In this document: positions 1-61,710 of the stretch, piece by piece
Numbering within the stretch: position 1 is the first letter of the stretch
How the letters are laid out: the number at the start of each line of letters is the position of its first letter
DNA from: Minisyncoccia bacterium
GTDB lineage: Bacteria > Patescibacteriota > Minisyncoccia > Phycocordibacterales > JAACPR01
DNA length: 61,710 nt
Direction: 5' to 3'
NCBI GenBank assembly: GCA_041740795.1
Contig: JBGSLH010000004.1
Location: 1-61,710, forward strand
Notes under the pieces: model-generated
The model's database searches: none
What the model was told of the DNA's origin: nothing
Seen by the model: the letters and a program-made list of their open reading frames with translations, nothing else
Made by a program: the position numbers and the translations under genes

Positions 1-48
1 TTTGTGTAAGAAAATGAAATGTTAATTTCCTTTTTCTTGTTCCGTTTA
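1..48 (+). other. 5' strand of 16S precursor processing stem (pairs with 1850-1897)
   Basis: TTTGTGTAAGAAAATG...TTCTTGTTCCGTTTA is complementary to TAAACGGAGCAAGAA...CATTTTCAAACACAAA. Confidence 0.8.
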
Positions 49-78
49 TTTCAAAATTGGTGATGTAAATCACCCATT

Positions 79-1730
79 TATTTTAAGAGTTTGATCCTAG
101 CTCAGGATGAACGCTGGCGACATGGATAAGGCATGCAAGTCGAACGAGGCCTAGAGCCGAGTGGCAGACGAGGTAGTAACATGTGGGAACTTGCCCTAAA
201 GTCAGGAATAATTCGTCGAAAGGCGAACTAATACTTGATAGTCCTGCTGTGTAATAACAGTAAGGTAAAGTTTTAACGCTTTAGGAGAGGCCCGCACAGT
301 ATCAGTTAGTTGGTGAGGTAATGGCTCACCAAGACTATGACGCTTAGGGGAGCTGAGAGGCTGACCCCCACCGATGGTACTGAGACACGGACCATACACC
401 TACGGGTGGCCGCAGTCGAGAATCTTCCACAATGGGCGCAAGCCCGATGGAGCGATGTCGCGTGATTGATGAAGTGTTTCGGCATGTAAAGATCTTTTCT
501 CGAGGAGGAAGTTTATTGACGTTACTCGAGGAATAAGGGGTTGCTAAACTCGTGCCAGCAGCAGCGGTAATACGAGTGCCCCAAGCGTTATCCGGAATTA
601 TTGGGCGTAAAGGGTCCGCAGGCGGCTCTATTAGTCTTGTGTGAAATCTCCCGGCTTAACTGGGAAGACGCATAGGAAACGGTAGAGCTAGAGGATGTGA
701 GAGGTATGTGGAACTCATGGTGTAGGGGTGAAATCCGTTGATATCATGGGGAACACCGAATGCGAAGGCAGCATACTGGCACATTCCTGACGCTCAGGGA
801 CGAAAGCACGGGTAGCGAATGGGATTAGATACCCCAGTAGTCCGTGCCCTAAACGATCCTGACTTGCTTTTTGGAGTATCGACCCTCCAAGAGGCGTAGC
901 TAACGCGTTAAGTCAGGCGCCTGGGTAGTACGACCGCAAGGTTAAAACTCAAAGGAATAGACGGGGACTTGCACAAGCGGTGGATCATGTGGCTTAATTC
1001 GTCGATAAACGAAGAACCTTACCAAGGCTAGAAATCTATATGCAAGGCTACAGAAACGTAGTCCCTCTTCGGACATATAGACAGGTGATGCATGGCCGTC
1101 GTCAGTTCGTGGTTTGAATTGTTCCCTTAAGTGGGGTAACGAACGCAACCCTCGTCGTGTGTTATACGTGTCACACGAGACTGCCCCCGCCTCAACTTTT
1201 AAATTTTCCGTAAAATCCGGCTAAAAAATGTCTTCTGAATTCAGAGTAGATAACCTACACTTCATTCAGTTCAACATTTTTTATCTCGAATTTTGCAGAA
1301 AAATTTTGAAAAGTTACATTCTAAAATATTTAGGATGTGACTTATTAGAATAGTTTGAAATGTGAGGCGGGGGAGGAAGGCGAGGATGACGCCAGGTCAG
1401 CATGTCCCTTGATGCCTTGGGCCGCACACGTGATACAATGCCCATAACAACAAGACGCAATGCCGTAAGGTGGAGCAAATCTTTATAAAAATGGGCTCAG
1501 TTCGGATTGAGGTCTGCAACTCGACCTCATGAAGTTGGAATCGCTAGTAATCGCAGGTCAGCTATACTGCGGTGAATACGTTCTCAAGTCTTGTACTCAC
1601 CGCCCGTCAAGTCAAGGGAGCTGGGAGCACCCGAAGTCTCATTTTATATGGGATTAAGGTGAGTTCAGTAACAGGGACTAAGTCGTAACAAGGCACGGGT
1701 AGCGGAAGCTGTTCGTGGATTATTTCAAAT
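79..1730 (+). rRNA. rrs: 16S rRNA (with internal insertion)
   Basis: AGAGTTTGATCCTAGCTCAG at 86-105, GTGCCAGCAGCAGCGGTAA at 552-570, ATTAGATACCC, AAGTCGTAACAAGG at 1680-1693; ends are approximate. Confidence 0.98.
1186..1371 (+). other. Intervening sequence / expansion in 16S helix 40
   Basis: AT-rich insert between GAGACTGCC and GGAGGAAGG, closed by CCCGCCTCA/TGAGGCGGG; long internal hairpins; no ORF. Confidence 0.9.
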
Positions 1731-1900
1731 GAAAATCGTTGATACCGAAAGGTATTGATTCCGAGTCGATTTCTGTGCCTCAATTGAGCACAGAAAAACA
1801 ATAGTATTCAGTTTCAAAAGTATACTCAGACAGTAGGAAAGACTATACTTAAACGGAGCAAGAACAAGGCACTTAACACCACATTTTCAAACACAAATAT

Positions 1901-1950
1901 CGCACAAATACCCATTTCTCTTAGGAGAGGTGGGTATTTTGCGTTTACTT
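1901..1950 (+). terminator. Intrinsic terminator after 16S
   Basis: AAATACCCATTTCTC-TTAG-GAGAGGTGGGTATTT hairpin followed by T-rich tail. Confidence 0.7.
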
Positions 1951-1984
1951 TACTAAATAAGCTTTATATGTTATAAATATAGGG

Positions 1985-2095
1985 ATGTTTAGTTCAACAC
2001 AACACACTCGAGTCGGTCCTGTCGGAAAAATAATACAAGGAATCATTGTTATTGCAGCAATCTCCATTCTACTCCTTTCCCTCATGTCTGTTTGA
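1985..2095 (+). CDS. Small single-TM protein, 36 aa (not in ORF track)
   Basis: MFSSTQHTRVGPVGKIIQGIIVIAAISILLLSLMSV; TATGTT -10-like element just upstream. Confidence 0.6.
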   Translation: MFSSTQHTRVGPVGKIIQGIIVIAAISILLLSLMSV

Positions 2096-2147
2096 GTGCC
2101 TTGTCGGAGTCATACTTCTGGATCGTTCCTCAAGTGATGACTAGGTA

Positions 2148-2187
2148 CCCCTGTCTTGCGTCGCGTATACACGATGCGAGACAGGGG
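2148..2187. repeat. GC-rich inverted repeat
   Basis: CCCCTGTCTTGCGTCG...CGATGCGAGACAGGGG. Confidence 0.7.
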
Positions 2188-2205
2188 ATTTTTGTACCTT
2201 GCTCC

Positions 2206-2255
2206 GTATACCTCGCTCCGACCCAGGAGTGCTCCTCGGTCGGAGCGAGGTATAC
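2206..2255. repeat. REP-like palindrome family A, copy 1
   Basis: GTATACCTCGCTCCGACC...GGTCGGAGCGAGGTATAC; same arms at 43379-43422. Confidence 0.85.
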
Positions 2256-2298
2256 AGAATCCTTTACAAATAGACTATAGTGTGCTATTATATATTGG

Positions 2299-2604
2299 AT
2301 GAAAACTGTTCTATCCGTTACTGCTGTCGCCATGTTTGTCGTTCTCGCCATCTTTGGAATTCAAAGGGGACTGAGAAGTACCTTGAGTGTTCCTTTGGTG
2401 TACATGCCCTCTGATTCAGTGGTTTATGACACGGAAGAAGGATTTGATTCTTCTCCTGTCATTGCCGTTCAGAATCCTGATGGGACATGGATGCGTTCGG
2501 ACAAATGGCCAACAGTCTTGAAGCAACGCTATGAAATCACATACGTATCACCCGATTGGGTGCCTCCGTATGTGGCGGATCCGTCACTTCTCACTTTGAG
2601 ATGA
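2299..2604 (+). CDS. Hypothetical membrane-anchored/secreted protein
   Basis: 101-aa ORF with N-terminal hydrophobic segment, own TTTACA-17-TATTAT promoter and downstream terminator. Confidence 0.75.
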   Translation: MKTVLSVTAVAMFVVLAIFGIQRGLRSTLSVPLVYMPSDSVVYDTEEGFDSSPVIAVQNPDGTWMRSDKWPTVLKQRYEITYVSPDWVPPYVADPSLLTLR

Positions 2605-2624
2605 CACTCTATCGTCTCAATTAT

Positions 2625-2660
2625 AAACCGCCCGGCACCTTGTGTCTGGCGGTTTTTCTT
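2625..2660 (+). terminator. Intrinsic terminator
   Basis: AAACCGCC...GGCGGTTTTT. Confidence 0.7.
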
Positions 2661-2696
2661 TGGATTGACTTGAGCCCGATCTTTGATACAGTAGGG

Positions 2697-2780
2697 AAGT
2701 CGTAAGACAACTGGCCTGTAAGGGATTTATGTGAAGATGCCCCCGCATCTTATCGTAGATCCCTTACAGGCCTTTCTTTA
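2697..2780 (+). ncRNA. Candidate small RNA 1
   Basis: TTGACT(2665)-16-TGaTACAGT promoter; 14-bp perfect stem GGCCTGTAAGGGAT/ATCCCTTACAGGCC then T-rich tail; no ORF. Confidence 0.45.
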
Positions 2781-2843
2781 TCTTGCTGCGACTTTGAGAT
2801 ATCCTCGCTTTACATATTTTGCCACGTCTGGTATTTTAGGTTT

Positions 2844-2920
2844 GAGATCCTCCGGTGACTTCAAGTATTACGCAATGGAGCAATTTGCTTAGGACTTGTC
2901 GGAGGGTCTTTTTACTTTAT
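2844..2920 (+). ncRNA. Candidate small RNA 2
   Basis: TTTACA(2809)-17-TATTTT(2832) promoter; predicted start coincides with base of a long hairpin GAGATCCTCCG/CGGAGGGTCTT followed by a T-run. Confidence 0.45.
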
Positions 2921-2964
2921 TTTTTAAGATATATTTGATATAGTGAGCCGACGGTCAAACGCAT

Positions 2965-3040
2965 GCGCGCGTAGCTCAGTTGGTAGAGCACGTCACTGAT
3001 ACTGACGGGGTCCCAGTTTCGAAGCCTGGCGCGCGCACCA
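2965..3040 (+). tRNA. tRNA-Ile(GAT), non-canonical T arm
   Basis: Cloverleaf: GCGCGCG acceptor, GCTC/GAGC D stem, CGTCA-CTGATAC-TGACG anticodon arm, encoded CCA. Confidence 0.88.
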
Positions 3041-3340
3041 CAAGAAACAGCCCGAGGACTTAGTCCTCGGGCTTTTTCTTGTGGTGCGCGCGGAAACGAA
3101 GCGAAGCTTCGTTTCAAGGATTCGAAAGGCGCAGGCCTAGGGCCCCCGCATCCATAAAGCGACAGCGAAATGGATCTGGGATGGCCGAGCCGGGGTCGCG
3201 AGCACTTAGGAGAATTCGACCGACAGGGAAGAATTATACTTAGTGACTTGTGACCGGATCCTGGATGTTTTTAACTGTGGGGCGAATTCGGTAAGCAACA
3301 TGACTGTGATTTTAAGAACCTGTGCCCGAATCCTGGTGCG
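3041..3340. repeat. tRNA-anchored multi-hairpin element
   Basis: Inverted copy of the tRNA 3' end at 3082-3092, stacked hairpins, and a degenerate direct copy CGAATCCTGGTGCG at 3327-3340. Confidence 0.6.
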
Positions 3341-3344
3341 TTAG

Positions 3345-3899
3345 TTAAGCAATCAATCGTCCTTCAAAGTATCTATTTTCAATTTGAGATATCGCTATAT
3401 TAAAATTAGTTGATTGAATAATTTCAAATGCTTTTTCTTCAAAAGGTTTAAAACTTAGTGGAAGAATATTAATTAGAGTTTTTGAAATTAATTTCTTATC
3501 AAAAATAGAGCTTTCAATATAACCTAATCTTAATAAATACCAAGTTGCAACAAATAGGGAGCAAGGATATTTTTTTGTTTTTACGTAATCTAAAATTTGT
3601 TTTTTTAAAGTGCCATTATGAATCAATGATAGTACCTCATCACAACTTGGAATTAGTTGGGATTCTCTTAAGATGATATCTGGCTGGAATCCTTCTTTTT
3701 TTAACCACTGTGTAAGAATAGTATAATCAAAAGATAGATCGGGAAATGAATAATCATCAACCATTACAACCAGAGTTGTTGATTTGCCTCTGTGTTCTTT
3801 TGTTACGCCTTGAAGTATTTCAACAGAAAACACTTGTTCATCACTAATGTTTTTATTTGTGTAAATATGAGCGTATTCAATAGAGATATCTTTTTTCAT
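3345..3899 (-). CDS. Hypothetical protein, possibly SCO2522-like (HUP/Rossmann-type)
   Basis: 184-aa ORF; motifs SIEYAHIY, VMVDDY, RES, CSLFVATWYLLRLG, ILPxxFxxxE. Confidence 0.75.
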   Translation of the reverse strand: MKKDISIEYAHIYTNKNISDEQVFSVEILQGVTKEHRGKSTTLVVMVDDYSFPDLSFDYTILTQWLKKEGFQPDIILRESQLIPSCDEVLSLIHNGTLKKQILDYVKTKKYPCSLFVATWYLLRLGYIESSIFDKKLISKTLINILPLSFKPFEEKAFEIIQSTNFNIAISQIENRYFEGRLIA

Positions 3900-3935
3900 A
3901 ATAGAAGTATATCAAAAGATTTAATTAGTTATTCC

Positions 3936-4655
3936 CTACATCACCCCCAGCCCCTTCAGTAACTCCATCTTCTCTCCAACAGTAATCTCTCTCCCTTGTC
4001 CTTCTTTCAATATGGTCCCGAGCCGAAGGTTCATAATCCTTGTTCTCTTCAACTCCTTAATCTGATAACCAAGCGCCGCACACATCCGTCTGATCTGATG
4101 CTTTTTACCTTCGGTAAGAATGATTTTGAATGAGCGTTCTCCTGTAAGTTCAACCTCACAGTCCTTGGTCATGTATCCTTCGATGTTTACACCATGAGAC
4201 ATTTTTTTGGCAAAAGAAGCGGTGAGTGCTTTGTCTACTCGGATTCTGTATTCTTTCTCGTGATGGTACTTTGGACTGAGGAGGCGATCCACGATTCGTG
4301 TATCGTTCGTAAGGAATACGAGTCCACGAGAGGCTTTATCCAAGTTTCCAATTGGTTGGAGCTTTTGTGCTTTTGCCCAGATGTGTGCGATTGATTTTTC
4401 ATCACCTTGAGGGTTACGTGTAACAATTCCAACTGGCTTGTTGAAAACGTAATACACGAAGTTCTCTTTTTTCTTTTCGATGAGGGAATCGATCGCGACT
4501 TCATCCTGCTCGTTCACTTTCTGTCCAAGGACTGCAGGCTTTCCATTAATTGTTACGAGACCTTGCTTGATAAAAATATCCGCCTGACGACGTGAGCAAT
4601 AATTTTTGAGATAGAGGTATCTGTTCAGACGAACAGGATATTCGATTTGATCCAT
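3936..4655 (-). CDS. S4-domain pseudouridine synthase (RluF/RluB/RsuA family)
   Basis: RLNRYL...SRRQAD S4 domain, NKPVG, GNLDKASRGL catalytic Asp motif, EGKKHQIRRM; start re-assigned to MDQIEY. Confidence 0.93.
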   Translation of the reverse strand: MDQIEYPVRLNRYLYLKNYCSRRQADIFIKQGLVTINGKPAVLGQKVNEQDEVAIDSLIEKKKENFVYYVFNKPVGIVTRNPQGDEKSIAHIWAKAQKLQPIGNLDKASRGLVFLTNDTRIVDRLLSPKYHHEKEYRIRVDKALTASFAKKMSHGVNIEGYMTKDCEVELTGERSFKIILTEGKKHQIRRMCAALGYQIKELKRTRIMNLRLGTILKEGQGREITVGEKMELLKGLGVM

Positions 4656-4734
4656 ACGCATTAAATTACCATATTTTTTAAGGTTTGTACAGGTAACGCC
4701 TAGTGCCTTGTATGTCAGGCTCAGAGCATGACTT

Positions 4735-5733
4735 TTATCTAAAGATATTCGGCTCCGCTTCCAAAACAACATCGAAAGATTCCTGCACCAACTTTGTAAT
4801 GCGTGTGATTACCTGCAAGAGGTCTTGAAACGACGCATCTCCTGTATTTATCAAAATCAACTTATTCGCTTCGTTAAAAATCACCGTATCATTTTGTGTC
4901 AAAAGATAATCCACATGTTCGATCAACCAGCCGGCATAGAGTTTGATCTGATCGTCTTCTGTTTTAAAAAAGGGAATGTTCGGATAATGCACGAGGAGTT
5001 TCTCCAAATGTTTTTGATTGATAATTGGATTTTTAAAAAACGAACCACAGTTGGGAAAGATTTTGTAATCGGGAATCTTCTTGTTCCGTATTTCGATAAT
5101 TGCATTACGTATCTCGACAAGAGTCGGATGAGATTTTGTAAAATATTCCTGTACTGCTTTGTATGCAGGGATATCAGGAAGGGTAGTCTGAAGTCTGATC
5201 CTGATATTCAAGATGACATACTGTCTCGGGTTTTGCTTAAAAATACTGTCTCGATATGCGAACAAACAATCTCTCTTTGAGAAGATCTCATACGTATTTT
5301 TTTCTCTATCAAACACTTCCGCTTCTACAAAAACATTTGCGAGTTCTGCTCCGTATGCTCCGATATTTTGAACCGGTGCTGCGCCGACTGTTCCAGGTAT
5401 TCCTGACAGTGCTTCGATGCCAGAAAGGTTTTTAGCTACCGTCCATGCCACCAAATCCTCCCATGATTCGCCGCCCTGGGCAGTTACGATAACTGTGTGG
5501 TCCGATTCCTGTTGGACAGTGATTCCTTTGAGTCTCATTAGTCCGATGATGTAGTGGTTGGTACTCTCGCCAAAGATTGAATTCGATCCTTCTCCGATGA
5601 TAATAAGTGGTTTATCCACATCTCTCGAATATGAGTTTATTTTTTCTATATCCGATTTTTCATTAATTTCAAATACTCTGTGGGCAATGCCACCTATTTT
5701 GAAGGTGGAGTATACTCTCAAATCAAGATTCAT
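4735..5733 (-). CDS. murB: UDP-N-acetylenolpyruvoylglucosamine reductase
   Basis: STFKIGG, IGEGSNSIF, GIPGTVGAAPVQNIGAYG, NCGSFFKNP, EPN; start re-assigned to MNLDL. Confidence 0.96.
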   Translation of the reverse strand: MNLDLRVYSTFKIGGIAHRVFEINEKSDIEKINSYSRDVDKPLIIIGEGSNSIFGESTNHYIIGLMRLKGITVQQESDHTVIVTAQGGESWEDLVAWTVAKNLSGIEALSGIPGTVGAAPVQNIGAYGAELANVFVEAEVFDREKNTYEIFSKRDCLFAYRDSIFKQNPRQYVILNIRIRLQTTLPDIPAYKAVQEYFTKSHPTLVEIRNAIIEIRNKKIPDYKIFPNCGSFFKNPIINQKHLEKLLVHYPNIPFFKTEDDQIKLYAGWLIEHVDYLLTQNDTVIFNEANKLILINTGDASFQDLLQVITRITKLVQESFDVVLEAEPNIFR

Positions 5734-5736
5734 ACG

Positions 5737-5754
5737 TATATCATATGTGATATA
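5737..5754. promoter_or_regulatory. Palindrome overlapping divergent murB/murA -10 elements (candidate operator)
   Basis: TATATCA-TATG-TGATATA in a 29-bp intergenic gap. Confidence 0.55.
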
Positions 5755-5762
5755 TTGGGTAT

Positions 5763-7280
5763 ATGTCAAAAAAGAATTCAGCATCAGATTCCTTGCAGAA
5801 AATCGGAACACTTATCAAGTCACTCAGGTCACAGAAAGGTCTTACTCAAGGTGATTTTGCAAAACTACTCAAGACATCACAGAGCGCCGTTGCACGGATA
5901 GAATCCGGAAATCAGAATCTTACAACGAACGAAATTCTCAAGATTGGAGAAGTTCTTCATCGTAAAATAATCTCACTCGACAAGTCGATCGATTTTAAAA
6001 TCATCGGAGGAAAAAAACTCAGCGGTTCAATCGAGACGAATACGTCCAAGAACGGCGCGATGGGATTGCTCTGCGCATCTCTACTCAACAAAGGAACTAC
6101 AATTCTCAGACGCGTGCCACGTATCGAAGAAGTGAATCGAGTACTTGAAGTGTTCGATAGTATCGGTGTGCAGTACAAATGGGAAGGGACGACCCTGACT
6201 ATCAAACCTCCCAAAAAATTCAAGATGAGCAACTTGCAGGCGGAGTCTGCTAGTAAAATCCGTTCTGCACTTATGATGATTGGTTCGCTTATACATCATG
6301 TCGAATCTTTTGATCTTCCTCATGCAGGAGGATGCAAGATGGGAGAGCGAACCATCGCAGCTCACCGCTACGGACTCGAAGAGCTTGGAATCAAGATTGA
6401 TACGAAGTCTGATTTTTATAAGATATCAAAAAAGAAACTGCACAGGGCGGACATTGTCATGTACGAAGCAGGTGACACAGCTGTGATCAATATTCTTCTT
6501 GCTGCAGCGGGGATTCCTCAAGAAACCAACATCTCATTTGCTTCGTCGAATTACCAGGTCCAGGAGGTGTGCTTTTTTCTCCAGAAGATGGGAGTGATTG
6601 TTGAAGGAATCGGAACACATCGGCTCAAGGTAAAAGGAATAAAAGATATTAATATGACAATTGAATTTTCATGTGCAGAAGATCCGATCGAGTCCATGAT
6701 GTTTATTGCTGCCGCGATTGTTACGCAGTCCGAATTGACCGTCAAAAAATGCCCAATCGATTTTCTTGCTCTCGAACTCCTCAAACTAGAGAAAATGGGA
6801 CTCAAATATAAAAAGAGCAAAGTATACAAATCTGAGAATGAGCACACTGACCTTGTTGATGTTGTCGTGTATCCATCGAAGCTAGTCGCGCCTGCAGACA
6901 AGATCGCTGCCATGCCGTATCCAGGAATCAACACGGACAACCTTCCGTTTTTTGTTCCGATAGCAACACAAGCAGAAGGGCAGACTCTTATACATGACTG
7001 GATGTGGGAAAATCGCGCGATCTATTTTACGGAACTTAATAGGCTCGGTGCCAACATTAAGCTTGCAGATCCTCATCGTGTGTTCGTAATAGGAAAGACT
7101 CCACTTAAGGCCGCGCAGATCGTGTGTCCGCCTGCGCTTCGTCCTGCGATGATCATCTTGATCGCGATGCTTGCAGCACCGGGCGAATCTATCTTGAGAA
7201 ACGTATATGCGATTGAAAGAGGATATGAGGATATTGCAAATCGTCTGAATTCCATCGGGGCGGATATCAAGATTGTGTAA
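5763..7280 (+). CDS. murA: XRE-HTH fused UDP-N-acetylglucosamine 1-carboxyvinyltransferase
   Basis: N-terminal LRSQKGLTQGDFAKLLKTSQSAVARIESG HTH; SKNG, LPHAGGCKMGER (catalytic Cys), PYPGINTD, RGYE. Confidence 0.95.
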   Translation: MSKKNSASDSLQKIGTLIKSLRSQKGLTQGDFAKLLKTSQSAVARIESGNQNLTTNEILKIGEVLHRKIISLDKSIDFKIIGGKKLSGSIETNTSKNGAMGLLCASLLNKGTTILRRVPRIEEVNRVLEVFDSIGVQYKWEGTTLTIKPPKKFKMSNLQAESASKIRSALMMIGSLIHHVESFDLPHAGGCKMGERTIAAHRYGLEELGIKIDTKSDFYKISKKKLHRADIVMYEAGDTAVINILLAAAGIPQETNISFASSNYQVQEVCFFLQKMGVIVEGIGTHRLKVKGIKDINMTIEFSCAEDPIESMMFIAAAIVTQSELTVKKCPIDFLALELLKLEKMGLKYKKSKVYKSENEHTDLVDVVVYPSKLVAPADKIAAMPYPGINTDNLPFFVPIATQAEGQTLIHDWMWENRAIYFTELNRLGANIKLADPHRVFVIGKTPLKAAQIVCPPALRPAMIILIAMLAAPGESILRNVYAIERGYEDIANRLNSIGADIKIV

Positions 7281-7359
7281 TAAAACTGACTAAAATCTTT
7301 CTAAAGAAATTTATAATCTGTGGAAAAGTCGCTTTTTTGGATGTGCTATGCTGAAGACA

Positions 7360-7638
7360 ATGAAACGAAAACTTTCTACAAAAGAACGTGATGAAGTGGT
7401 GACAAAAGGATATCTTGAAGATCAGGATTTTGTAACGAAACAGTATATCGAAGAGCAAAATTTTGTAACCAAGGACTATCTCGATATGAGACTCGAGACT
7501 TTTCAAAAAGATATGTACCAACACATTACTGCGCTTATGGAACATAATCGAGAACAAACACTTGTCTTGATCGATGCGTTTCAGGGTAGATTCGAACGGA
7601 TTGAACGGCGACTTGATATTGGAGCATGGGGTGCGTAA
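7360..7638 (+). CDS. Small coiled-coil protein with (F/V)VTKxY repeats, paralog of 57957-58301
   Basis: KLSTKERDEVVTKGYLED...FERIER shared with the second copy; start set by -10 spacing. Confidence 0.8.
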   Translation: MKRKLSTKERDEVVTKGYLEDQDFVTKQYIEEQNFVTKDYLDMRLETFQKDMYQHITALMEHNREQTLVLIDAFQGRFERIERRLDIGAWGA

Positions 7639-7709
7639 GTTCAAAACATGGGTGACATTTCTTCTATAAAATGCTACACTGGCGTTCATTATTTATTTTA
7701 AAAATTGAT

Positions 7710-9137
7710 ATGCAAATTCCACAGAAGAAAACAAAAATAGTCGCGACTATCGGTCCGGCAACAAGTTCGCAGGAACAGCTTGAAAAATTACTCAAGGCAG
7801 GACTCAATGTGATGCGAATGAACTTCTCTCATGGTGACTTTGCAGAACACCAGGAAAAGGTAGACAACGGAAAGAAGGCCTCACTCAAGACAGGACTTCC
7901 TTTGGCATATCTTCAGGACCTTGGGGGGCCAAAGATCCGAATCGGAGAATTTGCAACTGAGTCAGGACGAGTGATGATCAAGAAAGGACAGACTTTTACT
8001 CTCACAACAAAACTCATTAAAGGTGATGACACTATCGTGTACGTAAACTACAAGAAGCTTCCTCAGGAAATCAAAGTAGGTCATACCGTAATGCTTGACG
8101 ACGGTAAGAAGCGAATGACTGTCACAAAGGTGAAAGGTGAAGAAATTACATGTAAGGTAGATGTAGGAGGAGAACTCAAAGGACGAAGAGGAGTGAACCT
8201 TCCTGATACCGACATTTCAATGAGCTCACTTACACCAAAGGACAAGAAGGATCTTGAATTCGGTCTCAAGAACAACGTGGACTTTTTCGCACTTTCTTTT
8301 GTGAGACGACCCAAGGATATTCTCGATCTCCGAAAGATTCTAGATGCTGCAAAATCAAAGGCACATATCATCTCCAAAATCGAAACTCCACAAGCTGTAG
8401 AGAATATTGACGAGATTATCAAGATTTCGGATGGAATCATGGTGGCCCGAGGAGATCTTGCTGTTGAAGTTCCTGCAGAAAAAGTGCCCCTTATCCAAAA
8501 GATGCTGATCAGGAAATGTAATGAAGCAGGAAAGCCAGTTATTACGGCAACTCAAATGCTCGAATCAATGATCAATTCTCCGGTTCCTACGCGAGCCGAG
8601 GTGTCAGACGTTGCGAACGCGATCTTGGATGGAACGGACGCAATCATGCTTTCTGAAGAAACAACTCTCGGACAATTCCCGATCGAGGCCGTTGAACTCA
8701 TGACACGAGTTGCAGAACACGTTGAGGAAGATTATGTAAAGGAAATATTCTTCAAGGATCATGTTCGAGAAAAAACTACAGTTGCTGATGCGATGACACT
8801 TGCAACTGTTAAAAATGCAATGAAACTTGATGCGAAGTTCATCATTTCAATCACGAAGACAGGATACAATGCGCGAGTACTTTCACGACACAAGCCAACA
8901 ACTCCAGTTATCGTACTGACTCCAAGCGAGACTACATTTCAACAACTACAACTCAGCTGGGGATGTTACCCAATCCTTATTGATTCTTACAAATCAGTGA
9001 AGGATACGAGTGAGATAATTCGAAACGTCCTCATTAAAGACAAACTTGCAAAGAAGGGAGATCGAGTGATTGTCTCTACTTCAATGCCTTTTGGAGAAAC
9101 CCACGAACCGAACCTGATGTTCGTTGAAACTATCTAG
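7710..9137 (+). CDS. pyk: Pyruvate kinase
   Basis: KTKIVATIGP, RMNFSHG, DLGGPKIR, SKIET, MVARGDL, TATQMLESM, PTRAEVSD. Confidence 0.98.
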   Translation: MQIPQKKTKIVATIGPATSSQEQLEKLLKAGLNVMRMNFSHGDFAEHQEKVDNGKKASLKTGLPLAYLQDLGGPKIRIGEFATESGRVMIKKGQTFTLTTKLIKGDDTIVYVNYKKLPQEIKVGHTVMLDDGKKRMTVTKVKGEEITCKVDVGGELKGRRGVNLPDTDISMSSLTPKDKKDLEFGLKNNVDFFALSFVRRPKDILDLRKILDAAKSKAHIISKIETPQAVENIDEIIKISDGIMVARGDLAVEVPAEKVPLIQKMLIRKCNEAGKPVITATQMLESMINSPVPTRAEVSDVANAILDGTDAIMLSEETTLGQFPIEAVELMTRVAEHVEEDYVKEIFFKDHVREKTTVADAMTLATVKNAMKLDAKFIISITKTGYNARVLSRHKPTTPVIVLTPSETTFQQLQLSWGCYPILIDSYKSVKDTSEIIRNVLIKDKLAKKGDRVIVSTSMPFGETHEPNLMFVETI

Positions 9138-9155
9138 TTAGTTTTTAGAAAAAGA

Positions 9156-9190
9156 AAAAGCCGCTGATGCGAAACGCATTAGCGGCTTTT
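9156..9190. terminator. Bidirectional terminator
   Basis: AAAAGCCGCTGATGC-GAAAC-GCATTAGCGGCTTTT between convergent genes. Confidence 0.75.
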
Positions 9191-9196
9191 GTTTGG

Positions 9197-9649
9197 TCAG
9201 TCGCGCCTTTTCAAAAGGAACGGCCATGCATGCCACCAGTGCACTTTTCTGTTGAGGGTATGGAGACGTGCATTGAAAATCAGACGTTTGTCTCGTTCTG
9301 TAACACAGCTAAGTTCGCATACTGTTGCATAGAAGTTTTTGTCTCCAGATTCTGCATAGAGCTTTACGAAGATACTGATGAGCTGTTTACGATATGGCCA
9401 GGTTTCCCCAACTCGCAATCGTTTAAGATATGCAATCTGGGCTTGCTCGGCAACGGTGATAAGGATTCTTGAGTCGAAATTTCCCTTACGGGCGAGATCG
9501 AACATTCTGGTTGGAACTTTCTCCTGACGTCGAAGACAGAGAATGATCGCCTGTACTTTTCGTTCAGCAGGATCTTCTCGAGGAATATTTCCTGATATGC
9601 TGCGAAAAAGCAAAGAGCGATTGGTGGGCTTTTGGAATGTGAGGGACAT
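9197..9649 (-). CDS. Hypothetical protein
   Basis: 150-aa ORF filling the gap between pyk terminator and rsmI; no recognised motif. Confidence 0.55.
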   Translation of the reverse strand: MSLTFQKPTNRSLLFRSISGNIPREDPAERKVQAIILCLRRQEKVPTRMFDLARKGNFDSRILITVAEQAQIAYLKRLRVGETWPYRKQLISIFVKLYAESGDKNFYATVCELSCVTERDKRLIFNARLHTLNRKVHWWHAWPFLLKRRD

Positions 9650-9682
9650 GTGTTTATGCAGATAATATGATAGATTAGGCGT

Positions 9683-10354
9683 ATGTCAAATCTATACGTA
9701 GTCGCAACTCCCATAGGGAACCTCAAAGATATCACTTTGCGGGCACTCGAAATTCTCAAGCATGCAGATATTATCCTCTGTGAAGACACTCGGACGACCA
9801 AAAAACTCCTCTTTGCATATCAGATTTCTGCCAAGTGCATCGCCTTCCACAAGTTCAGTACGGATAGGGAAATCGAATCCATCCTCAATCTTTTTGAAAC
9901 ATACGAGCATGTCGCGCTTGTGAGTGATGCAGGAACTCCAGCTATCAGTGATCCTGGATCGCTTTTGATAAAGCTCGTCCGAGAACAGAAGCCAGAAGTT
10001 TCGATCCAGGGAATCGCCGGTGCGAGTGCTATAACGACTGCTATTTCTATCTCAGGACTACCAATGGCACAGTTCACCTTTATGGGATTTCTTCCACACA
10101 AGAAGGGGAGACAGAAAAAGCTGGATGAGGCGCTCACCTACGGACACTCAGTTATCTTTTACGAGTCGACACATCGCATCCTCAAACTTCTCGAAGAGAT
10201 CGAAACAAGACAGCCTGAACGTCGAATCCTGATTTGCAAAGAACTGACCAAGATGCATGAGCGGGTACTGTCTGGAACAGCGAGAGAACTTTTGACCCAG
10301 ATCGAGCTTGATCCATCTTTACAAAAAGGAGAATTTGTTTTGATTTGCGAATAA
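9683..10354 (+). CDS. rsmI: 16S rRNA C1402 2'-O-methyltransferase
   Basis: LYVVATPIGNLKDITLRA, CEDTR, VSDAGTPAISDPG, FYESTHR, KELTKMHE, KGEFVL. Confidence 0.97.
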   Translation: MSNLYVVATPIGNLKDITLRALEILKHADIILCEDTRTTKKLLFAYQISAKCIAFHKFSTDREIESILNLFETYEHVALVSDAGTPAISDPGSLLIKLVREQKPEVSIQGIAGASAITTAISISGLPMAQFTFMGFLPHKKGRQKKLDEALTYGHSVIFYESTHRILKLLEEIETRQPERRILICKELTKMHERVLSGTARELLTQIELDPSLQKGEFVLICE

Positions 10355-10390
10355 TTTTGGATTAGTAAACCTTTCATTTATAATACGAAT

Positions 10391-10738
10391 ATGAAAGTGT
10401 ATAAATTCATCTTTATCGTAGGTTTTCTTAATCTCAGTATTCCATTTTTTGGTATTCCATTCGTCTACAAGAATTATGCAGTGATCACTCTTGCTATCAT
10501 CACTCTCGGATATGCACTTATCGTTCGAGCAGTGGAGAAGGAGCGTCAGAATCACATGGTACAGACCAAGACAACTCCTGCTGTAGAAAATAGTGAATCA
10601 AAAATTCCTGTTCACCGCAAAAAGATAGAGGATGTTGTCGAGATGGTAGAACAGAAGGATCGCATAATAATCACTGATATTACACCCAAGAGACGGGCAC
10701 GCAAGCCAAAAGTAGTACACGAAGACGTTTATGAATAA
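10391..10738 (+). CDS. Hypothetical two-TM membrane protein
   Basis: Two N-terminal hydrophobic helices and charged tail; stop overlaps next ATG. Confidence 0.75.
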   Translation: MKVYKFIFIVGFLNLSIPFFGIPFVYKNYAVITLAIITLGYALIVRAVEKERQNHMVQTKTTPAVENSESKIPVHRKKIEDVVEMVEQKDRIIITDITPKRRARKPKVVHEDVYE

Positions 10739-11918
10739 AAAAATAATCCTCACAATTGTAGGTGTTGCACTAGTTGGACTCTACATATTACTGCAGTCGA
10801 CTATGGCTTCGACAAGCTACGTTCCAAAGTCAGTGCAGGATCAGTTAGCACAAGCCAAGGACAAAGTCGAAGAAAAACTCATGCCGCAATCTGCCCATGT
10901 CAAAACACCTCAGCCTCTCAAGTCTCTCTATATGACCGCGTGCGTTCTCAGTACTGTCGAGTTCAAAAAAGAAGTCGTCGATGTGATTGATACAACTGAG
11001 GTCAATGCAATCATTATTGATATCAAAGATTTCAGTGGGACGATTTCTTTTCCTTCTGACAATCCCAAACTTTTTGGAACTCAAGGAACTGGCTGTAAGG
11101 CGACTGGCGTAAAGGAATTTATAGAAGAATTACACAAAAAAAATATCTACGTGATCGGACGTGTGAGCGTATTCCAAGATAATGTGATGACCAAACTCAG
11201 ACCAGATCTTGCAGTGAAGCGAGCCAGTGATGGAGGAACATGGAAGGATCATAAAGGAATCAGCTTCATCGACGTGGGGGCAAAGGAACACTGGGACTAC
11301 ATCGTTGAACTTTCAAAAGAATCGTACGCACTCGGCTTCGATGAGATTAACTTTGACTATATCCGGTATCCTTCTGACGGTAATATGAAGGACATTGCGT
11401 TCAGTCACAGTGATGGCAACAACAAGCCCGAAAGCCTCAAGAAATTCTTCGTGTATCTCCATGATCAGTTAAAGGATACAGGACTCGTGACCTCGGCCGA
11501 TCTCTTTGGAATGACCACAACCAATCGTGATGATTTGAACATTGGTCAGGTCTTAGAGAATGCGCTACCATATTTTGATTATATAGCTCCTATGGTGTAT
11601 CCTTCACATTACCCAAACGGGTTCAATGGTTGGTCTAACCCCAACAATTATCCATATGAATTAGTATACTTTGTGATGAAGTCTGGAGCGGATCGAGCCG
11701 AAGCGCTTAAAAATGCTACTTCAACTCCTTCGGATATTGCAAAACGCGTAGGTAAACATCAACTTCGAACATGGATACAAGACTTTGATTATGGTGGAGA
11801 TTATGGTCCAGCTGAGGTTCGGGCACAAATTAACGCTTCTGTAGATGCAGGAGTCGATTCATGGATGCTCTGGGCACCGAGCAATAGGTATACGGTGGGG
11901 GCGTTGAAGAGTGAGTAA
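10731..11918 (+). CDS. Membrane-anchored putative glycoside hydrolase (DUF4015-like TIM barrel)
   Basis: N-terminal TM; NAIIIDIKD, GFDEINFDYIRYP, SADLFG, IAPMVYPSHY, LRTWIQDF. Confidence 0.8.
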   Translation: MNKKIILTIVGVALVGLYILLQSTMASTSYVPKSVQDQLAQAKDKVEEKLMPQSAHVKTPQPLKSLYMTACVLSTVEFKKEVVDVIDTTEVNAIIIDIKDFSGTISFPSDNPKLFGTQGTGCKATGVKEFIEELHKKNIYVIGRVSVFQDNVMTKLRPDLAVKRASDGGTWKDHKGISFIDVGAKEHWDYIVELSKESYALGFDEINFDYIRYPSDGNMKDIAFSHSDGNNKPESLKKFFVYLHDQLKDTGLVTSADLFGMTTTNRDDLNIGQVLENALPYFDYIAPMVYPSHYPNGFNGWSNPNNYPYELVYFVMKSGADRAEALKNATSTPSDIAKRVGKHQLRTWIQDFDYGGDYGPAEVRAQINASVDAGVDSWMLWAPSNRYTVGALKSE

Positions 11919-11920
11919 AT

Positions 11921-13663
11921 ATGAAGAAAAACATACAAATAATTAAAAAATCATTATTATATTTTCGTCCATTCAAGTGGGCGATAATTGTTATTTTTAT
12001 ATTAGGTTTTATTCAGAATAGTTTAATTAATTCTTCAAGTTATGTTTTGGGAAAAGTTGTAGATGCTTTTAATTCAGTAGATCAATATAATCTTTTACTA
12101 TATGTGATTGGGTATATTTTGCTTCTTGTAATGCCTTTGATGCTTAAGCGATTAATAAATATCTATGACATTAAACATGTAGATTTTGATATGTTCAATC
12201 ATATTCAAGGAACAACACTTTTTAAATCCCTCGGATTGTCTCTTGGACAATTAAGGAGAGAGCACAGTGGTTTTAAACAAGATGTTTTGAAAAGTGGAGA
12301 AAATAGTCTGGATTATTTATATTTCATTATTCAAGAAGAAATTTTACCAGCAATATCTTCATTTATAGTTGCACTTGTTGGTTTGTATTTTGTAGGGATA
12401 GAATTTTTTCTTACTGCTATTTTATTTTCTATTATTTATTATACCCATGGTACATATGTAAATGCTGGAATTAAAAAACCATTAAGGGTTCAAATAGAGA
12501 AACGAGGCGAACGAAATAAGGTGTACGTTGATATCTTAAGAAGTTTGTTTTTTATAAAATTTTCTAATCAAAGAGAAACAGCGACAAAACATTTGAATGT
12601 GGTTCAAGATGATTTTAGAAATCATGGTGTAGATATTTGGACTGATTATCATAAAAAAATGTTAATCTCAGATTTTTTACTTATAAGCTATTATGTAATT
12701 TTTGTATATTTTGTATATATGGGATTACAAAAAGGAGATATTAGTGCAGGTTTATTAATTCCGACTTTTGCATGGATGGTTATGTTTGCAAATGCTGTAT
12801 CTCGAGTTAGAAATATGCAGCGACGAATTGCAATTGCGATATCTGATCTTGAAAAGATGTTTGAAATGCTTGAACAAAAAACAGATTTGGAAATATGTGA
12901 AAATCCTAGATCTATTAACGTATTTGAAAATGAAATTTCTTTTGAATCAGTAGGATTTGATTATAAAGATGGTAAAAAAGATGCACTTATATCAATAAAT
13001 TTTAATATTAAAAAGGGGGAGAAGGTTGCACTTGTTGGACGGTCAGGATCCGGAAAAACGACAATAATTTCTTTACTACTTCGGCTTTATGATCCAGCAC
13101 AAGGAAGCATTTTGATTGACGGAGTTGATCTGAAAGCGCTTGAATTGGGTGATTGGCACAATATGATTGCATACGTACCACAAGACAGTGATCTCCTTGA
13201 TATTTCAATCAAGGATAATATTATCTTCGGTGCAAGACATAAAGTTACAGATGCAGAAATTGAGTCTGTTCTAGAAAAGGCAGGTATAAAAGAATTCATT
13301 CATAATCTTCCTCAAGGAATTGACACTCTAGTAGGTGAACGTGGTGTCAAACTCTCTGGTGGACAAAAACAACGAGTTTGCATTGCGCGAGCTCTCATCA
13401 AGGACGCACCAATTCTACTTCTCGATGAGGCAACCTCAAGTCTCGACAGCGAGACAGAAAGTGTCGTGAATAAAGCTATCTGGGATATGCTTGGAGATAA
13501 GACTGGGGTAGTAATTGCTCATCGGTTGAGCACCATCCTCGATGCTGATAAGATTATTGTAATGGATCACGGAGAGATTGTTGGAATTGGAACACATAAA
13601 CAGCTGCTCAAGTCGACTCCGTATTACAAGAAATTGGTTGATGCTCAGAATGTAAATTTATAA
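11921..13663 (+). CDS. ABC exporter, fused permease/ATPase
   Basis: TM domain plus GRSGSGKT, LSGGQKQR, LLDEATS, IAHRLST. Confidence 0.95.
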   Translation: MKKNIQIIKKSLLYFRPFKWAIIVIFILGFIQNSLINSSSYVLGKVVDAFNSVDQYNLLLYVIGYILLLVMPLMLKRLINIYDIKHVDFDMFNHIQGTTLFKSLGLSLGQLRREHSGFKQDVLKSGENSLDYLYFIIQEEILPAISSFIVALVGLYFVGIEFFLTAILFSIIYYTHGTYVNAGIKKPLRVQIEKRGERNKVYVDILRSLFFIKFSNQRETATKHLNVVQDDFRNHGVDIWTDYHKKMLISDFLLISYYVIFVYFVYMGLQKGDISAGLLIPTFAWMVMFANAVSRVRNMQRRIAIAISDLEKMFEMLEQKTDLEICENPRSINVFENEISFESVGFDYKDGKKDALISINFNIKKGEKVALVGRSGSGKTTIISLLLRLYDPAQGSILIDGVDLKALELGDWHNMIAYVPQDSDLLDISIKDNIIFGARHKVTDAEIESVLEKAGIKEFIHNLPQGIDTLVGERGVKLSGGQKQRVCIARALIKDAPILLLDEATSSLDSETESVVNKAIWDMLGDKTGVVIAHRLSTILDADKIIVMDHGEIVGIGTHKQLLKSTPYYKKLVDAQNVNL

Positions 13664-13702
13664 AAAACTCGCTGAAATCCCTGATTCGGACTTTTTATTA
13701 AT

Positions 13703-13792
13703 AAAGAAAGCCGTAGCAAAATTGTACGGCTTTCTTTCATATTCACCCTGATATCACTCAGGGATCGGTGGGTAACCCCAAAGATATGTAAC
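13703..13792 (-). ncRNA. Candidate small RNA 3, convergent on the ABC transporter terminator
   Basis: Minus-strand TTGACA(13827-13822)-17-TATACT(13804-13799); hairpins GGG-GTTA-CCC and CCCTGA-GTGATA-TCAGGG; ends in bidirectional terminator 13703-13737. Confidence 0.5.
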
Positions 13793-13871
13793 TCATTAAG
13801 TATAAGTTTCGAAGTATTTTATGTCAATCTGGTACTTTAGAATTGATTTATGTTAAAATAAGCCTTTAATT

Positions 13872-15143
13872 ATGATCCCATACACCCACATACACTTCAT
13901 CGGAATGGGAGGAATCGGCATGTCAGCACTTGCACGGATGTGTCTTGCTCATGGTATCAAAGTCTCAGGATCCGACAGTGCTGAGTCGCAGATTCTCAAG
14001 GATTTGGAAAAGGAAGGCGCTGTTATCCATATTTCTCATGCAAAAGAGCATATAACAAATTTGGTCGATTGTGTCGTGTACACGCTCGCGATCGATAATC
14101 TTAATGATGAACTTGTGGAGGCACGTCTGAGAGAACTTCCACTTTTTACCTATGCACAAATGCTCGGAGTTGTTTCAAAGGATATGTACACGATTGCGAT
14201 TGCAGGAACGCATGGCAAGACTACGACGACTGCGATGGTTGCCGATGTTTTTTTGAAAAATGAAAAGAAACCGCACGTGATCGTGGGAAGTCTCTTGGCT
14301 CAGACGGGGTCGAACTATATTTTTGGAGAAGAGGAGATTTTTATTGTTGAAGCCTGCGAATACAAGAGATCATTTTTGAATATCAATCCGAACGTCGTGC
14401 TCATCACGAATCTCGAAGAAGACCATCTCGACTACTACAAGGATCTTGCAGATATTCAGGATGCATTTAGAACTCTTGTACAGAAAGTTCCTGTTACTGG
14501 ATATGTAATTTGTGATAGTGAAGATCCTAAAATAAAACCTGTCTTGGAAGATTGTAAAGCGCGAATTATAGATTACAAAAAATATATTCCTGAAGTTCCT
14601 AAATTATATGTATTAGGTGATCACAATATTTTGAATGCGGCACTCGTACTTGCACTGGCCGATGTTATTGAATTTGAAAAAGAAAAAACAAATCGAGCAC
14701 TCGCGGAGTTTAAAGGGACATGGAGACGACTTGAGTTCAAGCAAGAACTCGGCAGCCTGAAGATCTATGATGATTATGCTCATCACCCAACTGAGATACG
14801 AGCAGGAATTTCTGCTTTTAAAAAAAGATTTCCAGACTTACCATTGATTGTTATTTTTCAACCACATTTGTACTCTCGAACCAAGGAACACTTCGATGAT
14901 TTTGTTGAAGTACTGTCGCAGGCGGACTCTGTCGCGCTTCTTCCTATTTATGCTGCGAGAGAACCATACGATGATTCGATAAATTCAACTATGCTTATGG
15001 AAGCACTGCAAAAAAGCGGAATTCGAGTTGAATACTGCGAAGATCTGAATTGTGCCACCAGGTACATTCTCGATCATAAAGATATAGAAGGGATTGTGGT
15101 GACGATGGGAGCAGGGGATGTGTGCAAGGCGATTGATTTCTAG
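13872..15143 (+). CDS. murC: UDP-N-acetylmuramate--L-alanine ligase
   Basis: HFIGMGGIGMSALA, IAGTHGKTTT, VEACEY, DHLD, DDYAHHPTEI, FQPH. Confidence 0.96.
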   Translation: MIPYTHIHFIGMGGIGMSALARMCLAHGIKVSGSDSAESQILKDLEKEGAVIHISHAKEHITNLVDCVVYTLAIDNLNDELVEARLRELPLFTYAQMLGVVSKDMYTIAIAGTHGKTTTTAMVADVFLKNEKKPHVIVGSLLAQTGSNYIFGEEEIFIVEACEYKRSFLNINPNVVLITNLEEDHLDYYKDLADIQDAFRTLVQKVPVTGYVICDSEDPKIKPVLEDCKARIIDYKKYIPEVPKLYVLGDHNILNAALVLALADVIEFEKEKTNRALAEFKGTWRRLEFKQELGSLKIYDDYAHHPTEIRAGISAFKKRFPDLPLIVIFQPHLYSRTKEHFDDFVEVLSQADSVALLPIYAAREPYDDSINSTMLMEALQKSGIRVEYCEDLNCATRYILDHKDIEGIVVTMGAGDVCKAIDF

Positions 15144-15209
15144 GAGTGAGATTTTTGACAATTTGAATATTTGTGGCAATATCAGGAAGAAATACAAATT
15201 CCTGTTCTT

Positions 15210-15770
15210 ATGAAAAAAATACCACACTATGCATCGCTTTCAATCATTGGTCGTCAGCCTCCATTAAGTGATGATCATCGACAACGAAAGACTGAGAGAC
15301 TGATTTATGATGGAAGTCAGCCCGTCGCCGGATGGCTAAGGTTGACACCTGTCCCTTCTCTGATTATCGATCCAATAACTCTCATTGAAGCAGCTCAACA
15401 ACCATTAATGATAATGATCTCTGATCCAGATGCAGGATCTTTACATTTCTCAAAAGTCCGCGGATCTTTTGCGGTTCTGTTTTTCAAATTCCCACAATTT
15501 TTTGAAACGAATGAACAACTCGGAAAAATGGGGTCAATTTTGGACAGTTATCTCTGTGCAATGTCGCATGAAGCTATTAGAACTGCTTCCCTTACACTGC
15601 TTTCTCAGCACCTTCAATTTTGTAAGAATCAAATGTCAACATCAATGGGGCTTGAAAGTCTGATCGGTTGGAATACAACCGAAGCGATTCTTTTCCGACG
15701 CGGTCAGTATATTCATCATCTGATGGAGCTATACGATTATGTTGTGGATCATGTGAGCGTCTCTGCATGA
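15210..15770 (+). CDS. Hypothetical protein
   Basis: ORF with upstream TTGACA and downstream terminator; start uncertain (GTG 15171 possible). Confidence 0.6.
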   Translation: MKKIPHYASLSIIGRQPPLSDDHRQRKTERLIYDGSQPVAGWLRLTPVPSLIIDPITLIEAAQQPLMIMISDPDAGSLHFSKVRGSFAVLFFKFPQFFETNEQLGKMGSILDSYLCAMSHEAIRTASLTLLSQHLQFCKNQMSTSMGLESLIGWNTTEAILFRRGQYIHHLMELYDYVVDHVSVSA

Positions 15771-15785
15771 CAATTCTTCTGGCTT

Positions 15786-15820
15786 AAGGCCGGCACCGCA
15801 GGTGCCGGCCTTTTTCTTTT
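15786..15820 (+). terminator. Intrinsic terminator
   Basis: AAGGCCGGCACC-GCA-GGTGCCGGCCTTTTT. Confidence 0.8.
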
Positions 15821-15871
15821 TCATATGTTTTTGCTTCCACCTTTCTTCTTTTACTTATATAATACTTTCAA

Positions 15872-17878
15872 ATGAGCAATCCAGACAAAGTAATATATTT
15901 TGCAGAAACTGATGCTCGTAATTCTCGCATCAAGTTCGGAATAAAACAAAAAGACAGGTCACGACATGTGTACGTGATCGGTAAAACTGGTATGGGTAAG
16001 TCTACTTTGCTTGAGAACATGGCTGCGCAGGATATCCAGAGTGGGAACGGAATATGCTTTATGGATCCCCATGGAAAGACCGCAGAACTTCTTCTTGAAT
16101 ATATTCCGAAGGAGCGTACGAATGACGTGCTGTATTTTGCTCCGTTCGATATGGAACATCCAGTTTCTTTCAATATCATGGAAGACGTGGGATATGACAA
16201 GCGTCACCTCGTGGTGTCTGGATTAATGAGTGCATTCAAAAAGATCTGGAAGGATGCATGGTCTGCTCGAATGGAATACATTCTTTCAAATACACTTTTT
16301 GCTCTGCTCGAATATCCTGATGCAACGCTTCTTTCGGTGAATCGAATGCTTTCGGACAAGGCCTTCCGAAAAAAGGTGGTAGATAATATCAAAGATACCG
16401 CAGTAAAATCTTTTTGGGTAGATGAATTCGCAAACTATACAGAGCGTATGGCAGCCGAAGCAGTGCCTGCGATCCAGAACAAAGTGGGACAGTTCACTTC
16501 TAATCCTCTTATCCGAAACATCATCGGGCAGCCGAAGTCGAGTTTTGACCTGCGGGAAATGATGGACAACAAAAAAATAATCATTGTAAACCTTTCAAAG
16601 GGAAGGATGGGAGAGTCGAACGCACAGCTTCTCGGATCACTTCTTGTGACCAAGATCTATCTTGCTGCCATGAGTCGAGCCGATGCAGGTCCGCATGAGA
16701 TCGACTTGCTCCCGGACTTCTCACTTTTTGTCGATGAGTTCCAGTCTTTTGCCAATGAATCTTTTGCGGATATTCTTTCTGAAGCGCGTAAGTATAAATT
16801 AAATCTACACATCGCCCACCAGTATGTCGAACAGATGCCTGAAGAAGTACGTGCTGCTGTGTTTGGTAACGTCGGCACACTTGTGACGTTCAGAGTCGGT
16901 TCTGCAGACGCTGAACTTTTTGAAAAAGAATTCGCTCCAACCTTCATGCAGCAGGACATCGTGAACCTCGGTTTTGCTCAGGTCTATATGCGACTAATGA
17001 TTGATGGGATTGGCTCCAAGCCTTTTTCTGCCTCAACCTTGCCTCCGCTCGCACTTCCTGAGGACAACAGTACTGTTGACGTAGTGGCGGCTTCAAGACG
17101 GCAATTTACGCGTTCTCGAGTCGAAGTGGAGGAACAAGTGAAGGAACTTACCAATATGGGACGTGCAGAAGAGGGTCAACGCTCAGGTGATGGCAACAGA
17201 GGCCAGTCGAGACAGGATTTTGGTCAAAAAAAGGGAGGAGGACAAGGGCAGTATTCGAAGATGTCATCCCGCACGAACTCGCCTGCGACGAGTGAAGATG
17301 CGGGATCTCGTAACAATACACCGAGATCCCGGAATGAATCCGGGATGACATCTCATCAAGTCCGGGATGAGAGACAGACTCACCCTCAATATTCAAGAGA
17401 AGTTGCCATCGACCTGACTCGGCAGGCTCCGCGACATGAACAGCACGGCAAGCCTGCGATTTCCAAAGATAAAGAATACGAACTCAAGAAACAACTTGAA
17501 GAGGCAAAAAAACGTGCGATTGACGAGTCGGCTGACGAACCTGTGGAGGAATTTGTTTCACTCAAATCTATTTCGCAGAAACCGGGACAAAAGGACGTTT
17601 CAAAAGAAAATAAAAATGCGCTCAAAGATGCATTACTCAAAGTCTTGCAGCAAAACGGCGCGCCTGCCCAACCTACTCATGTCGAAATCGTGAACAAGGA
17701 CGTGAAGGAAACTCACACAGAGACGGTGAAGATTGATACAGAGCCTATGCAGAAACGAGAGACGATCCTGCATCCTAAATTGGAAAAGAGGGCAGAGCCT
17801 AGGCGAGAATCCACTGAGCCTATCAAGCCAGGAGAAATTCCTGAGGATGAGTTGAAGAGGTTATTGGAAGTGGAGTAA
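15872..17878 (+). CDS. VirB4/TraD/HerA-like ATPase (type IV secretion DNA-binding/DUF87-like) with long disordered C-tail
   Basis: Walker A GKTGMGKS, DPHG, Walker B LFVDEFQ, ARKY, AVFGNVGT. Confidence 0.88.
   Translation: MSNPDKVIYFAETDARNSRIKFGIKQKDRSRHVYVIGKTGMGKSTLLENMAAQDIQSGNGICFMDPHGKTAELLLEYIPKERTNDVLYFAPFDMEHPVSFNIMEDVGYDKRHLVVSGLMSAFKKIWKDAWSARMEYILSNTLFALLEYPDATLLSVNRMLSDKAFRKKVVDNIKDTAVKSFWVDEFANYTERMAAEAVPAIQNKVGQFTSNPLIRNIIGQPKSSFDLREMMDNKKIIIVNLSKGRMGESNAQLLGSLLVTKIYLAAMSRADAGPHEIDLLPDFSLFVDEFQSFANESFADILSEARKYKLNLHIAHQYVEQMPEEVRAAVFGNVGTLVTFRVGSADAELFEKEFAPTFMQQDIVNLGFAQVYMRLMIDGIGSKPFSASTLPPLALPEDNSTVDVVAASRRQFTRSRVEVEEQVKELTNMGRAEEGQRSGDGNRGQSRQDFGQKKGGGQGQYSKMSSRTNSPATSEDAGSRNNTPRSRNESGMTSHQVRDERQTHPQYSREVAIDLTRQAPRHEQHGKPAISKDKEYELKKQLEEAKKRAIDESADEPVEEFVSLKSISQKPGQKDVSKENKNALKDALLKVLQQNGAPAQPTHVEIVNKDVKETHTETVKIDTEPMQKRETILHPKLEKRAEPRRESTEPIKPGEIPEDELKRLLEVE
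17263..17373 (+). mobile_element. RPE-like palindromic element B1, in-frame in the ATPase, with extra partial right end
   Basis: GTCATCCCGC...GCGGGATCTC-13nt-GAGATCCCGGAATGAATCCGGGATGAC (87 bp) then CATCAAGTCCGGGATGA. Confidence 0.85.
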
Positions 17879-17887
17879 GATTTGGAC

Positions 17888-18652
17888 CTACTTTGCTTTC
17901 TTGAAATATTGACTGATTTTTTTCGTAATTCTTTTAAGGATAAAGAATCGGGGAATTTTTAATGAATTAACCTTCCATGCTTTTTGTAATTCGTGCCAGC
18001 CTTTTATTCTTTGTTTTAAATTCTGCGCACTTGTTCCCCCTTCTCTCATACTGACAAAAGTTTCGGGAATATATTTTACGTTTATCTTTTCGATCTTCAA
18101 AAGTCTGAGAAGTAGTTCGTAATCAGCGGCAATTGAGAATCGAGGGTCAAAAATTTTATCTAGTTTCTGATACACTTCTTTTCTTACAAAAAAAGTCGGG
18201 TGGGGAATTATCCAGCCATCGTTCAGACTTTCTTCTTCATATTTGCCGGATTTCCAAAAACGAGTCTGTTTTGAAATATTGTCCCGCTCTACATATCTCA
18301 AGTCTCCATATACTGCGTCTATATTTGGATCAGATTCAAACACTGAATTGATTTGAGATAAAATATCTTCAGAAGCAAAAAAATCATCGGAATTCAAAAT
18401 GCCGACAATGTCACATGTAGCGATTAAGATCCCTTTGTTCATTGCGTCATAGATTCCATTGTCAGGTTCTGAAATTAATGTAATATTTATTTTGTTTTTG
18501 TATGTTGAAATAAGTTTTTGGGTACCATCTGTTGAAGCTCCATCAACTATAATATATTCCAAGTCAGAATAATTTTGACCAATAACGCTTTGGATTGTGT
18601 CTCCAATTGTCTTACTCGAATTATAAGAGGGTGTAATTATTGTGATTTTCAT
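17888..18652 (-). CDS. Glycosyltransferase family 2 (WcaE-like)
   Basis: KITIITPSYN, IVDGASTDGT, GIYDAMNKG, LNSDD, PHPTFF. Confidence 0.93.
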   Translation of the reverse strand: MKITIITPSYNSSKTIGDTIQSVIGQNYSDLEYIIVDGASTDGTQKLISTYKNKINITLISEPDNGIYDAMNKGILIATCDIVGILNSDDFFASEDILSQINSVFESDPNIDAVYGDLRYVERDNISKQTRFWKSGKYEEESLNDGWIIPHPTFFVRKEVYQKLDKIFDPRFSIAADYELLLRLLKIEKINVKYIPETFVSMREGGTSAQNLKQRIKGWHELQKAWKVNSLKIPRFFILKRITKKISQYFKKAK

Positions 18653-18655
18653 TAT

Positions 18656-19408
18656 CTATAGAATTTTGTATGTGGCCAAAATTTCCGTTGATGTTTCAAC
18701 AGTTGAACTATTCAAAGGAGAAAGCGTATATCCTAATGACTTTAGTAATTCAATACATTCTTGATGTATCTGCTCACTATGGGTAGATAAAAATATAGTA
18801 GGGTGGAATTCTTTTAAGGTTTGTAATGCACCATGTAATACATCGACTTCTGCACCTTCAACATCAATTTTCATTAGATTGGGTCTAAGAATAATTTGAT
18901 CGGCAATTAATTCATCGAGACTTATGACTGGTACAAGTAGGCCACTTTTTTCCTGACTCAAAAAACCTGTTGCAGCATGATCTCCGTCATTAAAATAAAC
19001 CACATCCTTTTTATTTGAAACTCCTCCAATAAAAACTTTTGAATTAGTACAGGTATTCAAATCAAAATGTCTTTTTAGATAATGAACGTTTCTCGGTGCT
19101 GGTTCAAAAGCGTACACATTCCCTCTGTCTCCTACAATTTTTGAAGCGATAAGAGAATAAAAACCAACATTTGCACCAATATCAAAAACCGTATCACCTT
19201 CTTTGATCTTGTCTGTGAACATTCTTTGCTGTTCAATTTCGTATGTTCCAAGCCAGTATGCATTTACTCCAGATCCTTTTATCCATCGAGATCCTTTCAA
19301 TGAACCTTGCAAGATGGGTAGGATTGTTTCATTGGGAATAATCTTGAGAAGTAATCTTGAAAAAGATCCAAGAAGTGTTTTTTTTGAAATTTTTGAAATA
19401 TTGATCAT
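18656..19408 (-). CDS. FkbM-family methyltransferase
   Basis: VFDIGANVG, AFEP, MKIDVEGAE. Confidence 0.92.
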   Translation of the reverse strand: MINISKISKKTLLGSFSRLLLKIIPNETILPILQGSLKGSRWIKGSGVNAYWLGTYEIEQQRMFTDKIKEGDTVFDIGANVGFYSLIASKIVGDRGNVYAFEPAPRNVHYLKRHFDLNTCTNSKVFIGGVSNKKDVVYFNDGDHAATGFLSQEKSGLLVPVISLDELIADQIILRPNLMKIDVEGAEVDVLHGALQTLKEFHPTIFLSTHSEQIHQECIELLKSLGYTLSPLNSSTVETSTEILATYKIL

Positions 19409-20313
19409 GTAATTAGGGTAAAAAGCTTTTTAATAAAATGTTTCCAGAATGGATAATTGTTTCTTTGGGTAATATTATCAGATTCGATGTCTTTAACAAT
19501 ATTTACAGGATGATTCAATGGAAATTGAAGTGGTGATGTCACCATATTTGCAAACTTACTGATCCTTTTTGTGTGAGTAGATTGTAGGTCTCCGAATCCG
19601 ATATTAGAAATGAGATTAACTGAAGGCATGATGGAAAGATAGTTGTTAGTGAAACACGCATATGACCACTGGTAATCCCATGTATCTATTTTGTTATTGT
19701 ATACATCATCAAATATCGAAGACCAGTAAAAAGCATCTTTTTTATTTCCGAATATTTGATCGAGCCCCTTTTGTCTTTTTGTATCTGGCCAATTGGATAG
19801 CGCAACGTCGTATTTTGCCCACGCCCTTTTCCAGGTTGCCCATCCCCAAATGTGCGAGTATTTTGAAAAGTAATAGCTGTATTCATTCTTAATTTTTCCA
19901 AATTGAAAATTGTCACCACTGATCATTCCAATTCGATCATCATCCTTGTACTTCTCCAGCATCTCCTCACAGAATTTGAAGAATGTTTGATCAGGAAGAC
20001 AATCATCCTCCAAGATAATCCCTTGTTCTTCGTTCTCAAAAAACCAATCTATTCCTGAAGACACTCTTTTTTTACAGCCAAGATTTATATCTGAATAATT
20101 TTTAAACACTTCGCATTCCCAATCGATCAAGTCTAGTATTTTGCGAGTTTCAGAACATAATATATCTTCATTCTTTTTTTCATTTCGTGCTCCATCTGCG
20201 ACAATATATAATTTTGTCGGCCTTAGTTCTTTTATTTTCTTAAAAACTTGAAAAGTAGTATCAGGTCGATTGAATATGATAAACAATATTGGGGTTTTGA
20301 AAGTCAGATTCAT
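19405..20313 (-). CDS. Nucleotide-diphospho-sugar transferase (HlpA-like GT-A)
   Basis: PILFIIFNRPD, IVADGAR, NLGCK, IILEDDC, HIWGWATW. Confidence 0.88.
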   Translation of the reverse strand: MNLTFKTPILFIIFNRPDTTFQVFKKIKELRPTKLYIVADGARNEKKNEDILCSETRKILDLIDWECEVFKNYSDINLGCKKRVSSGIDWFFENEEQGIILEDDCLPDQTFFKFCEEMLEKYKDDDRIGMISGDNFQFGKIKNEYSYYFSKYSHIWGWATWKRAWAKYDVALSNWPDTKRQKGLDQIFGNKKDAFYWSSIFDDVYNNKIDTWDYQWSYACFTNNYLSIMPSVNLISNIGFGDLQSTHTKRISKFANMVTSPLQFPLNHPVNIVKDIESDNITQRNNYPFWKHFIKKLFTLIT

Positions 20314-20314
20314 A

Positions 20315-21025
20315 TTATAGGTATTTACACACAAAGAATAACATCCTCACTAGAATATTGGGAGTGGGTAGGTTGTTATCTTGCATCTCTTTTAGATATT
20401 TGTCATGGTTAAGGTCTCCAAGTGAATCTCCTCTTTTTGTAAAAATTACAGACGATATGGGAAGATATGTAAAAGTTGAATCTTTGATCTGTGCAATTTT
20501 TACAAACAAATCAAGATCTCCACAGATTTTGAAATTAGAATACTTAAAACCTCCAACTTGACTATAAATGTTTTTGGAAAAGATAATACTTGGTTGGATT
20601 GCAGGGATACATCCGTGTTTTAAAAAGAATTTTCCAAATCTCCTCCCTTTGCCAAACTCGGTGCGGTTTTCATTTGTAAAAAAATAAGTACCGTCAGAAT
20701 ATATAAAATCAATTTTTCCTTTAGTCGCTTTTATATAGAGTTGCTCATAACCGGTAGGAATTATTCGATCGTCTGCATTTACCCATGTTATGAGATCACT
20801 TTGAGCTTCTTTGAACCCTTGATCTATTGCTCCGTACATTCCTGTGGCTTCTGTTTGATGGAAAAGTTTGATGTGTGGATATTTTGAAATTATCTCCAAG
20901 GAATTATCTGTCGAACCTCCATCTACTATAATATGTTCAAAAGGAATAGAAAGTTTTTGAATGGACAAAATATTATCTTCGATATATTTTCCATTATTAA
21001 GGTTTGGAGTGATTATGGAAAGCAT
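20315..21025 (-). CDS. Glycosyltransferase family 2
   Basis: SIITPNLN, IVDGGSTD, WVNADD. Confidence 0.9.
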   Translation of the reverse strand: MLSIITPNLNNGKYIEDNILSIQKLSIPFEHIIVDGGSTDNSLEIISKYPHIKLFHQTEATGMYGAIDQGFKEAQSDLITWVNADDRIIPTGYEQLYIKATKGKIDFIYSDGTYFFTNENRTEFGKGRRFGKFFLKHGCIPAIQPSIIFSKNIYSQVGGFKYSNFKICGDLDLFVKIAQIKDSTFTYLPISSVIFTKRGDSLGDLNHDKYLKEMQDNNLPTPNILVRMLFFVCKYL

Positions 21026-21026
21026 A

Positions 21027-21980
21027 TTAGGAATGGATAAGCTTAACAAGACTGGACTTTATCTTTCGTAACTTCCTAAGTAGAGTATATTCATGGATTG
21101 ATACGGGCTTTCGACCAACTCTTTTTATAAATTCATTTTCAAGATCTTTGATATGCCAGATCTCTAAAGGTTCAAAAAATTCTATACTCTGGGTATCAAA
21201 TAAGTTATATATTTCTTGTTTGTGCCAACTATCTAGGGGTTCAATTGAGGGGTGTTGTGATTTGTAATCTATAATCCATTCTTCTGGTGTTGTAGATAGT
21301 TTTCTAATTGCACATTCGAGTGAATGTGCATACGAAGAATTGATAGAAATATATCTTTTTGGATCTTTTACTAATTCACTACATCGGTATAGTGCTTGTT
21401 TGTACTGAGTCTTTTCCCAAAAGGTCCATTGGAGGTGAATTATCGGTGTAGAATCAACTTTTACACATGTTGTCAAAAAACCTTGAGGAATACGCGAAAC
21501 ATGATCATTGATTATAACTTCTGTGTCATAGTTTGTGATTCCATCATCTACCCACGCTGCACGTTGGTAATTTTTGTACCATACACCTGTGCTGTTGTAA
21601 TGTTTTAAAGATTTCCATAATTGTATCCATGGGAATCTGAAACTGTCACCAACCTTAAAATCATGTTCATTTAAAAACTTTCTAAACATATTAACAGGAA
21701 TATACTCATCTGCATCCAAACAAAGTATAAGATTTCCTTCTCCATATTGCCTGGCTTTTTTTAAGAGATCCCATCTAACTTGGTTTGAATGTCCTTCTCT
21801 CGGATTATCAATTACTGTCACTTTTGGAAAGTTTTTATACAATTCTTTTGATCCGTCAGTAGACATCTGATCAGATATAATAATTACATCGCAATATTGA
21901 GTAAGTATGTTCAAGGTAATTGGTAAAACAGCAATCTCATTTTTTACAGGCATAAGACATATTACTTTTGGGTTTTGCAT
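21027..21980 (-). CDS. Glycosyltransferase family 2-like
   Basis: CLMPVKNE, DQMSTDGS, CLDADE. Confidence 0.85.
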   Translation of the reverse strand: MQNPKVICLMPVKNEIAVLPITLNILTQYCDVIIISDQMSTDGSKELYKNFPKVTVIDNPREGHSNQVRWDLLKKARQYGEGNLILCLDADEYIPVNMFRKFLNEHDFKVGDSFRFPWIQLWKSLKHYNSTGVWYKNYQRAAWVDDGITNYDTEVIINDHVSRIPQGFLTTCVKVDSTPIIHLQWTFWEKTQYKQALYRCSELVKDPKRYISINSSYAHSLECAIRKLSTTPEEWIIDYKSQHPSIEPLDSWHKQEIYNLFDTQSIEFFEPLEIWHIKDLENEFIKRVGRKPVSIHEYTLLRKLRKIKSSLVKLIHS

Positions 21981-21983
21981 AAC

Positions 21984-23207
21984 TTATTTTGACCTTAATT
22001 TTTTAATTTGTCTGTATAAGGTAATAGTATATCTATTGTAAAACAATATTCGTAATTTTGTTAAAAAATGGAAAAATAATCTACGAGCCCGGTGAGGGAA
22101 GGGATTTTGTAATACATCCTTATAAATTTTGACGATCTTCCGTATTTGATTTTTGAGTTCATAGTGTTCGTTAAATCTTTCTTTTGCGTTTGTAGATAGT
22201 AAAGTATAGTACTCTTTATCATTCATTAATCTTGCAAGTTCTTCGGCATACTCTTCAATTGTGTCTACAACCTTGCCAGCATTACCGATTGCTTCTATGT
22301 GTCCATTTGCCATTGTCGATGTATGACTTACAATCGGTAATCCAAAATACATAGCTTCTGCCATTGCTGAAGAATTCACTTCTCCATCTTTTCGCCCATG
22401 AGAAAATACATCCAGTGTCAAAATAAAATTGTAGATATCATCTTGGGTTTCTGCATAAGGGAGAAATACGATGTTCTTAATACCTAACTCCTGAGCTTGT
22501 TTTTTGTACAGATCACTTCCGTTCAATAGTAAAAATACTGTATGTTCATTTTCGATCTTTTTGTATGCCGCAAGAGGGATGGGGGAATATATCCAATCAT
22601 CTTTTCGTTGGTGAAAACCAAAGACAAACTTGTTCTCAATTTTTAATTTTGGACGCAAGTCGACATAATTCTTTTTGGGTATCTCAATGAATGTGGAAAT
22701 AATCTCTACTCGTTTCGAATCGCCACCCTTTTTAATCCATTGATTTGCGGACCAACTTGAAATATGTAGAACTCGGGAAATATTGTACTGATTGTCTATG
22801 CCTGCCAACAAATGAAGAGAATCAATAATCGGAGTTTTTTTAATTTTTGTAAAGGGATATTCTGGATATCCTCCTCTGCCTGTTTGAATAAGATCATAAT
22901 TCTTTTCATTAAATTTTTCCCAAAAATCAGTTCCGATCCAGTCGTGATTTGGAGATGTTACGTCTTTGTATGCAACATGAAACTTAACAAGATTCACGGG
23001 ACTATTTTGTAGAAATTCGACTCGTTCTGGATCTGTATCGAGATGTTTAAAATCACTTCCAAGATATGGCGCTGCATCGCAATAAAAATAATCCACTGAA
23101 AACTTGTCTTCGGGTAGATTTGCTGCAAGAACCTGAAGAAACTTCTCAGTACCTCCTGCAGAGAGTCCTCCAAATTTTATAAAGGCGATTTTAATTTTTT
23201 GGGTCAT
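21984..23207 (-). CDS. Glycosyltransferase family 4 (GT-B)
   Basis: GGTEK N-terminal motif, DVFSHGRKDGEVNSSAMAEAMYFGLPIVS. Confidence 0.87.
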   Translation of the reverse strand: MTQKIKIAFIKFGGLSAGGTEKFLQVLAANLPEDKFSVDYFYCDAAPYLGSDFKHLDTDPERVEFLQNSPVNLVKFHVAYKDVTSPNHDWIGTDFWEKFNEKNYDLIQTGRGGYPEYPFTKIKKTPIIDSLHLLAGIDNQYNISRVLHISSWSANQWIKKGGDSKRVEIISTFIEIPKKNYVDLRPKLKIENKFVFGFHQRKDDWIYSPIPLAAYKKIENEHTVFLLLNGSDLYKKQAQELGIKNIVFLPYAETQDDIYNFILTLDVFSHGRKDGEVNSSAMAEAMYFGLPIVSHTSTMANGHIEAIGNAGKVVDTIEEYAEELARLMNDKEYYTLLSTNAKERFNEHYELKNQIRKIVKIYKDVLQNPFPHRARRLFFHFLTKLRILFYNRYTITLYRQIKKLRSK

Positions 23208-24150
23208 TGTTTTGTTCTTCCAATATTTTATCGACCGCAATTTTTACAGCTTCATCCGAGGATAATCGAGGACTCCAACCAAGTTTCTTGAGCTTTGAAA
23301 AATCATATTTAAATTGTGACACGTCACCGACCCATCCTCTGCTTCCGCCCGTATACCTTATTTTTGCAGGCAGTGACATGCAAGAGATAACGGTCTCTGC
23401 AATATGGGATACTTTTGTCTGGGTATCTACTCCGATATTGTATACGTTGAATTCTTCATTTGAATTCTTCCACACGAACAAAATTGCATCCACTATTTCC
23501 TTAACATAGATATACGGCTTGTTTTGCTGTCCATCTCCAAGAACTTCCAACTCGTATGGAGTGGCCCGAAGTTTTCTTATGAAATCATAAATTGCTCCGT
23601 GTGTGGCATATTCACCGACAACGTTAGGGAAGCGTGTAACCCATACCTTTATCCCGTAATTATGAGCATAGGCACTCAAGAAACCTTCCGAAGCTAATTT
23701 TGCGGCACCATAATGAGAGATCGGGATTAGTGGGCCGGTATCTTCTGTCACTGCTAGGTTGGTATCGCCCCAGACAGCACCGGTTGAAGGGAATATGATT
23801 TCCTTGATCCCGTTGATGCGTGCCTGTTCCAGCACTGCAATCGTTGTCTGGAAAGTATTCTTATAATCAATGTCTGGAGATTTCATGCTGTTTGAAATGT
23901 CCGAGTTGGCCGCGAGGTGGAATATAACGTCAATGGTGTTTTTTTTAAAAACATTCCCGAATTCCTCTTCGTTCAAGATATCCCCCCTGATGAACGAAAA
24001 ATTCTCGCTTGTGCGCAGTCTTGCAATATTCCTCTCGACTCCGAGGGAGAGATTGTCGAAAGCTACGACTTTGTGTCCTTGCGCAAGAAGCTCTTCACAT
24101 ACGTGATTACCGATGAATCCTGCACCTCCTGTTACGAGTATTGTTTTCAT
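23191..24150 (-). CDS. NAD-dependent epimerase/dehydratase
   Basis: ILVTGGAGFIG, FHLAAN, YGAAK. Confidence 0.95.
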   Translation of the reverse strand: MKTILVTGGAGFIGNHVCEELLAQGHKVVAFDNLSLGVERNIARLRTSENFSFIRGDILNEEEFGNVFKKNTIDVIFHLAANSDISNSMKSPDIDYKNTFQTTIAVLEQARINGIKEIIFPSTGAVWGDTNLAVTEDTGPLIPISHYGAAKLASEGFLSAYAHNYGIKVWVTRFPNVVGEYATHGAIYDFIRKLRATPYELEVLGDGQQNKPYIYVKEIVDAILFVWKNSNEEFNVYNIGVDTQTKVSHIAETVISCMSLPAKIRYTGGSRGWVGDVSQFKYDFSKLKKLGWSPRLSSDEAVKIAVDKILEEQNNDPKN

Positions 24151-24155
24151 ATTAT

Positions 24156-24872
24156 TTATATCTTAAATCCAGCACTTTGTGCATCGTTATAAAACATCTT
24201 TACCGTATCCAGAGAATATTCATCTAGATCATAACCAATAAGGGATAATTTTTTGAGAATATCATTGGTTACTGTTATGATGTGGCATCCAATATCATCT
24301 GCTTGGAAAATATTGAGGAGTTCCCGAGGACTGGCCCAAATCAATTCTGCTTTTGGATTACTTTTCATTATTTCAATAGATTCGGTCATGAGAGGGAGTG
24401 GGTCATGGCCTGTGTCTGCAATTCGTCCTGCAAAGACAGAGATGCAGCTTGGAACTTCCGGATTGAGTACTGCAACGACATTCTTGACCTGTTCAAGCGT
24501 CATGAGTGCGGTTACATTTACTTTGACCTTTTGATCAGTCAGTCTTTTTATGAGATCGTAGCAAGGTTCCTGTTTTGTATTTGTAATCGGAATTTTCACG
24601 TATACATTTTTACCCCAGCTCGCAATCTCCAGTGCCTGTCTCTCCATCTCGTCAAAGTCATCAGAAAAAACTTCAAAAGAAATCGGCTTATTCTGAATAA
24701 TAGACAGAATATCTTTTGCAAACTCACTATAATTCGTAATCCCGGCTTTCTTCATGAGTGTCGGATTTGTAGTGAGTCCTTTTATGAAATCCTTTTCGTA
24801 CATTTCAAGCATACCTGCCTTGTCCGCTCCATCTGCAAAAATCTTTATGTTCAGGTCGTTAATTGTTTTCAT
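24156..24872 (-). CDS. tal: Transaldolase (short family)
   Basis: GLTTNPTLM, NVYVKIP, VNVT, SVFAGRIAD, LIWAS. Confidence 0.9.
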   Translation of the reverse strand: MKTINDLNIKIFADGADKAGMLEMYEKDFIKGLTTNPTLMKKAGITNYSEFAKDILSIIQNKPISFEVFSDDFDEMERQALEIASWGKNVYVKIPITNTKQEPCYDLIKRLTDQKVKVNVTALMTLEQVKNVVAVLNPEVPSCISVFAGRIADTGHDPLPLMTESIEIMKSNPKAELIWASPRELLNIFQADDIGCHIITVTNDILKKLSLIGYDLDEYSLDTVKMFYNDAQSAGFKI

Positions 24873-24875
24873 GTT

Positions 24876-25445
24876 TTATTGTGTTATTAAGTCGAGTACT
24901 TCTGATAATTCACATATTGAGTGAAGAGGGGAACTCGCTCCTCGTTTTTTATTGGAATGGTCGTTGATAAGTTGAATTGTTTTTACTCCGGCCGCAATCC
25001 CACATTCAATATCGTTATCTTGGTCTCCGATCATCCATGAGCCTGAAAGATCCAGACTGTAGTCGTATGCAGCTTTTTTTATGAAGAATGGTTTTGGTTT
25101 ACGACATTCACAAGGACCTGAATATTCAGATATCACCCCGTCCGGATGATGATAACAGTAATAATATTCTTTAATATTTATACCATATTTTTCAATCTGT
25201 TCCTGGAGCCTTCGGTGGATTTCCTTGATGTTTTCAAGTGATGTTTTGCCTTTTGCATAGCTTGGCTGATTTGAAATGGTAAAGAGGTTGTATCCCATGT
25301 CATTGAACTTTTTGAGGGTTTCGAGTACGTTCGGTCTCAAAATCAAGTCATGCGGTTCATGGGGAGATTCATAATCGTCAGTTTTTGGATTGAAAACCAA
25401 TTCATTTATGACGCCGTCCCTGTCTAAGAAAATTGCCTTGTTCAT
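24876..25445 (-). CDS. gmhB: D,D-heptose 1,7-bisphosphate phosphatase (HAD)
   Basis: AIFLDRDGVIN, SNQP, CYHHP, CECRKPKP, MIGD. Confidence 0.93.
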   Translation of the reverse strand: MNKAIFLDRDGVINELVFNPKTDDYESPHEPHDLILRPNVLETLKKFNDMGYNLFTISNQPSYAKGKTSLENIKEIHRRLQEQIEKYGINIKEYYYCYHHPDGVISEYSGPCECRKPKPFFIKKAAYDYSLDLSGSWMIGDQDNDIECGIAAGVKTIQLINDHSNKKRGASSPLHSICELSEVLDLITQ

Positions 25446-26149
25446 TATTTGGTGGATTCCCACTTTGCTTCCTGTACCTTGAGTGTTGGACTTGAAACAA
25501 GCAAGTGCCAGATTACAGCGTGAAAAGATTCTGTAAGGGGAGTGACCATGTCAGGATTTACGGTAGGTACGATTATTGCGACGTCTGCAACTTGTGCTGT
25601 ATAGCCGCCATCCCTTCCTACGATTCCGAATATTTTTGCGTTAACTTCTTTTGCGAACTTCAATGCCTTTACAATATTGGTACTGATATTTTTCTCTTCA
25701 TTTCCTCCTCCTACTGAAATAACAAAAATGCAGTCCTTTGAAGTAAGTCTGCTTCCCTTGAGCCAGTTTACAAAGACAGAATCCCATCCGTCATCATTGG
25801 TACGTGCCGTAAGTTCTGAAACGTTGTCAGTCGGGGCATATGCCTCAATCCCGACTAGTTTTCGAAAGTCATTCACTGCATGGCCGGCGTTGCCCGCACT
25901 TCCTCCAACACCAAGGATAAAGAGTCTTCCTCCGTTTGTCCGTGTATCCAAAATAAGCTTGATTGCCTTTTCGATGAGCTCCTTGTCGAGAGCTTTTGTG
26001 ATCTGCTCAACAGCATACAGGTATGAATTGATATAATCGGACATCTCCACGTAGTTTTTCTCGATAGCCGTTATTCGATTGCGTAAAAAAGCCAGCTCCT
26101 CGTCTGAATTTTTAAAAGTCTTCTGTTCCTGTGGGAATTCGGGATTCAT
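25445..26149 (-). CDS. gmhA: Phosphoheptose isomerase (SIS) with N-terminal extension
   Basis: LGVGGSAGNAGHAVNDF, TARTNDDGW, ISVGGG, TESFHAVIWH; alternative start 26044. Confidence 0.88.
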   Translation of the reverse strand: MNPEFPQEQKTFKNSDEELAFLRNRITAIEKNYVEMSDYINSYLYAVEQITKALDKELIEKAIKLILDTRTNGGRLFILGVGGSAGNAGHAVNDFRKLVGIEAYAPTDNVSELTARTNDDGWDSVFVNWLKGSRLTSKDCIFVISVGGGNEEKNISTNIVKALKFAKEVNAKIFGIVGRDGGYTAQVADVAIIVPTVNPDMVTPLTESFHAVIWHLLVSSPTLKVQEAKWESTK

Positions 26150-26160
26150 GTTCCGTAATG

Positions 26161-26853
26161 TTAGTTAATGTATTTTTTAAAATCTTCAATACCATCAAAA
26201 GAGCCTATCTCATAAAATCTCTGTTTTGTTTCAAAACCGAGCATTTTGCCATCTTCCACCAACTTCTTACTTATATGAGCTAGATCGGATACCTCACCGT
26301 CACTAAGGGTATTAAAGCACTCTTTGGTCAGAATGGAAAGCCCATATTCTATGAACTTCATTTCAGGAACAGGATTGCCTTTGTCGTACTTCATGAGCGT
26401 ATTTTCTTCAAAAATCACGTTGCTTTTATCCCACTTATTTTCGTTCTTGATAACCGTCATCAGTGCCTGGCTTGAGTTTTTTTCAAAAAAATCAGAAACT
26501 TCCCGAAAGTCTATCGGCAGGTAGGAATCTCCGTACATCATGAAAAAAGTTTCAGGCAGAAGAGGCAGAGCTTTCTTTATGGTTCCGGCCGTACCTAGTA
26601 GGGTGTTCCCATCAGGAGAATATGAAACCTTGAGACCAAATTTTGTTCCATCGCCCACGAATTCCTCAATCTGTTCACCGAGATATCCTGTACAAATAAC
26701 GACATGCTCAATACCTTGCTTCTTTAACAGATTCAGCTGATATTCAATAAAAGGTTTTCCATGTATCTCTATCATGGCTTTTGGGACGGATTGACTGAGC
26801 GGTCTTATTCGAGTTGCCAATCCTCCTGACAATAATACTAGGCTTGTGATCAT
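26161..26853 (-). CDS. hddC: Heptose-1-phosphate nucleotidyl(guanylyl)transferase
   Basis: LSGGLATRIRP, PKAM, LLGTAG, YGDSY; context. Confidence 0.82.
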   Translation of the reverse strand: MITSLVLLSGGLATRIRPLSQSVPKAMIEIHGKPFIEYQLNLLKKQGIEHVVICTGYLGEQIEEFVGDGTKFGLKVSYSPDGNTLLGTAGTIKKALPLLPETFFMMYGDSYLPIDFREVSDFFEKNSSQALMTVIKNENKWDKSNVIFEENTLMKYDKGNPVPEMKFIEYGLSILTKECFNTLSDGEVSDLAHISKKLVEDGKMLGFETKQRFYEIGSFDGIEDFKKYIN

Positions 26854-26858
26854 GGTTC

Positions 26859-27836
26859 TTAAAATAATATCTTTGTTCCTTCAAAATCAAATTTGAAGCG
26901 TACCTCCTCAAGACCCTCTGAAGCCAATGTTTTTCGGAGCTGCGCCTTATCATTTGCGTAAAACATCAGGAATCCGCCTCCACCTGCACCAATCAGCTTT
27001 CCGCCTATTGCTCCGTTTTGCATTGCAAGCGCATACCATTCGTCTATCTTGGGGTTGGACATGTTTCCAGAACGCTTCTTCTTGTGTTCCCAGTGAACGT
27101 TCATAAGTTTTCCAAAAGTTTCAAGATCTCCATTCTCGAGGGCAGTCTTACTTTTAAGCCCCAACTCTTTCACAAAGTGCAAGTTGGAGATCATGTCTTC
27201 GTTGTTTGTCTTGCTCTTGTCATTTTGTTCTTTGAGAATTGTTCCGGCGGCTCGCGAGTATCCCGTAAAAAACAAAAGAAGATTATCTTCGAGATTATGG
27301 AGTGTCTCTTTGTTGATTTTGAGAGGAGATATCTTGACCTCTCCATTTTTACAGAATTCAAAACACGTAATGCCTCCATGTGCGGCAATGTATTGGTCTT
27401 GTTTTCCTATCGGCTCGTTCAGTCGGTCGATCTCGATGTGGCAAGCTTGCTGGGCCAATTCAGACTGACTTAGAATATTTTTCTCATAATGATTCAGGCC
27501 TTTTAGTAGGGCAGTGGTAAAGCTTCCTGAAGATCCGAGCCCTGTCCCTGCAGGAATGTCAGCGACGCTCGTTATTTCGATCTGCGTCGTATCGGGACTT
27601 ATCAACTTGAGCGATTCCTTGATGATGGGGTGCTCGATGGAGTCGACGTTCTGAACGGTCTCTATCTTTGAATATTTGAGGAAAATATCGGGAATAAAAG
27701 GCTTGCTTATCGTGATATAAACATATTTATCAATGGCTGCGGCTACGAGAAAACCACCGTGCTGACCATAATATGATTCAAGGTCGGTACCTCCTCCTCC
27801 GAGGCTTATTCGTAATGGACTTCGTGTTATAAGCAT
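26859..27836 (-). CDS. hddA: D-glycero-alpha-D-manno-heptose 7-phosphate kinase (GHMP)
   Basis: RSPLRISLGGGGTD, PAGTGLGSSGS, IGKQDQY, GGKLIGAGGGGF. Confidence 0.93.
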   Translation of the reverse strand: MLITRSPLRISLGGGGTDLESYYGQHGGFLVAAAIDKYVYITISKPFIPDIFLKYSKIETVQNVDSIEHPIIKESLKLISPDTTQIEITSVADIPAGTGLGSSGSFTTALLKGLNHYEKNILSQSELAQQACHIEIDRLNEPIGKQDQYIAAHGGITCFEFCKNGEVKISPLKINKETLHNLEDNLLLFFTGYSRAAGTILKEQNDKSKTNNEDMISNLHFVKELGLKSKTALENGDLETFGKLMNVHWEHKKKRSGNMSNPKIDEWYALAMQNGAIGGKLIGAGGGGFLMFYANDKAQLRKTLASEGLEEVRFKFDFEGTKILF

Positions 27837-27839
27837 GTG

Positions 27840-28775
27840 TTAAACAGCATAGCATACGGTTTCTAGGCGAGAAAGGGCGTGTTGTCGGTAGTATATTTTG
27901 TAATCGGGATTAAGGGATTTTATCAGAAAGGGTACTTGCCAGAAGTGTTCTGTCTTATGATATACGCAGATGGCGAGCTTGGGCCTGTTTTTTTTGATGA
28001 TGCCTTGCATTCCTGTGAGGGCTTCAAGCTCCGATCCTTCCACGTCGAGCTTGATGAATGTGATCTTATCTTTCTGTTCTTGAGTCAGAAGGTCATCCAG
28101 TCGAATAACCTCAATAATATCTCCCCCTTCTTCAGTAATGGATGAACCTATACCTCTTTGGTCAAAGTTTATTTTTTTATTTTCTGAATACAGTCCGTAG
28201 GGATAGTATGTCACCTTATCGTCGTTCAAGTTTAAATTTTTGACTTCAGAAACCAGATCCACGAAATTCTTCTTATCTGGTTCAAAACAATAAATATGGT
28301 CAAAATTTCCCGATGATCTTTTTGTAAATTCTCTGACGGTATCTCCGTTGAATCCGCCGCCATCTACGAAACATTCGTTATTAGCAAGAGTGATGATCCC
28401 TTGAGGGAAATATTCATCCGTATTCAAGAGCTGTGTATGCTTTTCGAGCAGTCCATTTTTCTTGAGGTACTCGGTTTCATTCGTATAATCGTAATCTTTT
28501 ATGAAAGCCAGTTGGGTGCGTATGACTTCTTTTGATGTGTCGTCGGTAGTAAGACTTAGAATGGCATCGATATTTTTCCTGTTAGTATGATAAAAAAGAT
28601 CGGTATCCCTCTTCCTCTTGATACGAACTATTTTCCTTGGAATGAGCAGGCCGTAAGTGAGTATCGAATGCAATGCTCCTCTTGAATTTTTTTGTGCAAG
28701 GGAGTTTAGCCAAATTTTCAAGATATTTTTTTCTCGAAGTCCGAGATGATCTGGGCTGCTTTTTTGGTTTTCCAT
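27840..28775 (-). CDS. FkbM-family methyltransferase
   Basis: FVDGGGFNGD, CFEPD, IKLDVEGSE, LAICVYH. Confidence 0.92.
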   Translation of the reverse strand: MENQKSSPDHLGLREKNILKIWLNSLAQKNSRGALHSILTYGLLIPRKIVRIKRKRDTDLFYHTNRKNIDAILSLTTDDTSKEVIRTQLAFIKDYDYTNETEYLKKNGLLEKHTQLLNTDEYFPQGIITLANNECFVDGGGFNGDTVREFTKRSSGNFDHIYCFEPDKKNFVDLVSEVKNLNLNDDKVTYYPYGLYSENKKINFDQRGIGSSITEEGGDIIEVIRLDDLLTQEQKDKITFIKLDVEGSELEALTGMQGIIKKNRPKLAICVYHKTEHFWQVPFLIKSLNPDYKIYYRQHALSRLETVCYAV

Positions 28776-28783
28776 AATAAGAT

Positions 28784-29581
28784 TTATTTTTGTAAGGTCA
28801 GGAAGTAAAACGATCCGAAAGTTGGCAGGTATTTCTCAAGTGCTATGTTTATGTTGAGATATAGTTTAAACAGTTGTGGAAAATCTTTCATCAGTACCTT
28901 TCTGAAACAAGAAGGAATCCTGAATATATGGGCACCTTGTCGCTTGATAATTTTGAAGCCTGCTTTGGTGGCTATACCTTCGATTTTTTTAGGACTGAAG
29001 GTGTAATGCCTGAGTTGTTCCCATCTTGCATTTTTTTCCGTGCACTGATCCAAATCGACAAGAATCTTTCTGTTTTTGAATCTGGACGGTCCATATAAGA
29101 GACTCTTGTTGTTAGGCATTGAGAACAGGACCATTCCACCTGGTTTCATTACTCTGTAGATCTCTGACATTGCCTTGTCATTATCTGGAATGTGTTCCAG
29201 CACTTCAGAACAGACGGCAGTATCGATACAATCGTCCAACAGGGGAATATCGGTAATATCGACTTGTTCAAAAATAATTCTCTCATCGGGACTCAAATTC
29301 TTCTTTGCCTTTTCAAGTTCCTGCCTGTCGTATTCAAAGCAATATATTTTTTTGAATTTTCCTTGAGCTATCTTGGTATATGGACCTCGTCCTGCGCCAG
29401 CATCCAGAAAACTCTTGTCTGCAGAAGAATATTTTTCGATAAAATCCTTGCAGTTTTTTGCCTTGAGTCTGTGGTAAAAGCGATTCACTGTAAAAGGATC
29501 TGTATAGTCCAAGAACGCATCCATGTGAGGTATGTCAATGAGTCGATCTAGGATATCTTTTTGCGGGTGAAGAAAAGTCAT
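28784..29581 (-). CDS. Class I SAM methyltransferase (Methyltransf_11-like)
   Basis: FLDAGAGRG, CSEVLEHI, KPGG. Confidence 0.9.
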   Translation of the reverse strand: MTFLHPQKDILDRLIDIPHMDAFLDYTDPFTVNRFYHRLKAKNCKDFIEKYSSADKSFLDAGAGRGPYTKIAQGKFKKIYCFEYDRQELEKAKKNLSPDERIIFEQVDITDIPLLDDCIDTAVCSEVLEHIPDNDKAMSEIYRVMKPGGMVLFSMPNNKSLLYGPSRFKNRKILVDLDQCTEKNARWEQLRHYTFSPKKIEGIATKAGFKIIKRQGAHIFRIPSCFRKVLMKDFPQLFKLYLNINIALEKYLPTFGSFYFLTLQK

Positions 29582-29765
29582 TTTTGCGTATGTGGAAAAA
29601 TGTTTATTTTCGAGTAATGAACCTGTAATCCTTGAGTACGTTGTATTGAATAAAGTCTGGTTTTTTATAGTTCATAGTGGACCTTGTAGATCATCAGTAT
29701 AATAAGTGTCTGTAATAGTATTATCAATATCTTCATTAGTAAAGTCACGCAACAAGCGGAATGCG

Positions 29766-30716
29766 CTACCGTGTTTTTCTTGCTATGAAGTTGTATGCAT
29801 TCTTCATCAAAAACGGAGCTGTGTTTTCATCGAGCTTCGTATTATCCTCCGTACATACCGAATATCCGATCTCCCTAAAGAACGACAGTACGTCCTGATA
29901 CGTATATCCGTATACTCTGTAGTTGTTTTCCTGCATCTCGAAAAATATATCGGGCGAACATGTCTCTAACAGTTCTTTCGCACCTTTCAATACGAGAAGC
30001 TCTGCACCTTCCGTATCTATTTTTATCAGGTTGATCGGCGGCTTTTTGTTACTTTTCCACCAGATATCAAGGGGTATCGTCTTGACCTGAATGCTTTCCC
30101 CGGATCCCCCTCGTCCTGTATCGATGAATCCGTCTCCGGAGCAGTTTGCTTCGTTGTGCATGAAGAAGGAAACCTCTCCCTCCTTGTCACTTGCGGCATT
30201 GTCAGACAATAGAATCCTGTCAGAAATGTTATTCTCTTTTATTGTCTTTGCAAAAAGCATGTTCTGGTGAGGTGAGGGTTCGAAGGCATGGATTTTTATG
30301 TTCGGATATTCATTAAGCAAATACAGGCTTATCAGCCCTATGTTTGCGCCGATATCTATAAAGTGAGGATGCTCGACACTGATGAGAGACTGTTTCAGAA
30401 ATGTACACGTCTCCTGTTCGTATATGCGGTCGCACATTATATGATTCACGATACCGATTCCTTCTTTTGAACAACTGTAAAATAACTTGTACCCTAAGTA
30501 ATATCGGTATCGGATATGTGGACCATAATTACAGATTCTTTCGAGCAGGTCCATGAGCAGATTTCTCTGTGATTTTTTGGAGATGAAAGGAAATGTGAAT
30601 ATTTGAACAAAAGGCAGTATAAAAAGGTGTGCAGCCTTGAAAAACCGTACGACATAGGCGACTTTTTCCTTATTCGTCGCTATATTGAATTTTCTTATTT
30701 TTGCAGGAATGTTCAT
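29766..30716 (-). CDS. FkbM-family methyltransferase
   Basis: FIDIGANIG, AFEPS, IKIDTEGAE. Confidence 0.92.
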   Translation of the reverse strand: MNIPAKIRKFNIATNKEKVAYVVRFFKAAHLFILPFVQIFTFPFISKKSQRNLLMDLLERICNYGPHIRYRYYLGYKLFYSCSKEGIGIVNHIMCDRIYEQETCTFLKQSLISVEHPHFIDIGANIGLISLYLLNEYPNIKIHAFEPSPHQNMLFAKTIKENNISDRILLSDNAASDKEGEVSFFMHNEANCSGDGFIDTGRGGSGESIQVKTIPLDIWWKSNKKPPINLIKIDTEGAELLVLKGAKELLETCSPDIFFEMQENNYRVYGYTYQDVLSFFREIGYSVCTEDNTKLDENTAPFLMKNAYNFIARKTR

Positions 30717-30727
30717 TGGATATACTT

Positions 30728-31555
30728 TTAAATATTACGTATTTTTGAAATTACTGATAAAAACTTTTGCCTCAAGAACCACCATGGAGTCAGTTCTTTG
30801 TCCCTTTTTGCAAGGATCGGATACTTCTCAAGTTTTCTCCAATCCTGTTGCCAGATCTCATATGCAGAAATAGAAGGAATGCGTTGTGTTTTGCATAGTA
30901 GCGAAAATATGCTTTGATCATGGCGATTTTCGATGAATTCATTAAAATTAGGGGATATGGAAGGACTATCATCTACTAAGTTGAAATTGTTTATGAACAC
31001 ATCAAGCCACTGTCTTAAAATTTCTTCGGAGCGAGCACACTTCCGGACGACAAACGTAGTGGCTGCAACTATCCCTGTATTGTAGATTTTCTGATCATCT
31101 CTCACATTGAAGTGATCAAATATATCGCCTTTGGTGTACTTCTTTTCAAGGTGCGAATAGGATGTCGTTAGATTATCGTCTGCAGCTTTTACCGCTTCCT
31201 GAAAAACAAGAAATCCTATCTCTGTCAATTCTGTCATTTTGAAATAATACTCCAAACGCTCGATACCTTTTTTGTTCAGATGACAGCCAGCATCCGTATA
31301 GAGCAGGATATCTCCGTCTTTTATCTTTGCGAATGTCTGCAAAATTATCTGTGGTTTCCAGGCCCAGTATCCATAACCCCTTGATCCTTTTGCTAGAATT
31401 TCTTTGAAATCTTCCTGAAACTTTGGATCCAGGTTATTTTCGTCATATATGAATATCTCATGAAAGAAATCAAGATTATCAGCCTGATACCTGATACGTT
31501 TCAGTGATTTTTTCATTCGTGAATCGGCAAAGGTGCAGAAATATTTTTTTGACAT
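30728..31555 (-). CDS. Putative glycosyltransferase-like protein
   Basis: GYGYWAWKP, LLYTDAG (DxD-like), RHDQSIFS; located in the glycan cluster. Confidence 0.7.
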   Translation of the reverse strand: MSKKYFCTFADSRMKKSLKRIRYQADNLDFFHEIFIYDENNLDPKFQEDFKEILAKGSRGYGYWAWKPQIILQTFAKIKDGDILLYTDAGCHLNKKGIERLEYYFKMTELTEIGFLVFQEAVKAADDNLTTSYSHLEKKYTKGDIFDHFNVRDDQKIYNTGIVAATTFVVRKCARSEEILRQWLDVFINNFNLVDDSPSISPNFNEFIENRHDQSIFSLLCKTQRIPSISAYEIWQQDWRKLEKYPILAKRDKELTPWWFLRQKFLSVISKIRNI

Positions 31556-31556
31556 G

Positions 31557-33086
31557 TTATTTTATGAGATTCAGTCTTTGCATGATCTTGGTAGAAGAAA
31601 TCCTGAAATCATTCCAATCTTCCGGTTCGACAAATCCAAACAATTTATATAGTACCATAAACAATCCGACACATGCTGGTCCTATAAAAATCAAACTCAC
31701 CATACTTGTTATGTAAGGATAAAGTAGAAATGTCACAATTAGATAAAAAGGAATTGCCGTAGCAACTATCTTTAGTATGAGTTTTTCATGGAGACTTTCT
31801 CGTATGCCAAAGTAATTTTTTTCTGAATATTTGAGCATCCAAAAAATAAACAATACCGAGATAAGATAAGATAGGGCTGCACCACTTATCCCGTATTTTG
31901 GAAGAAGAACAAACAGACAGAGTATGTTGATGCTTGCCATGATAAGCGAACCTATTGTAAGGAACTTTATCTTGTTAAGTGCGGTTAACAAATTGGAAAG
32001 TGGTCCGTAAAGTGCCAATATGAAGTTAGTCATCACAAGAAGGATCAAAACCATGCTGGATTGTTTAGCAAAAGTATCGTCAAGCCAGTACAACAATATT
32101 TTATCGGCTATAAAAGTGATTGAAAGGGAGATTGCGGAAGAAAGAATAATAATCAATCTCATTGACCGTATATATACGCGTTTTATCTTCTCTGTGTCAT
32201 GTAATGCGTTCAGGTTGACGGTGATCGGAAAGAGTAGAGAGGAAAAAGTACTGGAAATACTTGATATTTTTGTAGCAACGCTTCCTGGCACACTATAGTA
32301 TGTAAGTTGAGCATTTCCCAAAAATACAGGAATAAGTAGTTTGTCAAAATGAACCAATGAAGAACTCGCAAGATTATTGAAGGCTACGGAAAGTCCGAAT
32401 CTGTAGTTCTTGAGAATTTCTTCTTGGACCCATTCGTACTTCAGTCGCATGAGAGGAAAAATATTTCTTGCCGTGAAGAAGTAGACTATGTTGTTGAGTA
32501 ATGACAGAAACAATTGCACTACCAGTACTGCAAGTAGTCCAAATCCTGACAATACCAACACCAGCAGGCTTGCGTTTGAGATAAGCATGAAGACCATGCT
32601 TATCTTCACTTGTAGGTCATTTCTCTGAAGTGTAAACAATATATTGCTAAAATTTGCAATCACTGCATTGATAAAAGCGATAATCCCGAGAATGAAAAAA
32701 ATAATCAGATAATTATTACTGGTACCAACACGATCTATGAAAAAAAGTTGAATAATTACCCCAACGCTTGTGCAGGCAAGAAGATAGACGAATGCCAGAA
32801 TAAGATAAACCGAATTCATCGAGTGGAGCATTTTTTTTAGGCGCCTTTCATCTCCAATCGACCGATATTCAATTATATGCTTACTAGTTCCAATACTTAC
32901 ACCCAGGTCAAGTAATCCCAAAAAAACTATAAGGGTATTTAAAAATATGTAGAGGCCGTAATCTTTTGCCCCCCAGTGAGAAATGATAATCGGAGTTATA
33001 AAAAGTATTACCAGGATAGGCAGTACAAAACCAAGGAGATTATAAAGGGAATTCTTCAGTGTGTTCTGTGCCGTGGTGTCAATCAT
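31557..33086 (-). CDS. wzx: Oligosaccharide flippase (Wzx/MOP family)
   Basis: About 12-14 hydrophobic helices; LLDLG and YYSVP signatures; context. Confidence 0.85.
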   Translation of the reverse strand: MIDTTAQNTLKNSLYNLLGFVLPILVILFITPIIISHWGAKDYGLYIFLNTLIVFLGLLDLGVSIGTSKHIIEYRSIGDERRLKKMLHSMNSVYLILAFVYLLACTSVGVIIQLFFIDRVGTSNNYLIIFFILGIIAFINAVIANFSNILFTLQRNDLQVKISMVFMLISNASLLVLVLSGFGLLAVLVVQLFLSLLNNIVYFFTARNIFPLMRLKYEWVQEEILKNYRFGLSVAFNNLASSSLVHFDKLLIPVFLGNAQLTYYSVPGSVATKISSISSTFSSLLFPITVNLNALHDTEKIKRVYIRSMRLIIILSSAISLSITFIADKILLYWLDDTFAKQSSMVLILLVMTNFILALYGPLSNLLTALNKIKFLTIGSLIMASINILCLFVLLPKYGISGAALSYLISVLFIFWMLKYSEKNYFGIRESLHEKLILKIVATAIPFYLIVTFLLYPYITSMVSLIFIGPACVGLFMVLYKLFGFVEPEDWNDFRISSTKIMQRLNLIK

Positions 33087-34290
33087 TGCTTAGGCATTTA
33101 CTATATAGCTCAATATATTTTTTGTAAAATATATCTTTCCTATAGTTGTCTTCGATCAGTTTTCGTGCTTCCTGCTGCTTTTTCATTAGATGTTCGGGAT
33201 CTTCGAACAGGCAAGCGATATTTTGCGCAAGAGATAGGCTGGTTTTGTCTGTTAAGATACCAACATCCTTGGTCACCAGTTCTCGTACGACAGGTATGTC
33301 AAAACCAACTACCGGAACGCCGCAGGCAAGAGCTTCCGCTGCGGAAAGCAGGAAGGTTTCTGCTGCGGAAGCGAAACAGAACACGTCACTCAGGGCATAG
33401 AGTTCCGCAAGTTGTTTTTTGTCATACACATAGCCAGTAGTCCTGACCCTACTACCCTTGATGTTTCCTTCTCCTAGACCAAGGAAATAATACTCGTTGT
33501 TGTTCAGAAGAGTCGCACTCTCTATAATATACCTTATCCCTTTGCTCTTATCGCTGAGATTAGAAGCAGAAAAAAGCACAACTTTTTTGTCTTGGGGAAT
33601 CTTATATTTTAATCTTAAGTCTTTTTTATTGTATATCGGCCTGAATAGATCCGTATCAATTCCATTGAAGATTCTTTCGATTCTGAATTTTCCCAAAAAG
33701 GAATGTTTAATACTTTCCTTTAACCATAAGGAGGGACAGACAATTATCATTTCCTGCTGTCCAAACAGGACAGATTTTTTTCTAGCGAGCATGTATCCTG
33801 TAAAAAAGGAAAAATAATTTTTTGGATATGAATATATATTTGTACACTGTCCTGATCCTGTCTTGCAGTGCGTACAATCCATGCTATGTGCAGGAAGCCA
33901 GGTGATCGGCCACTCATCGTGTAGTGAATACACAATCGGAATTCCTGATTTTTTTAAAAAATCAAGGAGCAGGAAAAAGTTCAGATAATATCCGTGGAGA
34001 TTGTGGATATTTATAAGGTCAAATTTCTCTTTCTGTATGTACCGAATCAGCTTCATCGTAGAAAAATAACTTCCATATCCTTCCAGTCCCAAAAATCTCA
34101 CAAGGAATATGTGAAGATATGTCTCTAATTTGTTTCCAAAATAGAATGCATTTCCGGCTGATTCTCCAGTCTTGCGTCCGTATGCAAAGTGCATGTCAAA
34201 ATCAGTACTGAGGTTTTGGAATAGGTCGCTTGCGACCCTCGCTGCACCACCTTTGCCAATGGTCGTATTGATTATCAGTATTTTTTTCAT
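33079..34290 (-). CDS. Glycosyltransferase family 4 (WcaC-like)
   Basis: GGAARVA, HNLHG, SLHDEW, EALACGVPVV. Confidence 0.9.
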   Translation of the reverse strand: MKKILIINTTIGKGGAARVASDLFQNLSTDFDMHFAYGRKTGESAGNAFYFGNKLETYLHIFLVRFLGLEGYGSYFSTMKLIRYIQKEKFDLINIHNLHGYYLNFFLLLDFLKKSGIPIVYSLHDEWPITWLPAHSMDCTHCKTGSGQCTNIYSYPKNYFSFFTGYMLARKKSVLFGQQEMIIVCPSLWLKESIKHSFLGKFRIERIFNGIDTDLFRPIYNKKDLRLKYKIPQDKKVVLFSASNLSDKSKGIRYIIESATLLNNNEYYFLGLGEGNIKGSRVRTTGYVYDKKQLAELYALSDVFCFASAAETFLLSAAEALACGVPVVGFDIPVVRELVTKDVGILTDKTSLSLAQNIACLFEDPEHLMKKQQEARKLIEDNYRKDIFYKKYIELYSKCLSND

Positions 34291-34360
34291 GGTTATTGTG
34301 AGAAAAGGAGATATTGTTTATTTGTAATCCTTTTTACTATATGCTAAAAATACTACACAT

Positions 34361-36499
34361 ATGACAAAACACAATATCTGGAGCATCTCCATCATCGTAC
34401 TTTTATTCGCAGCATTACTCACTCCCTTAATCGTTGCGGGGAGCCTGTACTTTCCGTTCGTCACTGGAAAGGTGTTCATGATCCGGATAATCGTCTCGCT
34501 GGCGACGGCTCTGTGGCTTGTCCTTATTCTCAAAAAACCTGAGTTCCTGCCGAAGAAAAGCTCAGTACTCATTACTTCTGCAGCATTTGTGGCATGGCTT
34601 GCTTTTGCAAACATCTTTAGTGTCGACTCTTCGAACAGCTTTTTTTCAAACTTTGAACGTATGGAAGGTTGGTTCACACATCTGTACTTATTCCTGTTTC
34701 TTCTTGTTGCATCTTCTGTACTCCAGACAGAAAAATTATGGAACTGGTTTCTTGCAACGTCTGTAATCGTTGCGAACTATATCGCACTGTATGCAACGTT
34801 CGACAGTACTGCTCGAACACAGGCGATTCTGGGAAATTCAACCTATGTAGCCATTTACGCGCTCTTCAATCTCTTTTTTGCTGTACTTCTCGCATATCGG
34901 ATCTACAAAAGTACATTGGACAATATCGCGTTGAAGTACACAGGAATACTGTATTATGTTTTGTCGGTCATTCTCTTTGTGTATGTAATCTTCAGAACGC
35001 AGACACGAGGAACGGTTCTTGCACTCGTATTCTCGACGATCTTGTTTCTGATTCTTTCTGCTATTTCATATTGGAAGAATAAAAAAGTGCGTATTGTCAC
35101 TCTTACACTTGTCATTCTTTCTATTCTTGTTGCAGGACTTTTTTGGCAAAACAGAAACGCTGCGTTCATCCAGAACAATCCGATGCTTGTCAGGGTAGCT
35201 ACGATTTCTGCAAGTGAAGGTACAGGAAAAGCCCGACTAGTGAACTGGAACATTGCGATCAATGGAATAAAAGAAAACCCATTACTTGGATGGGGACAGG
35301 AAAACTATACGTATGTGTTTGCTCAAAAATACGATCCTCGGATGTATGCACAGGAGCCATGGTTCGATCGGACTCACAACGCATTTCTCGACTGGTCTAT
35401 TCAGGGCGGTATTCCGGCATTACTGATCTATCTCGCACTCTTTGCAACTGCCGCATACACATTCAAAGTTTCAACATCACTTACTCGAACCGAAAAGAAC
35501 TTGATGATTTCTCTTTTGGCTGCATACGGAATCCATAATATGTTTGTGTTCGATAACTATTCGAGCTACCTCATGTTCTTCGTCGTACTCGCTTTCGCTA
35601 TTCATCATAGTCAAAAAGAAAAAATAAAAATCATCCTGGATGAAAAGATGAAACAGGCTGCAGTAATATTTTTGGTATTACTTCTCATCCTTGCTTCATA
35701 TTTTACCGTTATAAAACCACTGAGCGCTAGCCGAGAATTGATTACAGTGTTTTCTCAAAAAGATGCATACAAGGTTTTGGATATATATAAAAGTATCCTA
35801 GAAAAAAATTCGTTTGGAAGTGATGAGACCACAATACGTCTCTTGAGTGAGGCAAATAATTTCATGAAGGTGGACAATGCTGAATTTCAGAAAGCATACC
35901 TAGACTTTTCAACAAAAGCCGGTGAAGAGATGATCGTCCGTGGTCCAGATGATGTCCGACGACTTGAAACGTATGGAACATACCTGTATCAGGTAGGAGA
36001 TATTTCAAAGTCAATCAGTATCTTGGAAAAAGCACAAACTCTTGCGCCCAATCGACACAACAATCTCTACACTCTCGGCTTTGCCTATATCGAAAACAAG
36101 CAGTTGGACAAGGCGATGGAAGTATTCAAACATGCATACGAGCAGCTTCCTGAAAATGAGACTGCGAGAACCTACTATGGAGCAGTGCTTCTTTTGAGCG
36201 GTGATACAAAGGGAAAAGATTTTATAGGAAACTATTCCTATAAGAATCCAATCTTCCTCCTCGCATTCGGAAAAACGAAGCAGTACAAGGAAGTGATCAA
36301 AATACGTGAACAATTCAAATCTGACAATCCTACTGATTATCAGAATCAGGTTTCGCTTGCGGTAGCCTACGTTCTTGATAAACAGCCTGCAAAAGCGATC
36401 CAGATCTTGAGAGAAGTGCAAAAAGCCGTGCCGGAATTCAAGGCACAAGGAGATGCGTTGATCAGGGATATCCAGACAGGGAAGAGTATCGTGAAATAG
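34361..36499 (+). CDS. O-antigen ligase / oligosaccharyltransferase family protein with C-terminal TPR
   Basis: Multi-TM; TQTRGT, RLVNWNIA, GWGQENY, RTHNAFLD, HNMFVFDN; TPR-like helices. Confidence 0.88.
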   Translation: MTKHNIWSISIIVLLFAALLTPLIVAGSLYFPFVTGKVFMIRIIVSLATALWLVLILKKPEFLPKKSSVLITSAAFVAWLAFANIFSVDSSNSFFSNFERMEGWFTHLYLFLFLLVASSVLQTEKLWNWFLATSVIVANYIALYATFDSTARTQAILGNSTYVAIYALFNLFFAVLLAYRIYKSTLDNIALKYTGILYYVLSVILFVYVIFRTQTRGTVLALVFSTILFLILSAISYWKNKKVRIVTLTLVILSILVAGLFWQNRNAAFIQNNPMLVRVATISASEGTGKARLVNWNIAINGIKENPLLGWGQENYTYVFAQKYDPRMYAQEPWFDRTHNAFLDWSIQGGIPALLIYLALFATAAYTFKVSTSLTRTEKNLMISLLAAYGIHNMFVFDNYSSYLMFFVVLAFAIHHSQKEKIKIILDEKMKQAAVIFLVLLLILASYFTVIKPLSASRELITVFSQKDAYKVLDIYKSILEKNSFGSDETTIRLLSEANNFMKVDNAEFQKAYLDFSTKAGEEMIVRGPDDVRRLETYGTYLYQVGDISKSISILEKAQTLAPNRHNNLYTLGFAYIENKQLDKAMEVFKHAYEQLPENETARTYYGAVLLLSGDTKGKDFIGNYSYKNPIFLLAFGKTKQYKEVIKIREQFKSDNPTDYQNQVSLAVAYVLDKQPAKAIQILREVQKAVPEFKAQGDALIRDIQTGKSIVK

Positions 36500-36534
36500 A
36501 CTTGCGTTATTTCAGATGTGTGATATGATGTTGA

Positions 36535-36600
36535 AGTGAGTGTTGGTATATCCAACTCCACGAATGTCTGCGAAAAAGCCACCGTAAGGTGGCTTTTTCG
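36535..36600 (+). ncRNA. Candidate small RNA 4 (about 65 nt)
   Basis: TTGCGT-16-TGaTATGAT(36524) promoter; ends in terminator 36571-36600. Confidence 0.5.
36571..36600. terminator. Perfect bidirectional terminator
   Basis: CGAAAAAGCCACC-GTAA-GGTGGCTTTTTCG. Confidence 0.85.
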
Positions 36601-36693
36601 TTATCTGGTTTTATACGGGCTTTGTTGACCAACGGGTGCCAACTCCAAGTGAATGCCTAAGTGAGTGCAGCCGTTGGTCAGCACAACCAACAT
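36571..36693 (-). ncRNA. Candidate small RNA 5 / leaderless 30-aa ORF (36693-36601)
   Basis: Minus-strand TTGTTA(36728-36723)-17-TATACT(36705-36700); ATG at predicted TSS; long hairpin 36622-36686. Confidence 0.5.
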
Positions 36694-37036
36694 GTACACA
36701 GTATAAGAGTTTTCATAATAAATAACAATCGAAAAGTGGATGAAACTTTATAAAAAATTTATGTCACAAATATTTTGTGCGCCTCCTTCGGCTGCTTCAG
36801 AATTATTTCCAAAGCAAATCTTTTACAAAAATTTTAAAAAATAAATCTAAAAATTATTTTTTAAAAAACTTTTTTCAAAAATAAAATAAAAAAATAAAAA
36901 ATATTTTTTTTAGTTATCCACAAAATATTTTTATAAAAAATTGTTTTATATTTTATATGAGAGAAAATGAATAGAGGTAATAATTAATTAAGTCGAAATT
37001 ATTGCTTATAATTATAGGTAATTATTTTTCAAAAAA

Positions 37037-37180
37037 ATGCCAGCAAAAAAGAAAGCAGTAAAAAAAGTAGCGAAGAAAAAAGTTGCTAAAAAAGCTGCTC
37101 CAAAAAAGAAGGTTGCAAAGAAAACAGTTAAAAAAACTGTAAAGAAAGTTGCAAAGAAGAAAACTACAAAGAAAAAATAG
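37037..37180 (+). CDS. Histone H1-like lysine-rich protein, 47 aa (not in ORF track)
   Basis: MPAKKKAVKKVAKKKVAKKAAPKKKVAKKTVKKTVKKVAKKKTTKKK; followed by terminator. Confidence 0.85.
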   Translation: MPAKKKAVKKVAKKKVAKKAAPKKKVAKKTVKKTVKKVAKKKTTKKK

Positions 37181-37187
37181 TTTTCAA

Positions 37188-37218
37188 GAAAAACCCCGCG
37201 CTCTGCGCGGGGTTTTTC
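37188..37218 (+). terminator. Intrinsic terminator
   Basis: GAAAAACCCCGCGC-TCT-GCGCGGGGTTTTTC. Confidence 0.85.
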
Positions 37219-37248
37219 AATATATGCGAATCATGCTATATTTGGTCA

Positions 37249-39759
37249 ATGAAATTTTTAAAGAATGTATTTGCAGACCAGAACACAAAAGCCGTTAGAA
37301 GCTACCAACTATTGGTCGAAAAGGTAAATGCCTTTGAACCTGAATTGCAGAATCTTTCTGATGCTGAGCTCAAGGCAAAAACTACATATCTAAAAGCTAA
37401 ACTTCAAGAGGGCAGAATGCTTGAAGATATACTACCAGAAGCTTTCGCTGTAGTGCGTGAAGCATCCAAACGAGTCTCAGGAGAACGTCATTATGATGTT
37501 CAACTTATTGGAGGAATGATCATTCATGATGGAAAGATTGCCGAAATGAGAACAGGAGAAGGTAAGACACTTGTTGCCACGTTGCCTGCATACCTCAATG
37601 CGTTAAGTGGAAATGGAGTTCATGTTGTAACTGTGAACGATTACCTTGCAAAACGAGATGCAGTTTGGATGGGTCAGATCTATGATTTTCTCGGCTTGAG
37701 TGTTGCTGTTATCAACGGTGATCATTCATTTAAATATTCCTCCGTAAAAGAAGACATACAACTCGACGAGCAACGAGATCAGGACGGATCATATTCAGTC
37801 ATTGATGAGTTTCTCGTTCCGGTATCACGTGTCGAGGCGTATCAAGCAGACATTATATATGGAACGAACAGCCAGTTTGGTTTTGATTATCTGCGTGACA
37901 ATATCGAATACGATAAGAACAATATCAGACAGACACGACACAACTTTGCAATCGTTGACGAAATTGACTCTATTTTGATAGACGAGGCACGAACGCCTCT
38001 TATCATCTCAGCACCGTCAACCGATCCAGAAAATCTATATAAAGTATTCACTCAGATCGTCTCTTCTTTTGAAAAAGATGTTGACTATACTGTTGATGAA
38101 AAGCATAAGTCGATTCATCTTACTGATTCAGGAATCGAAAAGGCAGAAAAATCTCTCAATGTCGAAAATATCTATACCGAAAAAGGTGTTAAGTATGTGC
38201 ACCATCTCGAAACAGCAGTGAAGGCACGTGCACTTTATCGAAATAACAAGGAGTATGTAGTTCGAGACAATAAGGTTATTATTGTTGATGAATTCACCGG
38301 ACGATTGCAACCAGGAAGACGGTGGTCAGATGGTATTCATCAGGCTGTCGAAGCCAAAGAAGGTGTAACTATTGAGCAGGAGTCTCGTACCTATGCATCC
38401 ATTACGTACCAGAACTATTTTCGGATGTACAAAAAACTTGCAGGTATGACAGGAACCGCAATGACTTCTTCGGAAGAATTCTTCAAAGTGTATCAGCTTG
38501 ATACTATTGTCGTACCAACTAACAAGTCAATCCAACGAATCGACCAAGATGATCTGATATTTCAGACTGAAGAAGGAAAATTCAAGGCAATTACTCAAAA
38601 AATAAAAGAATTGAATGCAAAAGGTCAGCCAGTTCTGATCGGAACAGTTTCAATTGAAAAGAATGAGATGCTTTCTGCATTTTTGACCAAGGAAGGAATT
38701 GCACACGAAATATTGAATGCCAAGAATCATGAAGAGGAAGGAAACATCGTTGCACGTGCAGGACACAAGGGTGCAGTAATAATCGCAACTAACATGGCAG
38801 GGCGAGGAGTGGATATCAAGCTCGGAGGAGTTCCGTTTGATCAGACTGCGTACGAGGAAGTAAAATCTCTCGGTGGACTCTTTGTAATCGGTACCGAACG
38901 ACATGAGGCGCGAAGAATCGACAACCAGCTCAGAGGACGTTCAGGACGACAAGGTGATCCTGGAGAAACACAATTTTATGTCTCGATGTCAGATGATCTG
39001 ATGCGAATCTTCTCTACGGATCTTGTGAAGAACATGATGGGAAGACTTGGAATTCCCGAGGATCAACCCATCCAAAATAAAATCATCACAAAGTCTCTCG
39101 AAAGTGCTCAGGAAAAAATCGAAGGACTGAATTTTGACCAGCGAAAACAACTTCTTTCATACGACAATGTGCTCAATACGCAGCGAGATTCGATGTACAA
39201 ACGTCGGCGTGCGATCGTGACAGGTGATGAATCCATACTCAAACTTGAACTGGATGCAATAACATCAGTTGATTCTGAGGTAAACACGATCGTTCAGCAT
39301 AAGATAACCGAAATCGGTCTTGATAATTTTCTCCAATTATTTCGAAGATTCCTTCTCCAGAGTCTCGATACGTTCTGGATTGATCACTTGGAAGCGATGT
39401 CATACGTCCGATCTGCAGTTGCGCTTCGCGCATACGGTCAGCGTGATCCTCTTATTGAATATCAGAAGGAAGGACGAACGATGTTCGAGAGTCTCAAACA
39501 GTCTGTTACTGCCCGTGTAATTGCACTGATAAAAAATATTGATGAACAAGCATTTAAGAAAGAAGAGGAACGTGTAAAAAATGCGATGCTCCAAGCGCAG
39601 AAAGTCGGAGGTACGGGCGGAACTGAAACGGTTCTTGGAGACAGCTTAGAATATGGACGTAATGATACGGTTACTCTCGTAAAGGATGGGCAGGAACAGA
39701 CGTTGAAATTCAAAAAAGCACAAGAACTGCTTGGACAGGGTTGGGAAATCAAAAAATAA
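37249..39759 (+). CDS. secA: Preprotein translocase SecA
   Basis: MRTGEGKT, IVDEIDSILIDEARTPLIIS, TNMAGRGVDI, QLRGRSGRQGDPG. Confidence 0.98.
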   Translation: MKFLKNVFADQNTKAVRSYQLLVEKVNAFEPELQNLSDAELKAKTTYLKAKLQEGRMLEDILPEAFAVVREASKRVSGERHYDVQLIGGMIIHDGKIAEMRTGEGKTLVATLPAYLNALSGNGVHVVTVNDYLAKRDAVWMGQIYDFLGLSVAVINGDHSFKYSSVKEDIQLDEQRDQDGSYSVIDEFLVPVSRVEAYQADIIYGTNSQFGFDYLRDNIEYDKNNIRQTRHNFAIVDEIDSILIDEARTPLIISAPSTDPENLYKVFTQIVSSFEKDVDYTVDEKHKSIHLTDSGIEKAEKSLNVENIYTEKGVKYVHHLETAVKARALYRNNKEYVVRDNKVIIVDEFTGRLQPGRRWSDGIHQAVEAKEGVTIEQESRTYASITYQNYFRMYKKLAGMTGTAMTSSEEFFKVYQLDTIVVPTNKSIQRIDQDDLIFQTEEGKFKAITQKIKELNAKGQPVLIGTVSIEKNEMLSAFLTKEGIAHEILNAKNHEEEGNIVARAGHKGAVIIATNMAGRGVDIKLGGVPFDQTAYEEVKSLGGLFVIGTERHEARRIDNQLRGRSGRQGDPGETQFYVSMSDDLMRIFSTDLVKNMMGRLGIPEDQPIQNKIITKSLESAQEKIEGLNFDQRKQLLSYDNVLNTQRDSMYKRRRAIVTGDESILKLELDAITSVDSEVNTIVQHKITEIGLDNFLQLFRRFLLQSLDTFWIDHLEAMSYVRSAVALRAYGQRDPLIEYQKEGRTMFESLKQSVTARVIALIKNIDEQAFKKEEERVKNAMLQAQKVGGTGGTETVLGDSLEYGRNDTVTLVKDGQEQTLKFKKAQELLGQGWEIKK

Positions 39760-39775
39760 GAGATATGATAGGGAT

Positions 39776-40930
39776 ATGAGATACTTATACGCTATCTGCC
39801 TATCCGTTTTCGTTTTTATGTCGGCACATCAGTCCTTGGATGCATACACTGTAGTGGTACAGCCCGATATTTCTATTGATCAAAATTATGTCTCTGACCA
39901 GAACCTTTATTTTGCAAGTGTCAGGGCGTGGTTTGGTGCAACATACGACAAGGATGTTGTGTCCGCGTCTTACGATCAAACAATCGGAGGCACTATTTTT
40001 GGAGACATGACCTTGCTCGGAAAAAATATCGTGTTGCAAGGTGAATCGTTTGGCGATGTCCGTATGATTGCCGATACGGTAACTGTTTCTGGAGTCGTGA
40101 ACAAGGATCTCATTTTGATTGCCCGTCATGTTGTACTTGCTCCTGGAGCGATAATCAACGGTGATACTCTGATTCTTGCTCATACGGTAGAGACACATGG
40201 ACAATTCCTTGGAAAAAGCCAAATAACAGCAAGTCAGATTGATATCACGGGATCAATTGTTGGACCGACAACACTGACAGGTTCCAAGATATCGTTTCTC
40301 CCTGGAGCAAAAGTTGTTTCAGATATTTCATACTTCTCGCCACAGCGTGCAATCGTTGCTCCTGGGGTAGAAATCCAAAAGGAACTCAATTTCAATCAGA
40401 TCGAATCGATCCAACAAAACGACGTGGTCAAGCGTCTATTTTTCGCATTTATCAGTTTTTGGGCAATCATCAAGCTTATTGCGACACTTTTTGTAATATT
40501 CATACTCACACAGCTCTTCAGGCTGTTCTTGCAGCGCATCATCGATACCGTCCGTGTCAAAAAACTACGACTCTTCGTGACAGGTATCGTATCACTCATT
40601 TTCATACCACTCCTTATTGCAATCTTGTTTGCGACTCTTGTCTTGATACCTGTGTCAATCATCGCCTTGGCACTGTTTTTAATCATGATTATTCTGCTGC
40701 CTGCGATGAGTGCAATAATTACCGCATCGCTCTATCAGACATATGTGCAAAAACAACCCAAAGTCACTGCGAGCTTCAACATGTCGGCACTGTCTCTTGT
40801 GCTACTGACATTCGTCGGTTTTGTACCATATGTTGGAAGCACTCTTGTGTATTTGATCTACATACTCGCGTTCGGAGCAATGACACAGTATCTCTACGAA
40901 CAGGTTCGAAGAAAAAAGATAACTATATAA
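39776..40930 (+). CDS. Membrane protein with bactofilin-like beta-helical N-domain and multi-TM C-domain
   Basis: Signal-like N-terminus, repeats such as GDMTLLG/GDVRMIA/GDTLILA, several C-terminal TM helices. Confidence 0.72.
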   Translation: MRYLYAICLSVFVFMSAHQSLDAYTVVVQPDISIDQNYVSDQNLYFASVRAWFGATYDKDVVSASYDQTIGGTIFGDMTLLGKNIVLQGESFGDVRMIADTVTVSGVVNKDLILIARHVVLAPGAIINGDTLILAHTVETHGQFLGKSQITASQIDITGSIVGPTTLTGSKISFLPGAKVVSDISYFSPQRAIVAPGVEIQKELNFNQIESIQQNDVVKRLFFAFISFWAIIKLIATLFVIFILTQLFRLFLQRIIDTVRVKKLRLFVTGIVSLIFIPLLIAILFATLVLIPVSIIALALFLIMIILLPAMSAIITASLYQTYVQKQPKVTASFNMSALSLVLLTFVGFVPYVGSTLVYLIYILAFGAMTQYLYEQVRRKKITI

Positions 40931-40931
40931 T

Positions 40932-41804
40932 ATGAAAATAATCACACATAACGATCGTTTCCATGCCGATGATGTGTTTACAATGGCTACTCTCAGGATT
41001 TTGTTTGGATCAAAAATTACAGAAGTTGTGCGGACTCGAGATGAGGAAATTATACAGACAGGAGATATTGTATTCGATGTCGGAAATATATATGATCCTG
41101 AGACAAACCGTTTTGATCATCATCAGAAAGAAGGAGCAGGAACACGCGCTAATAATATTCCATATGCAGCATTTGGTCTCGTTTGGAAAAAGTGGGGAGC
41201 GGAACTCTGTGGATCGCAGGATGCTGCTGATCTCGTAGACAAAAAACTTGTGCAGATGATTGATGCAAGCGACAACGGATTCTCTCTCTATTCATATACG
41301 ACTCCTGACGTAAAAGAATATGTCATGGATACGATCTGTGGAGCATTTGGTTCTACGTGGATGGAAGAAGATAATTATGACGAGGCGTTTTTTGAAGTGG
41401 TAGGTTTTGCAGAAAAAATTGTTCGCCGCGAAATAAAAGGTGCCCAAGATAAATGCGCAGCAATTCCTCTCGTGGAAGAGTCATATCAAAAATCCGAAGA
41501 CAAAAGAATTGTCGTGCTCGATGAATATTATCCATGGCACGATACTCTTTCCAAGTATGATGAAGTGCTTTTTGTCGTTTCTCCAAGCAAGGAAAAGGAT
41601 CAGTGGAGAGTGAGTGCGATCCAGCAGGAACGGTTCGTCAACAAGAAGGATTTTCCTGTCGCATGGGCGGGATTACGAGGAGTCGAACTCGAAGAAGCCT
41701 CGGGAATAAGGGATGCCATGTTCTGTCATCGAAAGTTATTTTTGGCGGCCGCAAAGACCCGAGAAAGCGCGATACTCCTTGCCAAAAGTGCCGTTGAACT
41801 GTAA
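40932..41804 (+). CDS. MYG1-family protein (exonuclease/hydrolase)
   Basis: ITHNDRFHADDVF, DVGNIYD, FDHHQ, MFCHRKLF. Confidence 0.92.
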   Translation: MKIITHNDRFHADDVFTMATLRILFGSKITEVVRTRDEEIIQTGDIVFDVGNIYDPETNRFDHHQKEGAGTRANNIPYAAFGLVWKKWGAELCGSQDAADLVDKKLVQMIDASDNGFSLYSYTTPDVKEYVMDTICGAFGSTWMEEDNYDEAFFEVVGFAEKIVRREIKGAQDKCAAIPLVEESYQKSEDKRIVVLDEYYPWHDTLSKYDEVLFVVSPSKEKDQWRVSAIQQERFVNKKDFPVAWAGLRGVELEEASGIRDAMFCHRKLFLAAAKTRESAILLAKSAVEL

Positions 41805-41816
41805 AGTCTAATTCTT

Positions 41817-42791
41817 ATGGCATTTGTCGACGAAATAAAAATACATCTCAAATCAGGAAAAGGAGGCAATGGAGTCGTCAGGTGGCTTCATTTGAAAGGA
41901 AAAGAATACTCTGGTCCTGCCGGAGGTAACGGTGGTAAGGGAGGAGACGTATACATCAAGGCGGTGCGAACATCTTCAATTCTTGAGAAATATATTCAGA
42001 AAGCTGAAATGCATGCAGGCAATGGTGAAGATGGAAGCAATCGAAGTCGGACAGGGGAAGGTGGAGAAGATCTGATTATGGAAATTCCACTTGGATCATA
42101 TGTCAAAAATCTTGAAACAGGCGTGGATCACGAACTTCTCGAAGAAGGACAGATGATCAAAGTTCTTCATGGAGGAAAGGGCGGACTTGGAAACGAAATG
42201 TTCAAGGGTCCTGTCAATCGAACTCCGGAACAGCAGACTGATGGAAAGCCGGGCGAAGAAGCGGATTTCTATATTGAACTTCGATTGATTGCCGATTATG
42301 GACTGATCGGACTACCGAATGCAGGCAAGTCGACACTTCTTAACACACTTACCAATTCAAAATCAAAGGTAGGAAACTACAACTTCACTACTCTCGAACC
42401 ACACCTCGGTGACATGTATGGAATCGTCATTGCAGATATTCCAGGCCTCATCGAAGGTGCAAGTGAAGGAAAAGGTCTTGGACACAAATTCTTGCGTCAC
42501 ATCCAACGGACCAAAACTCTCCTGCACTGCATAACATGCGAATCAGGCGACATCCTCAAGGATTATCAGACAATTAGAGCAGAACTGAAGGCTTTTAATC
42601 CTGATCTGGTAAATAAAGAAGAGCTTATTTTGATTACAAAAACTGACATGGCATCTGCCTCAATTGATGTCGAAACACTTTTCCCTGATCAAGAGGTCCT
42701 ACAGGTCTCTATTCTCGATGACGAGTCAGTAAATTCTCTCAAAAAAAAGCTCACCCAGATGATCCAGAAGCCTGATGCTGTGGATAACTAA
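41817..42791 (+). CDS. obg: GTPase ObgE/CgtA (short, no C-terminal domain)
   Basis: [42 protein letters not shown]. Confidence 0.96.
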
Positions 42792-42814
42792 AAACCCTTT
42801 ATTTTCAAAGGTCA

Positions 42815-42900
42815 TATAATACATATATAAATTTAATAGTGGTCGAAAGACTTCGGAAGCTGTTAAGTTTATTAATTAACGGTTAATTAATAAAGTTTTA
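42815..42900 (+). promoter_or_regulatory. Pilin promoter and structured leader
   Basis: TATAAT 42815-42820; stem TAATAGT/GCTGTTA with GTC-GAAA-GAC; 13-bp palindrome 42868-42894. Confidence 0.5.
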
Positions 42901-42913
42901 TAAACTTAGTAAT

Positions 42914-43321
42914 ATGATTAAAAAGACAAAAGGTTTTACATTGATTGAACTTCTCGTAGTGATCGCAATCATCGGTATCCTTTCTTCTGTAGTGTTGGCT
43001 TCGCTCAACTCTGCAAGAAACAAGGGTACGGATGCAGCTATCAAGGCAGAACTCAATAACTTGCGACCAGCAGTTGAAATCTTTTATGATGGCAACGGGG
43101 CAAGTGGATACAGTGGATGGAGCGCAACTCCTGGGGTAGCAGCAATACTCTCAAGTCTTGCCTCAAAAACAACAGTTACCAACGGTCCAACGGCATCTAC
43201 AACAACTTGGGCTGCTGCTGCACTTCTTAAGTCAGGAAGTTATCAATGTGTAGATTATACTGGAGTTGCAACAACTACAGGAACTCTCACAATTGGTACT
43301 ACTGATGCTGCGTGTATATAA
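42914..43321 (+). CDS. Type IV major pilin
   Basis: GFTLIELLVVIAIIGILSSVVLASL; C-terminal Cys pair; own promoter and terminator (43345-43378). Confidence 0.93.
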   Translation: MIKKTKGFTLIELLVVIAIIGILSSVVLASLNSARNKGTDAAIKAELNNLRPAVEIFYDGNGASGYSGWSATPGVAAILSSLASKTTVTNGPTASTTTWAAAALLKSGSYQCVDYTGVATTTGTLTIGTTDAACI

Positions 43322-43378
43322 TTTAATTAAATTTAAATTAAAAGAACAAAAACCACCTCCTAGGGGTGGTTTTTGTTT

Positions 43379-43422
43379 TACCTCGCTCCGACCGAGGGGT
43401 TCCTCTCGGTCGGAGCGAGGTA
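43379..43422. repeat. REP-like palindrome family A, copy 2
   Basis: TACCTCGCTCCGACCGAG...CTCGGTCGGAGCGAGGTA. Confidence 0.85.
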
Positions 43423-43438
43423 TGATACAATAATTCCA

Positions 43439-44320
43439 ATGCTTGCGATATTACTTACCTACTTTTTTCTTCTCGGACTTGCGATTGGAAGTTTTCTCAA
43501 TGTCGTAATCCTGAGACACAACACAGGCAAGACGACGGGTGGAAGGTCTGCATGCATGGTTTGCAAGAATCAACTTGGATGGAAAGAACTCGTGCCGCTT
43601 TTTAGTTTTCTTTTTCAGAGAGGGAAGTGTGCTCACTGCAGAACAAGAATCAGTTGGCAGTATCCGCTGGTAGAATTCTCGACTGCGGTTCTTTTTACCC
43701 TTAACTTCTATTATCTCTTTACAGAGTCACGTTCGATATCTGAGCTGATCCTTTCTGTCGGACTGACCTCGTGCATCTGGGCGTTGCTTGTTGTGATATT
43801 CGTATATGACTTGCGACACAAGATTATTCCAGATGTATTCTCGGGAGCACTTTTTGTACTCAGTATCTTACTTGTACTTTCATCCCGGATTTATTCCGGG
43901 ATCTCTTGGTTTTATTACGAGATCCCGCATCTTCGTCCGTCTTCGACAGACTTCGTGCAGGATGGCAGTGTACTTACGTACCTTAACTTGAGTGCTGGCG
44001 TTATTTTTTATCTTGTAATTTATGCGATATGGAAACTTTCAAACGGACGCCTCATTGGACTCGGAGACGCAAAACTTCTTCTTGGTACGGGAACTATTCT
44101 TGGATTCGTATATGGACTGTCGTCGATTGCACTTGCTGCATGGATCGGATGTGTGTACGTGATTTTTGTCTTGTTGAAACAAAGATTGAGTATAAAGGGT
44201 AAACATATTACAATGAAAACAGAAATTCCGTTTGGTCCGTTTCTCATTCTTGGATTCTTGATCGTGTACTTCCTGCGAATCGATGTGACTAATCTGGGTT
44301 TTATTTTAGAAAACTTTTAA
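43439..44320 (+). CDS. pilD: Prepilin peptidase (A24) with in-frame palindromic insertion
   Basis: IGSFLNVVI, RSACMVC, GKCAHC, YDLRHKIIPD, IGLGDAKL, PFGPFL. Confidence 0.93.
   Translation: MLAILLTYFFLLGLAIGSFLNVVILRHNTGKTTGGRSACMVCKNQLGWKELVPLFSFLFQRGKCAHCRTRISWQYPLVEFSTAVLFTLNFYYLFTESRSISELILSVGLTSCIWALLVVIFVYDLRHKIIPDVFSGALFVLSILLVLSSRIYSGISWFYYEIPHLRPSSTDFVQDGSVLTYLNLSAGVIFYLVIYAIWKLSNGRLIGLGDAKLLLGTGTILGFVYGLSSIALAAWIGCVYVIFVLLKQRLSIKGKHITMKTEIPFGPFLILGFLIVYFLRIDVTNLGFILENF
43879..43966 (-). mobile_element. RPE-like palindromic element B3, reverse orientation, in-frame in pilD
   Basis: TCATCCCGGATTTATTCCGGGATCTC-TTGGTTTTATTAC-GAGATCCCGCA... is the reverse complement of B2; encodes SSRIYSGISWFYYEIPHLRPSSTDFVQDG. 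Confidence 0.85.
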
Positions 44321-44913
44321 TGAAGCAACCTATTTTACAAAAAGGCTTTACGATGATCGAGATGATCGTAGTACTTGGCATCTTTGCCGTTATGAGTGGG
44401 ATCGTTCTCTTTAATTATAGTAAGTTCAGAAGCGATACTATTTTGACCAACATGGCATACGAGATTGCCCTTTCTATCAGAGAAGCCCAGATCTATGGTG
44501 TGAGTGTACGAAGTCCAAATGGAGGTACACCAGATTTCTCTGAAGCATATGGAATATACTTTTCCGGAGAAGAATCAAACCAGTATCTTCTGTTTGCTGA
44601 TGATGATGGATCGCTTGAATACGAGGGAAGCTCATGTACGGATTCTGGAGCGGATACGTGTGTGACCCCTTACACGCTGCTAGGCAACATCAAGATCGTT
44701 GATGTTGCAATACTGAACAATGGTGGAAATTGTCCTATGGATGATCAGCCTCTCAGCATCCTCTTCAAGCGACCTAATCCCGAACCGGTCATTAATAGTG
44801 ATAATTCGATCAGTCAGGCTCAGATAACGGTTACTTCGGAAGATGCGGTGCGATATGTAGTCATTTCCAATAATGGACAAGTGTCCGTCCTTAACGATTC
44901 AATATGCAATTAA
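44320..44913 (+). CDS. Minor pilin (FimT/GspH-like)
   Basis: GFTMIEMIVVL. Confidence 0.88.
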   Translation: MKQPILQKGFTMIEMIVVLGIFAVMSGIVLFNYSKFRSDTILTNMAYEIALSIREAQIYGVSVRSPNGGTPDFSEAYGIYFSGEESNQYLLFADDDGSLEYEGSSCTDSGADTCVTPYTLLGNIKIVDVAILNNGGNCPMDDQPLSILFKRPNPEPVINSDNSISQAQITVTSEDAVRYVVISNNGQVSVLNDSICN

Positions 44914-45458
44914 ACAAGCGTAATTCAAATCATGAAGGCTTCACGCTTATCGAACTTCTTGTTTCGGTCGCGCTTTTCTCTGTGGTACTTACGGTGACAC
45001 TTGGATCGATTATTACGATTGCAGATTCCAACAAGAAGGCGCGCTCTCTCATGTCCGTCATGAACAACCTTAACTTTGCAGTAGATAGTATTACACGAAG
45101 TTTCAAATCAGGGAGCATTAACGGTGATGATCCTGTTGAATCTCGATATGGCAACAGTGACAACTGTCTTACGACAAATGAGATTAACTATGATCAAGTA
45201 GGTGATGGTTTTAATACTCGAGAAGTGACGTATTGTTGGGTCGAAGATAATGGAACTGGAAAGATTACAAAAAACGGAGTCGATCTTACCTCTCCTGATG
45301 TGGACATCGACTATCTCAAGTTTGCCGTGGCGACACACAGTCTCGGAACACAACCTGCCGTCAACATTATGCTCGAGGGAACGGTAAAGGTTTCGGAAAA
45401 GATCAGATCCAATTTCTCTCTGCAGACGACCGTATCACAGAGACAACTTAATATTTAA
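44904..45458 (+). CDS. Minor pilin (PilW-like)
   Basis: GFTLIELLVSV. Confidence 0.88.
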   Translation: MQLNKRNSNHEGFTLIELLVSVALFSVVLTVTLGSIITIADSNKKARSLMSVMNNLNFAVDSITRSFKSGSINGDDPVESRYGNSDNCLTTNEINYDQVGDGFNTREVTYCWVEDNGTGKITKNGVDLTSPDVDIDYLKFAVATHSLGTQPAVNIMLEGTVKVSEKIRSNFSLQTTVSQRQLNI

Positions 45459-45460
45459 AT

Positions 45461-46054
45461 ATGAATCACAGTAACGGACAAAAAAATAACAAAAACCAAA
45501 AAGGATTTACTCTCATCGAGACGCTTGTTGCTATTTTTATTCTACTCATTTCAACAACAGGACCGCTTACCTTTGCACAGTCAGGACTTCGAGCGTCGTT
45601 CCTTGCGCGTGATCAGATCGGCGCATTCTATCTTGCACAGGATGTGATCGAGACAATCAAGAATCTTCGAGATAATACTGGGCTGAGCGGCGCTTCCTCA
45701 GATTGGCTTGGAGGAATTCCTCTTGAGTGTCGTCCTGAAAGTGTTGGTGTTACCAAGGTCTGTAATATGGATACGGCTCAGTCTGGTGTATTTAATACGA
45801 TTGCCTGTGATTTTGAAGAAGGCTGTACAACTCCTTTGTATTACGAAAATGCCTCACGTCAATTTGTGGTCGCATCTGGACCTTCTTCTGGCCTAACGGC
45901 ATCCAAGTACACTCGTACGATCTATCTCATCGAACTCGAAGACAACAGGGAGATGCAAATCGTAGTAGAAGTAAAATGGGAATCGAACTTTTTTTCAGAA
46001 AAAAGAATCGTAGTCCAGGAGAATATCTATAACTGGGTACCTGCACTTAATTAA
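45461..46054 (+). CDS. Minor pilin (PilV-like)
   Basis: GFTLIETLVAI, AFYLAQDVIE. Confidence 0.88.
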   Translation: MNHSNGQKNNKNQKGFTLIETLVAIFILLISTTGPLTFAQSGLRASFLARDQIGAFYLAQDVIETIKNLRDNTGLSGASSDWLGGIPLECRPESVGVTKVCNMDTAQSGVFNTIACDFEEGCTTPLYYENASRQFVVASGPSSGLTASKYTRTIYLIELEDNREMQIVVEVKWESNFFSEKRIVVQENIYNWVPALN

Positions 46055-46064
46055 TCAGAAGCAT

Positions 46065-48634
<2,570 letters not shown>

Positions 48635-48637
48635 CAT

Positions 48638-48727
48638 GTCATCCCGCATGAAGTGACTCCATAGGAGGAACGGAGTTGCGGGATCTCGTAATAAAACCAC
48701 GAGATCCCGGAATAAATCCGGGATGAC
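48638..48727 (+). mobile_element. RPE-like palindromic element B2, intergenic
   Basis: GTCATCCCGC...GCGGGATCTC-GTAATAAAACCAC-GAGATCCCGGAATAAATCCGGGATGAC. Confidence 0.87.
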
Positions 48728-48758
48728 GAGAATATATTTACATGCTACTATGGGCTTT

Positions 48759-49043
48759 ATGAATAAAGACGATATCAAACATCTTGCGCATCTTTCGCGT
48801 CTCCATCTCGAAGATGATGAGGCAGAAGCCTTCACACATCAATTTGATGAGATTGTTGCATATGTTGATAAAATTAAAGAAATCTCTTCTGATCTTGGTT
48901 CCGATATTATCGAATCTAACGAAGTTCGAAATGTTCTTCGAGAAGATATCGTTGTTTCTTATCAAAATCCTGAAAACATAATTAACGAAGCTCCGTCTCA
49001 CTCCGATAACTTCGTGAAGGTTAAAAAGATTCTCAATCAATAA
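48759..49043 (+). CDS. gatC: Asp/Glu-tRNA amidotransferase subunit C
   Basis: DIKHLAHLSRL, LRED, VKVKKIL; upstream of gatA. Confidence 0.92.
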   Translation: MNKDDIKHLAHLSRLHLEDDEAEAFTHQFDEIVAYVDKIKEISSDLGSDIIESNEVRNVLREDIVVSYQNPENIINEAPSHSDNFVKVKKILNQ

Positions 49044-49044
49044 T

Positions 49045-50451
49045 ATGAACATTTCTGAATTTACAATTGAAACACTCAATGCAAAATTGATTTCAAAAGA
49101 ACTTTCTGTTCAGGAAGTTGTCGATGCATTCATTTCTCGAATTTATGAAAAAAATGATGAACTCAATGTGTTTATCGAAATTCATAAAGATTTTATCCAA
49201 AAACAAATACTCGTTGCTCAATCAAAAATAGATGACGGGAGCGCGACTATTTTGACAGGTATTCCAATTGCCGTTAAAGATAATATCTTAATCAAAGGAG
49301 AAAAAATCACAGCTGCTTCAAAAATCTTAGAAGGCTATACTGCGACATATGATGCGACCGTCATTGAGAAATTAAAATCACACGGAGCAATTCTTATACC
49401 TCGGGCAAATATGGACGAATTTGCCATGGGAGCGACGACAGAGAACTCTGCTTTTGGGGTGACGAAGAATCCACATGATATGGGCCGTGTTGCAGGAGGA
49501 TCATCGGGAGGAAGTGCCGTAGCGGTTGCTGCTGGGATGACCGTTGCTTCTCTTGGTTCTGATACTGGAGGATCAGTCAGACAACCAGCATCTCTTTGTG
49601 GAGTAGTGGGATTAAAACCTACGTATGGAAGCGTGTCTCGAAATGGCCTTATCGCAATGGCGAGCTCATTTGATGTGATTGGACCGATCACTAAGAATGT
49701 CGCTGATTCCAAAATTATTTTTAATGCGATCAAAGGAACCGATCCTCTTGACCAGACGACTGTGCTTAAGGAGATTTCATCAGAAGTAAAAAAAATAGGT
49801 GTACCATATCATTTTCTTAAATCAGGTATAGATGCGGATGTACTCGAAGTTTTTAATTCGAACATTGAAAAACTCAAAGGTCTTGGATATGAAATCGTAG
49901 ATATTTCAATTCCGAGTTTTGAATACGCACTTTCTATTTATTATATTCTTGTTCCTGCAGAAGTTTCTTCCAATATGTCACGTTTTGATGGAGTGAAGTT
50001 TGGAGCAAAAGTAGAGGGAAAAGATCTTACTGATGATTATTTTAAAACTCGAGGTACACTTCTTGGAACAGAAGTAAAACGACGGATCATGCTTGGTACA
50101 TATGTGCTTTCGGCTGGATATGCAGATGAATATTATAGAAAGGCATGGGTAGCTCGTAATGCGATTAAGTCAGAGGTCAAAACTATTTTTGAACAAGTAG
50201 ATATGATTGCGATGCCAGTATCACCTTTTCCTGCATTCAAAATTGGTGAAATGTCTTCAGACCCACTCAAGATGTATCTTGCTGATATATTTACTGTATC
50301 TGCAAACGTAGCTGGTGTTCCTGCGATTTCTATTCCTGCAGGAACAGTTGTACGAGAAGATAAAAATCTTCCAATTGGTTTACAACTCATCGCGCCATGG
50401 CATGGTGAAGAACGCCTCTTTAATGTTGGAGCAAAATTTGAGATACTGTAG
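49045..50451 (+). CDS. gatA: Asp/Glu-tRNA amidotransferase subunit A
   Basis: GIPIAVKDN, NMDEFAMG, GGSSGGS, GSDTGGSVRQPA. Confidence 0.97.
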   Translation: MNISEFTIETLNAKLISKELSVQEVVDAFISRIYEKNDELNVFIEIHKDFIQKQILVAQSKIDDGSATILTGIPIAVKDNILIKGEKITAASKILEGYTATYDATVIEKLKSHGAILIPRANMDEFAMGATTENSAFGVTKNPHDMGRVAGGSSGGSAVAVAAGMTVASLGSDTGGSVRQPASLCGVVGLKPTYGSVSRNGLIAMASSFDVIGPITKNVADSKIIFNAIKGTDPLDQTTVLKEISSEVKKIGVPYHFLKSGIDADVLEVFNSNIEKLKGLGYEIVDISIPSFEYALSIYYILVPAEVSSNMSRFDGVKFGAKVEGKDLTDDYFKTRGTLLGTEVKRRIMLGTYVLSAGYADEYYRKAWVARNAIKSEVKTIFEQVDMIAMPVSPFPAFKIGEMSSDPLKMYLADIFTVSANVAGVPAISIPAGTVVREDKNLPIGLQLIAPWHGEERLFNVGAKFEIL

Positions 50452-50454
50452 GTA

Positions 50455-51480
50455 ATGGCTGAAATAAAAAAAGACGCTCCAAAACCTACTTCTTCTGCTT
50501 CTGGTGACGAGCGACATTGGTTCATCGCTTTCTTTCCTGTGATCGTGGTCTTTGTTCTACTTGCACTCGGAGCAAGACTCAATCAAGAAACTATCTTTGG
50601 TGACAAGCTTCAGGATCCTCCAACTGATGCGCTTTCGACAAAGAAGGATATTTTGAATATGTACGAATGGATTGGACCAGGTGAACTTTTTGAATCACAA
50701 AGAATTATTAATACAGATAAAGTAATTGTTCGTAATACTCCAGCTGGCGGAATCGTTGGTAAGCAAAAAAAACTTATTACAGGAGTCCTTCGAGGCGAAC
50801 CTGTCGAAGCTTTCAATACAGTATGGTGGAGAGTGGATTATCCCGAAGCTCCCGACGGATGGGTGAATGTTGAGCAGATTTCCTCAAAGGTGAAGACTGT
50901 GCGAGCAATCAACATTGTCCCGATTGTTTACGGATTTTATAAACCGATCGGATACACACTGCTCTTTGTGCTCTTGATCTTTTTTGTATATTTCAAATTC
51001 AAGTTGAAGAAAGAAGAGAAGATTGCCAAAAAGAAAAAGACACTGAAGGATGAACTGTATCAAGAAAAATCAGTGCCACTGTCCGTGCGCATTGAACAAA
51101 AGCCAGATGTGCAAGAAGTGTCGGGATTCCAGACCGAAGAAATTGTCCCTATTCAGGTTCTCGAACAGCAGAACAGGTGGAAACACATCCAGGATCTTAT
51201 TAAGTCATACAATGCGAACGATTGGAGACAAGCGATCATCGAAGCGGATATTATTTTGGAAGAAATGCTCGATAAAATGCAGTACGAAGGTCTGACTATT
51301 GGAGATAAGTTAAAAAAAGTCGAGAAGTCCGACTTCGTGACGCTTGATCGAGCGTGGTCTGCGCACCGTGTTCGAAACCAGATTGCTCATGATGGTTCAA
51401 GTTTCAAGCTCCATCGCGAATTGGCCGAAAAGACAATCAAGGATTATGAAATGGTATTTCGAGAGTTCTACTATATTTGA
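50455..51480 (+). CDS. Two-TM protein with SH3-like external domain and C-terminal HEPN-like domain
   Basis: TM1, VRNTPAG...WWRVDY...DGWV, TM2 followed by poly-K, AHRVRNQIAH. Confidence 0.8.
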   Translation: MAEIKKDAPKPTSSASGDERHWFIAFFPVIVVFVLLALGARLNQETIFGDKLQDPPTDALSTKKDILNMYEWIGPGELFESQRIINTDKVIVRNTPAGGIVGKQKKLITGVLRGEPVEAFNTVWWRVDYPEAPDGWVNVEQISSKVKTVRAINIVPIVYGFYKPIGYTLLFVLLIFFVYFKFKLKKEEKIAKKKKTLKDELYQEKSVPLSVRIEQKPDVQEVSGFQTEEIVPIQVLEQQNRWKHIQDLIKSYNANDWRQAIIEADIILEEMLDKMQYEGLTIGDKLKKVEKSDFVTLDRAWSAHRVRNQIAHDGSSFKLHRELAEKTIKDYEMVFREFYYI

Positions 51481-51580
51481 TAGGTATCAACTGAATATTT
51501 TGACAAACCCCATTTATTTTGTAAGTATGCAAAAGAATCTTCTTTTACTATGAAAACCAAAACAGAATACTTGCAAACAT

Positions 51581-51919
51581 TTGCTCGCCATGCTTTTCTC
51601 AATATGCTTACTTCTTTGGGCAGGAATCAAGCTTGAATCGTCCTTGTACGTGCGAGGATTGGCTCTTGTTCCTTGGTTGGTTATCTTCGGCTTCTCCCTA
51701 AGATTACTTCATGTTTACTTCGAGTGTCCTCTCGACTCTGATTCATTCAGTAAGCTGAATCGTATCATAGATGCCTGCGCGATCGGTGCAGGCCTCTCGT
51801 TTATTTTCATCATGACTATCACTTTGCCAGAAGTGAACATGAAGGCAATTTCTGTAGTCTTGGGAACCTTCGGATTTTTCGTAGTCTATTTCCACTCTTT
51901 ACCCATAAGAAAAAAATAG
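51581..51919 (+). CDS. Hypothetical multi-TM membrane protein (start uncertain)
   Basis: Hydrophobic 112-aa ORF from TTG; upstream TTGACA; terminator 51935-51963. Confidence 0.6.
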   Translation: MLAMLFSICLLLWAGIKLESSLYVRGLALVPWLVIFGFSLRLLHVYFECPLDSDSFSKLNRIIDACAIGAGLSFIFIMTITLPEVNMKAISVVLGTFGFFVVYFHSLPIRKK

Positions 51920-51973
51920 ATAAGTAAATCTGCCAAACAGCGCGTTACGACGCGCTGTTTTTTAATTTAAATA

Positions 51974-52975
51974 TTAGATCTCACTCACTCTATATCCACT
52001 CGGAGCATTTTTCAGATATTCTTCTATCTTTGCTTGTGAAAGAAGTCCTGCTTGCGCACCTATATATTGAACAACCGACATCGAGTTGATTGGTCCCCAG
52101 AGAAATGCTTCCTGAAAAGGTTTGCCAAGCGCAAGGGCTGAAGTGATAGTTGATGCGAAAGAATCTCCTGCACCAGTTCGATCGACAGGTTCCTTAAGAT
52201 CTGGATACATTGGTACTTGATACGTCTTTGATTCGTAGAGTGCGTGTGCTCCGTTTGGTCCGTCTGTAATGATAGGAATCTGTGGACCTAGATCTTTTAT
52301 ATTTTGTAACAATATTTTTATATCAGATTCTTTTGTGTTCAAAATAGTCTGAGCTTCTTCTTTATTACAGAAAAACAGATATGTGTGAGCGTATAGATCC
52401 TTAAGTGCATCATATCCAAGTTTTATTTGAAATGTCCCTGGTTGAAATGCTAATTTGGTATTCGTATTCTTTTTCAAAAATTCTGCGATTTGGTGATGGT
52501 ACTCAAGAGAGTTTTCTGCAAGTGAACTGAGATACATAAAAGACGGTGCAGGAGAAATATTTGGGAACGAGTAGGGGAACTCTGTGTGCTTCACAAGGAT
52601 CGTTCGTTCTGCTCCTAATCTGAGAACATAATGATAATTAGATTTCTGATCTTTATGTACGAGAACGTATTTGGTATTGATACCTTCTTTTTTAAGTGCT
52701 TGAATTTGCTCTCGTCCAAAAGCATCGTCTCCAGTATTAGTTACCAGTCCAGTTTTGAGTCCGAGTCTATGTGCACTTACTCCTGCATTCGGGCTATTTC
52801 CAACAGCAGCCACTACTACGACATCATTGAAAGGGAGCTTTGTACCGAATTTCATACAGAGTTCTTTTTCTCCTGCAGGATTGTCAGTCTCGACCCATGC
52901 GCTGTTAAGTTCGATAAAGGCGTCAGTCACAATATCTCCGACTGCTATAAAATCCAATTTTTTGAAGTTAAACAT
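51974..52975 (-). CDS. PfkB-family carbohydrate kinase
   Basis: GNSPNAG, FCNKEEA, ITDGPNGA, DRTGAGDSF. Confidence 0.93.
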   Translation of the reverse strand: MFNFKKLDFIAVGDIVTDAFIELNSAWVETDNPAGEKELCMKFGTKLPFNDVVVVAAVGNSPNAGVSAHRLGLKTGLVTNTGDDAFGREQIQALKKEGINTKYVLVHKDQKSNYHYVLRLGAERTILVKHTEFPYSFPNISPAPSFMYLSSLAENSLEYHHQIAEFLKKNTNTKLAFQPGTFQIKLGYDALKDLYAHTYLFFCNKEEAQTILNTKESDIKILLQNIKDLGPQIPIITDGPNGAHALYESKTYQVPMYPDLKEPVDRTGAGDSFASTITSALALGKPFQEAFLWGPINSMSVVQYIGAQAGLLSQAKIEEYLKNAPSGYRVSEI

Positions 52976-52999
52976 ATGAAAGGATTATATCATTAGCAC

Positions 53000-53139
53000 G
53001 TCATTCCCGCGAAGGCGGGGATCCAGTCCCGAAGGGATTAATTGATTAAAGTTATTGTGTAACGATTTGCGACTCCTGTCCTTTGACTAGTTATGTTTTG
53101 CGCTTTGTGATCCTGGATTCCCGCCTTCGCGGGAATGAC
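53000..53139. mobile_element. RPE/dRS3-like MITE with 27-bp terminal inverted repeats
   Basis: GTCATTCCCGCGAAGGCGGGGATCCAG ... CTGGATTCCCGCCTTCGCGGGAATGAC. Confidence 0.85.
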
Positions 53140-53170
53140 GACACTGTGAATATGTTATACTAAGCCTCAT

Positions 53171-54028
53171 ATGACACTCAAAGAAACAATTTTAGACGCC
53201 AAGGCGCGTAAGGTAGCAGTCGGACATTTTAATGTATCTAATCTCGAAGCGGTGCATGCGATCAAGGAAGCCGTGCAGGAAACTGGATATCCTGTAATCA
53301 TAGGTCTCTCAGAAGGCGAAGGGGAATTCTTTGGTTTGCGCGAACTTGTTGCGATCGTTCGGGAATATCAGTCTCGAGGACTGCCTATCTTTACGAATGC
53401 TGATCATTCATATTCTTTTCAGCGAGCACAGAGTGCAATCGACGCAGGATTTGATGCAGTGATTATTGATGGTGCTGATTTGCCTCATGAAAAAAATATT
53501 GCAATGACAAAAGAAGTAGTTGAGTATGCACGATCTCAAAATCCAAACTGTCTTGTAGAAGCCGAGATTGGATTTATTGGAAAATCTTCAAATATTTTGG
53601 ACAAAATTCCTGAAGGAGTCGGAACAGAAGAATTTCTTACTAAGCCTGAAGAAGCAAAGGCATTCGTAGATGCGACAGGTGTCGACATGCTTGCTCCTGC
53701 AGTCGGTAATCTTCATGGAATGCTCAAGGACATGCCTAATCCTCGACTTGATATTCCTAGGATCCAGGCGATTGCGGATGCAACAGGCGTCCCACTTGTA
53801 CTTCATGGTGGTTCTGGGATTAGTGTCGAAGATTTCAAGGCAGCAATCGCAGCAGGAATTTGTATTGTGCATATCAACACCGAAATTCGAATAGCATACA
53901 AGGAAGCTCTGATAAAAGGACTTGCGGACAATGCGGATCAAGTTGCTCCGTACAAATTTCTCAAGCCTGCACAGGAGGCAGTCAAAAAGGTAATAATCGA
54001 GAAGCTAAAAGTATTTAACAATGGGTAA
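53171..54028 (+). CDS. fba: Class II fructose-bisphosphate aldolase
   Basis: NADH, VEAEIG, VDMLAPAVGNLHG, LVLHGGSG, NTEIR. Confidence 0.93.
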   Translation: MTLKETILDAKARKVAVGHFNVSNLEAVHAIKEAVQETGYPVIIGLSEGEGEFFGLRELVAIVREYQSRGLPIFTNADHSYSFQRAQSAIDAGFDAVIIDGADLPHEKNIAMTKEVVEYARSQNPNCLVEAEIGFIGKSSNILDKIPEGVGTEEFLTKPEEAKAFVDATGVDMLAPAVGNLHGMLKDMPNPRLDIPRIQAIADATGVPLVLHGGSGISVEDFKAAIAAGICIVHINTEIRIAYKEALIKGLADNADQVAPYKFLKPAQEAVKKVIIEKLKVFNNG

Positions 54029-55751
54029 TGCTAATAGTGAGATCCCGCATCGAGTGAGGGATGACAAAAATACCGTGCGGGACGACAGTGTGATTTTACC
54101 CAAAGAACTTTTTTCCCTTTTACAAAAACAAATACAGGGCGAAGTCGTTTTTGACGAGGAGACTTTGCAGAAGTACAGTCATGACACGTCAATTTTTGAA
54201 ATAAAACCTCTTGCAGTCGTGTATCCCAAGAACTCGTTAGATATTTCTCATATTATAAAATTCGTTCAAGATAATAAGTTCACCATTCCACAACTCTCGA
54301 TTACACCTCGAAGTGGAGGATCAGACATGACAGGTGGTGCGATTGGACAAGGGCTGATTATTGATGTGACACGCTACATCAACCAGTTTGAAATTGATTT
54401 TAAGAATCTTGCAGCACACGTACAGCCCGGAGTATTCTACCGTGACTTTGAACCAAAGAGTCTCGAGCAGAATCTCATTATGCCTGTATATCCCGCATCC
54501 AAAAACCTCGCGGCGTTCGGTGGGATGATCTCAAACAATTGTGCAGGAGAAAAATCCTTACAGTACGGACAGATGCGCAACTTCGTCACGGATATCAAAG
54601 TTGTGTTATCGAACGGAAAAGAATATCAATTCAAGGAACTTTCTTTTGATGAGGTTCAAAAAATTATAAAGGGCAAGGACGAATTTATCGCGGGGATCTA
54701 TCGTCGCATCTTCCATATGCTTGATCAGAATTACGAATTCATCCAGAATGCAAAACCGAAGACGAGCAAGAACTCTTCTGGGTACGCGCTGTGGAATATT
54801 ATGGATAAAGAAAAAAAGACATTCAATCTTGCTCAGCTCTTTGTTGGGGCACAAGGGACACTTGGATTTCTGACGGATGCCAATATCAGACTTGTTGAAG
54901 AAAAACCTTTTCAAAAAATTATCACGGTATTTCTACCTTCGTGGAATCCTTTGCCAAAGCTGGTAAATGATCTTCTTGTGCATAAGCCTGAATCTCTCGA
55001 AGTGTTCGATGATACGACACTCAAGCTTGGACTCAGATTCTTTCCTCAGATTGCAAAACGAATCGGCCAACCACTTTTCAAATTTCTTGTGAGCTTCATT
55101 CCTGAATTCTTCATCGGAGTGCGAATGCTCGGACTTCCTAAGCTCATCATGCTGATTGAACTTTCTGCCAATACCCAAGAAGAACTCACTCGTAAGATTC
55201 ATGCGACCGAAAGTTCACTCAAAGACAATAAGGCGATCTTTAGAACAATTCCGACCGTCGAGGAAGCGGAGAAATATTTTGTCGTACGACGAGAGAGCTT
55301 CAATCTTCTGAGAGAAAAAGTAAAAGGGAAGAATACCGCACCGTTTATCGAGGACTTCTGTATTTTGCCTGAGAAGCTCCCTCAGTTTCTTCCTGAGCTT
55401 CTTGCGATTCTCAAAAAAAGCAAGATCGCGGTGAATGTTGCCGGTCATGCAGGTAATGGGAATCTTCACATCATCCCGCTTATGGACCTGAAGGATCCCA
55501 AAGAACGTGCCAAGATCGTAACAGTTGCCAAGCAAGTCTATGACTTGATCATCTCGTATGGAGGAACGATTACTGCTGAGCATAACGACGGGATCATGCG
55601 AACGCCCTTTGTGAAGGATATGTTTGGCGAGAGAACATACCTCCTGTTCAAGGAAGTGAAGAGCATTTTTGATGCAAACAACGTCTTCAATCCTGGTAAG
55701 AAGGTGGATGGAACGCTCGAGGATATCGAGAAGTGGATGAAACACGGGTAA
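54021..55751 (+). CDS. FAD-linked oxidase (GlcD/D-lactate dehydrogenase-like)
   Basis: PRSGGSDMTGG, NCAGEKS, GAQGTLGF, AGHAGNGNLH, TAEHNDG, NPGK. Confidence 0.88.
   Translation: MGNANSEIPHRVRDDKNTVRDDSVILPKELFSLLQKQIQGEVVFDEETLQKYSHDTSIFEIKPLAVVYPKNSLDISHIIKFVQDNKFTIPQLSITPRSGGSDMTGGAIGQGLIIDVTRYINQFEIDFKNLAAHVQPGVFYRDFEPKSLEQNLIMPVYPASKNLAAFGGMISNNCAGEKSLQYGQMRNFVTDIKVVLSNGKEYQFKELSFDEVQKIIKGKDEFIAGIYRRIFHMLDQNYEFIQNAKPKTSKNSSGYALWNIMDKEKKTFNLAQLFVGAQGTLGFLTDANIRLVEEKPFQKIITVFLPSWNPLPKLVNDLLVHKPESLEVFDDTTLKLGLRFFPQIAKRIGQPLFKFLVSFIPEFFIGVRMLGLPKLIMLIELSANTQEELTRKIHATESSLKDNKAIFRTIPTVEEAEKYFVVRRESFNLLREKVKGKNTAPFIEDFCILPEKLPQFLPELLAILKKSKIAVNVAGHAGNGNLHIIPLMDLKDPKERAKIVTVAKQVYDLIISYGGTITAEHNDGIMRTPFVKDMFGERTYLLFKEVKSIFDANNVFNPGKKVDGTLEDIEKWMKHG
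54039..54086 (+). mobile_element. Partial RPE-like element B4, in-frame at oxidase N-terminus
   Basis: GAGATCCCGCATCGAGTGAGGGATGAC plus partial repeat GTGCGGGACGAC; encodes EIPHRVRDDKNTVRDD. Confidence 0.72.
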
Positions 55752-55791
55752 TATTGCCTTTTCAAAAAAAATCTGTATACTGTTAAACACT

Positions 55792-56421
55792 ATGTTAAAA
55801 CTTAAAGTATTGAAAAGAGACGCAACTGAAGTTGCAGAAGATATCCGAGCAGCTGGTTCTATTCCTGCTGTATTCTATGGTCCAAAGGAAGCTGCACAGT
55901 CTATCAAGATCGTATATCCTGATTTTGAAAAGGCCTTCAAGGAAGCCGGAGAGTCAACAGTTGTGACTCTTGTTGTTGATGGAGAAGAACATGAAACTCT
56001 CATTCATGACGTTTCATACCACCCTGTTCGAGGAACTGTCGCTCACGTGGATTTTTATGTAATTGAAAAAGGTAAAAAAGTACAGGTACATGTACCGCTT
56101 GAATTCACAGGAGTTGCGCCAGCCGAAAAGACTCTCGGAGGTACGCTCATGAAAGTTATGCACGAAGTTGAGATCGAAGCGATGCCAAAGGATCTTCCTC
56201 ACGAAATTATCGTAGATATCTCATCTCTTGTAGACTTCGATTCACAGATTCATGCTTCTGATATCGTGCTTCCTTCTGGAGTTACACTTATCGCTGAAGA
56301 CGACGAAGTAATCGCTCTTGTACAGGCTCCAAACGAAGAATCTGACGAACCAGCAGAAGCAGTAGATATTTCATCTATTGAAGTAGAAAAGAAAGGGAAG
56401 AAAGAAGAACCTGCAGAGTAA
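55792..56421 (+). CDS. rplY: 50S ribosomal protein L25/CTC
   Basis: IPAVFYG, HVDFY, VHVPLEFTG, DLPHEIIVDIS, acidic tail. Confidence 0.95.
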   Translation: MLKLKVLKRDATEVAEDIRAAGSIPAVFYGPKEAAQSIKIVYPDFEKAFKEAGESTVVTLVVDGEEHETLIHDVSYHPVRGTVAHVDFYVIEKGKKVQVHVPLEFTGVAPAEKTLGGTLMKVMHEVEIEAMPKDLPHEIIVDISSLVDFDSQIHASDIVLPSGVTLIAEDDEVIALVQAPNEESDEPAEAVDISSIEVEKKGKKEEPAE

Positions 56422-56458
56422 AGCTATCGGCCATTAGTATTTAGCTATTAGTAGTTAG
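56422..56458 (+). repeat. Heptamer tandem array (AGCTATT consensus), copy 1
   Basis: AGCTATC GGCCATT AGTATTT AGCTATT AGTAGTT directly after the stop codon; terminator 56459-56483 follows. Confidence 0.7.
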
Positions 56459-56549
56459 AAAAAGCGCCCTTCGGGCGCTTTTTGTTATAATTAGCCATTA
56501 GTCAACTCTCGCTTCAAATAAAGTATGAAGTCTGATAGAATAGATTTCT

Positions 56550-57890
56550 ATGAGTTATAGATTTTTGTTCAAAAAATTGAATATTTTCCTGCTGTGCATA
56601 TTGATTCTCACGCTCTCTTTTTATGTAGATGTTCATGCTCAGTCAGAAGAACAGTTGAAGGAAGAACTCGCCAAGACTGAAGCTGAGATCAAAGAACAAG
56701 AAGCCATCTTGAACGCGCAAAAAGTAAAATCAAACGTGATTCTCGGAGAAGTTCAAAAACTCACGTCGCAAATCAATACTGTACAGAAGAACATTGATGC
56801 CAAAAATTCTGTAATCAAGGAAATTGGTTCGGATATCAATATCAAGGACCAGACGGTAAACCAACTTAACGATAAGCTTGATCGGAGTACTGAAGTGCTT
56901 GCTGAACTTATCCGTGCCAAGAATAAGATTGACGACGTTTCTCTTTTTGAAATCGTGACCGCATACGAGAATCTTTCCGAATTTTTTGTTGGAGTTGATT
57001 CTGTTTCTACTATCCAAAAATCAGTAGACAGTCTGCTTGATCAAATCAGAGAACTAAGAGGACTTACACAGGAAGAAAAAACAAAGCTTGAAGAAAAGAA
57101 AAATCGAGAGCAGGACATCAAGGTGAAGATTGAAGCCGAAAAGAAAGTTGTTGCCGTAAAGCAGGGTGAGCAGAAAGGTCTTCTCGCTGCATCAAAGGCT
57201 GTTGAACAGACTCACGAACAGGAACTTGCTGCTAAGCGAGCTAAGGCGAATACTATTCGAAGCGCACTCTTCAAATTGCGAGATACACAAGGGATTTCTT
57301 TTGACGAAGCTCTTAAATATGCTAGCGCGGCATCCAAGGCAACAGGAGTACGAACTGCATTTATCCTTGCTATCTTAAAACAAGAATCAAATCTTGGAAC
57401 GAACGTTGGAACATGTAACCGAGCTGGAGATCCTGAAGAAAAGAAATGGTACAACATCATGCCAGGACCAACGAGTGGATCATGGCGGGATGATCAAACA
57501 ACCTATCTTGCGATCGTTAAGCAGCTTGGTCGAGATCCTGAAACCACACCACTCTCTTGTCCAATGGGAAGCGGTTGGGGAGGAGCGATGGGACCATCAC
57601 AATTCATCCCGACTACCTGGAAAGGATATGCAGGACGAGTTGCGTCCGCACTCGGAGTAAGTCTTGCTGATCCATGGAATCCTCAACATGCATTCATGGC
57701 TACTGCTATCTACATGTCGGATCTCGGAGCAGGAGCGCAGACCTATACCGCAGAACATACAGCGGCTCTCAAGTACTATGCTGGAGGTAATTGGTCCCTT
57801 CCACAGAACCAGTTCTACGGTAACGGAGTGATGGGGCATGCAACTACGTTCCAGGACAATATCGATTTCTTGGACAGTGTTGAGGACTAA
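56550..57890 (+). CDS. Coiled-coil lytic murein transglycosylase (SLT_2-like)
   Basis: N-terminal anchor, long coiled coil, AILKQESNLG, GGAMGPSQFIPTTW, DPWNP. Confidence 0.88.
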   Translation: MSYRFLFKKLNIFLLCILILTLSFYVDVHAQSEEQLKEELAKTEAEIKEQEAILNAQKVKSNVILGEVQKLTSQINTVQKNIDAKNSVIKEIGSDINIKDQTVNQLNDKLDRSTEVLAELIRAKNKIDDVSLFEIVTAYENLSEFFVGVDSVSTIQKSVDSLLDQIRELRGLTQEEKTKLEEKKNREQDIKVKIEAEKKVVAVKQGEQKGLLAASKAVEQTHEQELAAKRAKANTIRSALFKLRDTQGISFDEALKYASAASKATGVRTAFILAILKQESNLGTNVGTCNRAGDPEEKKWYNIMPGPTSGSWRDDQTTYLAIVKQLGRDPETTPLSCPMGSGWGGAMGPSQFIPTTWKGYAGRVASALGVSLADPWNPQHAFMATAIYMSDLGAGAQTYTAEHTAALKYYAGGNWSLPQNQFYGNGVMGHATTFQDNIDFLDSVED

Positions 57891-57956
57891 AATCTTTATA
57901 AAGTGGGTTTATTTCTCTGGGGAAAACTCAAGTAGTGATGATGATATGATTGAGGC

Positions 57957-58301
57957 ATGACAGGAGTAAAATTATCTCAAAAGGAACGTGACGAAGTGGT
58001 GACAAAAGGATATCTTGAAGATGTCTTGGATCAGAGGAATTTTGTAAATAAAGACTATTTTCATAATACGCTGAATCTGGTACTTGAGAGCAAGAATTAC
58101 TCTACCAACGACAGGTTGGATATGGTAATAGAAGAGGTTGCAAGCATTAAGACCCAGCTTTCCCAGATGCAGATTGAACTAGGAGAAGACAACCGACGAC
58201 ACATGAGTGCTCTGATGGAAGATAACCGTCATCAGATTAGTTTACTGATCGAGGCTTTTGAAGCTCGGTTTGAACGAATTGAGCGTAAGGTGTTTGCATA
58301 A
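57957..58301 (+). CDS. Small coiled-coil protein, paralog of 7360-7638
   Basis: KLSQKERDEVVTKGYLED...ALMEDNR...RFERIER. Confidence 0.8.
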   Translation: MTGVKLSQKERDEVVTKGYLEDVLDQRNFVNKDYFHNTLNLVLESKNYSTNDRLDMVIEEVASIKTQLSQMQIELGEDNRRHMSALMEDNRHQISLLIEAFEARFERIERKVFA

Positions 58302-58313
58302 AGGCGACGGTCT

Positions 58314-58375
58314 CTGGATCCCTGTCGACACAAGGATCATAGAAATATACGCGCTCCGCTCGGTATTTCTATGAC
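58314..58375. repeat. Degenerate palindromic element remnants
   Basis: CTGGATCCCTGTCGACACAAGGATC and CATAGAAATA...TATTTCTATGAC hairpins. Confidence 0.45.
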
Positions 58376-58412
58376 TTTACAAAACAAGGCTTTCTGCTAT
58401 AGTACTACCACT

Positions 58413-58622
58413 ATGAAAAAAGATATCCACCCAACATACTACGCAAACGCAGTGACCACATGTGCATGTGGTGCTTCATTTGAAGTTGGTTCAACAAAGG
58501 AAAAGCAGAACATTGAAATCTGCTCACAATGTCACCCTTTCTATACTGGTCAAGAAAAAACACTCGACGCAGCTGGACGAGTAGAAAAATTCAAAGCTCG
58601 AATGGCAAAATCAAAGAATTAA
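58413..58622 (+). CDS. rpmE: 50S ribosomal protein L31 (Zn-binding type)
   Basis: MKKDIHPTY, CACG, EICSQCHPFYTG; terminator 58630-58661. Confidence 0.97.
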   Translation: MKKDIHPTYYANAVTTCACGASFEVGSTKEKQNIEICSQCHPFYTGQEKTLDAAGRVEKFKARMAKSKN

Positions 58623-58670
58623 CTTTTGTAAGAGGGGCGCGCCGCAGGCGCGCCCCTCTTTGCCTTTACA

Positions 58671-59642
58671 ATGACATACGAAGAAGCACTACAACACAAA
58701 GAAAATCCTCGGGTACAGTATTTTGTTTCTGAAATAGAACGACTTGAAAACGCGAAAAAAGAAACGGAGGAACTTTTGAATAATCCGGACATGAAAGATA
58801 TGGCCGAAGAAGAACTCAAGTCACTTACTCTTGAGCAGCAGAGTTTTTTCGATCAGATGACAGAAAGCCTTAAAAAAGAGGAAGCGGAAGAAGAATTTCC
58901 AAATGAGATTATCCTTGAGGTGCGTGCAGGTGCAGGAGGAGACGAAGCATCTATCTTTGCATATCAGTTGGCAGAAATGTACGAACGATATGCCGAAAAA
59001 CAAAATTGGAATATGATCAAGCTCGAGGAATCACTCAGTTCTGTCGGAGGCTACAAGGAAGCGACATTTGAAGTGAGGGGACAAGATGTATATAAAAAGC
59101 TTCGATATGAAACAGGTGTGCATCGCGTACAACGAATTCCTAAGACCGAAAGTAAGGGACGTGTGCATACATCGACTGCGTCTGTCGCTGTTTTGCCTAT
59201 GCGTAAAAAAACGAAGCTTGTCCTACATCCCGACGATCTTGAGATGGAATTCTCACGAGCTGGAGGAAAGGGAGGTCAGAACGTGAATAAAGTAGAAACG
59301 GCGGTACGACTCGTGCACAAGCCGACCGGATTCGATGTGCGTTCAACGGCGCAGCGAAGTCAGCTCAAGAACAAGGAAACGGCTTTGGCTATCTTGACTG
59401 CCAAGGTGGAGCAGCACTATGAGGCGATCGAAGCTGCCAAATACTCGTCTGAACGTAAGGACCAGATCGGAACATCTGACCGGTCAGAAAAAATCAGGAC
59501 ATATAACTTTCCACAGAACAGGATCACTGATCACCGAATCAAGCAGTCGTGGCACAGTATTGAGAGTACGCTTGCCGGAAATCTTGATCCGATCATCGAA
59601 AGCATGCAGGCCGGAACGGTCGGAGATGCGGACGAGGACTAA
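58671..59642 (+). CDS. prfA: Peptide chain release factor 1
   Basis: [26 protein letters not shown] (PxT), [18 protein letters not shown]. Confidence 0.93.
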
Positions 59643-59703
59643 TCTAGCTTGTTTCTTGGGTCTCTATTGCCAATTTTAAATATATTTGTTACTATCCACC
59701 TAC

Positions 59704-60414
59704 ATGAAATCAGTAAATACAGACAATACAGTAGCTATCGAATCAATGCTCCAAGTAGGAGCACATTTTGGATATGCAAAGTCAAGGCGTCACCCGTCGA
59801 CAAAATCTTTTATCGCAGGTAGCAAGAACGGATATGAGATCATCGATCTTGATCAGACTGCAAACCAGACTCAGAAGGCAGTAGCTTTCGTTTCAGAAGT
59901 CGCAAAGGATCGAGGACAAATCCTGTTCGTAAGTACCAAAAAAGAATTTGCATCAATCGTCAAAGATGCGGCGATGTCTATCGACCAACCGTACGCTATC
60001 GTACGGTGGATCGGAGGTACTCTCACTAACTTCGAAGAAATTTCAAAACGAGTAAAGCGACTCGAAACCCTTCTTGAACAGAAGTCAAAAGGTCTTCTTG
60101 CAAAATACACAAAGAAGGAACGACTTATGATCGACCGAGAGATCGAGAACCTTGAAGAACGATTCGGAGGAATTACAAACATGAAATTCAAGCCAAAGGC
60201 GATGTTTGTAATCGATAGCAAGCACGAAGAGATTGCTGCACAGGAAGCGATCAATGAGAAGATTCCGGTAGTAGGACTTTCAAACTCTGACTGTGATGTC
60301 AGCAACCTTACATACCCTATTATTGCAAACGACTCTTCAGTAAAGAGTGTAAAATTTTTTATCGCTCAGATCGTAGAAGCATACAAGTCTTCAAAAGAAG
60401 AAAAGAAAGCGTAA
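59704..60414 (+). CDS. rpsB: 30S ribosomal protein S2
   Basis: VGAHFG, RWIGGTLTNF, IANDSS; TTGCCA-17-TACTAT promoter. Confidence 0.97.
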   Translation: MKSVNTDNTVAIESMLQVGAHFGYAKSRRHPSTKSFIAGSKNGYEIIDLDQTANQTQKAVAFVSEVAKDRGQILFVSTKKEFASIVKDAAMSIDQPYAIVRWIGGTLTNFEEISKRVKRLETLLEQKSKGLLAKYTKKERLMIDREIENLEERFGGITNMKFKPKAMFVIDSKHEEIAAQEAINEKIPVVGLSNSDCDVSNLTYPIIANDSSVKSVKFFIAQIVEAYKSSKEEKKA

Positions 60415-60444
60415 TTTTACCAAGTAACACACATACAAATAATT

Positions 60445-61026
60445 ATGAGTATTTCAACAGAAGTAATCAAGCAATTACGAGACGCGACAGGTGTCTCTAT
60501 CATGCAGTGCAAAAAGGCACTTGAAGAAGTGGGTGGAGATATTGAAAAAGCAAAAGTCATCCTACAAAAATACAGCAAGGCCGCGGCTGATAAAAAGTCA
60601 GACCGAACTCTTGGGGCAGGGACTGTTGCGTCATACATTCACCAGGGCGGAGCTGTTGGAGTGCTTGTAGAGCTTATGTGTGAGACTGACTTTGTATCAA
60701 AGAATGAAGCATTCCAGGCTCTTGCCAAAGATATCGCAATGCATGTTGCGGCTCTCGCTCCTCGATTTATGCGAAAAGAGGACATCAAGGAAGAAGATAC
60801 GACTGCTGCCAAAGAAGTATTCGCAGAAGAAACAGAAGGGAAGCCTGAAGAATTGAAGGCAAAGATCCTTGCAGGTAAACTCGATGCATACTTCAGCGAA
60901 AAAACTCTCCTCGAACAGCCTTTCATAAAAAACCCGGACAAGACAATCGCGCTTCTTATCGACGAAGCATCACAGAAGTTCGGAGAAAAAGTGGAAATCA
61001 CTCGGTTTACGCGATACTCAATCTAA
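60445..61026 (+). CDS. tsf: Elongation factor Ts (short form)
   Basis: IKQLRDATGVSIMQCKKAL, VELMCETDFV, LLEQPFIK. Confidence 0.97.
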   Translation: MSISTEVIKQLRDATGVSIMQCKKALEEVGGDIEKAKVILQKYSKAAADKKSDRTLGAGTVASYIHQGGAVGVLVELMCETDFVSKNEAFQALAKDIAMHVAALAPRFMRKEDIKEEDTTAAKEVFAEETEGKPEELKAKILAGKLDAYFSEKTLLEQPFIKNPDKTIALLIDEASQKFGEKVEITRFTRYSI

Positions 61027-61061
61027 AGCTATTAGCTAAGGGCTTACAGCTTTTAGCATTG
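61027..61061 (+). repeat. Heptamer tandem array (AGCTATT consensus), copy 2
   Basis: AGCTATT AGCTAAG GGCTTAC AGCTTTT AGCATTG directly after the tsf stop. Confidence 0.7.
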
Positions 61062-61066
61062 CAACC

Positions 61067-61375
61067 ATGATAATAGAACTCATCACAATTAGTGTCTCCT
61101 CCATTATTCTGTTTTTGATTTATTTTGCGCGTCTCAAGTCGACAAATGGAGACACATTCCTTTTTTCTGAAAGATTTCTGAATAGGGCAGACGAGGCAAT
61201 TTTTGGTTTTATAAAATTCATCTACAAGATGAACGCGCTCCTTTTCCATAATATATCAGGATTTGTAGCACACATTCCCCATAGAACCATCCACGTGATT
61301 CACGGGATTTCACATTCGATTACGGAATATACAAGTAATTTAGTAGAAAAAATCACCCACAAGAATACAAAATAA
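61067..61375 (+). CDS. Hypothetical membrane-anchored protein
   Basis: 102-aa ORF with N-terminal TM. Confidence 0.7.
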   Translation: MIIELITISVSSIILFLIYFARLKSTNGDTFLFSERFLNRADEAIFGFIKFIYKMNALLFHNISGFVAHIPHRTIHVIHGISHSITEYTSNLVEKITHKNTK

Positions 61376-61447
61376 TCGTCGTTTTGAGACTTCACAAACC
61401 GAATAAAATCAGTTAGAATGCACGTACTCTATATTTTCAATGAGTAT

Positions 61448-61523
61448 GCCACTTTAGCTCAGTTGGTAGAGCAGCCGTTTTGTAAACGGCAGGTCGTCAG
61501 TTCGAATCTGACAAGTGGCTCCA
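61448..61523 (+). tRNA. tRNA-Thr(TGT)
   Basis: Canonical cloverleaf, GCCGT-TTTGTAA-ACGGC, TTCGAAT, CCA; promoter TTCACA-17-TAGAAT; terminator 61523-61563. Confidence 0.97.
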
Positions 61524-61603
61524 AAAAGACCCTCAAAAATCATCCGATTTTTGAGGGTCTTTTGATTGAAAAAAAGGCCGAATGGTGGTAATCTGCTATA
61601 TAC

Positions 61604-61710
61604 ATGGAATCAGATAAATATTATCTAAAAGTTGCTCACGCCAGGGACTTAAAAGGTAAAGATAGAGTTATATTTCGAATGTTTGAAATACTACATGGAG
61701 CACTTACTTG
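61604..61710 (+). CDS. Partial CDS (truncated by window), possibly a membrane GT2-type protein
   Basis: MESDKYYLKVAHARDLKGKDRVIFRMFEILHGALT... open to the end; TTGAAA-17-TAATCT promoter. Confidence 0.6.
   Translation, partial: MESDKYYLKVAHARDLKGKDRVIFRMFEILHGALT

Follow-up and report, generated by a model that had tools for sequence, protein, structure and literature searches.

What does a membrane protein with a putative RNA-cleaving domain do directly behind a gene for the tRNA-dependent amidotransferase? The question is raised by X, an open reading frame (50455-51480) in the 61,710 nucleotide long stretch of DNA analysed here (the window), which codes for a membrane protein of 341 amino acids. 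X with its domains and the genes ligA, gatC and gatA described below are located on the plus strand. The parts of the protein follow each other in the order TM1, SH3b-like ectodomain, TM2, charged helix with linker and HEPN-like domain. An earlier note on this DNA had described such an architecture and had read it as a receptor that could couple host or envelope contact to RNA cleavage; gatA was merely a landmark there. Our analysis confirmed that X is a real gene and that the architecture is present: TM1, the external SH3b-like segment, TM2, the poly-lysine signal and the cytoplasmic domain with the RNQIAH motif were all found, and the coordinates given for the motif proved to be exact.

TM1 (50518-50574) comprises residues 22-40, WFIAFFPVIVVFVLLALGA; the model contains a helix of residues 20-42 here, and relatives are hydrophobic at the equivalent place. 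The SH3b-like beta domain (50692-50874, residues ~80-140) is predicted to be located outside the membrane and carries the motifs VRNTP (92-96), WWRVDY (124-129) and GWV (135-137). In the AF2 model of X, which has a full-length pLDDT of 86.9, six strands were found between residues 83 and 138 with a pLDDT of about 97. By sequence the SH3b call is sub-threshold for X itself (11.3 bits and E=0.42 against SH3_3, PF08239, with a gathering threshold of 27 bits), and it is backed by SH3_3 matches in 33 of the 120 homologues (best E 0.001) as well as by fold matches. Foldseek matched the whole model best to the SH3b domains 4krt, 4r0k, 5jqc and 8alu from lysins and NlpC/P60 enzymes (probability 0.93-1.0, E about 0.1-0.6). 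Seven ectodomain residues (R93, G102, Q104, P116, P133, G135 and W136) are invariant in an alignment of 31 sequences, of which only P116 and G135 are still invariant in the alignment of 120 sequences. The conserved juxtamembrane segment INIVPIVYGFYK (50908-50943, residues 152-163), in which N153 and P156 are nearly invariant in the alignment, is followed by TM2 (50944-51000, residues 164-182), which lies within a continuous model helix of residues 154-202 and agrees with the hydropathy of relatives. Directly after TM2 a lysine-rich stretch, KFKLKKEEKIAKKKK (50995-51039, residues 181-195), is found, which according to the positive-inside rule would place the C-terminal half of X in the cytoplasm. 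TM2 and the HEPN-like domain are separated only by a charged helix and linker of 50 residues.

The HEPN-like four-helix domain (51151-51477, residues 233-341) consists of helices H1 (233-250), H2 (254-274), H3 (297-316) and H4 (321-337), with an insert containing a short helix (282-288) between H2 and H3. Since the SH3b part dominated the fold search with the full-length protein, the C-terminal domain was modelled separately (AF2; pLDDT 93.1, pTM 0.86). The HEPN fold suggested in the earlier note came out as the best Foldseek match, 2hsb (probability 0.99, TM 0.61, E 0.17). 1wty and 1o3u were also among the matches, and the HEPN matches altogether covered ~115 residues with TM values of 0.51-0.61 and E-values of 0.17-1.3, which are weak for a fold type, the four-helix bundle, that matches promiscuously. 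A profile of the full-length alignment searched against PDB sequences returned only transmembrane and low-complexity noise.

HEPN domains are defined by an Rx4-6H-type motif where helix 3 ends and a conserved acidic residue in helix 2 near the motif, often as Ex3[KR] (Anantharaman et al., 2013; PMC3710099). The corresponding motif of X is H304-K-V-R307-N308-Q-I-A-H312 (51364-51390), which has a polar residue after the arginine and a second invariant histidine. RNQIAH itself (residues 307-312, 51373-51390) is located at the C-terminal end of helix 3 and is followed by G314. An RxxxxH hexamer alone is expected at chance level; what lifts the motif beyond chance here is that the model puts it where helix 3 of a four-helix bundle ends, together with its conservation, which bore out the earlier expectation. 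R307, N308 and H312 are invariant among the 120 aligned homologues, and RNxxxH is kept in 381 of the 382 retrieved homologues, the sole exception being a truncated fragment (HxxRNxxxH: 379/382). In the alignments, the acidic residues D265 to E270 of helix 2 (EADIILEE, 51247-51264) include D265, which is invariant phylum-wide, and position 269, which is always D or E; E270-x3-K274 is present as well. The C-terminal domain as modelled is thus HEPN-like in its fold and in its motif.

The best sequence-profile relative of X is DUF4145. Among the 120 family members, matches to DUF4145, HEPN_Swt1 and RiboL-PSP-HEPN were found in 45, 35 and 24, respectively, the DUF4145 matches being counted at E<=1 with a best value of 4.5e-5. 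Alignment of the X family with seven bona fide DUF4145 domains using hhalign gave a probability of 82% (E 1e-5), and a relative from Berkelbacteria is already listed as 'DUF4145 domain-containing protein' in UniRef. X itself scores 13.2 bits (E 0.095) against Pfam DUF4145 (PF13643), which is below the gathering threshold of 23.1 bits. Judged by sequence profiles, X is DUF4145-like and not a formal DUF4145 member.

X is the last gene of a conserved ligA-gatC-gatA-X cluster, an order that recurs in the loci of five looked-up relatives and in most of 80 related loci. The cluster is headed by ligA, which encodes the NAD-dependent DNA ligase (46634-48634), followed by gatC (48723-49043; PF02686 in syntenic loci) and gatA, which encodes the amidase subunit of the tRNA-dependent amidotransferase (49045-50451; PF01425 in syntenic loci). 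The gatC stop lies 1 nt ahead of the gatA start, and X begins 3 nt past the gatA stop; no terminator-like site was found in the gatA-X interval. A strong, bidirectional terminator-like hairpin (51935-51960, no strand assigned) ends both the operon and a convergent pfkB gene. Between X and this hairpin a small membrane ORF (51581-51919) is located, for which the closest syntenic locus has no conserved counterpart.

Searches identified 461 homologues of X at E<=1e-3. The family profile matches 208 of 401 sampled Patescibacteria genomes, nearly always with one copy, as in the genome of the window; in two of the 208 (G018 and G071) the match is confined to SH3b. Within the class of the window, gatA is located immediately upstream of X in all five look-ups and in 77 of 80 species loci. 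In other classes the protein has ~140 amino acids and is coded between gatA and gatB (gatA upstream in 19/20 loci, gatB downstream in 17/20). The start of the gatB N-domain is found at most 150 nt from X in 39 of 57 genomes and at most 1 kb away in 46 of 57. Two operon forms can thus be distinguished: gatC-gatA-X-gatB in most classes, and ligA-gatC-gatA-X in the class of the window, with gatB relocated to a different locus. The presence of gatB as such, found in 149 of 151 genomes, is uninformative as a co-occurrence test. Identity of the C-terminal domain follows GatA identity (Pearson 0.70, n=89), which suggests that the family is inherited vertically at a housekeeping rate. Of all features of X, the linkage to gatA is the most informative, and context outweighs architecture.

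Two replacement roles were rejected. X does not replace gatB, which is intact in the same genome on contig C11, away from X, and adjoins X in other classes. Neither does it stand in for a missing RNase Y in membrane mRNA decay: RNase Y is present in the genome of the window and passes its curated cut-off in 39 of 41 genomes from the window's class (40/41 at E<=0.001), so that there is no obvious mRNA-decay gap for X to fill.

We favour, with a rough probability of 0.55, the reading that X is a housekeeping, membrane-tethered HEPN RNase that is co-expressed with GatCAB, the window carrying the SH3b-bearing Paceibacteria form of a single-copy family that occurs across the Patescibacteria. The constant part of this family would be a membrane anchor plus a cytoplasmic DUF4145-like HEPN domain, with the gene in the tRNA-dependent amidotransferase operon. 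According to hydropathy and the positive-inside rule, X would be located in the cytoplasmic membrane with the N-terminus inside, the SH3b domain outside and the HEPN domain inside. By analogy to other HEPN enzymes two HEPN domains may pair, and family knowledge suggests that a metal-independent endoribonuclease site is built from H304, R307, N308 and H312 together with acidic residues in helix 2. At the membrane's inner face X would then cut RNA in a housekeeping role. Its candidate substrates would be either tRNA, providing a link to the formation of Gln- and Asn-tRNA, or membrane-proximal transcripts. In the lineage of the window the SH3b ectodomain probably binds peptidoglycan, and it could, following a logic like that of Ire1, position X or modulate pairing.

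The alternative that survives best, which we nevertheless regard as rather unlikely, is that X cuts no RNA and is a non-catalytic membrane adaptor, whose HEPN-like domain would have tRNA, GatCAB itself or a nucleotide as its ligand and would thereby tether or organise the amidotransferase (transamidosome) at the membrane. The fixed position between gatA and gatB is consistent with this, as is one homologue (genome G087, locus L130) which still lies between gatA and gatB and keeps the membrane anchor although RNxxxH is lost, which argues that a non-catalytic role can suffice. In addition, the orthologue from Southlakia is assigned to the ECOD class 'nucleotidyltransferase substrate binding subunit/domain' (PMC10633639), and HEPN domains fused to nucleotidyltransferases are non-catalytic (PMC3710099). 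Many HEPN domains serve nucleotidyltransferases as substrate-binding modules. However, non-catalytic HEPN families typically lose Rx4-6H (PMC3710099), whereas 381 of the 382 retrieved relatives of X keep R, N and H across a phylum, with a second histidine conserved as well. Both this reading and the favoured one have to allow for the many genomes that run gatCAB without X: in roughly half of the Patescibacteria genomes sampled no X was detected, and some of these have a plain gatC-gatA-gatB, so that GatCAB as such can function without X. The favoured reading has further to reckon with several lineages in which a gene for a membrane cyclophilin lies between gatA and X, which fits a shared operon as well as a shared function.

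A more speculative proposal, which we consider improbable, is that X belongs to the Patescibacteria transamidosome as a fourth component, anchored in the membrane, acting as a HEPN nuclease or tRNA-binding module on the tRNAs that GatCAB handles and, in lineages with SH3b domains, responding to cell-wall state or contact with a host. Such a component might, for example, degrade mischarged tRNAs such as Glu-tRNA(Gln) or Asp-tRNA(Asn), or keep them sequestered, or might tune the supply of Gln- and Asn-tRNA. If true, this would be a new form of quality control in translation, or of signalling, that is linked to the envelope.

The receptor reading of the earlier note holds for the architecture (SH3b-like domain outside, a pair of TM helices, HEPN-like domain inside whose Rx4H motif is conserved), but not for the SH3b 'sensor' as the core of the family. 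Worked out further, it would make X a sensor of envelope or host contact, in which binding of a wall polymer to SH3b leads to HEPN pairing and RNA cleavage, as part of a stress, dormancy or Ire1-like response. Relatives with SH3b carry one to six tandem units of it, and exactly such a logic has been put forward for membrane-associated HEPN proteins (Anantharaman et al., 2013; PMC3710099). However, 42 of the 81 classified Paceibacteria forms (80 loci and X of the window) and all 19 examined forms of other classes have no ectodomain and consist of membrane anchor and HEPN domain only. Sensing can thus not be the core mechanism of the family, and we judge this reading doubtful. The SH3b ectodomain is a lineage-specific insert and not part of the family core; the tree of the HEPN domain (112 columns) is too poorly resolved to tell a single gain from repeated gains. 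What all examined forms have ahead of the HEPN domain is a TM helix or a GLWWLxSLPF-type hydrophobic helix. A coupling of envelope contact to RNA cleavage is possible in the subgroup with SH3b, where it would be compatible with the housekeeping RNase as a regulatory layer in the lineage of the window.

Of the prokaryotic HEPN and DUF4145 proteins that have been characterised, the majority are parts of defence or toxin systems (PMC3710099). PADLOC reported nothing significant for X, with weak sub-threshold alignments to the HEPN regions of DzbB and Csm6. Phage and plasmid searches yielded no homologues, and no MNT or antitoxin neighbour or defence island was seen at the five relatives' loci inspected. 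Neither the partner gene nor the sporadic, mobile distribution of HEPN-MNT and Abi-type systems was found for X. Bona fide DUF4145 genes are sporadic in the phylum (7/151 genomes) and located elsewhere. That X is an anti-phage or toxin-type effector (Abi-like or HepT-like) lodged by chance behind gatA, for which the company of known HEPN proteins and the faint PADLOC alignments speak, is thus highly improbable and largely refuted by the distribution, and the defence or dormancy role first suggested is not supported: X is single-copy, its place in gatC-gatA-X-(gatB) is fixed in hundreds of species, its divergence follows GatA, and the searches gave no partner, defence island, phage or plasmid match.

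To our knowledge, bacterial HEPN domains have been described almost exclusively as toxins or as effectors of defence. X bears the hallmarks of a housekeeping gene, being single-copy, tracking GatA, having a phylum-deep place in the operon of an essential translation enzyme and carrying a constant membrane anchor. The ultra-small Patescibacteria account for much of bacterial diversity, and most of their enriched core families have no assigned function; the X family is short, tractable and comes with an obvious catalytic hypothesis. Direct testing is feasible, since the genetically manipulable Southlakia epibionticum carries the orthologous slot. The family further offers a natural experiment, one cytoplasmic module with and without a putative extracellular wall-binding domain.

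The combination of TM, SH3 and DUF4145 is already known: Table 1 of Anantharaman et al. (2013; PMC3710099) lists such fusions as 'TM and SH3 (Firmicutes)', and RNA cleavage at the inner membrane face was proposed there for membrane-associated HEPN groups. A gatCAB operon context of HEPN proteins is not mentioned in that paper. Literature searches on HEPN with Patescibacteria or GatCAB found no paper treating the X family, which is itself unstudied and whose gene lies inside or right behind gatCAB across much of the Patescibacteria. DUF4145-like HEPN domains (PF13643, clan CL0291) and X are alike in the four-helix bundle and in ending helix 3 with an R..N...H-type motif; the motif is a compact R-N-x3-H in X and R-x3-N-x3-H in the aligned DUF4145 domains. 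DUF4145 proteins typically occur sporadically and in linkage with R-M or Abi systems, whereas the X family is single-copy and resides within the gatCAB operon.

The closest described counterpart in position is SEML1_0535 of Southlakia epibionticum ML1, a protein of 139 amino acids whose gene overlaps with gatA on its upstream and with gatB on its downstream side (Wang et al., 2023, Cell; PMC10633639, Tables S1 and S2). Its authors annotated it as 'DUF4145 domain-containing' with the ECOD domain 1wty and flagged it as a core family that is Patescibacteria-enriched and insertion-depleted (Tn-seq GD/GD/ES); this orthologue from Saccharibacteria appears only in the supplementary tables and is not discussed in the main text (PMC10633639). 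It matches the short form of X in size, position and annotation, the homology resting on position and annotation, and lacks the SH3b ectodomain, unlike X of the window. The Tn-seq depletion may be a polar effect on gatB.

The minimal HEPN proteins AF_0298 (2hsb), TTHA0048 (1wty) and TM0613 (1o3u) have the same size and helix order as the C-terminal domain of X, at a sequence identity of 11-15% for matches of this type. Minimal HEPN proteins and HepT-type toxins are soluble, usually paired with MNT and toxins or toxin-like, whereas X is membrane-anchored, has no MNT neighbour and is found in a housekeeping context. RNase Y of Gram-positive bacteria shares with X the N-terminal membrane anchor, the charged helix and a cytoplasmic RNase domain, which is putative in X; its catalytic domain (HD/KH) is unrelated to the HEPN-like domain. 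Ire1, with its lumenal sensor, TM, kinase and KEN/HEPN RNase, and the C6orf70-type eukaryotic proteins combine, like X, an extracytoplasmic domain, a membrane span and a cytoplasmic HEPN domain. Ire1 activity needs its HEPN domains to pair. X has no kinase domain, its helix order is canonical and not permuted, and it shows no homology to Ire1 beyond the HEPN core; the likeness is an analogy of possible mechanism and not family membership.

The open reading frame at 50455-51480 (+ strand; here X) is uninterrupted over its 341 codons and is present as one copy in its genome. It follows ligA (46634-48634, NAD-dependent DNA ligase), gatC (48723-49043) and gatA (49045-50451; amidase family, 468 aa), whose stop codon lies 3 nt before X. 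No terminator-like hairpin was found in the interval between gatA and X. The first one near X is a strong bidirectional hairpin at 51935-51960, common to the convergent gene pfkB (51974-52975, minus strand). A small ORF with a TTG start is located between X and this terminator (51581-51919, + strand); it codes for a hydrophobic protein of 112 aa and has no counterpart in the closest syntenic locus (L001). All sequence elements described for X in the earlier note were found at their positions: a first hydrophobic helix (residues 22-40), VRNTP, WWRVDY and GWV (residues 92-137), a second hydrophobic helix (residues 164-182), then KFKLKKEEKIAKKKK, and RNQIAH (residues 307-312, nt 51373-51390).

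X is a real, conserved protein. At E<=1e-3, 461 relatives were found by a word-indexed search and 1961 clusters by an exhaustive search against 50%-identity representatives. Of the 461, about 50 match over the full length with 54-75% identity, and many more are 33-45% identical. One source names a homologue that is 73% identical to X (P0003, a JGI record) "Ca2+/Na+ antiporter". Since neither sequence nor model supports this label, it seems to be an annotation error caused by the transmembrane (TM) segments. In an alignment of 120 family sequences the invariant columns are mostly within the C-terminal 100 residues (W242, W257, D265, L268, Y277, G279, K287, F294, A300, R307, N308, A311, H312, F335, E337 and F338); the ectodomain contributes P116 and G135.

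With X alone, Pfam matches are below threshold (DUF4145, E 0.095; SH3_3, E 0.42). Among the 120 homologues, DUF4145 is matched by 45 (best E 4.5e-5), HEPN_Swt1 by 35 (0.0055), RiboL-PSP-HEPN by 24 (0.0059) and SH3_3 by 33 (0.001). The AlphaFold2 model of whole X, built on the same alignment (pLDDT 86.9), begins with an N-terminal helix and a beta domain of six strands (residues 83-138, pLDDT about 97); a long helix (154-202) comes next, and a disordered linker connects it to the helical C-domain. The first Foldseek matches of this model are SH3b domains of lysins and NlpC/P60 enzymes (4krt, 4r0k, 5jqc, 8alu). The C-domain was also modelled alone (pLDDT 93.1, pTM 0.86), and its best PDB match is the HEPN protein AF_0298 (2hsb; probability 0.99, TM 0.61/0.56). 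Two other HEPN proteins, 1wty and 1o3u, appear in the same list, in which E-values are weak and the remaining entries are unrelated four-helix bundles. Seven bona fide DUF4145 domains, taken from genomes of Patescibacteria, were aligned with 100 C-domain sequences (hhalign), which gave a probability of 82% (E 1e-5); R307, N308 and H312 align with the DUF4145 R..GN...H over a 3-residue gap. The anatomy of the C-domain fits the HEPN definition published by Anantharaman et al. (2013; PMC3710099): it has two alpha-hairpins, helix 2 carries conserved acidic residues and is separated from helix 3 by an insert, and helix 3 ends with an Rx4-6H motif whose arginine is followed by a polar residue. Two relatives from Berkelbacteria are named "DUF4145 domain-containing" and "RiboL-PSP-HEPN domain-containing" in UniRef. 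We conclude that the C-domain, proposed earlier to be HEPN-like, is a DUF4145-like HEPN domain, with X itself under the Pfam cut-off.

Because many proteins will contain RxxxxH by chance, conservation was used as the test of the motif. RNxxxH is kept in 381 of the 382 relatives retrieved, the sole exception being a fragment without the domain, and HxxRNxxxH in 379; the count is somewhat circular because the relatives were retrieved by similarity. In short forms from other classes, which carry a membrane anchor and the HEPN domain without the SH3b ectodomain (n = 19), the sole invariants are the equivalents of D265, [D/E]269, W301, H304, R307, N308 and H312.

Loci from 80 Paceibacteria, the class of the window's genome, fall into three architectures, and in each the motif lies about 34 residues before the C-terminus. 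The window's type has one SH3b unit between two TM helices, followed by HEPN (300-360 aa); a second type has two to six tandem SH3b units instead (380-700 aa); the third has one or two TM helices and HEPN without an ectodomain (180-280 aa). Forms from other classes are only 129-182 aa long and start with a TM helix or a GLWWLxSLPF-type hydrophobic helix, which is followed by HEPN. On the HEPN-domain tree, which is poorly resolved, the Paceibacteria forms are one clade and the ectodomain forms are strongly clustered (5 changes vs. 31 in shuffles); among the forms on this tree, no SH3b ectodomain was seen outside Paceibacteria. The SH3b module is thus accessory and not the core of the family. 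In the window's form it probably binds peptidoglycan, and by analogy to Ire1 it may localise X or regulate the pairing of HEPN domains. Such RNase control by membrane-associated HEPN proteins has also been suggested by Anantharaman et al. (PMC3710099). This Ire1-like reading is compatible with the data, but it cannot be the general mechanism of the family.

The evidence led away from the SH3b/HEPN architecture, the focus of the earlier note, to the gene context. Pseudopilin genes, ligA, gatC, gatA and X are present in all five homologue loci inspected in the class, at identities down to 35%, and the genes downstream of X differ among them. GatA is encoded directly upstream of X in 77 of 80 species-level Paceibacteria loci (two others end at a contig edge) and upstream in 19 of 20 loci from other classes. 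Among 400 evenly drawn genomes of the phylum Patescibacteria, 208 have a C-domain match, nearly always in one copy; these include the window's own genome, and two matches rest on the SH3b part of the profile only. The domain is present in 20 of 23 genomes of the window's class and in about half of those elsewhere.

For 57 genomes outside Paceibacteria, the coordinates of X were compared with those from a gatB search. The distance from X to the start of the gatB N-domain downstream is at most 150 nt in 39 of them, at most 1 kb in 46 and at most 3.5 kb in 49; with tblastn, gatB was found after X in 17 of the 20 loci from other classes. In several lineages a gene for a membrane-anchored cyclophilin is located between gatA and X. 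Six such loci from other classes (L089, L090, L097, L098, L101, L104) encode a cyclophilin-type peptidyl-prolyl isomerase (ppi) of 216-250 aa with FHRVIxDFMIQGGDP, in the order gatC-gatA-ppi-X. All six have gatB downstream: it immediately follows X in L089, L090 and L098 and lies 0.3-2.4 kb further on in L104, L101 and L097. Some genomes without X have a plain gatC-gatA-gatB cluster, others an MFS-like gene in the X slot. In one X-negative family (L114, L120, L121) a multi-pass membrane protein of 414-418 aa, MFS-like by eye, lies between gatA and gatB.

In the window's genome gatB is on another contig (C11), and it is far from X in all four class members sampled. On C11 it comes directly after two genes, one for a pilC-like platform protein and one for a pseudopilin (GFTLIELLVV), and before gap (GAPDH; locus L005, C11: 21698-25513); relatives also have pseudopilin genes upstream of ligA where X is encoded. 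Only one of the 80 class loci (L039) keeps gatB nearby, in the order gatA-gatB-X and not gatA-X-gatB. Because gatB follows X elsewhere and is displaced in this class, gatC-gatA-X-gatB, the most widespread order, is probably the older one and ligA-gatC-gatA-X probably derived.

What is established for the family is its architecture, its place in the operon, a constant membrane anchor and a HEPN-like fold whose motif is intact and invariant. From what is known of HEPN enzymes (PMC3710099), paired HEPN domains of X would cleave RNA independently of metal at the cytoplasmic face of the membrane. The gene context suggests that X has a housekeeping function and is co-expressed with the enzyme converting Glu-tRNA(Gln) and Asp-tRNA(Asn). 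Speculatively, tRNA is a plausible substrate, since several HEPN nucleases, such as PrrC and RloC, cut tRNA (PMC3710099).

In the main rival explanation, X serves GatCAB or tRNA as an adaptor without catalytic activity. Its best argument came from separate inspection of genomes scoring negative for X: genome G087 encodes a clear homologue of 143 aa between gatA and gatB (contig C1, 2556-2987 of reverse-complemented L130) in which AHSLTKKILAD replaces the motif. Its TM helix is followed by ...AADRLLDNALK...GKTMGERM...WFAHSLTKKILAD; R, N and the second H of RNxxxH are gone, but the gatA-gatB slot is kept, which suggests that a non-catalytic role can persist. The best argument against an adaptor is the invariance of the motif everywhere else.

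The defence option raised earlier is not supported. X has no significant PADLOC match, no phage or plasmid homologues were found, and no nucleotidyltransferase or antitoxin gene adjoins the single copy. Identity in the C-domain is correlated with that in GatA (Pearson 0.70 over 89 loci, in which related genomes are not independent), and true DUF4145 genes are sporadic in Patescibacteria (7 of 151 genomes) and located elsewhere. X substitutes neither for RNase Y, which is over the curated cut-off in 39 of 41 class genomes, nor for GatB, which its own genome encodes. Thus, of the proposal that X couples envelope or host contact to RNA cleavage, the observations and the architecture hold and the interpretation is partly supported: SH3b sensing is not family-wide and defence is disfavoured.

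The combination of TM, SH3 and HEPN is a known kind of architecture: "TM and SH3 (Firmicutes)" was listed in 2013 among the DUF4145 fusions by Anantharaman et al. (PMC3710099), whose account includes a paragraph on membrane-associated HEPN proteins as possible stimulus-dependent RNases and does not mention gatCAB. Full-text searches of the literature on HEPN with Patescibacteria or with GatCAB brought up nothing about the X family. The supplementary data for Southlakia epibionticum include SEML1_0535, a gene of 420 nt that overlaps gatA (SEML1_0536), abuts gatB (SEML1_0534) and is marked as a core, Patescibacteria-enriched family; it is never named in the main text (Wang et al., 2023; PMC10633639). 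Table S2 lists it as "DUF4145 domain-containing protein" (0.98) with ECOD domain e1wtyA1 (0.99). We regard it as a probable orthologue of X on the basis of position, size and annotation. In Tn-seq it is called GD/GD/ES, and its normalised reads drop from 127 to 5.9 and then 2.8 (PMC10633639), a depletion that could be explained by polarity on gatB. Compared with the searchable literature, a phylum-wide gene for a membrane-anchored, predicted HEPN protein that is fixed in the gatCAB operon and appears to behave as a housekeeping gene is new, and the window contributes an SH3b-bearing variant without gatB in the cluster.
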